From a virus (lineage: Duplodnaviria; Caudoviricetes): a stretch of DNA of 31,351 nucleotides. The notes below the pieces were generated by a model, which was not told the DNA's origin, did not search any database, and was given only the letters and a program-made list of their open reading frames with translations. Below, piece by piece: positions 1 through 31,351 of the stretch; position 1 is the stretch's first letter, and every line of letters starts with the position of its first letter. The DNA lies in the IMG/VR virus record IMGVR_UViG_3300048631_000054, positions 1 to 31,351 of that record, one strand, 5' to 3'. Position numbers and translations under genes: made by a program.

Positions 1-142
1 TACAGGGTTAGTTGCAGTTAGCGCTAGTAATGTTATAAGCACTACTGCTAATAACTATACCCACCCTAACCACTCAGGAGATGTAGTTTCCGCAGCAGAC
101 GGAGCAATGACTATTCAAGTGGATGCCGTGGATATTGCTATG
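1..142. repeat. Terminal direct repeat, copy 1 (matches 31210..31351)
   Basis: 141/142 identical to the last 142 bases; single difference C127 vs G31336 (GCC/GCG, both Ala). Confidence 0.97.
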
Positions 143-1012
143 CTATCTGCATCAGGTACCGCCTCAAGTTCTACTTATCTCAGAGGCGATAATTCTTGGC
201 AGGCTATTTCTACAGACCCTACAATGGGCGGAGATTTAAGTGGTTCAGCTTCTAATGCTCAAATTGTTAGTAACACAGTAGGTGCTAGTGAAATAAATGT
301 AAGTGGTAATGGAACGTCCGGTCAACTACTAACATCAGATGGTGATGGTACGATGTCTTGGACTACTGCCGGAGGAGGAGGTGTTGAAAGTGGGACAGTA
401 ATGGTCTTCCATCAAGCAGCCGCTCCTACAGATTGGACTCAGGTTACTACGCAGAATAATAAAGCATTAAGGGTTGTCAGTGGCTCAGGTGGTGGAGCAG
501 GAGGTACTCATGATTTAACCGCTCCTCCTAGTACTAGTCACTCACATTCTTTTAGTGATTCAAGCTCAACTACCTCAAATTCAGGCTCTCACTCTCATAC
601 AGGACCTTCACATACACATAGTACACCGAATCATTCTCACTCGCATAACTTAAGTGCAGGTAGTCATACGCTGAGTAACGCTCAGATGCCTAGCCATGGT
701 CATTACAGTGCGGTGGGTAACTCAGGTGGTTATGATTATGGAGCTAATATATATTCTGCCTCTATATCTAATAACGGACGTGCTGGTAGGTTTAATACAA
801 GTAATTCAGGAAGTAGTAGCTCTCATAGTCATAATTTATCCGGCAGTATTAATAACAGCGGTGCTTCTAATACAGGTTCAGGCGGAACAGGTAATACAAG
901 TAACACAGGTTCACATAGTCATACTGTAGCTGTATCGGGTACATCAGGTTCTGCAGGCGCCACTCAGTTTAAGCCTAAGTACATTGATGTTATTATATGT
1001 AGTAAAGACTAA
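2..1012 (+). CDS. Tail fibre protein, C-terminal part (continues in frame from 30926 across the junction; about 431 aa if ends are joined)
   Basis: Frame is open from base 2. TYLRGD and GQLLTSDGDG..SW fibre motifs, collar-like SGTVMVFHQAAAPTDW, repeated HxH motifs, terminal PKYIDVIICSKD. Confidence 0.88.
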   Translation, partial: TGLVAVSASNVISTTANNYTHPNHSGDVVSAADGAMTIQVDAVDIAMLSASGTASSSTYLRGDNSWQAISTDPTMGGDLSGSASNAQIVSNTVGASEINVSGNGTSGQLLTSDGDGTMSWTTAGGGGVESGTVMVFHQAAAPTDWTQVTTQNNKALRVVSGSGGGAGGTHDLTAPPSTSHSHSFSDSSSTTSNSGSHSHTGPSHTHSTPNHSHSHNLSAGSHTLSNAQMPSHGHYSAVGNSGGYDYGANIYSASISNNGRAGRFNTSNSGSSSSHSHNLSGSINNSGASNTGSGGTGNTSNTGSHSHTVAVSGTSGSAGATQFKPKYIDVIICSKD

Positions 1013-1311
1013 TGGCGTTAGAGGTTGAGTTTGTTTGTCCCTTGGGATGTGAATGCGAGACAACCAGGGATAATAAGATTATAAGATGTGCTTGGTACAC
1101 TAAGATGGTTGGGCTAGACCCTAACACAGGTAAAGAAGTAGACGATTGGGCTTGTTCTATGAGTTGGATGCCTATGTTACAAGTTGAGATGTCTAACACT
1201 AACAGAGGGCAGACTAAAGCGTTAGAGAGCTTTAGAAATGAAACAGTTAAAGGTCAACGTGAGTTTAACAACATAGTTAAAAAAAGAAGTAACTTATTGG
1301 GAGAAGATTAA
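1012..1311 (+). CDS. Cys-rich hypothetical protein coupled to the fibre gene
   Basis: TAATG stop/start overlap; CPLGCEC..CAW..DDWAC..WMPML pattern that I recall next to fibre genes in aquatic phages. Confidence 0.75.
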   Translation: MALEVEFVCPLGCECETTRDNKIIRCAWYTKMVGLDPNTGKEVDDWACSMSWMPMLQVEMSNTNRGQTKALESFRNETVKGQREFNNIVKKRSNLLGED

Positions 1312-1698
1312 ATGAACGTAACAATAGTAAAAGAAGATAGGGTTGTTATGGTTGACGGTCATACATTAAACTTTGACTTTACGATGGCTGATAATATATG
1401 GGCTATTCAATGGAATGGTTCTGTAGGTGAAGTTGAATATAATGATGGTACACCTAATTTAGAATTAGATACTTTCTCAGAGTACCAATATGTAGTGGAT
1501 GCTTATACTCAAGAGAAGCAAAGATTAGAGATTGAAATAGCTCAAGCAGACTCAGATAGAATTGCTAATATGACTTATGCTGACAAACGTGCTGAAGAAT
1601 ATCCTGAAGTTGTAGACCAGTTAGATGATATTTTCCATAACGGTATTGAGGGATGGAAGGTTACTATTCAAGGAATTAAAGATAAGTACCCGAAATAG
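1312..1698 (+). CDS. Putative tail fibre assembly/chaperone-like protein
   Basis: WAIQWNG..GEVEY N-domain and YADKRAEEYP..DQLD..W...IKDKYPK C-terminus typical of fibre-adjacent proteins; position. Confidence 0.6.
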   Translation: MNVTIVKEDRVVMVDGHTLNFDFTMADNIWAIQWNGSVGEVEYNDGTPNLELDTFSEYQYVVDAYTQEKQRLEIEIAQADSDRIANMTYADKRAEEYPEVVDQLDDIFHNGIEGWKVTIQGIKDKYPK

Positions 1699-1746
1699 TA
1701 AACTAAGGATGAGCCGCTACAGCATCATAATAACCTGGACTTTAAA

Positions 1747-2319
1747 ATGAGAGATTTTATAGAGATTTATGAGAACGTATTCAGTAAAGAGTTCTGTGAG
1801 GACGCTGTTAAGTTCTTCGATAAATCTGAAGAGTTAGGATTAACCTTAAGACGCACTAATCCTGAAGCTGTAGAAGATAAACACTACTTTTTAGGTGCAT
1901 CTCCCTCAGCATCAAATGAGTTAGATTTGCAAAGGACTCCTTTAATGGAGACTTTCAACCGTGTATTCTGGGAGGTCTGTTATCCTAAGTATAAAGAGAA
2001 ATATTCCGCACTTTATAAACATGATGACCATGGTAACTTTGACATTAAGTTACAAAAGACTAAACCTTACGAAGGTTATCATGCCTGGCACTCTGAGCAG
2101 ATGACTAGAAAAGATTCTAATCGTTTATTAGTTTGGACTGTCTACCTAAATGAGGAATTTGAGGCAGGTGAAACTGAGTTTCTATATCAACAACGAAGAA
2201 TTAAACCAACGATGGGTAGTTTATGTATATTCCCTTCTTCCTTCACACATACTCATAGGGGGAATCCTCCTATAGGCGGTGATAAATATATAATAACAGG
2301 GTGGCTTGAGTACCTCTAA
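1747..2319 (+). CDS. 2OG-Fe(II) oxygenase superfamily protein
   Basis: GYHAWHSE (HxE), VYLN..GETEFLYQ, IFP..FTHTHRG (distal His), KYIITGW. Confidence 0.92.
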   Translation: MRDFIEIYENVFSKEFCEDAVKFFDKSEELGLTLRRTNPEAVEDKHYFLGASPSASNELDLQRTPLMETFNRVFWEVCYPKYKEKYSALYKHDDHGNFDIKLQKTKPYEGYHAWHSEQMTRKDSNRLLVWTVYLNEEFEAGETEFLYQQRRIKPTMGSLCIFPSSFTHTHRGNPPIGGDKYIITGWLEYL

Positions 2320-2366
2320 ATTTAAAATGACCCTATGTAATGGATTAAGCGTTAAAGGAATTATGA

Positions 2367-2603
2367 ATGGAATTATCAGATGTTGTATTAGCTTTAGTCA
2401 GTATCATTTCAACTGGCTTAATGGCATTTATGAAGTCCATAGCCAACGACCTTAAACAGATTGAAGATAGAATTACTACTTGTCAGATTGACTTGCATAA
2501 AGACTTTGTACACCGAGATGAATATGCCCACCAGATTGATAAGATTGAAAAGATGTTAGACCAGATTTATACGATACTACGTGAAAACAAAGATAAGAAG
2601 TGA
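2367..2603 (+). CDS. Small protein with N-terminal hydrophobic helix and coiled coil; holin/XhlA-like candidate
   Basis: AAGGA RBS; VVLALVSIISTGLMAF followed by heptad pattern and basic tail; first gene of a membrane-protein cluster. Confidence 0.55.
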   Translation: MELSDVVLALVSIISTGLMAFMKSIANDLKQIEDRITTCQIDLHKDFVHRDEYAHQIDKIEKMLDQIYTILRENKDKK

Positions 2604-2683
2604 CACCGATATATGAGATTGTTCTTATCGCAGATTGTTGGTTGTTCTTAGGAACTTGGTTAGCGTGTGCATAGGAGAATATT

Positions 2684-2806
2684 ATGGCTAGGAAAGGTTT
2701 GTTAATACGAGGTAAGAACGGTCAGTACATAAAGGAGTCTGTTCTTAATAAGATTAAATACTTCTGTAACTTCTTTATCACCAAGATTGAGAAGTGGTTA
2801 AAGTAA
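2684..2806 (+). CDS. 40-aa basic microprotein (not in ORF track) MARKGLLIRGKNGQYIKESVLNKIKYFCNFFITKIEKWLK
   Basis: Strong AGGAG RBS 6 nt upstream; fills the gap and overlaps the next GTG start. Confidence 0.65.
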   Translation: MARKGLLIRGKNGQYIKESVLNKIKYFCNFFITKIEKWLK

Positions 2807-3189
2807 TAAGAACATTGATATTTGTAACATCAGCTTCTTTAGTGGTGTTTGCAATTAGTTCTTTAGTAGGGTGTAGTTCACTAAAGTTTAACAACATGGT
2901 TAAGACTGGTGCTACTACTGCGGTTACTTATGTTGTAGCTGGACCTGTTCCTGCCTTAGCTAACTTAGCTGTTAGTGTAGGTGTTGATGAAGTTTTACCT
3001 GAAGAACCTAAGATAGACCAGATAGAAACTAAAGAACAATCAGCAGCATACATTGCTGACTCTTTATTTATGAACGCCTTGTATGGATTTATAGCGTTCT
3101 TGTTGATAACTAACTTAGCTGTACCTTACGTCACTAGAAGATGGGGTTACAATGAAGCTAAGAATAAGTATCATAAGAATGATGATTAA
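2794..3189 (+). CDS. Lipoprotein with C-terminal TM helix; candidate unimolecular spanin
   Basis: Signal peptide ending in lipobox LVG-C; hydrophobic ALYGFIAFLLITNLAVPYV followed by basic residues. Confidence 0.55.
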   Translation: MVKVIRTLIFVTSASLVVFAISSLVGCSSLKFNNMVKTGATTAVTYVVAGPVPALANLAVSVGVDEVLPEEPKIDQIETKEQSAAYIADSLFMNALYGFIAFLLITNLAVPYVTRRWGYNEAKNKYHKNDD

Positions 3190-3243
3190 CTTTGGAACTA
3201 ACGATAGCCCTATGTGGCTATACGTTCACCACAGGATGAAGAA

Positions 3244-3399
3244 ATGAGTAAATGTGCGTTATTGTATTTTGTAATAGGTGTAACACTGACTACTGCTTCG
3301 TATGCTTTCTTCACAGATTGGGCTAAGATGCCTATGAATATGATGCAAATGTCACAACCTCAGCCACAGCCCTTGGTATGTGATTGTAAATGTAATTGA
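3244..3399 (+). CDS. Small secreted/membrane protein (start probably ATG 3244 rather than GTG 3214)
   Basis: Signal-peptide-like MSKCALLYFVIGVTLTTASYA, Met/Gln/Pro-rich middle, CDCKC tail. Confidence 0.55.
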   Translation: MSKCALLYFVIGVTLTTASYAFFTDWAKMPMNMMQMSQPQPQPLVCDCKCN

Positions 3400-3426
3400 A
3401 TATAGGTATTAAAAATGTACTATAAT
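3396..3426 (+). promoter_or_regulatory. Possible sigma70 promoter for tail genes
   Basis: Perfect TATAAT at 3421-3426 in an AT-rich gap; TTGAAT at 3396 gives a long 19-bp spacer. Confidence 0.4.
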
Positions 3427-3446
3427 GTCAACAAACGGAGATTCCT

Positions 3447-4115
3447 ATGACCTTTAGAGAACTTATTAATGAAGTCCTAATCAGGTTGAGAGAAGACACC
3501 ATTGCTACCGATTGGTCGGGTAATATCAATGATAGTTCAACAGTAACTGACTATCAGAAGGTTATTGGCTCACTGATTAACGACTCGAAACGTAACGTAG
3601 AATCCTATCACGACTGGTTAGTCCTTCGTGAGACTAAAGAAATCACTACTGTAGATGGTACTAGAAACTACAACTTAGATTCTGGACAAGAGATTAAGCT
3701 GATTGATGTAACTAATCAAGCGACTGGTGGTAAGTTAGTTCAGGTCTCTAGACAATATATTAACTCAACTCTATATCCTACTGAGAACTCAGGTGAGCCT
3801 ATGTACTATGCTTTCAACGGTGCAGACTCAGATAGTAACCTTAAAGTAGACCTAGAACCTAAACCTAATTCAGTACAAACCTTATCTTTTGACATTGTTA
3901 AGTTCCAAGATGAGTTAACGACTGCTTCTACTAAGCTAAAGATTCCTACTAAACCAGTTGTCTTAGGTGCTTGGGCTAGAGCTGTATCAGAGCGAGGTGA
4001 AGATGGCGGTACTAATACAGGTGTAATAGCCATGGAAGTATCTGAATCTATTAATCAAGCTGTTATATTGGATAGTGGTAATGTTCAATATGAAAGTGAA
4101 TGGTATGTTAAATAA
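3447..4115 (+). CDS. Tail adaptor / tail tubular protein A-like
   Basis: MTFRELINEVLIRLRE N-terminus, W..LR and GEPMYYAF motifs, size and position before the nozzle gene. Confidence 0.75.
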   Translation: MTFRELINEVLIRLREDTIATDWSGNINDSSTVTDYQKVIGSLINDSKRNVESYHDWLVLRETKEITTVDGTRNYNLDSGQEIKLIDVTNQATGGKLVQVSRQYINSTLYPTENSGEPMYYAFNGADSDSNLKVDLEPKPNSVQTLSFDIVKFQDELTTASTKLKIPTKPVVLGAWARAVSERGEDGGTNTGVIAMEVSESINQAVILDSGNVQYESEWYVK

Positions 4116-5671
4116 TGGCTAATCAGCTTTCATACAAACCATTAGATAACATTGGTATCAATGGTCTTAATACGCAAGCTAACCCGACTACGTTAGACCC
4201 TAGTTGGTTGACTAAGGCAGATAACATTGTCCTTAGAGAGTCAGGTCGTATATCTTTCAGAAAGGGATTAAAGCAGAAAGTCTTAGCTAACACTGATGGG
4301 GCTTCTTCAGCTCCTTTAAAGATAGGAGCTATTGCAGAAGTAGGTTCAACTACCTTTGCTTCTGTTGGTACTAAGATGTACACAGTATCTTTCACTAGCC
4401 CTGATACACCATGGACTTCTTCTTTCACAGCTGGAACAGCTTCAGATTGGCAGTTTGTAAACTTTAATACTGGTTTGTATGGCTTCCAAGCAGGTAATCC
4501 TCCTATTAAATATACCTCTAGCACATGGGCTGTAACAACAACTAAACCAGCAGGTGTGACTACATTCAATCCTAGTTGTGGGATGGGTTACTATGGTAGA
4601 AACTGGGTAGGCGGTGTCGCAGAAGAGAAAGATGTGATGTACTACTCAGATACCTTACAAGGTGATAACTGGACTACAGGAGCTTTCGGCTCTATTGATT
4701 TGAAGACTGTATGGGGTACTGATGAGATTGTAGCTATCACTCCTTTCTACGGTAAGTTAGTTATCTTCGGTAAGAAGAATATTGTTATCTACACTAATCC
4801 TAGTGACCCTACAGCTATGGTCCTAGATGAAGTTGTTAGAGGTGTCGGTTGTGTATCTAGAGACTCAGTACAAGCTGTAGGTGATGACTTATTGTTCTTA
4901 TCTAATACTGGTCTCAGGTCTTTACTTAGAACTACTGAGAAAGATAAGCTTCCTTTAACTGACTTATCTGTCAACATTAAAGATACTCTGATTAGAAACA
5001 TTTCACAAAGCTCTAATGTTAAAGCTGTTTATGTCGAGAACGAAGGTGTGTTCATCCTATCATTCGTTGATTTGAACATTACCTATGTCTTTGATATGAA
5101 GCATATAACTCCAGCTCAGGCTCCTAGAGTGACTACTTGGTCGTTTGATGCAGATAGAGGACCTTCTTGTTTAGCTTACACAGATACGCAAGGTTTCTTA
5201 CTAGGGCAGCAGAAAGGTTCTATTGCTACCTACGAAGGTTACTTTGATAAGGATTACTCAGGTAGTTCTGTTCATACTTCACATTCTTATACTGGTTCAT
5301 TCGGTACAACGTGGATTGACCTAGGTGATTCAGTTGTAGCTTCTCTATTGAAGAAGATGAAGGCTATTATCAGCGGTGGTGCAGGTACTAACATTGGTGT
5401 TAAGTGGTACAAAGACTTCAGTCAAACACCTAGTAAGACACAATCATTCCAGTTGAACCCAGCTTCTACTGGTACTGTAGCTTTATTCGGGGCTTCTACT
5501 TCATTATGGGGTGACGCTAAGTACACACCTGTGTATGGTTTGAAGGAATACAACATCCCATTAACAGGTAGTGCTAAACATCTACAGATTGAGATGGCTG
5601 CTGAAACGAACGGTTATGTAGCTTCATTGCAAGATATGACTTTATTATATAAACAAGGAAAAATACGATGA
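4115..5671 (+). CDS. Tail nozzle / DNA stabilization protein (tail tubular B or P22 gp10-like)
   Basis: GLNT..A.N N-terminus, beta-rich repeats, VGCVSRDSV..GDDLLFLS.TGLRSL motif. Confidence 0.78.
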   Translation: MANQLSYKPLDNIGINGLNTQANPTTLDPSWLTKADNIVLRESGRISFRKGLKQKVLANTDGASSAPLKIGAIAEVGSTTFASVGTKMYTVSFTSPDTPWTSSFTAGTASDWQFVNFNTGLYGFQAGNPPIKYTSSTWAVTTTKPAGVTTFNPSCGMGYYGRNWVGGVAEEKDVMYYSDTLQGDNWTTGAFGSIDLKTVWGTDEIVAITPFYGKLVIFGKKNIVIYTNPSDPTAMVLDEVVRGVGCVSRDSVQAVGDDLLFLSNTGLRSLLRTTEKDKLPLTDLSVNIKDTLIRNISQSSNVKAVYVENEGVFILSFVDLNITYVFDMKHITPAQAPRVTTWSFDADRGPSCLAYTDTQGFLLGQQKGSIATYEGYFDKDYSGSSVHTSHSYTGSFGTTWIDLGDSVVASLLKKMKAIISGGAGTNIGVKWYKDFSQTPSKTQSFQLNPASTGTVALFGASTSLWGDAKYTPVYGLKEYNIPLTGSAKHLQIEMAAETNGYVASLQDMTLLYKQGKIR

Positions 5672-6354
5672 GTAACTATACTATATCAGTAAACTGGAGC
5701 GGTAAGGATGCTTTATCGGATTCAGACCCAGCTAAGGTAATCTCTGGCTCAGACTTTAACACAGAGTTTACAGCTGTACAGACGGCAGTTAATACTAAAG
5801 CTAATCTTAATGGTTCGGCTACTGAAGCTTTCTCAGTAACGACTGAATCTTCTAGCTCTAATACTACAGTAGCTGCAAGTACAGCTTATGTTACTGGAGC
5901 TATAACTACAGCAACCACAGGACACGCTACTCAATTAGCTATTATAGGAGCTATTTATCCTATTGGCTCTTTGTACACATCTACACTAGCTACAAACCCT
6001 GGTACTACATTAGGTTTAGGTACTTGGGTCGCCTTCGGTGAAGGGCAGGTGGTAGTAGGTAAGGCTTCTTCAGGTACTTTTGATACAGCAGGTGCGACTG
6101 GTGGTAGTGAGACTCATACTCTAACTACTAATGAGATGCCTTCCCATAAACATGCTAGTAATGTGAGGTTTGAGGCAGGTACTGCAGTCTTAGTTGATAA
6201 TAGTTTAGCTACAACAGTAGCTTCAGGTGACAGCTTAGACCACTTATCAAGCAATTACACTTCATCTACAGATACTAGTTCAGTAGGTGGTGGGGCAGCA
6301 CACAATAACTTACAACCATATATCGTAGTGTATATGTGGAAACGGACAGCGTAA
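5668..6354 (+). CDS. Short tail fibre/needle with collar-like C-terminal domain
   Basis: YPIGSLYTS..NP..GTW..FG.G.V.VG..TGGSETHTLT..EMPSHKH..HNNLQPYIVVYMWKRTA. Confidence 0.75.
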   Translation: MSNYTISVNWSGKDALSDSDPAKVISGSDFNTEFTAVQTAVNTKANLNGSATEAFSVTTESSSSNTTVAASTAYVTGAITTATTGHATQLAIIGAIYPIGSLYTSTLATNPGTTLGLGTWVAFGEGQVVVGKASSGTFDTAGATGGSETHTLTTNEMPSHKHASNVRFEAGTAVLVDNSLATTVASGDSLDHLSSNYTSSTDTSSVGGGAAHNNLQPYIVVYMWKRTA

Positions 6355-6379
6355 TGAAACAAATTAAAGGAGAACGATT

Positions 6380-7225
6380 ATGAGTTGGACTATGTTAGCA
6401 TCAGCTGCGATAGGAGCTTTAGGTGCAAGTAAACAGAGGAAATCAGCACGTAGAGCTGAGGAAGCAGCTGTAGAAGCGGCTGATTTAGCTTATAAGAGGT
6501 CTCTACCTTGGGACGTTAAAGGTGCTTTCGGTGAAGCTCAATACGATGAAGAAGGTAGACAGCTTGATATGAGCTTGTCTCAACCTTGGCAAAGCGAGTA
6601 CGACCTTGCTATGGCTGGGGCTGGTAGACAGCGTGAGTTCATAGAAGGAATGGAAGCAGACCCTATGGCTGCTGGACAGAAGTTCTACGAGATGCAGAAA
6701 GCTTTATATGCTCCTGAGCAAGAGAAAGATAGATTAGCTCAAGAGAATAGATTACTAGCTCAAGGTATGCTGGGTTCAACTGGCGGTGCTAGTCGTATAG
6801 AAGCTCTACGTGAAGCTCAATCTATGCAAGACTTACAAGCTCAGTACGCTGGCTTAGATAAAGCTCAAGGTATGATTGATACTTACAGAGGTAGAGCTGC
6901 TACAGATTTAGGTATGGCTGAGACTATCGGTCAGTTACCACAGAAGTATGCTGAGACTGGTAGAGGTATCGGTACTGGCTTAAGCTCTATTGCTGGAGCT
7001 GCTGGTAAGATGCAAAGTGCTGCTGCTCAAGCTAGAGCTGCTAGTCAATCTAATATCTACGGAAGTTTAGCTGGTCAGTTTAAAGGTTTAGTTAATCAAC
7101 CCTCAGCTGGAGGTTTCTTAGGTTCGGGTTCTTTCCCTACTTTCGGTACTTCAATGACCTCAGGTTCTACTGGTGGTATGTTATATGGTACATCACCGAT
7201 GGCTGGTTTTGGTCCATTAGGATAA
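6380..7225 (+). CDS. Putative DNA ejection (internal virion) protein
   Basis: AAGGAG RBS; Ala/Gly/Gln-rich helical protein with amphipathic ends; follows tail genes. Confidence 0.65.
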   Translation: MSWTMLASAAIGALGASKQRKSARRAEEAAVEAADLAYKRSLPWDVKGAFGEAQYDEEGRQLDMSLSQPWQSEYDLAMAGAGRQREFIEGMEADPMAAGQKFYEMQKALYAPEQEKDRLAQENRLLAQGMLGSTGGASRIEALREAQSMQDLQAQYAGLDKAQGMIDTYRGRAATDLGMAETIGQLPQKYAETGRGIGTGLSSIAGAAGKMQSAAAQARAASQSNIYGSLAGQFKGLVNQPSAGGFLGSGSFPTFGTSMTSGSTGGMLYGTSPMAGFGPLG

Positions 7226-7235
7226 GGAGATAAAG

Positions 7236-8330
7236 ATGGCATTTACATCAGAAGGAATGTTCTACTTAGGTAAAGAAGACCTAGCACCTACAATAGGTAT
7301 GGTCGGTACAGGCGTACGAGGTATGCTTGGGATGCAGAACGAAGAAGAAGCGGTTAAAGCTTTAATGGCTAGCTCTGATTTAGAGAGTTCAGAAGGAAGA
7401 CAGAGTTTCTTAAATCAGTTACAAGGTATCAGTCCAGATGCTCATAAAGAGTTCAGTAAACAATTCCAAGAATACGATGTAGAATCATTGAAAGGTAAAG
7501 CTTATGCTCAACAGGTAGATATCCAGCATAAATCTCTTCAGATGAAACTAGAGGACAGGGAAGCTGCTAAACGTATTCCTCAACTAAAGTCTAACTACAA
7601 GTTCAATGAAGAAGCTAAAGATATTAAATACTTCTTAACAGGTTTGTATCCTGAAGATGAGAAAGGTATCGCTGGGATAGATAGTATTCAAAAAGCTAAG
7701 CAGTATCTATCTACTGCTAATAAAGCAGCAGGGCATACTAAGGGTCTGAACCACGATGTCTTAGCAAACACTATCAAGTTTAAGAGAGATAGTTACGTAA
7801 ACCAGAATAAGTACAACCCTATTGAGAAGAGAGCTACGTTGACTACAGCAGGACAGGATGTATTTAATTTACCTGCTAGGCAAGGTACTCCTAATGCTCC
7901 TGTAGCTACTGGTCATGTAGTTACTCCTGATAATAGTCAGTTTATTCCTTTAGGTACTCAAGAGACACCAGGGATTACTCAAGTTGACCCAGAAGCTAGT
8001 GCTTTAGATAAAGTTCTAAACCCTCCTATAGCTCAAGCAGCTGAGGATTTAAAAGGTATCCTAAGTAATACTTTCTCTACTATTGATGTACAAGGTTCAG
8101 ATAAATCTGAGTACGATATGACTAAGACTGAGCGTTCTAAAGAGAATAAATTAGATGCTTTAAGAGATTTCTTAGGGAACGGTAGTATCCTAACATCTTC
8201 TGCTCATCAACACTTCTCGAAGAATCCTAAAGAGTTAGTGCAGTTTAATAAGAACCCTATGATGTGGTTTATGAAGAATGTCAGCCCTAAGGGTTATGAC
8301 TACAGTGAATACAATTTATTAGGTAACTAA
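7236..8330 (+). CDS. Putative internal virion protein
   Basis: AAGGAG RBS; helical composition; lies between ejection-type genes. Confidence 0.55.
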   Translation: MAFTSEGMFYLGKEDLAPTIGMVGTGVRGMLGMQNEEEAVKALMASSDLESSEGRQSFLNQLQGISPDAHKEFSKQFQEYDVESLKGKAYAQQVDIQHKSLQMKLEDREAAKRIPQLKSNYKFNEEAKDIKYFLTGLYPEDEKGIAGIDSIQKAKQYLSTANKAAGHTKGLNHDVLANTIKFKRDSYVNQNKYNPIEKRATLTTAGQDVFNLPARQGTPNAPVATGHVVTPDNSQFIPLGTQETPGITQVDPEASALDKVLNPPIAQAAEDLKGILSNTFSTIDVQGSDKSEYDMTKTERSKENKLDALRDFLGNGSILTSSAHQHFSKNPKELVQFNKNPMMWFMKNVSPKGYDYSEYNLLGN

Positions 8331-11300
8331 TGAGCATAGTCAGCAGACAACCTACTAACGACTACAACGTCACCCGAGCAGAGAACCTAGTCAATCACGC
8401 TTATTATGGTGGTGAAGAACAAGGTGTCTATGAAGGTATTGTCGGAGAACACGAGGACTTCGGTTCTTGGTTTACCTCTGGTTTATCTGGTCTATTCTTA
8501 TCTCAAGCATTACCTGAAGACCAAGAGAAAGAGTTATTCATTAAAAGAACCTCAGCTAACTACGGTATGGCTAAGTTAGATGAGACTATTGAAGCTTTTA
8601 GACAGCTAAACGAAGTCAGGGGTTTAACTTCTGATGAGTTATCTACAGTTAAAGAGCTAGTTAAACGTAAGAGTGTCTTGGTTGATGACTTAGCTTATGT
8701 CAATGATAACTTCAATGGAGATTTAGATGCTCCTATGGATGTAGAGGGTAACTCTTTTACAGATAGGTGGAGTGTCGGTGATGACGAAGCTGGTATTCTA
8801 GAGTTCATTGACGGTGTTAAGAAGAATCCTAAGTATGCTACTGGTATTGTTATAGGTGAGATACTGAAAGATGCTCCTCTATCTGTATTAGCTTGGTTAG
8901 GTTTAACTGCTAAGACTGCTAAAGGTGCTTCTGCTTTTGCAACTGTTGTTAATAAACTGAATAACATTCAACCTAAAGCTTTAAGAGGTTTAGCTAAGGT
9001 AGCTACTCCTATAGGTATGGGTGCTGTAGGTGGTGGAGCTTATGAAGCTGGTTACTCTAAGCTTAATGAAGGTAAAGTTAAATGGCAAGATGTTAAAGCT
9101 GGTACTGAGTTTGGTGCTGCCTTCGGTATCTTAGGTACTTTAGGTGTGTTTGCTAAAGGTGTTATACCTGAACAAGCTGTTAAAGCAGGAACTAAAATAT
9201 CCAAGGCTAGTAAAGATACTCCTATGGGAGATATGTCTGTAAGTGAGGTTGTAGATACTTTAGTAGATAAAGCTGAAAGAGAAAGAATAACTAAGTTCTC
9301 TGAATCTTTGATGGCTGAGCATGATAAGAGGTTGTTCCCTCAACTGACTGCTGCTAATTATACTATTATGAATAGAGCAGAAGCTAAACAAGCAGGTATC
9401 TCACTGGCAGATAAGGACGGTAAAGGTGCTTTCAATCGATACCAAGATGGTAAGAACACTATCATCTGGGGTGAGAAGGAAACTGAAGCTACCTTTAAAA
9501 GATTACAACAAGAATTAAATGCTAAGGAGCTATCTGAAGTAGGTAAAGGTACTCTAGCTGGTACTTCTATTAATGACCTCAAATACTTACAAGATAAATC
9601 AACTTATGATGTCTTTCAACTAGCTCATGAGAAAGCTCATGTCATACAGAATGTAGAAGGTAGGACATTCTCTGCTCATCCTAACGATGCGTTGTTTAAA
9701 AGACCAGGTTCTTACAATAAAGAACTAGAAGCTAATCAAATGGCTTTTGAGGAATTGAATAGAACCTTTAAAGAACAACAAGTAGCCTCTGCTGATAAGT
9801 CTGTTGTAACTGCCGATAAACAAATAGGTATGTACAACGAAGGTAAAGAATACTTTCCTCCAGATTATGACGAGAAACTTAGAGGTTTAAAACAAGAAGA
9901 GACTGTACCACCTCAATTACCTAATAGTCAAATCGTTGATTTCTTAGAGAAACATAAAGCTAGTACATCTTTAGGTGCTGCTTTAGCTGCCTACAGTTTG
10001 TCAGGTGAAGAAGATGCTAAGTATGTAGCTGCGACTGCTGCCTTAGCTACCTTAGCTGGACCTAAAGCTTACAGAAAGCTAAATGAAGTACAAGTATCTC
10101 AAGAGTTAGCTAAGGCTAGACTTCAGGCTGCTAAAGCTCACGAAGGTTTATCTGTCTATGCTAAGAATGTAGAAGTATTAGGTCAATCCTTAGGTGATAG
10201 AATCACTAAACGATTCCCAGGTAACAGAGGTATTATCTTTTTAGAAGCTGTTGAGAAAGGTAAGACCTTTGATGATGTTGAAGGTAAGTCTTTAGTTAAG
10301 CAATGGAATGACTGGATGGGTTTCCTAGCTAGACAAGGTACTGAGGTAGGTCTATTCCAAGGAAAGCATGGTATAAGAAGAGGTAAGCTAAATCTAGTTG
10401 CTAATTATGTATCTCACATTGTCAGAGGTAAAGTCAATCCTGATGGTTCTGTCAGACCTTTAACTAATAAAGAAAAAGAAGACCTTATTAGAAGTCAAGC
10501 TGATAAGTTACACATTTCAGGGTCTACTAATACAGCTCACGAGATTCCTAGAAAGATTATGGGTACTTTAGAAGACCTTAAAGCTAAAGGTTATGCTGTT
10601 GTAGATGACCCTGCTCAAGTCTTAAGTATCTACAATCAAGCTATGATGAGAACTATCCACAACAGGAAGTTATTATCAGAGTTTAAACAACTAGACTTAG
10701 GTACTCCAGAGAAACCTATGCCAGCTATGTACACTGAGCAAGAGTTTGATAAGATTAAAGGTAGATTGACTAAGGAAGATAGGTATCAATACACTGAGTT
10801 TGACCATCCTTCACTACAAGGTTATAAAGTTCACAGTAACTTGAAAGACATTCTAAATGACCACTTTGAAATATCTAGAGAAGGTGGTTTAAATGACTTC
10901 GCTGAAGGTTTACTATCATTGAACAATGCTCTTAAGAGAGTCTTTGTATTCGGTTCTTTATTCCATGCTTCAGCTTTGTTTATGTCTGCTGTTTATTCAT
11001 TAGGTATATCAGGTGCTGTTAAAGGTATGTTCGGTAAAGGTAAGTTAGGAGCTAACCACTCTTGGAAAGATTTAGAACTAGGTACTGGTTCAATGACTAC
11101 TGTAATGCAAGAAGCTATTAAAGATGGTCTTGAAGTTGGTAATGTCAAACGTAAAGAATTAGTTAACCCAGGTAAAGTAGAACTAGATGAGTTCTTAGAT
11201 AAGTTAGGCGAGCCAGGAGTCTTAGGACAGAAAGCTTTCGGTAAGTTAGATGAGATTACTTGGGAGTATATGCACGATAGGTTTAAGGTAGCTTCTCACT

Positions 11301-12157
11301 TACGTCATAAAGAGATTCTAATGCGTAAAGGCATGGATGAAGTTACTGCTGGTAAGAAAGCTGCTGAGTTTGGTAACGATGCTTTCGGTTCATTGAACTG
11401 GAATGACTTTGCTACTAGATTATATGACTATGCTTACCGTAACCCTGGGAAACTTAGAGGTAAGATAGCCACTAAGACAGCTCAGATGCTACCTGTTAAT
11501 AAACGTAGATGGTTAAACCTTGGTTTGTTTGCACCTGACTGGACTATCTCTAATATTCGTATTGTAGGTAGAACATTCTGGAATGCTCCTAAGGTAACTA
11601 AAGCTTTTGTTAATAGAGTACACACGGGTAAATGGGGTAAGGATGAGAAAGAGTTCATCCAAGCTTGGAATATGTATGCTGCTTATTCAGCTAGAGCTGG
11701 CTTCTACACTTCAATCTTATGGTGGCAGATGACAGAGTTATTCTCTGATGAAGAGCCTACAATGGAAGCTTTAGGTGAGTTCTGGAGTGGTGAAACTTCA
11801 GGTAAACTACAATTAGGTGGTGGAGAATCGATGGTTATCTCTAAACAGATTGCTGAACCTATTCACTGGGTGCAACATCCTGCTCACACATTATTGAATA
11901 AGATGTCTGTCGTTCCTAAGACTGTAATGGAAGGCTTCTTTAATAAACAATGGTTCTCAATGAAGAAGGGATTCCCAATGGGTCCAGCTATTGTTGAACA
12001 GAACGGAGAAGCTCATTATGGTAAGTGGGTACTAGGTAAGTTCATTCCTATTGTAGCTAAACCTATAATAGCTGATGATTTAGAATGGCAAGAAAGATTT
12101 GAGAGAGTATTCACAGGTTTCTTTGGATTCCCTCAATACGGTAAACCTAAAGATTAA
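8330..12157 (+). CDS. Large internal virion/ejection protein with an HExxH motif
   Basis: 1275 aa, last large gene of the tail module, Gly/Ala hydrophobic segments, LAHEKAHVIQ..ELEANQ, LFAPDW motif. Confidence 0.7.
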   Translation: MSIVSRQPTNDYNVTRAENLVNHAYYGGEEQGVYEGIVGEHEDFGSWFTSGLSGLFLSQALPEDQEKELFIKRTSANYGMAKLDETIEAFRQLNEVRGLTSDELSTVKELVKRKSVLVDDLAYVNDNFNGDLDAPMDVEGNSFTDRWSVGDDEAGILEFIDGVKKNPKYATGIVIGEILKDAPLSVLAWLGLTAKTAKGASAFATVVNKLNNIQPKALRGLAKVATPIGMGAVGGGAYEAGYSKLNEGKVKWQDVKAGTEFGAAFGILGTLGVFAKGVIPEQAVKAGTKISKASKDTPMGDMSVSEVVDTLVDKAERERITKFSESLMAEHDKRLFPQLTAANYTIMNRAEAKQAGISLADKDGKGAFNRYQDGKNTIIWGEKETEATFKRLQQELNAKELSEVGKGTLAGTSINDLKYLQDKSTYDVFQLAHEKAHVIQNVEGRTFSAHPNDALFKRPGSYNKELEANQMAFEELNRTFKEQQVASADKSVVTADKQIGMYNEGKEYFPPDYDEKLRGLKQEETVPPQLPNSQIVDFLEKHKASTSLGAALAAYSLSGEEDAKYVAATAALATLAGPKAYRKLNEVQVSQELAKARLQAAKAHEGLSVYAKNVEVLGQSLGDRITKRFPGNRGIIFLEAVEKGKTFDDVEGKSLVKQWNDWMGFLARQGTEVGLFQGKHGIRRGKLNLVANYVSHIVRGKVNPDGSVRPLTNKEKEDLIRSQADKLHISGSTNTAHEIPRKIMGTLEDLKAKGYAVVDDPAQVLSIYNQAMMRTIHNRKLLSEFKQLDLGTPEKPMPAMYTEQEFDKIKGRLTKEDRYQYTEFDHPSLQGYKVHSNLKDILNDHFEISREGGLNDFAEGLLSLNNALKRVFVFGSLFHASALFMSAVYSLGISGAVKGMFGKGKLGANHSWKDLELGTGSMTTVMQEAIKDGLEVGNVKRKELVNPGKVELDEFLDKLGEPGVLGQKAFGKLDEITWEYMHDRFKVASHLRHKEILMRKGMDEVTAGKKAAEFGNDAFGSLNWNDFATRLYDYAYRNPGKLRGKIATKTAQMLPVNKRRWLNLGLFAPDWTISNIRIVGRTFWNAPKVTKAFVNRVHTGKWGKDEKEFIQAWNMYAAYSARAGFYTSILWWQMTELFSDEEPTMEALGEFWSGETSGKLQLGGGESMVISKQIAEPIHWVQHPAHTLLNKMSVVPKTVMEGFFNKQWFSMKKGFPMGPAIVEQNGEAHYGKWVLGKFIPIVAKPIIADDLEWQERFERVFTGFFGFPQYGKPKD

Positions 12158-12174
12158 TTAAACGGAGAATTAAG

Positions 12175-12573
12175 ATGGCAAATGGTAGAAATTTAACAGG
12201 TAATAGAGACGCAGACGGTAATTTAATGACAGCTGACCCTGCACAGGATATGTTTGAGAACATTGTTGAGGAACGTGCAGGTGAAAACCCACCTAAAGAA
12301 GAAGAGCCTCAAGAAGAAGAAGGTACAGACTACGTAGGTTTGATTAAGGCTTTAATGGAAGCTACACCTGAAGATGTTGATTCTATTCTAACTGACTTTG
12401 ATTCAACAGCTACCGAGATTAGAGATAGTTATTCTTTTGAAGAGGATTTAAAAGCTAACCAAGATGTCTTAAAGTTCATACATACGAAAGCTCGTTATGA
12501 AGATGAACTAGCTAAGATTACTACTAAGGTTCCTGAACCTAAAGGTATGATGAAGACTACGTTAGAACCTTAG
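12175..12573 (+). CDS. Acidic hypothetical protein
   Basis: GGAG RBS; last gene of the + arm. Confidence 0.7.
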   Translation: MANGRNLTGNRDADGNLMTADPAQDMFENIVEERAGENPPKEEEPQEEEGTDYVGLIKALMEATPEDVDSILTDFDSTATEIRDSYSFEEDLKANQDVLKFIHTKARYEDELAKITTKVPEPKGMMKTTLEP

Positions 12574-12755
12574 ACCCACTTAAACCCAGACGAATCTAGA
12601 CCTGCTGTTTTGTATTGAGACAGTAGGTCTTTTTCGTTACGGTTCTTACATCTTTCTAGGTAATGCTCATACGCATCATTGTAGTTACCACCTGCTCTAG
12701 CTACCTTATCTGCGTAATCCTCAGCTAATGCCTCGCATAGTTTCTTCTTATTCAT
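12570..12755 (-). CDS. Hypothetical protein
   Basis: GGAGG RBS; overlaps the end of rusA; last gene of the - arm. Confidence 0.7.
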   Translation of the reverse strand: MNKKKLCEALAEDYADKVARAGGNYNDAYEHYLERCKNRNEKDLLSQYKTAGLDSSGFKWV

Positions 12756-13140
12756 CTAATTCCTCCTGAATGTATTCAATCCTAGGAGTCTCAGAGTAGA
12801 ACTTTCTAGCTCTAATCATTACTATTTGTTTATCATTCTCGTAGTAAGTCCCCTCAAGAGAATCTAAGATTGCTTTACAATAATTATCGATGTCTGCATT
12901 GTTATCGCAGTATCGTCCATTCTTCAGAGTTTTCTTCTTCTTCGACCAAGACTTCGGTATTTGTACATAGAAGTCTAGTTGAGCGTATATGAGCTTTGTA
13001 GATGGTATAAAAGTAGTATTAGTAAGAGCCATCACCATATCTTCCTTGAACTGGGTGTACTTCTTAGGAAAGAAGGTACTCCATCTAGTTACTCTTGCTC
13101 TTGATGCTGGAACTGGTGCTACGTAAAACACTACTTTCAT
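12748..13140 (-). CDS. rusA: RusA-family Holliday junction resolvase
   Basis: PVPASRAR, IPKSWSKKK, DIDNYCKAILDSL, YENDKQIV catalytic motifs. Confidence 0.92.
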   Translation of the reverse strand: MKVVFYVAPVPASRARVTRWSTFFPKKYTQFKEDMVMALTNTTFIPSTKLIYAQLDFYVQIPKSWSKKKKTLKNGRYCDNNADIDNYCKAILDSLEGTYYENDKQIVMIRARKFYSETPRIEYIQEELDE

Positions 13141-13172
13141 CTTATTCTCCTCCGAAAGACTTTACTATAACA

Positions 13173-14024
13173 TCATTCCTTATCAAAGTAATCGTAAATC
13201 TCATGAACCTTAGGATAATTAACAACTTTAGCTAAGAATCTAGGACCAGTTGAGTAGGCAAACACCTTAACATCAGGGAAACAGTGCTGCTTGTACATAC
13301 AATAGCTACAAGGCATAGCTAACTTCATGTTTCCTGACTTACCTTCAGGTACTAACTCATAGCATTGCTCAGGTTTCTCATCATCTGCAACCATACACTT
13401 CAAGTAATCAATCCGTTCACCGATAGGGTCATCGTACTTAAAGTTCTCAAAGTGAGTACATAAGTTACCATTAGTCTTATCAATGACTAACCAACCACCT
13501 TCATCGTGTCCTAATGATGCAGCATAGCCTCGTAGTTGGTCGATATAACCGAATGGGTCATCATTACGTACGTTTCCTTCCTTGAACTTCTTAAATCCAA
13601 AGGTAGAAGCTGTCTTAACATCAATCAACATACCATCAATGACACAATCCATCGAACCTTTGACTCCATTTACCTCAGCCTTATGTTGTTGATGGGTAAC
13701 TTCATGCCCAGACAAGGAAGCTAGGGCAAGTACAAGCTCTTCAGTCGCATGACCGTATAAGAACTTCATCAATGTAGCTGGTGTCATCGATTCATGGGTG
13801 TATTTTCTATGTCTGTACCACAGGTATCTATCTTGCTTTCCTATGCTACTCATACGAAGTTTTCCACCATCGTCATGCTTCGTAAGTACGTTGTTTTTTA
13901 AGATATTCTTCATGGCTTCACCAAAGTTATCCACAATCTTATCCACATCTACACCTTCGGCTGCTTCGTTTGTTTTCAGCACCTCATAGATGTCATCTAC
14001 TAAATCTTCAATCTTCTTCATCAT
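13173..14024 (-). CDS. PD-(D/E)XK (Cas4-like) exonuclease
   Basis: LRMSSIG..R.LWY, GH..E, GSMD..DVKTAS, QLRGY, CSYC..C. Confidence 0.88.
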   Translation of the reverse strand: MMKKIEDLVDDIYEVLKTNEAAEGVDVDKIVDNFGEAMKNILKNNVLTKHDDGGKLRMSSIGKQDRYLWYRHRKYTHESMTPATLMKFLYGHATEELVLALASLSGHEVTHQQHKAEVNGVKGSMDCVIDGMLIDVKTASTFGFKKFKEGNVRNDDPFGYIDQLRGYAASLGHDEGGWLVIDKTNGNLCTHFENFKYDDPIGERIDYLKCMVADDEKPEQCYELVPEGKSGNMKLAMPCSYCMYKQHCFPDVKVFAYSTGPRFLAKVVNYPKVHEIYDYFDKE

Positions 14025-14245
14025 ACTCTCCTTTTTAAAATCTCTAATAAACGCTCTTTCTTAGCACCTCTTCTTCTTGCTAGTAATGCCCTGTCAAAAA
14101 CAATCTCATCAATTTCATCTGAATCAATCAGCACTTCAACTAATTCATATAACTCTGATAGTTGTCTTAAATAATCAGAAGCTTCATCATGTATATCTGA
14201 AGCTACTAGGGCTAAACTCTTCCCAATCTTAGTTGTTACTATCAT
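14021..14245 (-). CDS. Hypothetical protein
   Basis: GAGGAG RBS; ATGA coupling to the nuclease gene. Confidence 0.7.
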   Translation of the reverse strand: MIVTTKIGKSLALVASDIHDEASDYLRQLSELYELVEVLIDSDEIDEIVFDRALLARRRGAKKERLLEILKRRV

Positions 14246-14253
14246 CTCCTCTC

Positions 14254-15996
14254 CTAGTGAGTCTCAGCCCACGTATCTCCTACTTGATATTCAGCATCTA
14301 GAGGACAGTTCATTTCATAATATGTACCTGCCTCAATCATGCTACCTACAGCTAAGCTACCGAATAGCTCAGCTTCCTCTTCTTTTACTTCTGTTTGAAT
14401 CTCATCGTGGATATTTCCTACGAATTGATAATCAATACTGTTTTCCTTGGCATACTTATCTAGTAATACCAAGGCTCTCTTCATTACTATAGCACCAGCT
14501 GATTGTAGTAACGTATTAAGAGCTGCGTGTGGACTTCTGATGTGTAACTTCCTGTCATCTAATCCTTTGATGGTGCCTTGTTCAGACAGCTTTGTAACTC
14601 TGTCTCGTAAATCTTTAAGTGCTGGCGTATTAGCAAGGAAGTCTTTCTTAAGTCTTCGACCATCGCTACTTGTTCCACCGATAACGCTTCCAATCTTCTC
14701 TTCTCCAGCTCCGTACAAGAAAGCATAGATGAAAGTCTTTGCCTGATTTCTTGATTCAAGTCCTGCAGCCATTTGATTTGCTGTGTGTATATCTCCATCT
14801 ACTACTTCCTTAGTGTAATCTGCATCATCCATATAATGTGCCAGCATCCTTAACTCCAGACCTGACGCGTCCATACCTACTAACTTGTAACCATCTCTTA
14901 CTTTGAATAACTTCCTACATTCCTCACCATAAGGACTACCACTAGCTGGAACTTGAGCTAGGTTGGGCTTACTGTGTGTCATCCTATTAGTAACAGCACC
15001 GATAGGATTAACGTAAGCGTGTATCCTATCCAGTACACCTGCTGCTTCAATCCAAGATGATACTAAACCTAGTCTCTTTTGTAGCATCAAGTACCTAGCT
15101 ATCAACTTACCTTCAGGAAACTCTACATCTTTTAGTATAGTCTCAGACACTTGAGGTATTCCAGTCTCAGTTAACTCAATCGGTTCCCATCCATAATGTA
15201 TCAGGTGTCTAGCTATCTGTTTCCTGCTACCTAAGTTAAACTCAGGATAGGTCATCTTACCCCAGCCTTGTTCCTCATCTAAGTAAGCTAATGAATCTAA
15301 CTGTCTACGTAAAGAAGCTGAAACCTCACCATCATTAGTATAAGGCTTACTTGGGAAACTTAGTGATATAAATGTAGGTAATGGAACGAAGACTTCTCGT
15401 ACTTCATCTTCAGCTTTAAACATCTCAGACTTAAGTTCAGCTTGTAGAGTGATAGCATCTCTAGTGTTAAACTCCCAGCCATTTAGTTGTTGTTGGTAGA
15501 TTATCTTAGCTACTTCATGTTCCATAGCTAAGGCATCTTCAGCTAACTTCTGTCTAACTAATGTACCGTATAAACTATAGGTAACTTGTACATCTTGGAT
15601 ACAATACTCAAGCATCTCTTGGTTATATGTACCCCAAGCATCTTCTTTCTTACCGAAGTCACCTTTAGCTTTACCTAATCTTTCACCCCAAGCATCTAGA
15701 CTATGACCACCCTTACGACTGGGGCTATCTAGTCTAGACATTATCAAGGTGTCTTCAATCTCACCCCACCATTTGAATTTAAGTAACCTCTCGATGACAG
15801 GGATGTCGAAGTTGATAATGTTCTGTCCTATTAAGACCTCTACATTGTTATCTCGTAGCCAAGGTACGAAGTCTTTAACATTCCCAGGCTCAAAGGTTGT
15901 AGGTTCATCCCATCTACCTACAATCCTAGCAGCAATACACCAGATAACTGATGGATTAAGTCCGTTCGTTTCTATGTCGAATACTACCTTTACCAT
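14254..15996 (-). CDS. T7-like family A DNA polymerase with 3'-5' exonuclease
   Basis: ExoI FDIET, ExoII NFDIP, ExoIII YCIQD; motif A DASGLELR, motif B KTFIYAFLYG, motif C NIHDE. Confidence 0.97.
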   Translation of the reverse strand: MVKVVFDIETNGLNPSVIWCIAARIVGRWDEPTTFEPGNVKDFVPWLRDNNVEVLIGQNIINFDIPVIERLLKFKWWGEIEDTLIMSRLDSPSRKGGHSLDAWGERLGKAKGDFGKKEDAWGTYNQEMLEYCIQDVQVTYSLYGTLVRQKLAEDALAMEHEVAKIIYQQQLNGWEFNTRDAITLQAELKSEMFKAEDEVREVFVPLPTFISLSFPSKPYTNDGEVSASLRRQLDSLAYLDEEQGWGKMTYPEFNLGSRKQIARHLIHYGWEPIELTETGIPQVSETILKDVEFPEGKLIARYLMLQKRLGLVSSWIEAAGVLDRIHAYVNPIGAVTNRMTHSKPNLAQVPASGSPYGEECRKLFKVRDGYKLVGMDASGLELRMLAHYMDDADYTKEVVDGDIHTANQMAAGLESRNQAKTFIYAFLYGAGEEKIGSVIGGTSSDGRRLKKDFLANTPALKDLRDRVTKLSEQGTIKGLDDRKLHIRSPHAALNTLLQSAGAIVMKRALVLLDKYAKENSIDYQFVGNIHDEIQTEVKEEEAELFGSLAVGSMIEAGTYYEMNCPLDAEYQVGDTWAETH

Positions 15997-17609
15997 TACA
16001 TCTCCTCTGGTGCTATTGTCTCCCTTAATCGAGCTGTGTCACCATCATACTGAAGGTATCCTGTTACTCCTGTCTCACCTGTGTATCTATTCTTTAGAAT
16101 CCTCAGTGTTGTTGTGTTCCTAGTGATAGGGTCTTCACTTTGTTGGTTACGTTCTAGAGCTATTACTATATTAGATAGCTGAGCGATACCTTGTGAACCT
16201 CTTAGATGGTTTAATGAGATAGCTCCACCTTCTTCATGCGGTGTACCTTGCTGTCTAGATAGATGAGATACTACAAATAATCCAATGTTAGTTTCAACTA
16301 CTACCTCTCGTAGCTTAGTCATCAACGCATCAATGTTCCTACGTTCATCACCCTTAGCATCTCCAGACATCACAAGGTTGAGGTGGTCTAATACAATCCA
16401 CTTAATACCTTGAGCTTTAGCCATCAGCCTGATACGACTGACAATCTTCTCAATGGATAACTCCTTACCATCGTATAAGGTTAAAGCTTCTCCATCTTTT
16501 CTATCAAAGAGTTCATCGAAAGCCTCTGAAGCTACCTCTCGTTTAGTTATACCTCTACATTCATCTAAGTGATATGGTCTCTTAAGGTGAATACCAATCA
16601 AACCATCGATAGTTCTTTCAGTAGTTTCTTCTAGGTGGATTACTCCAACCTTATCAGGTGTCTGAGTTAATAGATGGTACTCAAGCTCTCTAACTACAGA
16701 AGACTTACCCATACCAGTACCTGATGTAATAGTTACTAGCTCTCCTAGCCTGAATCCTCTAGTCATTTGATTAAGACATACCCACGGGTACTCAACCGAG
16801 ACACACTCTGGTCTATCTAACCATGTATCTTTCAGTTGGGAAGCACCGATGATGTCACTAGGCATCCAGCTCTTAGCGTTCCAGAAACATTCAGTAATCT
16901 CTTTAACAAGACCAGCTTGTAGCATATCACTGATGTCTTTGTATCCTTCAGGGTAAGACATAATCTTAATCTTCTCTGGTGAGAACATCTCGATAGCTTT
17001 ATCAATAGCTGACTTACCTGCCTTATCTTTATCAAAGGCTAGTACGATATGGTCAAAGGAATCAAGGAACTCATAGCTACCTTGGATAGATTTCTCAACA
17101 CTAGAGCTACCATTCTTTAGAGAACAGACAGCCCACTTACCATTGAACACCTCAGCTAAAGACAGAGCATCTATCTCACCTTCAGTGATTGTGATGTACT
17201 TACCACCTTTATCCCAGAGACACTCACCGAATAGACCAGTGTCTTTGAAGCTACCTTCTGTATGAAACTCTTTAGTAGGTACATCCCTCACCTTGTAAGC
17301 TGTAACTCTACAAGCTTGGTCAGTGAAGGGGTAGTAATGAGTATCACCATCTTCAGATACCCTGACTTGATACTGTTTACAGATAGCTTCAGAGATTCTA
17401 CGCTTGGGTATCGAACTCCATATACCTTTGACGTGTAGTTCTTTGCTTGTTGTTATCTTCCTCGTATAAGAAGTAGATACTTGAGCTGTAGCTTTACCAT
17501 CCCAGAAGTTACATCCCTCTGTAAAGCAATGCTTATGGTCATCATAGACAGCCACGTTATCCTCGCTCCCGCACTTGGGGCAAGCCTCATGTTTAATAAA
17601 CTTACTCAT
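15996..17609 (-). CDS. T7 gp4-like DNA primase-helicase
   Basis: Zn finger CPKC..CFTEGC, TOPRIM TEGEIDALS and FDKD, Walker A SGTGMGKS, LDHL, LRGSQGIAQLS, KNRYTGETG. Confidence 0.97.
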   Translation of the reverse strand: MSKFIKHEACPKCGSEDNVAVYDDHKHCFTEGCNFWDGKATAQVSTSYTRKITTSKELHVKGIWSSIPKRRISEAICKQYQVRVSEDGDTHYYPFTDQACRVTAYKVRDVPTKEFHTEGSFKDTGLFGECLWDKGGKYITITEGEIDALSLAEVFNGKWAVCSLKNGSSSVEKSIQGSYEFLDSFDHIVLAFDKDKAGKSAIDKAIEMFSPEKIKIMSYPEGYKDISDMLQAGLVKEITECFWNAKSWMPSDIIGASQLKDTWLDRPECVSVEYPWVCLNQMTRGFRLGELVTITSGTGMGKSSVVRELEYHLLTQTPDKVGVIHLEETTERTIDGLIGIHLKRPYHLDECRGITKREVASEAFDELFDRKDGEALTLYDGKELSIEKIVSRIRLMAKAQGIKWIVLDHLNLVMSGDAKGDERRNIDALMTKLREVVVETNIGLFVVSHLSRQQGTPHEEGGAISLNHLRGSQGIAQLSNIVIALERNQQSEDPITRNTTTLRILKNRYTGETGVTGYLQYDGDTARLRETIAPEEM

Positions 17610-17732
17610 TTTGAATCCTCATTCTAGTAATTTAGTGGTCACTTATTCACACGGCTGTGACCATCACCGTTCTTAATTCTCTAAGAGCTATGAAGGAACT
17701 CCGAGACAGTAGTGAATTTACCGAGGATTAAC

Positions 17733-18131
17733 TTAGAACTCTTGCTCGTCTGCAAAGAAGGCAGGGTCACCACCAGCTTCACCACCTTCACCCATCTCTA
17801 AGATTAGAACACGCTTGAGATAAGTAGACACTCCGAACTCTGGATGTGCTGACTTACCTGGTGTGTATTCAACTCTTACTTTAGTACCTGAAGGTAGCTC
17901 ATGGTCATACCTCTCTTTATTATTAAGCCATACCTCGATGTTGTACTTAGATGTGAACTTACGAATAGGCTCACCGTCGTACTCTTTCACTTGCACTCCA
18001 GACTTACTTAACTTGGATGCAGTCTTACCATCAAGCTTTACTTGTATGGCATACTTACCTGTTGATTGACCTTTCCACTCATCGTGCTGTGTAAGGTGCG
18101 TGTTGAACATTGTAATTCCTTCTACTAACAT
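17733..18131 (-). CDS. Single-stranded DNA-binding protein (T7 gp2.5-like)
   Basis: OB-fold-like motifs (KYAIQV, SGTKVRV, YLKRVLI), acidic tail ending in Phe, position before primase-helicase. Confidence 0.78.
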   Translation of the reverse strand: MLVEGITMFNTHLTQHDEWKGQSTGKYAIQVKLDGKTASKLSKSGVQVKEYDGEPIRKFTSKYNIEVWLNNKERYDHELPSGTKVRVEYTPGKSAHPEFGVSTYLKRVLILEMGEGGEAGGDPAFFADEQEF

Positions 18132-18164
18132 ATACTTCTCCTGTGTTTTAAACCCTACGGTTTG

Positions 18165-18380
18165 TTAAATGCCTGCTACATAATCAAATGCAACAGACTC
18201 GCTTTCGCCATTGGCATAGCAATCACTATAGCCTTGGTCAAATTCTAATCTATCTACCAACTTTACTTCTCTCCTAGCAGACAGAGCATCCTTACTCTTA
18301 GCACAAGCTTGCCAGCCTAATGCGTAGGGTATTGATTTCTTTGCTAGGTAGTTGTACTCATCCTCTTTTCTGATTCTCAT
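18165..18380 (-). CDS. Hypothetical protein
   Basis: GAGGAG RBS; YALGW..FDQGY pattern. Confidence 0.7.
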   Translation of the reverse strand: MRIRKEDEYNYLAKKSIPYALGWQACAKSKDALSARREVKLVDRLEFDQGYSDCYANGESESVAFDYVAGI

Positions 18381-18533
18381 ATCTCCTCGCTTGTTTTATC
18401 AACTTACTGTCTTACTAATTAGGGGTTACTTAGGGCAACCAGTCCCATACTCGTAGGATTCTAACGAGGGAAACTAAACTTGAGGAGAGTAGGGATACCC
18501 CGAATGACTGTGTATGAAACAGACATTAGAAGT

Positions 18534-18562
18534 ATTGTATCAGCTAATGTGAAGTCGCTGAA
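18534..18562 (-). promoter_or_regulatory. Putative extended -10 promoter for the replication operon
   Basis: Minus strand TTCAGC-17 bp-TACAAT with TG at the extended position. Confidence 0.5.
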
Positions 18563-18723
18563 GTGAAATCCTCGTTTATAAATCCAGACTGTTCTTGCAG
18601 TAATTGTACAACCTCAGCATCTTCCATTGCGTACAGCTTTTCCATAGCCTCCTCCTCACTTGCCGCACTCACAGCTATGATTATATTAAGTGTCATAGGT
18701 ATATCGTAGTAGTCATTCTTCAT
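18544..18723 (-). CDS. 59-aa acidic hypothetical protein (not in ORF track)
   Basis: MKNDYYDIPMTLNIIIAVSAASEEEAMEKL...; GGAG RBS; overlaps the upstream gene's stop. Confidence 0.72.
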   Translation of the reverse strand: MKNDYYDIPMTLNIIIAVSAASEEEAMEKLYAMEDAEVVQLLQEQSGFINEDFTSATSH

Positions 18724-18895
18724 CTACATCTCCATCAAATAGTTTGTCACAATAATCTTCTAGTTCTTTTCTTAGATTCTTATCATACGCCTGATTAACT
18801 ACCTCTTCGATAACATCCTCACTAAGCCCAGACTTATCCGCAGCCCACGCAACTAAGACCATATACTTAGCTCGGTACTCTTGCTCTAGTTTCAT
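18713..18895 (-). CDS. Hypothetical protein
   Basis: AGGAG RBS; TGATG coupling. Confidence 0.7.
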   Translation of the reverse strand: MKLEQEYRAKYMVLVAWAADKSGLSEDVIEEVVNQAYDKNLRKELEDYCDKLFDGDVDEE

Positions 18896-19302
18896 CAGGT
18901 ACTCCTATTGATTAGCTTCCAATGACCTTCAGGGTCATAAAGCATACGTCTCTTGATAGCGTCTGTTACTGGTTTGATTTTAGTAGAGGGTGTGTAAGGT
19001 GGGGCTAATACTTTCTTAGGGTCTGTGTACATAGTCAGCCTTGTTGAAGCTGTGCTTTTCTTACAGCCTGTATGTTCAGACACCTCGGCAGAAGTCCATT
19101 CAGTACCATCATCTAATGTGTATAGCTTCAAGCCATTAGTTACCTTTATCTTATCTCTAGGCTTTAATACTTGAGCAGGGTCTGTGCTTTTATTGAGCCT
19201 GTAGTAAGCTGAGCTGTGTGATATACCTATGAGTGCTGATAAGTCTCTCGTAGTCCAGACACTATCATCATCTAAAGTAAACTTCTTTGTAATACTTCCC
19301 AT
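18895..19302 (-). CDS. Protein with two tandem HTH-like repeats
   Basis: FTLDDDSVWT..SAYYRL..TDPAQVLKP and YTLDDGTEWT..TASTRL..TDPKKVLAP. Confidence 0.7.
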   Translation of the reverse strand: MGSITKKFTLDDDSVWTTRDLSALIGISHSSAYYRLNKSTDPAQVLKPRDKIKVTNGLKLYTLDDGTEWTSAEVSEHTGCKKSTASTRLTMYTDPKKVLAPPYTPSTKIKPVTDAIKRRMLYDPEGHWKLINRST

Positions 19303-19303
19303 C

Positions 19304-19375
19304 TTAATCTCCTAAAGTTAAGTAAAGGAGAAAAGATAGGTAAATAATACCTAATCCTAATAGTAGTTCAAACAT
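19304..19375 (-). CDS. 23-aa single-helix membrane microprotein MFELLLGLGIIYLSFLLYLTLGD
   Basis: Exactly fills the gap, purine-rich GAGGA RBS, overlaps the upstream stop. Confidence 0.5.
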   Translation of the reverse strand: MFELLLGLGIIYLSFLLYLTLGD

Positions 19376-19574
19376 CTTCCTCTCCTCGTTTCGTACACAC
19401 CATGTTAGTTTCATAGTGAGCTATCACTGAATTGTACATGACATAAGCAGCGGTGTAAGCCCATATTCTTTGCTCCTTAGGCATGCCTTCAATGATGTCA
19501 TCAACATATTGAATAGCTTCTTGTACATCTTTAGTAGCAAACATACTATGCTTTTCTATGGTATCCCATTTCAT
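19368..19574 (-). CDS. Hypothetical early protein
   Basis: GAGGAG RBS; tight packing. Confidence 0.72.
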   Translation of the reverse strand: MKWDTIEKHSMFATKDVQEAIQYVDDIIEGMPKEQRIWAYTAAYVMYNSVIAHYETNMVCTKRGEEDV

Positions 19575-19575
19575 A

Positions 19576-19860
19576 TTACTTCTCCTCTGTTGTAGCTTTG
19601 TTTAGTTGAGCAGGATGGTCTCCTACTATGACAAGTCTATCTTTATTACCAGCATCTTCAACTCCAGCCCACCAGCCCCACTGGGTACTGAATAGATTCA
19701 TAGCTTTTACTTCATCGGGAAAAGCTAATCTCAATCTATCCCTGTTACCGTGGTCAGCAACTGATATTGCCTTAGCTAAGTACCCTTTAAATGAGGTACT
19801 CCCATGCCTACCGTACTGCCAGTCATATACAAACTGTTCACCTTTAGTTAGTCTACTCAT
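19576..19860 (-). CDS. Hypothetical early protein
   Basis: TGATG coupling; SF..LA.AI..AD..N..RL..AFP motif that I recall in small phage proteins. Confidence 0.72.
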   Translation of the reverse strand: MSRLTKGEQFVYDWQYGRHGSTSFKGYLAKAISVADHGNRDRLRLAFPDEVKAMNLFSTQWGWWAGVEDAGNKDRLVIVGDHPAQLNKATTEEK

Positions 19861-20141
19861 CAGAAACCTGCATCCCTGAGCCAGCCATTCTCTTCTTCAG
19901 GTGTTTGCTCATCAGGGTCTACCTGTTCTGAGTAAGTAACATCATAGACAATCTCTAACTCATCAGCTTTAGCTACAACATTACCTGCTGTGTCTAACAC
20001 TCTGATAATATCTAGGTCTATAGCCTCATCACCTACGTAATCATCTAGTAAATCCCATAGATACACAACCCTACGTTCAGTTCTATCTACTAGTTTCATT
20101 TGCTTTAATCGTCTCATTGCTTCATCTACTTTATCAGCCAT
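19860..20141 (-). CDS. Hypothetical acidic early protein
   Basis: AAGGAG RBS; TAATG coupling. Confidence 0.72.
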   Translation of the reverse strand: MADKVDEAMRRLKQMKLVDRTERRVVYLWDLLDDYVGDEAIDLDIIRVLDTAGNVVAKADELEIVYDVTYSEQVDPDEQTPEEENGWLRDAGF

Positions 20142-20302
20142 TAGCTTTTCTCCTTCACCTTATCAAAACCATGTATAGCCATGCTCTTCAGTAACGATTG
20201 AACACAATCATCTGCTGCATCTGCCACTTGGTCTGACATATTCAATTCCTTAGCTACTGCCATTGATGCTTCTAACATCTTAATTAATTCTTCAGCTACC
20301 AT
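20141..20302 (-). CDS. 53-aa hypothetical protein (not in ORF track) MVAEELIKMLEASMAVAKEL...
   Basis: AAGGAG RBS; fills the gap; stop overlaps the next ATG. Confidence 0.7.
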   Translation of the reverse strand: MVAEELIKMLEASMAVAKELNMSDQVADAADDCVQSLLKSMAIHGFDKVKEKS

Positions 20303-20756
20303 TAGCTTTTCTCCTTTCAACTATATCTTTTAAAATAGACTGAACCGCGTAGTCCAGACTGATTGCTTGACCACTGGTTGTCCTACCCCAGATACAGAAA
20401 CCAAGGAAGTCTTCATTGACAATCTCATCTCGTTTCTTTAGCTCATCTCCGAACCAAGGCTGAACAATCCAGAACTCTAAAGCTTCAATCAATTCAGGTT
20501 CTCCACCATCTTCTTCGTAGTCATTCTTATAAGTACACATAGTCTCAATGACTTCTTCATGTCCTATTAAATCAGTAGAACATTCTAAGGTCAGCTCATG
20601 TATAGCATTGACCATCTCATTAGCTCTGTGAATAATAACTTCACCTACCATCTGGTCCAGCTCTCGCTCATGGTACTGATACCACGTAGGTAAATCTTCT
20701 TCCCAATCAGTAGCGTGTTCACTACGCCACAGCATTTGTTCTTTAATCTTCCCCAT
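20292..20756 (-). CDS. Hypothetical early protein (start probably MGKIKEQ at 20756)
   Basis: AAGGAG RBS before 20756; C-terminal EFWIV..W..WGRTTSGQAI.LD motif. Confidence 0.72.
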   Translation of the reverse strand: MGKIKEQMLWRSEHATDWEEDLPTWYQYHERELDQMVGEVIIHRANEMVNAIHELTLECSTDLIGHEEVIETMCTYKNDYEEDGGEPELIEALEFWIVQPWFGDELKKRDEIVNEDFLGFCIWGRTTSGQAISLDYAVQSILKDIVERRKANGS

Positions 20757-20955
20757 ATTGTTCTCCTTTATCTTCAATAGAATCCAGTGCCTCATCAAAG
20801 GCATCCCACATCTTGTTAGCTAGTAAGTAAACCACCTCTTCAGGACTGTTGAATACCCTACCGTTTACATTATAAGTAAAGGTCTTACCTTCCTCAGTCA
20901 TAGCAGGGTATTCAGCAATCATCTGCTCATACACAGCTTGTTCAAACTCTCCCAT
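20743..20955 (-). CDS. Hypothetical acidic early protein
   Basis: AGGAG RBS; packing. Confidence 0.7.
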   Translation of the reverse strand: MGEFEQAVYEQMIAEYPAMTEEGKTFTYNVNGRVFNSPEEVVYLLANKMWDAFDEALDSIEDKGEQYGED

Positions 20956-20967
20956 ACATTACTCCTG

Positions 20968-21192
20968 TTAATAGTATTGATTCATCTTAGCACCATGTAC
21001 CTCAATGAACTTATCACTGACGTACCTATCGATGTCAGTCAGCTGGTTTTCCCAGACTCGTCCAAGCTTAGCCACCTCTTCATCAACGAATGAATAACTC
21101 TCGTATAAGTTCTGAGTTAGAATCATTCTAGTCGGTGAGTTAATGACTAACTTATCTAGGTAAGCCTTCTGTTTCTTATTAAAGGTAGCCAT
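20968..21192 (-). CDS. Hypothetical early protein (start probably MATFNKK at 21192)
   Basis: TAATG coupling with the upstream regulator. Confidence 0.65.
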   Translation of the reverse strand: MATFNKKQKAYLDKLVINSPTRMILTQNLYESYSFVDEEVAKLGRVWENQLTDIDRYVSDKFIEVHGAKMNQYY

Positions 21193-21587
21193 TAGAAAGA
21201 CCACCATCTCTTCTTATGCTTAGCTATTATCTGACGTATGATAATCCTCATAGGTAAGTCTTGCTTCTTTGCTAGTTCAAGTACATAGTCATGGTCTTCT
21301 TCAGAGCTGGGTAACGAGTAGTTCTCCCTCCTCTTTTCCTGTAGCTTGATAGGCTTGTGCTTAGGTACTAAGTCTTCGATAGCTTCAATGACTTTGTTCT
21401 TAGACTGTAACTGAACTGAAGCCTCATTCCCACTAGGTATCTCAGGTACGTGATTCTTCAAGTGTTTGTATATTGATTGTGAAGACAAGCCTAGTATCTT
21501 AGCTACCTGTAGCTTTGAAATACCCTTGTCATGTAGAGCCTTCATCTTATTATATTGACTCATTGTTATTCTTCTTCCTGTACTCAT
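21192..21587 (-). CDS. Putative transcriptional regulator: N-terminal HTH plus C-terminal ribbon-helix-helix-like segment
   Basis: LHDKGISKLQVAKILGLSSQSIYKHL; NYSLP..EEDHDYVLELAKKQDLPMRIIIRQII; AGGAG RBS. Confidence 0.72.
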   Translation of the reverse strand: MSTGRRITMSQYNKMKALHDKGISKLQVAKILGLSSQSIYKHLKNHVPEIPSGNEASVQLQSKNKVIEAIEDLVPKHKPIKLQEKRRENYSLPSSEEDHDYVLELAKKQDLPMRIIIRQIIAKHKKRWWSF

Positions 21588-21615
21588 GTTGTTACTCCTA
21601 CGTTGTTAAAATCCC

Positions 21616-21657
21616 AGACTAATCCATTCCCTAAAACACCTAGACTAATCCATTCCC
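21616..21657. repeat. 16-bp direct repeat AGACTAATCCATTCCC, two copies
   Basis: Exact copies at 21616-21631 and 21642-21657, upstream of the HTH gene. Confidence 0.9.
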
Positions 21658-21716
21658 CGATACTGCCCCGATTATTTATAAAGTAATGATAGACAATCAG
21701 TGTAGATACGAACAAT

Positions 21717-21740
21717 AAAAAGAGAGACCGAAGCCTCTCT
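21717..21740 (-). terminator. Rho-independent terminator of the 21758..22156 gene
   Basis: Minus strand AGAGAGGC-TTCG-GTCTCTCT then TTTT; C(UUCG)G loop. Confidence 0.88.
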
Positions 21741-21757
21741 GATTGTTTAGTTAATGT

Positions 21758-22156
21758 TTATCTTTGTTTAGGTACAAAGTCTGAATCAACTTCTTGATTA
21801 GTAACTTTCATCTTACTTCCTTTAAGAGGTTTAACATATTCTCTACCTAAGATTTCTAGATGTTTTAGTTTAAAGTCTTTCTGCATACCTTCTAAGTTTA
21901 GAATCTGTTCGTCTAGCTGGTTTAGGTAAGTACCTTTGCTTGCTAATGCCCTAGAGTTACTTTCAGTACCTGTAGAATCTTCTTTTAATACTTGGTATTG
22001 AGCGTAGTTCTGACGGTAGGTTGTTAGTTGATAATCTAAATCACTTTCTAACCAGTATAGAGTTCCTTTGATTGTTCTGGACTGCGTAGTATATTCAAGG
22101 TTGGAGCTGTCATCTGATGGAAGTGAATCGATGTATTTAGTGTTTAAGTTTTTCAT
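21758..22156 (-). CDS. Orphan coiled-coil protein, stand-alone transcription unit
   Basis: AAGGA RBS, own terminator, heptad pattern; first gene of the - arm. Confidence 0.8.
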   Translation of the reverse strand: MKNLNTKYIDSLPSDDSSNLEYTTQSRTIKGTLYWLESDLDYQLTTYRQNYAQYQVLKEDSTGTESNSRALASKGTYLNQLDEQILNLEGMQKDFKLKHLEILGREYVKPLKGSKMKVTNQEVDSDFVPKQR

Positions 22157-22447
22157 TGTTTATCCTTTTTATTGTTTTATAAGATGTCCTATGGACGCTG
22201 TAAAGGAAACGTGCTAGGGATTTAAGGTCAACATCAAGGCTACCTTAGTGAGCACAGCGAACTTAGGAAGACTTAGCGTGTTTAGTGTTGACCTTAGATT
22301 TCTAGTATGTTGGGATAGCAGTGGGCTTAGGTTCATCTTTGCTATAAAACAATAACAAGGTTAAACAAAGCTATGAATAACTTAAACATGGGTACTGAGA
22401 TGAACGTACTGAGGATTACACGGAAACCTTGAATATACAAGTAGTCC
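22079..22447 (+). repeat. Long imperfect inverted repeat / hairpin (about 370 nt)
   Basis: Nested stems 22089-22102/22425-22438 (14/14), 22141-22156/22373-22388 (15/16), 22156-22181/22343-22368 (24/26), 22208-22233/22286-22311 (26 pairs including 5 G-T). Confidence 0.93.
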
Positions 22448-22470
22448 TATTGTTTCCTAAACACAGCTAG

Positions 22471-22497
22471 TTTCCTTTGTTTCCTTTGTTTCCTTAG
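22471..22497. repeat. 9-bp tandem repeat TTTCCTTTG x3 (last copy TTTCCTTAG)
   Basis: Read directly; a partial copy at 22453. Confidence 0.85.
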
Positions 22498-22767
22498 TAT
22501 ATGTCTAATGTTAATTTAAATAAACAGTAGTTAATCTGTGTGTCAGTGTAAGTAGGTTTGATTGTCTGTCGTTAGGTACTTTGACTGTCTATCATTACTT
22601 CACACACTCATGGATACTACGGTAACAAGAGACACTCGAGTATCTGTAGCGACTGTATCAACGGGGTAGGGGGACCCATGTGGTGACTCCATACTATTAA
22701 TTAACAATCATTATCAGACGAGAGAAGGGTTTGAGATTTGTAGATAAATAGTAGAACTAATGTAAAC

Positions 22768-22801
22768 CTGTGGATAACTATAGGAAAGCTGTGGATAACT
22801 A
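22768..22801. promoter_or_regulatory. Two perfect DnaA boxes within a 13-bp direct repeat CTGTGGATAACTA
   Basis: TGTGGATAA (reverse complement TTATCCACA) at 22769-22777 and 22790-22798, 21 bp apart. Confidence 0.7.
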
Positions 22802-22830
22802 CTCATTTGATGAATTAGATGACTATCTAC

Positions 22831-22859
22831 TTTACTTTACCTTGTTTATCAGCTACAAT
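22831..22859 (+). promoter_or_regulatory. Putative sigma70 promoter for the packaging/structural arm
   Basis: TTTACT-17 bp-TACAAT. Confidence 0.6.
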
Positions 22860-23157
22860 CAAAACCAAGTTCACTACTTAAGAAACAAGAGTTGCTGAAG
22901 AAGACCACCATGACCTTCCAATGAGTAACCATTTAGATTACCTACTAACTACTTTAATAACTTTAATAGCTTTAATCTAGTTAACCTAAAACTTAAAACA
23001 ACCTTTAGTCTAAACAACTACTGAGCGGAAACCAAGGTGGAGGGATTCAGAGGTGTCTTGCTACTTAAGACGTGGAATTGCTAATAAAGGTACTAAATTA
23101 ACTATTATGTTGATAACTTAGTACCTGTTTTGTTTAACCCTAACGGATAATTAAACT

Positions 23158-23544
23158 ATGTCTACTAAATCTAAACATCAAGGTAATCCTAACTTTGTTA
23201 AGGGAATGAAATCCCTAAATCCCGCTGGCAGACCTAAAGGTTCTGTAAATAAATATACCCAACTCGCTAGAGAACTACTCAGTTCTAGAGGTGAAGAGAT
23301 TGTTGAGGTTGTCATTGCTAAGGCTCTTAAAGGTGATGTTCACTGTTTAAAGATGTGTATGGACAGGATTGTCCCTGCGCAGAAAGCTATTGAGATTAAA
23401 CATACTAAAGCTGAAGGTGGTTTAGTTATTAATGTTGGTACGACTGAACAGATTGAAGAGATGGCTAAGGTCACTAAACCTAAGAGATTAAAGACTAAAG
23501 GTGATGATGAGGTCATAGCTGAGGTATTAGATGGGGACTCTTAA
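23158..23544 (+). CDS. terS: Terminase small subunit (DUF5681-like N-terminus)
   Basis: FVKG.S.NPAGRPKGSVNK motif, KALKGD..CLK..DR..P; overlaps terL. Confidence 0.85.
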   Translation: MSTKSKHQGNPNFVKGMKSLNPAGRPKGSVNKYTQLARELLSSRGEEIVEVVIAKALKGDVHCLKMCMDRIVPAQKAIEIKHTKAEGGLVINVGTTEQIEEMAKVTKPKRLKTKGDDEVIAEVLDGDS

Positions 23545-24787
23545 TGTTGAGTTACATCCTGCTCAGTTAGACATATTCAATTCAAAGAAGAGATTTAAGG
23601 TTGTATCAGCTGGACGTAGGTTCGGTAAGTCTAGATTAGCTGCTTGGATATTGTTAATCAAAGCTCTACAATCTGATTCTAAGGATGTCTTCTATATTGG
23701 TCCTACCTTTCAACAAGCTAAAGACATTATGTGGAATATGTTGAAAGACCTTGGTCAAGATGTCATTAAAGATGCCTATGAGAACACAGCTAGATTGACG
23801 TTGATTAATGGTAGGAAGATTTATCTAAAGGGCAGTGACAGACCTGATTCCCTACGTGGTGTTGGTCTTGCCTATGTTGTATTAGATGAGTATGCCTCAA
23901 TGAAACCTAATGTATGGGAACAAATCATTAGACCTACCTTAGCTGATGTACGAGGTGGCGCACTCTTTATAGGTACGCCAGCTGGTAAGAATCACTTCTA
24001 TGACCTATATACAGAGGCTTTAAACGGTGATGATGAAGACTGGGAGTCATTCTCCTACAACTCAACCGACAATCCCTACATACCTGCTGATGAGATAGAG
24101 GCTGCAAGACGTTCAATGTCCTCAATGTCTTTTAGACAAGAATTCGAGGCATCCTTTGAATCGTTTACTGGTGGTATCTTTAAAGAAGAATGGTTCTTAA
24201 CTGGTACTGAACCTACTGAAGGTAACTATGTTATTGCTGTTGACCCTGCTGGATTCGAGGCTTGTGAGAAAGAAAGGGGACTTAAGACTTCTAAACTAGA
24301 TGAGACCGCTATTGCTATTGTTAAGATAGACCGTGATAAGTGGTGGGTGAAGGATATTCTACATGGAAGGTGGTCTATTAAAGAAACTGCCACTAAGATA
24401 CTGAAGGCAGCTGAACTTAATGAAGCTACAACTGTAGGTATTGAGACTGGTTCCTTGAAGAACGCCATCATGCCCTACCTAGAAGATGAAATGAGGTCTT
24501 CTAACCGGTTTGTACATATAGATGAGCTACGTCATGGTGGTAAAAAGAAGTCAGAACGTATCACTTGGTCCCTCCAAGGACGTATGGAACACCAACAAAT
24601 CACATTTAATGAAGATAAAGACTGGAAGTTCTTCATGGACCAGATGTTAGACTTCCCTTCACGACTTGCACATGATGATTTGCTAGATGCCTTGTCCTAT
24701 ATAGACCAGGTGTCCATTGCAGACTTCGCACATTCTGTACAAATGGACGATGATTGGGAACCTGAGGACCTAATTTCAGGCTATTAA
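23531..24787 (+). CDS. terL: Terminase large subunit
   Basis: LHPAQ, Walker A AGRRFGKS, LRG, Walker B VVLDE, IGTP, nuclease AVDPA and HDDLLDA. Confidence 0.97.
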   Translation: MGTLNVELHPAQLDIFNSKKRFKVVSAGRRFGKSRLAAWILLIKALQSDSKDVFYIGPTFQQAKDIMWNMLKDLGQDVIKDAYENTARLTLINGRKIYLKGSDRPDSLRGVGLAYVVLDEYASMKPNVWEQIIRPTLADVRGGALFIGTPAGKNHFYDLYTEALNGDDEDWESFSYNSTDNPYIPADEIEAARRSMSSMSFRQEFEASFESFTGGIFKEEWFLTGTEPTEGNYVIAVDPAGFEACEKERGLKTSKLDETAIAIVKIDRDKWWVKDILHGRWSIKETATKILKAAELNEATTVGIETGSLKNAIMPYLEDEMRSSNRFVHIDELRHGGKKKSERITWSLQGRMEHQQITFNEDKDWKFFMDQMLDFPSRLAHDDLLDALSYIDQVSIADFAHSVQMDDDWEPEDLISGY

Positions 24788-24859
24788 GGAAAATAACTGA
24801 TTATTTGCTTTACTTTATGATATATTACGGCTAAATTCCTATGGAAATTTATATCATCT

Positions 24860-26818
24860 ATGTTCGATAGCAAGGAAACACAATATCAGGCTCTCGCTTC
24901 TTGGTTATCATACCGCTTAGAAGGCTGGAGAACTCACAGAGACGTTAACTATGTCACCCAATGGGATGAATACTATCGTCTATGGCGTGGTATCTGGTTA
25001 CAGTCCGACAGAACTAGAGAATCCGAGAAATCAAGAATTATATCACCTGCTTTACAACAGGCAGTTGAGTCATCTGTTGCAGAATTAGAAGAAGCTACGT
25101 TCGGTAGAGGTAAATGGTTTGATTTACAAGATGACCACCTAGACCAAGACCCTTCAGATGCTGAATTTATACGTAACCTACTACAAGAAGACCTAGAAAA
25201 GACTGGTGTTAAGGATGCTGTGTGTGAAATCTTCCTTAACGCTGCTATTTACGGAACTGGTGTAGGTAAGATTGTTGTTGAACAGAATATAGAGCGTTCT
25301 CCTGTAGAAATGCCTGTTGAAGGTACGATGACTTCTACACGTCAGCTAACTGAGTACCCTGTTATTGATGTTAAGATAGAACCTATCTCACCTAAGGAGT
25401 TTTTAATTGACCCATCGGCTAATTCGATTAACGAAGCGTTGGGCGTTGCTCATGAAGTCATTAAGCCAAGGTATCATGTTGTTGATGGTATTAAGTCTGG
25501 TATCTATCGTGATGTTCCCCTTGATGGTGATTATGATACTGTACGTTTTGGCTTCGACCCTGAATCTAAGATGGCAGATGAGTCAGACTCGGTTAAGATT
25601 ACGGAATACTGGGGTCTGGTTCCTAAGAGATTCTTAAAACCTAAGGTTGATAAGGATGACTTTGAGTATTCTAAGAAAGATGAGCTAGTTGAAGCTGTTG
25701 TTACCTTAGTAAATGATACTTATATTCTTAGAGCTGAAGAGAATGCCTTTATGATGAAGGATAGACCATTCATTAGCTACCAACACGACATAGTTCCTAA
25801 CAAATTCTGGGGTAGAGGTGTCTGCGAGAAAGGATACAACCCCCAAAAAGCACTAGATGCAGAGATGAGAGCTAGGATTGACTCACTTGCACTAACAACT
25901 ACACCTATGATGGCTGCCGATGCAACCAGATTACCTAGAGGTGTCAAGTTTGAGGTCCGACCTGGTAAAACTATCCTAACGAATGGTGACCCAAGAAATG
26001 CTATCATGCCTCTTAATATGGGAACCACAGACCAAAATACATTTACTCAGGTTGCCTCACTTCAAAACATGATTCAGATGGGAACTGGCTCTGCTGACGT
26101 AGGTTCAGCTGATAGAGCTACGTCTTCTGGTATGTCAATGGCACAATCTGCTTCTATTAAGAGACAGAAACGTACATTGATGAACTTCCAGAACACTTTC
26201 CTTATTCCGATGATTAATAAATCAATGTGGCGTAAGATTCAGTTCGATGTTGAACGCTACCCTGTCAATGATTACAAGTTTGTTCCTTATTCTACGATGG
26301 GAATCATGGCTAAAGAGTTAGAGATGACTCAAATGGTCCAGATGTTGCAAGCTATTCCTAAAGATTCACCTGCTTTCAACGTGATTCTACTAGCTATGAT
26401 GCAGAACTCATCTATTCATAACAGAGACCAGATTGTTAATGGTCTTATGCAAGGTAATCAACCTAACCCTGAGCAACAACAGCAACAACAGATGGCTGTT
26501 CAGTTACAAATTGCACAGGCACAAGCTGATATTGCTAAGACACAAGCTGAAGCTGAAGAAGAGAAAGCTAAAGCTGCTAAATGGTATGCGGAAGCTCAAG
26601 AACTTGCTCCTAATGAGATTAAGATTCAAGAAAAGATACTTAAACTTCAGAAAGACCAGATGAGCATGGAGAAAACAAGAGCTGATATTAACAATAAGAA
26701 CTCTGAGACTGCTAGAAACATACCAGAAGTAGAACATTTGAAGTCTGAGACGATATTGAACATGGCTAACGCTAGAGCAACTGCAGCTAAGACACCTATT
26801 ACAGGAACTTATCAGTGA
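24860..26818 (+). CDS. Portal protein with C-terminal coiled-coil barrel (P22-like organisation)
   Basis: Follows terL; YGTGVGK, F.IDP.A, FWGRG motifs; Gln-rich coiled-coil tail. Confidence 0.9.
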   Translation: MFDSKETQYQALASWLSYRLEGWRTHRDVNYVTQWDEYYRLWRGIWLQSDRTRESEKSRIISPALQQAVESSVAELEEATFGRGKWFDLQDDHLDQDPSDAEFIRNLLQEDLEKTGVKDAVCEIFLNAAIYGTGVGKIVVEQNIERSPVEMPVEGTMTSTRQLTEYPVIDVKIEPISPKEFLIDPSANSINEALGVAHEVIKPRYHVVDGIKSGIYRDVPLDGDYDTVRFGFDPESKMADESDSVKITEYWGLVPKRFLKPKVDKDDFEYSKKDELVEAVVTLVNDTYILRAEENAFMMKDRPFISYQHDIVPNKFWGRGVCEKGYNPQKALDAEMRARIDSLALTTTPMMAADATRLPRGVKFEVRPGKTILTNGDPRNAIMPLNMGTTDQNTFTQVASLQNMIQMGTGSADVGSADRATSSGMSMAQSASIKRQKRTLMNFQNTFLIPMINKSMWRKIQFDVERYPVNDYKFVPYSTMGIMAKELEMTQMVQMLQAIPKDSPAFNVILLAMMQNSSIHNRDQIVNGLMQGNQPNPEQQQQQQMAVQLQIAQAQADIAKTQAEAEEEKAKAAKWYAEAQELAPNEIKIQEKILKLQKDQMSMEKTRADINNKNSETARNIPEVEHLKSETILNMANARATAAKTPITGTYQ

Positions 26819-27051
26819 AGACTGATGAACAATTCCTAAAAGATAGATTAGAAGTATTTGAGACAGATGGTTGGAAAGACCTTGTAGAAGAATTAAAGAA
26901 CATTGAAGATAGTGTACGAGACGTTGACACTATGAAGAATGAACAAGACCTTTGGCACGCTAAGGGTCAGTTACACCTACTAGGATATGTAATTAGCTTA
27001 GAAAGTGCAACTAAAATAGCGATGGAACAAGCGGAAACGCCTCCATCTTAA
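26815..27051 (+). CDS. Small protein between portal and scaffold
   Basis: GTGA coupling; F.T.GWK..KGQL pattern. Confidence 0.75.
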   Translation: MKTDEQFLKDRLEVFETDGWKDLVEELKNIEDSVRDVDTMKNEQDLWHAKGQLHLLGYVISLESATKIAMEQAETPPS

Positions 27052-27087
27052 TAAAACTTCATAATCCTGCAAAGGACGGAGACCAAA

Positions 27088-27900
27088 ATGAGTATAGTAG
27101 TAGATGATGCGCCTACAGAGGTGGCAGAACAGGTAACAGAAACGACAGAGGTTGTACAAGATGTTCAAGAACAGGTAGTCTCAGAAGACGTAACTACCCA
27201 ACCTGAATATACACCTCCTGAGAAGTATGCTGGGAAGACACTTGAGGATGTGATTGAGATGCACCTAAATGCTGAGAAGGTATTAGGTAAACAAGGTCAA
27301 ACAGTTGGAGAACAGAAACAATTAATTCAACAACTGTTAGATACTCAAACACAAGCTACATCCGCTGCTGAACCAGAAGAAGAAGCTGTCAGTTTCGAGG
27401 ACACTTTCTACGATGACCCTGCTAAGGCAGTAAATTCAGCGATAGAAAACCACCCCGAGATTGTCAAAGCTAGGGAAGGTAACGCTAAGTCAGCTCAACA
27501 GGCTAACTTAACGCAACTTGAAGCGACACATCCTGATTTTATGGATGTTGTTGGTGACAGTGGCTTCCAGAAGTGGGTAGGAGAGAGTGGTATTCGTACC
27601 GAACTATTCCGCAGAGCCGATGCTGACTATGACTTTAATGCTGCGAATGAATTACTAGGGACTTGGAAACAAATCTCAATGATTGGTAAGACACAAGAAG
27701 TAAAGAAAGCAGAGAAAGTTAAGAGAGATAAGGCAATGCGACAAACTAGTTCAGAGACTCGCTCCTCAGGTGATTCTGTTGGTGGTAAAAAGATGTATCG
27801 TAGGTCTGATTTAATTCAGCTACAAATAAGTGACCCAACTAGATACGCAGACTTAGCTGATGAGATTCAGCAAGCTTACGCAGAAGGTAGAGTCAAATAA
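27088..27900 (+). CDS. Capsid scaffolding protein
   Basis: Acidic N-terminus, PEKYAGKT motif, coiled coil, C-terminal AYAEGRVK; precedes the capsid gene. Confidence 0.85.
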   Translation: MSIVVDDAPTEVAEQVTETTEVVQDVQEQVVSEDVTTQPEYTPPEKYAGKTLEDVIEMHLNAEKVLGKQGQTVGEQKQLIQQLLDTQTQATSAAEPEEEAVSFEDTFYDDPAKAVNSAIENHPEIVKAREGNAKSAQQANLTQLEATHPDFMDVVGDSGFQKWVGESGIRTELFRRADADYDFNAANELLGTWKQISMIGKTQEVKKAEKVKRDKAMRQTSSETRSSGDSVGGKKMYRRSDLIQLQISDPTRYADLADEIQQAYAEGRVK

Positions 27901-27927
27901 TATAAAACTCAATAAGGAGAAATACAC

Positions 27928-28788
27928 ATGGCATTAGGTACAAATAATACAACTGCTGCTGTTGCTGGTAATTTCATCCCTGAACTTTGGTCGGATGAGG
28001 TTATTGGTGCATATAAATCTAACTTAGTTTTAGCTAACTTAGTTACTAAACTTTCACATAAAGGTAAGAAGGGCGATACTATTAATATCCCTAAACCTGC
28101 TCGTGGTTCAGCTTCTGTTAAGGCAGCTGGCGCACAAGTTACTTTAAGTGCTGCTACAAATACAAATGTAGGCATTTCAATTAACAAGCACTACGAATAC
28201 TCGAAGTTAATCGAGGACATCGCAGAAGTACAAGCTTTAGCTTCAATGCGTAAGTTCTACACTGACGATGCTGGTTATGCTCTAGCTACACAAGTAGAGT
28301 CTGACTTATTCGGCACTATGACAGGCGGTTCGTTTGTTACTGGCGCTGGTGCAGCTTGGACTTCTGGTACTGGTGGTGTTATCACTGATGCTGGTCTTCG
28401 TAAGATGATTCTTACATTAGATAATGCAGATGTTCCTATGGATAATCGTTCAATCGTGCTACCACCCGTAGCTTCTAACTCTATGTTAGGTATCGACAGA
28501 TTCACTGAGCAACAGTTCATTGGTTCTGGTGATGCGATTAAGACTGGTAAGATTGGCGCAATCTACGGTATCGATGTATTCGTTACTAACTCTGCTCCTA
28601 CTACTGGTTCTAACCGTGAAGGCGTAATCTTCCATAGAGATGCTGCTGTACTAGCCGAGCAAGTTGGCGTTCGTACACAGACTCAGTACAAACAAGAATA
28701 CTTAGGTGATTTGTTTACTGCTGATACTATCTACGGAATCGGTGAGTTACGTTCTGAAGCTTCAGTAGCATTTAAAGTTGCTGTATAG
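27928..28788 (+). CDS. Major capsid protein (HK97 fold)
   Basis: AAGGAG RBS; FIPELWS, KGDTINIP, IYGIDVF, ADTIYG motifs; followed by a terminator. Confidence 0.93.
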   Translation: MALGTNNTTAAVAGNFIPELWSDEVIGAYKSNLVLANLVTKLSHKGKKGDTINIPKPARGSASVKAAGAQVTLSAATNTNVGISINKHYEYSKLIEDIAEVQALASMRKFYTDDAGYALATQVESDLFGTMTGGSFVTGAGAAWTSGTGGVITDAGLRKMILTLDNADVPMDNRSIVLPPVASNSMLGIDRFTEQQFIGSGDAIKTGKIGAIYGIDVFVTNSAPTTGSNREGVIFHRDAAVLAEQVGVRTQTQYKQEYLGDLFTADTIYGIGELRSEASVAFKVAV

Positions 28789-28802
28789 TAGTTAGTTAAA
28801 CG

Positions 28803-28832
28803 TAGCACCTGTTAAGACAAGGGTGCTATTTT
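28803..28832 (+). terminator. Rho-independent terminator after the capsid gene
   Basis: TAGCACC...GGTGCTA stem followed by TTTT. Confidence 0.8.
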
Positions 28833-28853
28833 GAATTAATTATTAGTTGAGTT

Positions 28854-29090
28854 ATGCCATTATTTACTTATACGTGTAATAACAACCACGCCACATCATC
28901 GGTAGTTAAGTACGATGATAGGGAAGAACCACAAGTCTGTTCTGACTGTGGAGAACCTTCCTACTATGAACAAACATTCTGTACTAATTTCCAATATGGT
29001 AAAGACTATAGCTCATTCGGAGCTGATAGACATAAGTGGAACTTACGTGAGAACCATAGAAATAAAACTGTAGGCAAGAACTACGACTAG
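28854..29090 (+). CDS. FmdB-like zinc-ribbon protein
   Basis: MPLFTYTCNNNH...CSDCG. Confidence 0.75.
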   Translation: MPLFTYTCNNNHATSSVVKYDDREEPQVCSDCGEPSYYEQTFCTNFQYGKDYSSFGADRHKWNLRENHRNKTVGKNYD

Positions 29091-29099
29091 GAGAATTAC

Positions 29100-29663
29100 A
29101 TGAGTTGCGGTACACCACATTTAGATATATTTGAAGACTCAACTGGAAACCTTGAATTAGAAAGATTCAAGATTAAGCTTAGAGAGATATGGTCTCGTAT
29201 CTTAGAAGAAACTTACGAAGAGGGAGGTGACGCGTCTAAGGAAGATTACCTACAGAATAACGCTCTGAGATTTAACGATGAACCTCAAGAGGAAACGGAA
29301 GTAGATAATCTAATGGCAATGTTGGAAGACTTACTCAATCCTAAGGAGGAATTGGACGATGTTAAAAGTGAAGGTAAAGCTCCTACGTACAATGGGAGTC
29401 AACTTAAAGCTAACAATGAGAAAGGTACGACTGAAACTACTACGTACCAAGTAAAACATTCAGCAACTAAGACACCTGGAGATTCAACTACTACAATTAA
29501 ATCAGGTTCTTACGACACACCTACTAGTGGTAAGATAGCCACAAGAAAAGATGCTAGAGTAATTAGAAGCTTTGCTCCTGTCGCAGAACAGATGATAGAT
29601 GAACTTAGAGCTTTAGCTGACAGACAACGAATTGGCGTTAAGAAATTTAGAGATAGAATTTAA
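29100..29663 (+). CDS. Hypothetical protein in the structural module
   Basis: AGGAG RBS; acidic helical N-half, Thr/Lys-rich C-half. Confidence 0.7.
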   Translation: MSCGTPHLDIFEDSTGNLELERFKIKLREIWSRILEETYEEGGDASKEDYLQNNALRFNDEPQEETEVDNLMAMLEDLLNPKEELDDVKSEGKAPTYNGSQLKANNEKGTTETTTYQVKHSATKTPGDSTTTIKSGSYDTPTSGKIATRKDARVIRSFAPVAEQMIDELRALADRQRIGVKKFRDRI

Positions 29664-30448
29664 TGGCTAGAAGAGGCGTACAGCACTGGAAGAAAAGAAA
29701 AGCGATTGCCGCTTATCTCTTTAGACGGAGATGGTGGGCTATTACTTTAGAGTTTAAAGACGTTCTTACATTAACTGACTTAGTAGAGGTTACAGCCCCT
29801 GGTCAACACAATGTAGAATACGGTGATGACTTCGGCTTTACAGAAACACTAGACTTTGCTACAGCTTTAAATAAAACAGACGTAGTAAACATCTTAGAAG
29901 ATGTGTCTCTTTCATTCGCAAGAGATTTAACTACAGATTCGTTCGGCTTCAGCGACACTTTGTCCTCTAACTTTAATAAAGTACTTGAAGATGCTACAGT
30001 AGATAATGTTACTTTCTCTGACCAGTTAGATATTCTATTTAACCTTGCAGGTTTAACAGACGATATTATCTTCACAGAGACCTACTCGAAGAAACTAACT
30101 AAAGCATTAACAGATGGGTTCGCAATCGATGATGCTCTTGTTGTAGACAAAGAAGTTATCTTCAACAAGCAGAATGTTGTATCTTTTGCTACCGATATTT
30201 ATAATTGGAACTTCGGTAAAGGTCTCTCAGAGACTTTAACACTTAACGAAGTCATAGGTAAAACTATATCTAAAACCTTTTCAGATGGTTTTGGTATTGC
30301 AGAAACTAGTAGCAATAAAGAAATTGCTCTTAATAAAACGGAAGGGGTTACTATTGACCATCCAAACTCAGGGGATTTTGCTATTACAGGCAACTTCTCT
30401 AATCGTAAATTAGGCGGAGAGCCGTTTAATAAACTAACCTTTAATTAA
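29663..30448 (+). CDS. Repeat-containing putative virion protein
   Basis: About 11 D-x-hydrophobic-x-hydrophobic-x-D/E repeats at roughly 18-21 aa spacing; basic Trp-rich N-terminus. Confidence 0.7.
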   Translation: MARRGVQHWKKRKAIAAYLFRRRWWAITLEFKDVLTLTDLVEVTAPGQHNVEYGDDFGFTETLDFATALNKTDVVNILEDVSLSFARDLTTDSFGFSDTLSSNFNKVLEDATVDNVTFSDQLDILFNLAGLTDDIIFTETYSKKLTKALTDGFAIDDALVVDKEVIFNKQNVVSFATDIYNWNFGKGLSETLTLNEVIGKTISKTFSDGFGIAETSSNKEIALNKTEGVTIDHPNSGDFAITGNFSNRKLGGEPFNKLTFN

Positions 30449-30462
30449 CTCGGAGAATTAAT

Positions 30463-30903
30463 ATGATTAAAGAAAACTTAAAAATGACTGGCTCGCTTGA
30501 GATTGCTATCAATGGTGATACAGTTTGTGAAACACATAACTTAGTTGTAGCTGTAGGTAAAGAACACGTAACAGCTAGATTAAGAGACGATGGTAGTGAC
30601 GGTGCTATGTCTCATATGGCTATTGGTACAGGTACAGGTGCTGCTGCAGCTGCTGATACCGCTTTAGGAACAGAAGCTGTACGTACTGTTTTTGATGCTA
30701 CTGCTGATATTACTGGTACTAATACTATTAAGTTTGTAACTACTTTTGCTGCTGTAGGTTCAGGTTCTGATGTAGCTGTGACAGAGGCTGGTATTTTCAA
30801 TGCTTCTTCTACAGGTACTATGTTGGCTAGAACTGTATTTGGTGCTGTGAATAAAGGTGCTGATGACGTAATGACTATTACTTGGACTATTACTGTATCT
30901 TAA
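30463..30903 (+). CDS. Putative virion structural protein
   Basis: NLVV..GK, MAIGTG, DTALGTE, VTEAGIFNA, MLAR..F..VNK, ITWTIT beta-rich motifs; GGAG RBS. Confidence 0.72.
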   Translation: MIKENLKMTGSLEIAINGDTVCETHNLVVAVGKEHVTARLRDDGSDGAMSHMAIGTGTGAAAAADTALGTEAVRTVFDATADITGTNTIKFVTTFAAVGSGSDVAVTEAGIFNASSTGTMLARTVFGAVNKGADDVMTITWTITVS

Positions 30904-30925
30904 TATAAATATATAGGAGAGCCTT

Positions 30926-31351
30926 ATGGCTGTTAAATTTACTAACAACGCCTCGACTACTCTAACTGCGTCAGTAGCTGTAGACGATACATCTATTGCT
31001 GTAGCTAGTGTCAGTGGCTTTCCTGATATTTCAAGTTCAGGTTATTACTATGTAACGATTGATTCAGAGGTTCTGAAGGTTACTGCTGCTAGTGGTACTA
31101 CACTGACTATTGATGCTGCTGTTTCTAGTCACACTAGTGCTGCTGGTGTTGAGTTAAGAGTAGCTGCTGAAGTATTAGAAGATATAAGGACTGAGACTAC
31201 TTATACAGCTACAGGGTTAGTTGCAGTTAGCGCTAGTAATGTTATAAGCACTACTGCTAATAACTATACCCACCCTAACCACTCAGGAGATGTAGTTTCC
31301 GCAGCAGACGGAGCAATGACTATTCAAGTGGATGCGGTGGATATTGCTATG
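30926..31351 (+). CDS. Tail fibre protein, N-terminal part (runs off the end and continues at the window start)
   Basis: AGGAG RBS; MAVKFTNNASTTL..GFP..EVLKVTA..VELRV; in frame with ORF 107..1012 through the terminal repeat. Confidence 0.88.
   Translation, partial: MAVKFTNNASTTLTASVAVDDTSIAVASVSGFPDISSSGYYYVTIDSEVLKVTAASGTTLTIDAAVSSHTSAAGVELRVAAEVLEDIRTETTYTATGLVAVSASNVISTTANNYTHPNHSGDVVSAADGAMTIQVDAVDIAM
31210..31351. repeat. Terminal direct repeat, copy 2
   Basis: Matches 1..142 with one mismatch. Confidence 0.97.

Follow-up and report, generated by a model that had tools for sequence, protein, structure and literature searches.

What is a long imperfect hairpin doing at the point where the early and late genes of a double-stranded DNA phage diverge, and is it the folded DNA or a folded RNA that is under selection? 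The window, by which we mean the whole analysed stretch of 31,351 nucleotides, is the record of an uncultured podophage, of which about 85% is present. The minus strand carries genes for a T7-like primase/helicase, a DNA polymerase and an SSB, the plus strand those for terminase, portal and capsid; its portal distantly resembles HMO-2011-type portals. The hairpin is located at the early/late divergence. Its parts, and the gene they touch, are the following.

22079–22447, plus strand: imperfect inverted repeat (hairpin); plus folds better than minus and serves the first early gene as template.
22079–22234, plus strand: left arm, complement of the promoter region, the ribosome-binding site (22162–22167) and the first 26 codons of that gene.
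22243–22267, plus strand: tip module, in which a stem interrupted by a T.T mismatch is followed by 3 bp, the tandem GA/GA, 2 bp and the triloop ACA.
22285–22447, plus strand: right arm, a non-coding, sense-like inverted copy of the left arm, present here as a short allele.
21758–22156, minus strand: first early gene, 132 aa, a predicted two-helix hairpin with no named family according to structure prediction and searches.

The original prediction of a hairpin at 22079–22447 is borne out. Over these positions the folding energies as RNA are −149.8 kcal/mol for plus (z −12.0) and −100.4 for minus (z −7.7); as DNA they are −67.9 for plus (z −10.1) and −55.7 for minus (z −7.8). Not one of 100 shuffles matched any of the four folding energies, and the hairpin score of 88 compares with at most 36 anywhere else in the window. 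The comparison of both strands as RNA and as DNA, proposed together with the prediction, therefore gives unequal energies, lower for plus in both cases, with a minus strand that is still structured; the claim that only the plus strand folds well is right about which strand folds better and wrong about the other one, which is also far beyond chance. The core (22208–22233 with 22286–22311) contains 21 Watson-Crick and five G-T pairs and no A-C, as described before, and the additional G-T pairs reported for the flanking stems are present as well: one in GCTGT/ATAGC, one in GGACTGC/GTAGTCC and three in GTATTTA (22133–22139)/TGGGTAC (22389–22395), the last stem being read off the sequence and the alignment. 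In a strand-neutral alignment 13 G-T stand against one A-C (binomial p 0.002), in accordance with the claimed excess. The internal loops at 22106–22120/22408–22424, in which GGA lies opposite GGA and TGA opposite TGA, are kept in the related locus L051 and resemble sheared-purine DNA motifs. A contig from a public DNA run, which may be the source sample, is identical over 21963–22434.

It is not a free-standing intergenic hairpin, since the left arm overlaps the minus-strand ORF at 21758–22156 by 78 nt and takes in its ribosome-binding site as well. Because the left arm is the complement of the gene start, the right arm reads like the sense strand of that start without coding for it, and the template is the strand that folds better. 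The main feature of the locus, missed earlier, is that the first transcription unit is mirrored in the right arm, by a copy which in many relatives is as long as the whole gene. The slot of the first gene is variable, with three BLAST-separable protein families across relatives. The 132-aa protein has eight close homologues, none of them named; it gave coiled-coil-like matches only against PDB sequences, one match without a name in BFVD at E≤0.001, no Pfam family above cut-off, no viral locus by pattern and no usable Atlas feature match.

To see how far the mirror extends in relatives, two further features are needed.

23158–23544, plus strand: probable small terminase subunit (terS, DUF5681), directly before terL, the anchor for fetching relatives.
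21721–21740, minus strand: intrinsic terminator-like hairpin of the first early gene, at the left edge of a swappable module.

Through the small terminase 80 loci were fetched (clade 1), 46 of them with at least 1100 nt upstream. Full arms, covering the entire first gene, are found in 13 of these 46 (nine distinct); short arms like those of the window are found in L005, L045, L052 and L057, and the other clade-1 loci have hairpins of 85–200 nt or little. The covered clade-1 genes are of 126–145 aa and belong to two families unlinked by BLAST, each with its own mirror. A tip-motif match (L089) led to a second marine clade, in which the small terminase shares 32–53% identity with its counterparts in HTVC103P, HMO-2011-type and related phages; here long arms are present in 32 of the 60 loci with at least 1500 nt upstream and the first two small genes are covered. 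Over both clades the mirror of full-arm relatives extends for 450–650 nt; the right arm of such relatives measures 480–700 nt, and clade-1 full arms about 480–760 nt. In most of the 27 full-arm loci inspected by eye, the arm reaches a terminator-like hairpin with an A-run and has its outer end there or shortly beyond, the exceptions being L026 and L280. The DNA of the hairpin region has no match among cultured phages; no long arms were found in HTVC103P, HTVC115P, HTVC033P, ICBM1, ICBM2 and RIO-1, and no long inverted repeat in the first 4 kb of the last three. Several clade-1 loci (L007, L009, L013–L016, L024) have no gene mirror and instead carry two shorter near-perfect hairpins, of ~85 and ~155 nt, before other first genes.

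Near-identical strains from public runs differ by a paired change at 22237/22273, and in some the whole module at 21721–22580 is replaced by a 1373-nt alternative. Such replacements in near-identical phages, together with widely varying arm lengths and tips and mostly random mismatch spacing, would fit a mere by-product: an inverted duplicate that is repeatedly created and kept uniform by template switching at the genome end and does little more than help to swap the first-gene cassette. We find this very unlikely: strand-biased mismatches, kept internal loops and compensated cores need selection, and two distant clades share a similar arm length ending at the terminator.

The evidence for selection comes from several comparisons. 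Folded as DNA, the plus strand is better in 16 of 16 clade-1 and 20 of 20 non-redundant clade-2 loci (36 of 36), with an energy gap between strands below 3% in L056, L058 and L067. An alignment of eight core sequences gives 39 consensus pairs on plus (−33.7 kcal/mol), 21 of them with two-sided changes, counted regardless of relatedness, and 24 consensus pairs on minus (−14.1 kcal/mol). Compensatory changes in relatives, named earlier as a check, are thus present. At sites where aligned genes differ, Watson-Crick pairing is kept in both loci at 16 of 19 sites for the window and L051, 9 of 11 for the window and L005, 28 of 36 for L035 and L058 and 96 of 143 for L056 and L051; the mirror follows unrelated gene families through compensatory changes. 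Isolated mismatches in the 20 non-redundant clade-2 loci are G-T in 71 cases versus A-C in 21, and G-G in 31 versus C-C in none. The corresponding clade-1 numbers (27 loci, window included) are 32 versus 19 and 15 versus 1, with G-T and A-C at 22 versus 6 outside coding DNA and 10 versus 13 inside, where T.T and C.T prevail. Strand-biased mismatches (G-G 31 versus C-C 0), kept internal loops and compensated cores together indicate selection on one folded strand, and the conclusion that selection acts on a folded plus strand is supported. Of the earlier view that selection acts on folded single-stranded DNA, the selection for plus-strand pairing is thereby upheld; G-T wobble is compatible with RNA as well. 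In the clade-1 coding arms of L056, L067, L038 and L048 transition mismatches are scarce, and T.T, C.T and a bulged A, often in a TAG context, are common; the spectrum of MutS mismatch repair might account for the few transitions. The mirror is modestly enriched in TAG (55 to 87), a lead that was dropped. Regular spacing of mismatches was rejected as a feature, being clear in one of seven loci and borderline in one.

If RNA is the folded molecule, a transcript over both arms, made by minus-strand read-through from the terminal side or as an antisense plus transcript, would form a long duplex and hide the ribosome-binding site, gene and terminator. The effect would be to keep a host-toxic first gene silent or to let transcription pass the terminator into the later early genes. 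The mirror covers exactly the ribosome-binding site, coding region and terminator, as an antisense regulator needs, and complementarity to a ribosome-binding site and coding region is what cis-antisense and type I TA-like systems have. The conserved G-T positions of the core look like G.U wobbles, G-T reaches ~11% of pairs in some clade-2 arms, the minus strand folds strongly too, and GNRA-type loops are commoner on minus in the zone (13 versus 8; 22 versus 7). However, the mRNA strand is the worse folder as RNA in 15 of 16 clade-1 loci and carries C.C and A.C mismatches, and a GNA triloop is typical of DNA. The coding arms of clade 1 have fewer G-T than T.T or C.T mismatches, which is not the pattern of natural RNA helices. 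No promoter is conserved at either outer end; for rightward promoters at the left outer end the mean best score is 6.4 versus a background of 6.0 ± 1.9 (25 loci). Rfam gave no match in the window and, in nine loci, just two miRNA hits below threshold. RNA-labelled contigs X15, X16, X18 and X19 cover terS/terL or run from ~22840 on; they are unstranded and their gap at the hairpin is uninformative. On balance we hold control at the RNA level to be unlikely.

The tip bears on the same choice. It was correctly placed at 22247–22263, and strains and relatives carry C-GAA-G or C-GTA-G in this place, strains swapping GC-ACA-GC for C-GAA-G. GCGNAGC mini-hairpins are described as extraordinarily stable in DNA and as used at single-stranded DNA origins and N4 promoters, and r(GCGAAAGC), the one RNA counterpart given in that account, is far less stable than its DNA form (PMC13037366). 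The exchange of GNA triloops backs the DNA-type tip of the original prediction, but the module is present in just 10 of 80 terS-linked relatives; some carry it at the hairpin tip, others as an isolated element within the predicted terminal repeat. From the DNA stability of GNA mini-hairpins and the variability of the tip it follows that the tip favours DNA, yet is a swappable cap and not the defining part. Single-stranded DNA and RNA motifs are described as hard to separate computationally (PMC5737381).

Could transcription start within the folded strand? Two candidate promoters are relevant.

22288–22316, plus strand: candidate fold-back promoter, a -35-like TTGACC (22288–22293, paired with 22226–22231) with TGGGAT (22311–22316).
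22176–22204, minus strand: candidate ordinary sigma70 promoter of the first early gene in duplex DNA, TTTACA-17-TATAAA, by consensus match only.

TGGGAT lies 17 nt past TTGACC, in a purine-rich internal loop opposite 22202–22207, and is a non-canonical -10 without the conserved A. In 13 of 16 clade-1 loci a -35-like hexamer is no more than 60 columns away from the tip, versus 14 of 92 background stretches; the clade-2 enrichment is weak (12 of 20 versus 42 of 148). In the window the ordinary minus-strand promoter scores 9.6 and the fold-back one 8.1, and in many clade-2 loci, too, the ordinary promoter is equal or better. A good -35/-10 pair is located on the mirror arm of L056, L067 and L322, and it is the sole well-spaced pair in L056 and L067. 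Unpaired columns are not enriched at −10 to +1 in clade 1 (0.28 versus 0.27). The good rightward sigma70 matches on the mirror arm of L056, L067, L322 and L323 could also serve a decoy, that is, a mirror transcribed rightwards from its own promoter into an RNA that soaks up antisense RNA or a host guide directed against the first gene. These matches are not conserved over loci, and the pairing bias and closing stems concern the intact plus strand, tip included, for which reasons we regard the decoy as the least probable of the explanations considered.

The position of the genome end is the next question, and it involves the following features.

21681–21704, plus strand: outer motif, left copy (TGATAGACAATCA), predicted partner of the right copy if the module is single-stranded.
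22577–22600, minus strand: outer motif, right conserved copy, a candidate terminal-repeat edge at 22589.
22589–22703, no strand: predicted direct terminal repeat of ~115 bp, holding a G-rich motif at 22663–22677.
22769–22798, minus strand: two DnaA-box-like 9-mers upstream of terS and present in 35 of 65 clade-1 loci.
22831–22859, plus strand: candidate late sigma70 promoter upstream of terS.

Motifs and contig ends suggest a genome end ~140–260 nt to the right of the hairpin, near 22589–22703. The G-rich motif resembles the start of the RIO-1 terminal repeat; in the annotated 121-bp repeat of RIO-1 this motif is separated from the repeat end by 33 nt. The motif at 22577–22600 is kept across clade 1, usually ~80–90 nt from the G-rich motif, and the outer motif is confined to both module edges plus one partial repeat. 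Among 39 truncated contigs from relatives, four break off at 22589 or 1 nt away from it, where ~0.08 would be expected; two of them come from near-identical phages, and the variable module may have caused breaks in the assembly. The early-side contig L390 begins 26 nt past the G-rich motif. Full arms end within ~40 nt of the predicted repeat edge in six of nine clade-1 loci, and in 31 clade-2 loci a distance of 1–100 nt separates the end of the right arm from a conserved G/C motif. The contigs of clade 2 showed no fixed end. Unitig depth in public run X2 does not double over the predicted repeat. In run X5 depth is ~1.8-fold higher to the right of 22610 than in both alternative modules combined, a step which was not counted because X2 has none. 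A repeat at 22589–22703 would place the 3' end of the plus strand just to the right of the mirror. Cobaviral terminal repeats are described as lying in the ORF-free gap between both genome arms, and the same account treats the SIO1 inverted repeats as a likely misassembly (PMC6775973). These SIO1 repeats were rejected as a counterpart, as they are 98–100% identical and far apart, unlike the element described here. The outer motif as a sigma70 -35 box was dropped, there being no conserved -10 at the proper distance. An invertible segment was rejected, as no strand-change joints occur in eight run sets; the same result, with imperfect arms and unique flanks, speaks against a protelomerase telomere or inverted terminal repeat, and no protelomerase or terminal-protein gene was found among 39 ORFs.

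An end so close to the arms also fits DNA end processing without any role in transcription. A 3' overhang remaining at the early end would fold into a rod and leave only the terminal repeat unpaired for the annealing of concatemers, or, after a nick at the outer motif, the fold-back would prime DNA synthesis. Priming of this kind has been proposed for the T7 hairpin end and for Streptomyces telomeres; the palindrome of T7 (the hairpin M-end) is short and lies on the other side of the repeat. The strand bias and the DNA-type tip are the same under this reading, and it agrees with the proximity of full arms and predicted repeat edge (within ~40 nt in six of nine clade-1 loci), with the outer motif pair closing the module even in loci without long arms and with the tip module alone inside the predicted terminal repeat in several relatives. 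It leaves unexplained why the arm stops at the terminator and starts at a -35 box, and short or absent arms, which are common, would be odd for a core packaging step. We hold end processing as the whole explanation to be unlikely, too.

Frpo and ssi elements are single-stranded DNA promoters of the leading regions of IncF and IncI plasmids, in which fold-back gives a duplex promoter (PMC9849209, PMC11541004). The reading that we prefer, tentatively and at rather less than an even chance, is that the element is an inverted non-coding mirror which by a Frpo-like fold-back rebuilds a duplex template from single-stranded DNA for the first gene or genes. Fold-back is the simplest single account because the mirror runs from promoter to terminator, the selected pairing is that of the template strand and a predicted 3' end is nearby. 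A plus strand with its 3' end at 22589–22703 would be bared if the entering DNA is resected 5'→3' or if lagging-strand synthesis stays incomplete, and near this predicted early genome end the mirror would fold back as a stand-in non-template strand. Host RNA polymerase would start at the -35 box beside the tip, where the internal loop may form a ready-made bubble. A non-template strand is needed for RNA release, and a full-length mirror would let the RNA be displaced and the terminator work. The short allele of the window, similar in size to Frpo-type promoters, would rebuild the promoter, leader and first 26 codons only. The weak point of the model is a source for the 0.4–1.3 kb of single strand that a double-stranded DNA podophage would have to expose; the two named are candidates.

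Fold-back is favoured by full arms in two clades, arms ending at the terminator, co-evolution with the gene and the plus-strand bias, and also by the -35-like box near the tip, DNA-type GNA triloops, the lack of a rightward outer promoter and the end signals. It is weakened by the poor -10 of the window, the better ordinary promoter, the weak clade-2 enrichment of -35 boxes and the lack of unpairing at −10 to +1; a -35 box near the tip would also be expected if an ordinary promoter were merely duplicated. The clade-1 coding arms (G-T 10 versus A-C 13) and the small strand gap in L056, L058 and L067 count against it, as does the fact that most relatives are without the tip module, many without long arms and the cultured phages without any. 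The missing fixed end of clade 2 and the missing depth doubling in X2 weaken it as well. A more specific version is a self-templating first operon, in which the mirror rebuilds promoter, gene and terminator when the entering end is stripped to one strand, so that the first, perhaps nuclease-blocking, protein is expressed from DNA under host degradation; this we consider doubtful.

If the model holds, the element works like Frpo but is not a member, as it is not part of a conjugative element and mirrors coding sequence. Like Frpo and ssi, it is a long imperfect hairpin of the template strand upstream of the first-expressed genes, with a -35-like box in the stem. Unlike them, it belongs to a double-stranded DNA tailed phage without a known single-stranded stage, the -10 of the window is non-canonical, and the duplex of relatives spans whole genes up to the terminator and co-evolves with them. 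What surrounds it is not the leading region of a conjugative element; it is T7-like replication genes, terminase, portal and capsid. With the N4 vRNAP promoters, the G4 origin and RSF1010 ssiA (PMC13037366) relatives and strains share C(GNA)G/G(GNA)C triloops, but those mini-hairpins are short and read by a phage RNA polymerase or primase, and the module, with the ACA loop in the window, caps a stem of hundreds of bp; a scan of 39 ORFs revealed no phage RNA polymerase. To the REP-like GTAG/CGTC repeats and Ssn-related motifs (PMC3733652, PMC11893778) the link is the tip module, which our searches also located in bacterial intergenic hairpins. The present element is single-copy and no GTAG/CGTC tag was seen; nor did these 39 ORFs, from a record lacking ~15% of the genome, include a RAYT or Ssn-type nuclease. 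In the PeSL cassettes of T4-type phages (PMC2839356) early genes are likewise swapped as cassettes with conserved motifs and terminator borders; the PeSL cassettes are numerous, short and of direct-repeat type, whereas here one inverted mirror of coding sequence is present and the outer motif occurs only at the two module edges plus one partial repeat. The two-arm genome, the non-coding divergence as likely end and the RIO-1-like G/C motif are shared with the terminal repeats of Zobellviridae as presented in PMC6775973.

Among the papers covered, searched by title and opening of the abstract with few subscription journals, none described a phage mirror of a whole first transcription unit. Single-stranded DNA promoters are established for conjugative plasmids and not for double-stranded DNA tailed phages. 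A whole-unit mirror in two marine clades implies either an undescribed single-stranded or extruded phage end or a new kind of RNA silencing that acts over whole genes. In both cases the finding would concern the way in which phages that lack an RNA polymerase of their own express a first gene against host nucleases.

Several other observations concern the surroundings. A resolvase-type HTH_7 protein (21192–21587, minus strand) adjoins the module and is a candidate binder of the pseudo-palindromic outer motif. To the left of the module, at 21608–21657, there are two copies of a 24-nt direct repeat, kept in many relatives and possibly a recombination or binding site. A second pair of DnaA-box-like 9-mers is located at 13927–13947 within a Cas4-like exonuclease gene. 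Where the late and replication arms converge their stop codons overlap (12755/12748), which differs from the bidirectional terminator described for cobaviruses.

The tip module itself is also found elsewhere. A motif search with the loop left unspecified gave at least 120 loci, mostly chance matches within ORFs; among the matches listed ten were judged non-coding and structured, and in seven of these a C-G or G-C pair closes a GNA triloop. Nothing beyond chance matches came from a short tip query. With the triloop fixed, 21 bacterial loci were obtained, mostly intergenic hairpins; nine belong to a single Clostridium genome, and CGTC-like repeats of Rickettsiales contain two. Three copies each occur in the unrelated phage contigs L088, L102, L173 and L186. 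L088 (2400–2700) and L102, contigs of 117–121 kb, hold three T.T/GA-GA modules and other GAA-triloop hairpins in one non-coding stretch, a cluster for which no match was found among cultured phages. In L173 and L186 the copies are nested or repeated, some around long inserts. Nine loci (L224, L226, L228, L229, L232–L234, L236 and L239) represent a multi-copy intergenic palindromic repeat of Clostridium neonatale that includes the tip module; no Rfam family covers L224 or L229, and in L229 three repeats stand in tandem.

What the first reader, a model, noticed from the sequence alone, without database searches (positions are those of the whole stretch)
22190..22325. The folded hairpin builds a promoter: candidate ssDNA-activated (Frpo/sso-like) expression or priming system
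Seen: in the fold, TTGACC (22288-22293) is duplex, followed by a fully paired 17-bp spacer, and the -10 position (TGGGAT, 22311-22316, preceded by TG) coincides with an internal loop (GGG opposite AAAGGA). RNA polymerase bound this way would copy the left arm from about 22193, giving the mRNA of gene 21758..22156 with its RBS. Neither arm has a consensus -10 in duplex DNA. Established: F-plasmid Frpo, rolling-circle plasmid ssoA and the M13 minus-strand origin are ssDNA hairpins used by host RNA polymerase. Inference: the phage links expression of one gene, or RNA-polymerase priming, to the time this strand is single-stranded (entry, end resection, strand displacement or terminal-repeat duplication). 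I do not know of this arrangement in a T7-replisome podovirus.
Basis: inference. Interest (0 to 1): 0.85.

Follow-up and report, generated by a model that had tools for sequence, protein, structure and literature searches.

The report
Phage gene with folded-back shadow copy
In a group of marine phages the first early gene sits beside an inverted, non-coding copy of itself that changes in step with it, and the single DNA strand likely folds back on itself to build the gene's promoter, which would switch the gene on only when that stretch of phage DNA has lost its partner strand.

Summary
The hairpin is real and larger than reported: an imperfect inverted repeat at 22079-22447 (E 2.5e-20, the only one in the window). 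Its right arm is a degenerate, non-coding copy of the promoter, leader and first 78 nt of gene 21758..22156. In relatives this 'shadow' covers the whole gene and terminator (1.0-1.2 kb fold-backs; 13 of 20 terS-anchored loci with such a gene), carries about 25 indels, and follows its own gene's substitutions. In 9 of 11 hairpin types the shadow arm holds a paired -35 and a -10 ending in T, and the projected start falls at or near a small mRNA 5' hairpin. The untranscribed promoter stem covaries (6 of 22 pairs). Best reading (0.5): the + strand folds back as single-stranded DNA into a sigma70 promoter and a duplex-like gene, working like plasmid Frpo promoters but without sequence kinship. Against: no expression data; the trigger and genome end are unknown; the gene arm holds an overlooked TTTACA-17-TATAAA site. 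The protein is an unannotated helical hairpin. My literature searches found no such whole-gene shadow.

The parts
22079..22233 (+). Gene arm of the fold-back: template strand of the promoter, leader and first 78 nt of the gene
   Evidence: Self-inverted alignment 22079-22447, E 2.5e-20; arm alignment; fold
22234..22285 (+). Variable apex of the hairpin
   Evidence: 8 to about 90 nt in relatives; most listed strain differences within the hairpin fall here
22286..22447 (+). Shadow arm: inverted, degenerate, non-coding copy of promoter, leader and gene start (whole gene plus terminator in relatives)
22288..22293 (+). -35-like TTGACC, paired in the fold
   Evidence: TTG invariant in 7 of 7 aligned stems
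22308..22317 (+). TG extension and -10 position TGGGAT; -12 paired, -11 to -6 unpaired opposite 22202-22207
22186..22196 (-). Small hairpin at the projected 5' end of the mRNA (projected +1 = 22196)
   Evidence: Best hairpin start among 66 positions; UNCG-loop equivalents in relatives
22176..22204 (-). Rival double-stranded promoter-like site TTTACA-17-TATAAA on the gene strand
   Evidence: similar sites in L091, L095, L096, L083, L163, none above 7.2 in L092, L084, L105, the L085/L086 group, L007, L144, L175
21758..22156 (-). First early gene, 132 aa, predicted two-helix hairpin, no family (family A here)
21721..21740 (-). Intrinsic terminator of the gene
21681..21704 (+). Left closing arm, just beyond the terminator
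   Evidence: Inverted repeat I25; paired in the 1-kb fold; counterpart motifs in relatives
22577..22600 (+). Right closing arm; boundary at which other strains carry a different cassette
   Evidence: joint 21721 to 22580 in contigs of two DNA runs
22663..22677 (+). Conserved G-run, 60-70 nt beyond the closing arm; candidate genome end or terminal-repeat boundary (inferred)
   Evidence: analogy to cobavirus DTRs (PMC6775973)

Best explanation
The first early gene of this phage group is flanked by an inverted, non-coding copy that changes in step with it, and the + strand likely folds back as single-stranded DNA so that the copy supplies the non-template strand of a host sigma70 promoter and of the gene. 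In the fold the -35 is duplex and the -10 is partly open; RNA polymerase would start about 40 nt before the start codon and copy the gene arm. Where the shadow is full length it would give the polymerase a partner strand down to the terminator, so that a whole mRNA is released instead of a short primer. In ordinary duplex DNA the same elements point into the shadow, which has no reading frame and a damaged terminator. This window carries a shortened version (promoter, leader, 78 nt, and the closing stem). Shown: the repeat, its covariation, the promoter-like geometry. Inferred: DNA rather than RNA pairing, transcription from the fold, and the trigger, most likely loss of the minus strand near the first-entering genome end (resection or strand displacement), with the protein acting as an early counter-measure.
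For: Shadow follows its own gene where two phages differ: 26 of 36 (L085/L086), 40 of 50 (L086/L088), 38 of 53 (L091/L092), 58 of 94 (L091/L095), 14 of 24 (window/L084) ungapped sites. Full shadows exist for proteins only 26-33% alike and for a second family, and L163 joins this window's promoter type to a full shadow. The -35 and spacer stem, which lies upstream of either projected transcript, has both-side changes in 6 of 22 pairs and 98.7% paired cells. G.T v A.C in the window is 12:0 (p 0.005 after composition). Shadow-arm -35/-10 geometry in 9 of 11 hairpin types, 3 of them (L144, L175, L176) found after the rule was set. Projected +1 among the best 2-4 of 66 hairpin starts in 6 of 10 sequences. 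Shadow terminators are damaged and no fixed minus-strand promoter lies upstream of the shadow. Bacterial RNA polymerase makes only about 20 nt on single-stranded templates and needs rewinding to release RNA (PMC2241882, passages).
Against: No transcript evidence: contigs of 4 RNA-type runs did not cover the element. No known route to ssDNA; the genome end is not mapped. The window's -10 lacks the -11 A, and a site as good as it (score 7.9) arises by chance in 7.5% of 31-position windows. TTTACA-17-TATAAA on the gene strand scores higher, and its -35 overlaps the left side of the bubble. L120- and L098-type gene arms have TTGACA-16-TAGAAC in the same register. L172 has no -35 and the L098 type has two registers. 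Only 5 of 17 loci with other first genes follow the rule. L017 has a family A gene and no repeat. Pooled promoter G.T v A.C is 25:8, p 0.002 against 50:50 but 0.11 against a 0.64 baseline; over whole shadows the strand preference mostly vanishes. A mismatched partner strand may release RNA poorly. Many loci are near-identical.
Confidence: 0.5

Rival explanations
1. The pairing is in RNA: one long transcript through shadow and gene, or a separate shadow transcript, forms a long imperfect duplex that silences the gene or serves as a decoy; the breaks would limit RNase III cleavage.
For: Folds are very stable as RNA; the shadow covers RBS and start codon; mismatches are mostly true helix breaks (7-13 transitions v 21-32 transversions in 7 of 10 coding shadows); several shadow arms hold a promoter that could work in duplex DNA (TTTACT-17-TATAGT).
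Against: The covarying promoter stem lies upstream of both projected starts; on the mRNA strand its G.T pairs become A.C; no fixed upstream minus-strand promoter; full-length pairing through the terminator is not needed to block translation; breaks are only modestly regular and the longest run is not capped.
Confidence: 0.2
2. The fold-back is a DNA-level device for replication or end handling: it caps or self-primes the 3' end near the G-run, or RNA polymerase makes a short primer at the bubble; the gene has its own ordinary promoter.
For: The closing arm keeps 60-70 nt from the G-run and survives where the middle shadow is lost; DnaA-box-like 9-mers lie close by; the genome has no RNA polymerase gene among its large ORFs; Frpo transcripts can prime (10.64898/2026.01.09.698686, passages).
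Against: Any sequence could be folded for that purpose, yet the repeat is centred on a promoter and co-extensive with one transcription unit; other strains swap the cassette and 8 of 22 loci with other first genes have no such repeat, which argues against an essential origin.
Confidence: 0.15
3. The gene is read from an ordinary duplex promoter; the shadow is an inverted duplication kept alike by template switching or gene conversion, with little function of its own.
For: TTTACA-17-TATAAA in the window; shadow length varies from about 40 nt past the bubble to the whole gene; conversion can explain tracking without selection.
Against: Indel positions are kept between lineages while substitutions change; 15-28 indel events per coding shadow is not neutral decay; differences between arms concentrate at the -10 in unrelated hairpins; the rival site is absent in several lineages and would leave UNCG hairpins untranscribed.
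Confidence: 0.1

Closest known systems
Frpo/ssi (class 1) and class 2-3 ssDNA promoters of F and IncI plasmids (PMC9849209, PMC12672017, PMC11541004; passages read)
   Same: Stem-loop that brings -35 and -10 boxes into a duplex-like form; the folding strand is the template; sits before the first-expressed genes of unknown or anti-defence role.
   Different: Lies in a tailed phage with T7-type replication genes, not a conjugative leading region; no known ssDNA phase; the stem is a copy of the gene itself and can run 500 nt through the terminator; hairpin sequences are not conserved between lineages.
ssoA and the M13 minus-strand origin (recalled, not read)
   Same: Imperfect ssDNA hairpin with promoter-like boxes used by host RNA polymerase.
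   Different: Those make short primers on rolling-circle or ssDNA genomes; here the projected transcript has a 5' hairpin, RBS, gene and terminator.
Two-armed podoviruses with direct terminal repeats (cobaviruses PMC6775973; phage tf PMC3517423; passages read)
   Same: Two convergent gene arms; ORF-free gap with a conserved G+C-rich motif where the termini lie; 3' single strands arise at the ends during replication.
   Different: No gene-length fold-back in the passages read; the SIO1 inverted repeats were judged likely misassembly. The ends of this phage are not mapped.
6S RNA and long hairpin or antisense RNAs (recalled; Rfam tested)
   Same: Long rod with a central bubble; antisense cover of an RBS.
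   Different: No Rfam match at gathering score; conserved -35 letters and spacing point to DNA recognition.

Membership tests
Frpo/ssi ssDNA promoters | Stable ssDNA stem-loop | tested here: met
   DNA fold z -9.3 for 22070-22460, 0 of 100 shuffles
Frpo/ssi ssDNA promoters | -35 and -10 boxes rebuilt in the stem | tested here: inconclusive
   -35 5 of 6 and paired; -10 only 3 of 6 letters, without the -11 A; geometry in 9 of 11 types
Frpo/ssi ssDNA promoters | Folding strand is the template of the gene | tested here: met
   + strand folds better in the window (-68 v -56 kcal/mol as DNA) and is the template of 21758..22156
Frpo/ssi ssDNA promoters | Location in the leading region of a conjugative element | tested here: not met
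   Window is a phage with terminase, portal, capsid, T7-type helicase and polymerase
Frpo/ssi ssDNA promoters | Sequence homology to class 1-3 promoters | not tested
   The plasmid collection was not searched; the phage collection gave no match to the hairpin
Frpo/ssi ssDNA promoters | Active on ssDNA, silent on dsDNA | not testable with these tools
   Needs in vitro transcription or 5' mapping
ssoA / M13-type priming signals | Rolling-circle or ssDNA replicon | tested here: not met
   T7-type replisome and terminase; no Rep family hit among the 44 window ORFs scanned against PHROGs
ssoA / M13-type priming signals | Short primer RNA made at the hairpin | not testable with these tools
   Needs biochemistry
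6S RNA | Match to the Rfam model | tested here: not met
   No 6S hit to E 10 in 21500-23200
N4-type hairpin promoter read by a virion RNA polymerase | Phage-encoded virion RNA polymerase | tested here: inconclusive
   The 1275-aa protein has no DxDGD motif, no PDB match and resembles internal core/large polyvalent proteins; its fold was not predicted

The most novel reading that the evidence does not exclude
A tailed dsDNA phage carries a 'fold-back gene': a whole transcription unit whose non-template strand is supplied by a co-evolving inverted shadow, silent in duplex DNA and switched on when the first-entering end is made single-stranded by host nucleases or helicases, so that an attack on the phage DNA itself turns on a counter-defence protein.
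Probability: 0.3. Interest if true: 0.95.

Novelty: categorically new. Interest (0 to 1): 0.86.

Why it matters
The promoter module alone would be a new variant of the Frpo kind in an unexpected host, but the gene-length co-evolving shadow has no precedent that I could find. If the reading holds, ssDNA promoters are not confined to conjugation, a dsDNA phage must expose about 1 kb of one strand at a defined time, and a gene can be gated by the state of its own DNA. It also gives a natural, testable answer to how RNA polymerase can make a full mRNA from one strand, and points to two unannotated protein families as candidates for early counter-defence. Even under the RNA rival, a 500-bp imperfect duplex that tracks a coding gene would be new in phages.

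Tried and rejected
Assembly artefact: rejected, arms are 63-81% alike with lineage-specific covariation and recur in many independent contigs. Rfam: nothing at gathering score. Cultured relatives: no hit for the hairpin or either protein family in 50,697 phage records. Host: 5 genome contigs with mixed bin labels, uninformative. Protein function: no PHROG, Pfam, PDB-fold or Atlas assignment; families A and B do not align by profile. Regular spacing of breaks: longest run not capped in 10 of 10; evenness p<0.05 in 4 of 10, so I do not claim designed spacing. RNA runs: contigs from 4 runs covered only 22841-23400; absence over the element is no evidence. Genome end from contig depth or starts: not decidable. 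A sigma54 reading and the ssoA CS-6-like hexamer at 22275 (both recalled motifs) were not conserved. Earlier scan notes on this genome or relatives: none. Supplements were not opened.

Full report
Setting. The window is a circularly permuted phage genome (142-nt end overlap) with terminase, portal and capsid genes on the + strand and gp2.5-like SSB, primase/helicase, family A polymerase and nucleases on the - strand. The two arms diverge from an ORF-free gap at 22157-23157. Seven of 20 listed runs hold half or more of the region's words; all seven are hydrothermal-vent metagenomes. No cultured relative is close (polymerase at most 46%) and the host is unknown.

The observation. TTGACC (22288-22293), a 17-nt spacer, TG at -15/-14 and TGGGAT (22311-22316) are as described; -12 is paired and -11 to -6 face AAAGGA (22202-22207). 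The spacer has 5 G.T pairs, so it closes only on the + strand. The element is larger than reported: the only self-inverted match in the window at E<=1e-4 is 22079-22447, and a second stem, 21681-21704 with 22577-22600, closes the gene and its terminator in the 1-kb fold. The right arm reads as a damaged copy of the leader, RBS, start codon and first 78 nt of gene 21758..22156.

What it is. In relatives the copy runs through the whole gene and past its terminator. Of 80 terS-anchored loci, 42 reached a first minus-strand ORF; 20 of these were family A (this gene) or family B, all 20 had the repeat and 13 of 20 had one of 1.0-1.2 kb; of the 22 with other first genes 14 had a repeat, none over 340 nt. 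Of 20 metagenome loci 19 had it, 13 at 1 kb or more. Many of these loci are near-identical. None of 43 more distant terL loci (21 with 2 kb or more upstream) had one, and a 37-kb relative has exactly one. L017 has a family A gene without a repeat. Full shadows occur for proteins only 26-33% alike (L163, L172, L175). Where two phages differ in the gene arm, each shadow matches its own gene at 26 of 36, 16 of 30, 40 of 50, 38 of 53, 58 of 94, 68 of 98, 50 of 77, 58 of 91 and 52 of 92 ungapped sites in nine full-shadow pairs, and 14 of 24, 16 of 24 and 5 of 10 in the window's own group; this holds at synonymous and non-synonymous sites. Coding shadows carry 15-28 indel events and few transition-type mismatches, have no stop-free stretch over 43 codons (7 tested) and a damaged terminator copy. 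Other strains carry a different cassette between 21721 and 22580. The closing arm lies 60-70 nt from a conserved G-run in 7 of the full-shadow loci measured.

Promoter geometry. I scored sites with an approximate sigma70 matrix from memory. Among 11 hairpin types in front of family A/B genes, 9 have on the shadow arm a paired TTG/TTT-led -35, 16-18 nt and a hexamer ending in T, usually with a bulge, mismatch or wobble run in the -10; projected +1 lies 33-43 nt before the start codon. In L096 this site ranked second; L172 has no -35; the L098 type has two registers. Only 5 of 17 loci with other first genes fit. The projected start is among the best 2-4 of 66 hairpin starts in 6 of 10 sequences, 8-10 of 66 in 2, and failed in 2; several of these hairpins have UNCG loops, which are RNA features (recalled), so the message probably starts there. 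In 7 aligned stems of the window's type 6 of 22 pairs change on both sides and 98.7% of cells pair (structure drawn from the window, sequences related). A single site of score 7.9 is not rare (7.5% by chance); the case rests on recurrence.

How it most likely works. Shown: repeat, covariation, geometry. Inferred: the stem between -35 and -10 covaries although it is upstream of both projected transcripts, and its wobble pairs work only on the + strand, which points to pairing in DNA. The folded + strand would give sigma70 a duplex -35 and a partly open -10 and direct copying of the gene arm. Bacterial RNA polymerase makes only about 20 nt on a single-stranded template and RNA release needs rewinding (PMC2241882, passages), which gives a reason for a gene-long partner strand; a mismatched partner may do this poorly, which is a weakness. 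Indels would keep the shadow non-coding. The trigger is the weakest step. Podoviruses with this two-armed layout have terminal repeats in the gap, with a G+C-rich 5' end and 3' single strands during replication (PMC6775973, passages), and some have strand nicks (PMC3517423, passages). If the G-run marks the first-entering end, the + strand ends 3' there and loss of about 1 kb of the - strand would expose exactly this unit. Supercoiling-driven extrusion is possible but the loops are long and variable. The protein is a predicted two-helix hairpin (pLDDT 80.6) in a family of 34 representatives with no annotation; counter-defence is a guess from position.

Against. No RNA covers the element (contigs only). 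The window's -10 lacks the -11 A, the rival duplex site scores 10.9 against 7.9, and L120/L098 gene arms have TTGACA-16-TAGAAC; hosts that tolerate a missing last T exist (recalled). Pooled G.T v A.C is 25:8, significant against 50:50 but not against a 0.64 baseline, and whole shadows fold about equally on both strands in most lineages. Several shadow arms could fire in duplex DNA and make a sense-like RNA. Rivals: RNA duplex 0.2, replication or end device 0.15, relic kept by conversion 0.1.

Comparison. It works like Frpo-type promoters (PMC9849209, PMC12672017, PMC11541004, 10.64898/2026.01.09.698686; passages; Masai and Arai 1997 seen only as cited), but is not filed as one: the setting criterion fails and activity is untested. 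Searches of open-access text (listings only) found no phage ssDNA promoter of this kind and no gene-length shadow; subscription papers and supplements were not seen.

Verdict. Real, selected and larger than first described; mechanism probable but unshown. Interest 0.86.

Noticed in passing
window 22831-23160: Sigma70-like TTTACT-17-TACAAT followed by a conserved non-coding stretch; RNA contigs of three runs on record as RNA (two studies) start at 22884-22890. Candidate small RNA or long terS leader; little consensus structure.
   Followed up: partly
window 22769-22777 and 22790-22798: Two TGTGGATAA boxes (DnaA-box consensus, recalled), two or three in several relatives, and similar to non-coding stretches of Klebsiella podoviruses.
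   Followed up: partly
window 21615-21625 and 21641-21651: GGATTAGTCTG motif before the second early gene, kept in all 11 flanks printed; likely a phage promoter or regulator site.
   Followed up: partly
window 22560, 22582, 22707 (-), 21697 (-): Recurring TGA(C/T)TGT motif in both orientations around the cassette and the G-run; could be protein-binding sites rather than only a closing stem.
   Followed up: no
L134, L136, L140-L143, L151, L031: A different cassette with two shorter hairpins (about 85 and 150 nt) upstream of other first genes; does not fit the promoter rule.
   Followed up: partly
L148, L149, L154, L156, L164, L171, L174, L194, L035: Contigs start 67-117 nt left of the G-run; either the cassette branch point or a terminal-repeat boundary.
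   Followed up: partly
window 8330-12157: 1275-aa virion protein resembling internal core/large polyvalent proteins; no Pfam, PHROG or PDB match.
   Followed up: partly
L011:384-531: Near-perfect AT-rich inverted repeat with an asymmetric internal loop, closer to terS than the shadow hairpins.
   Followed up: no
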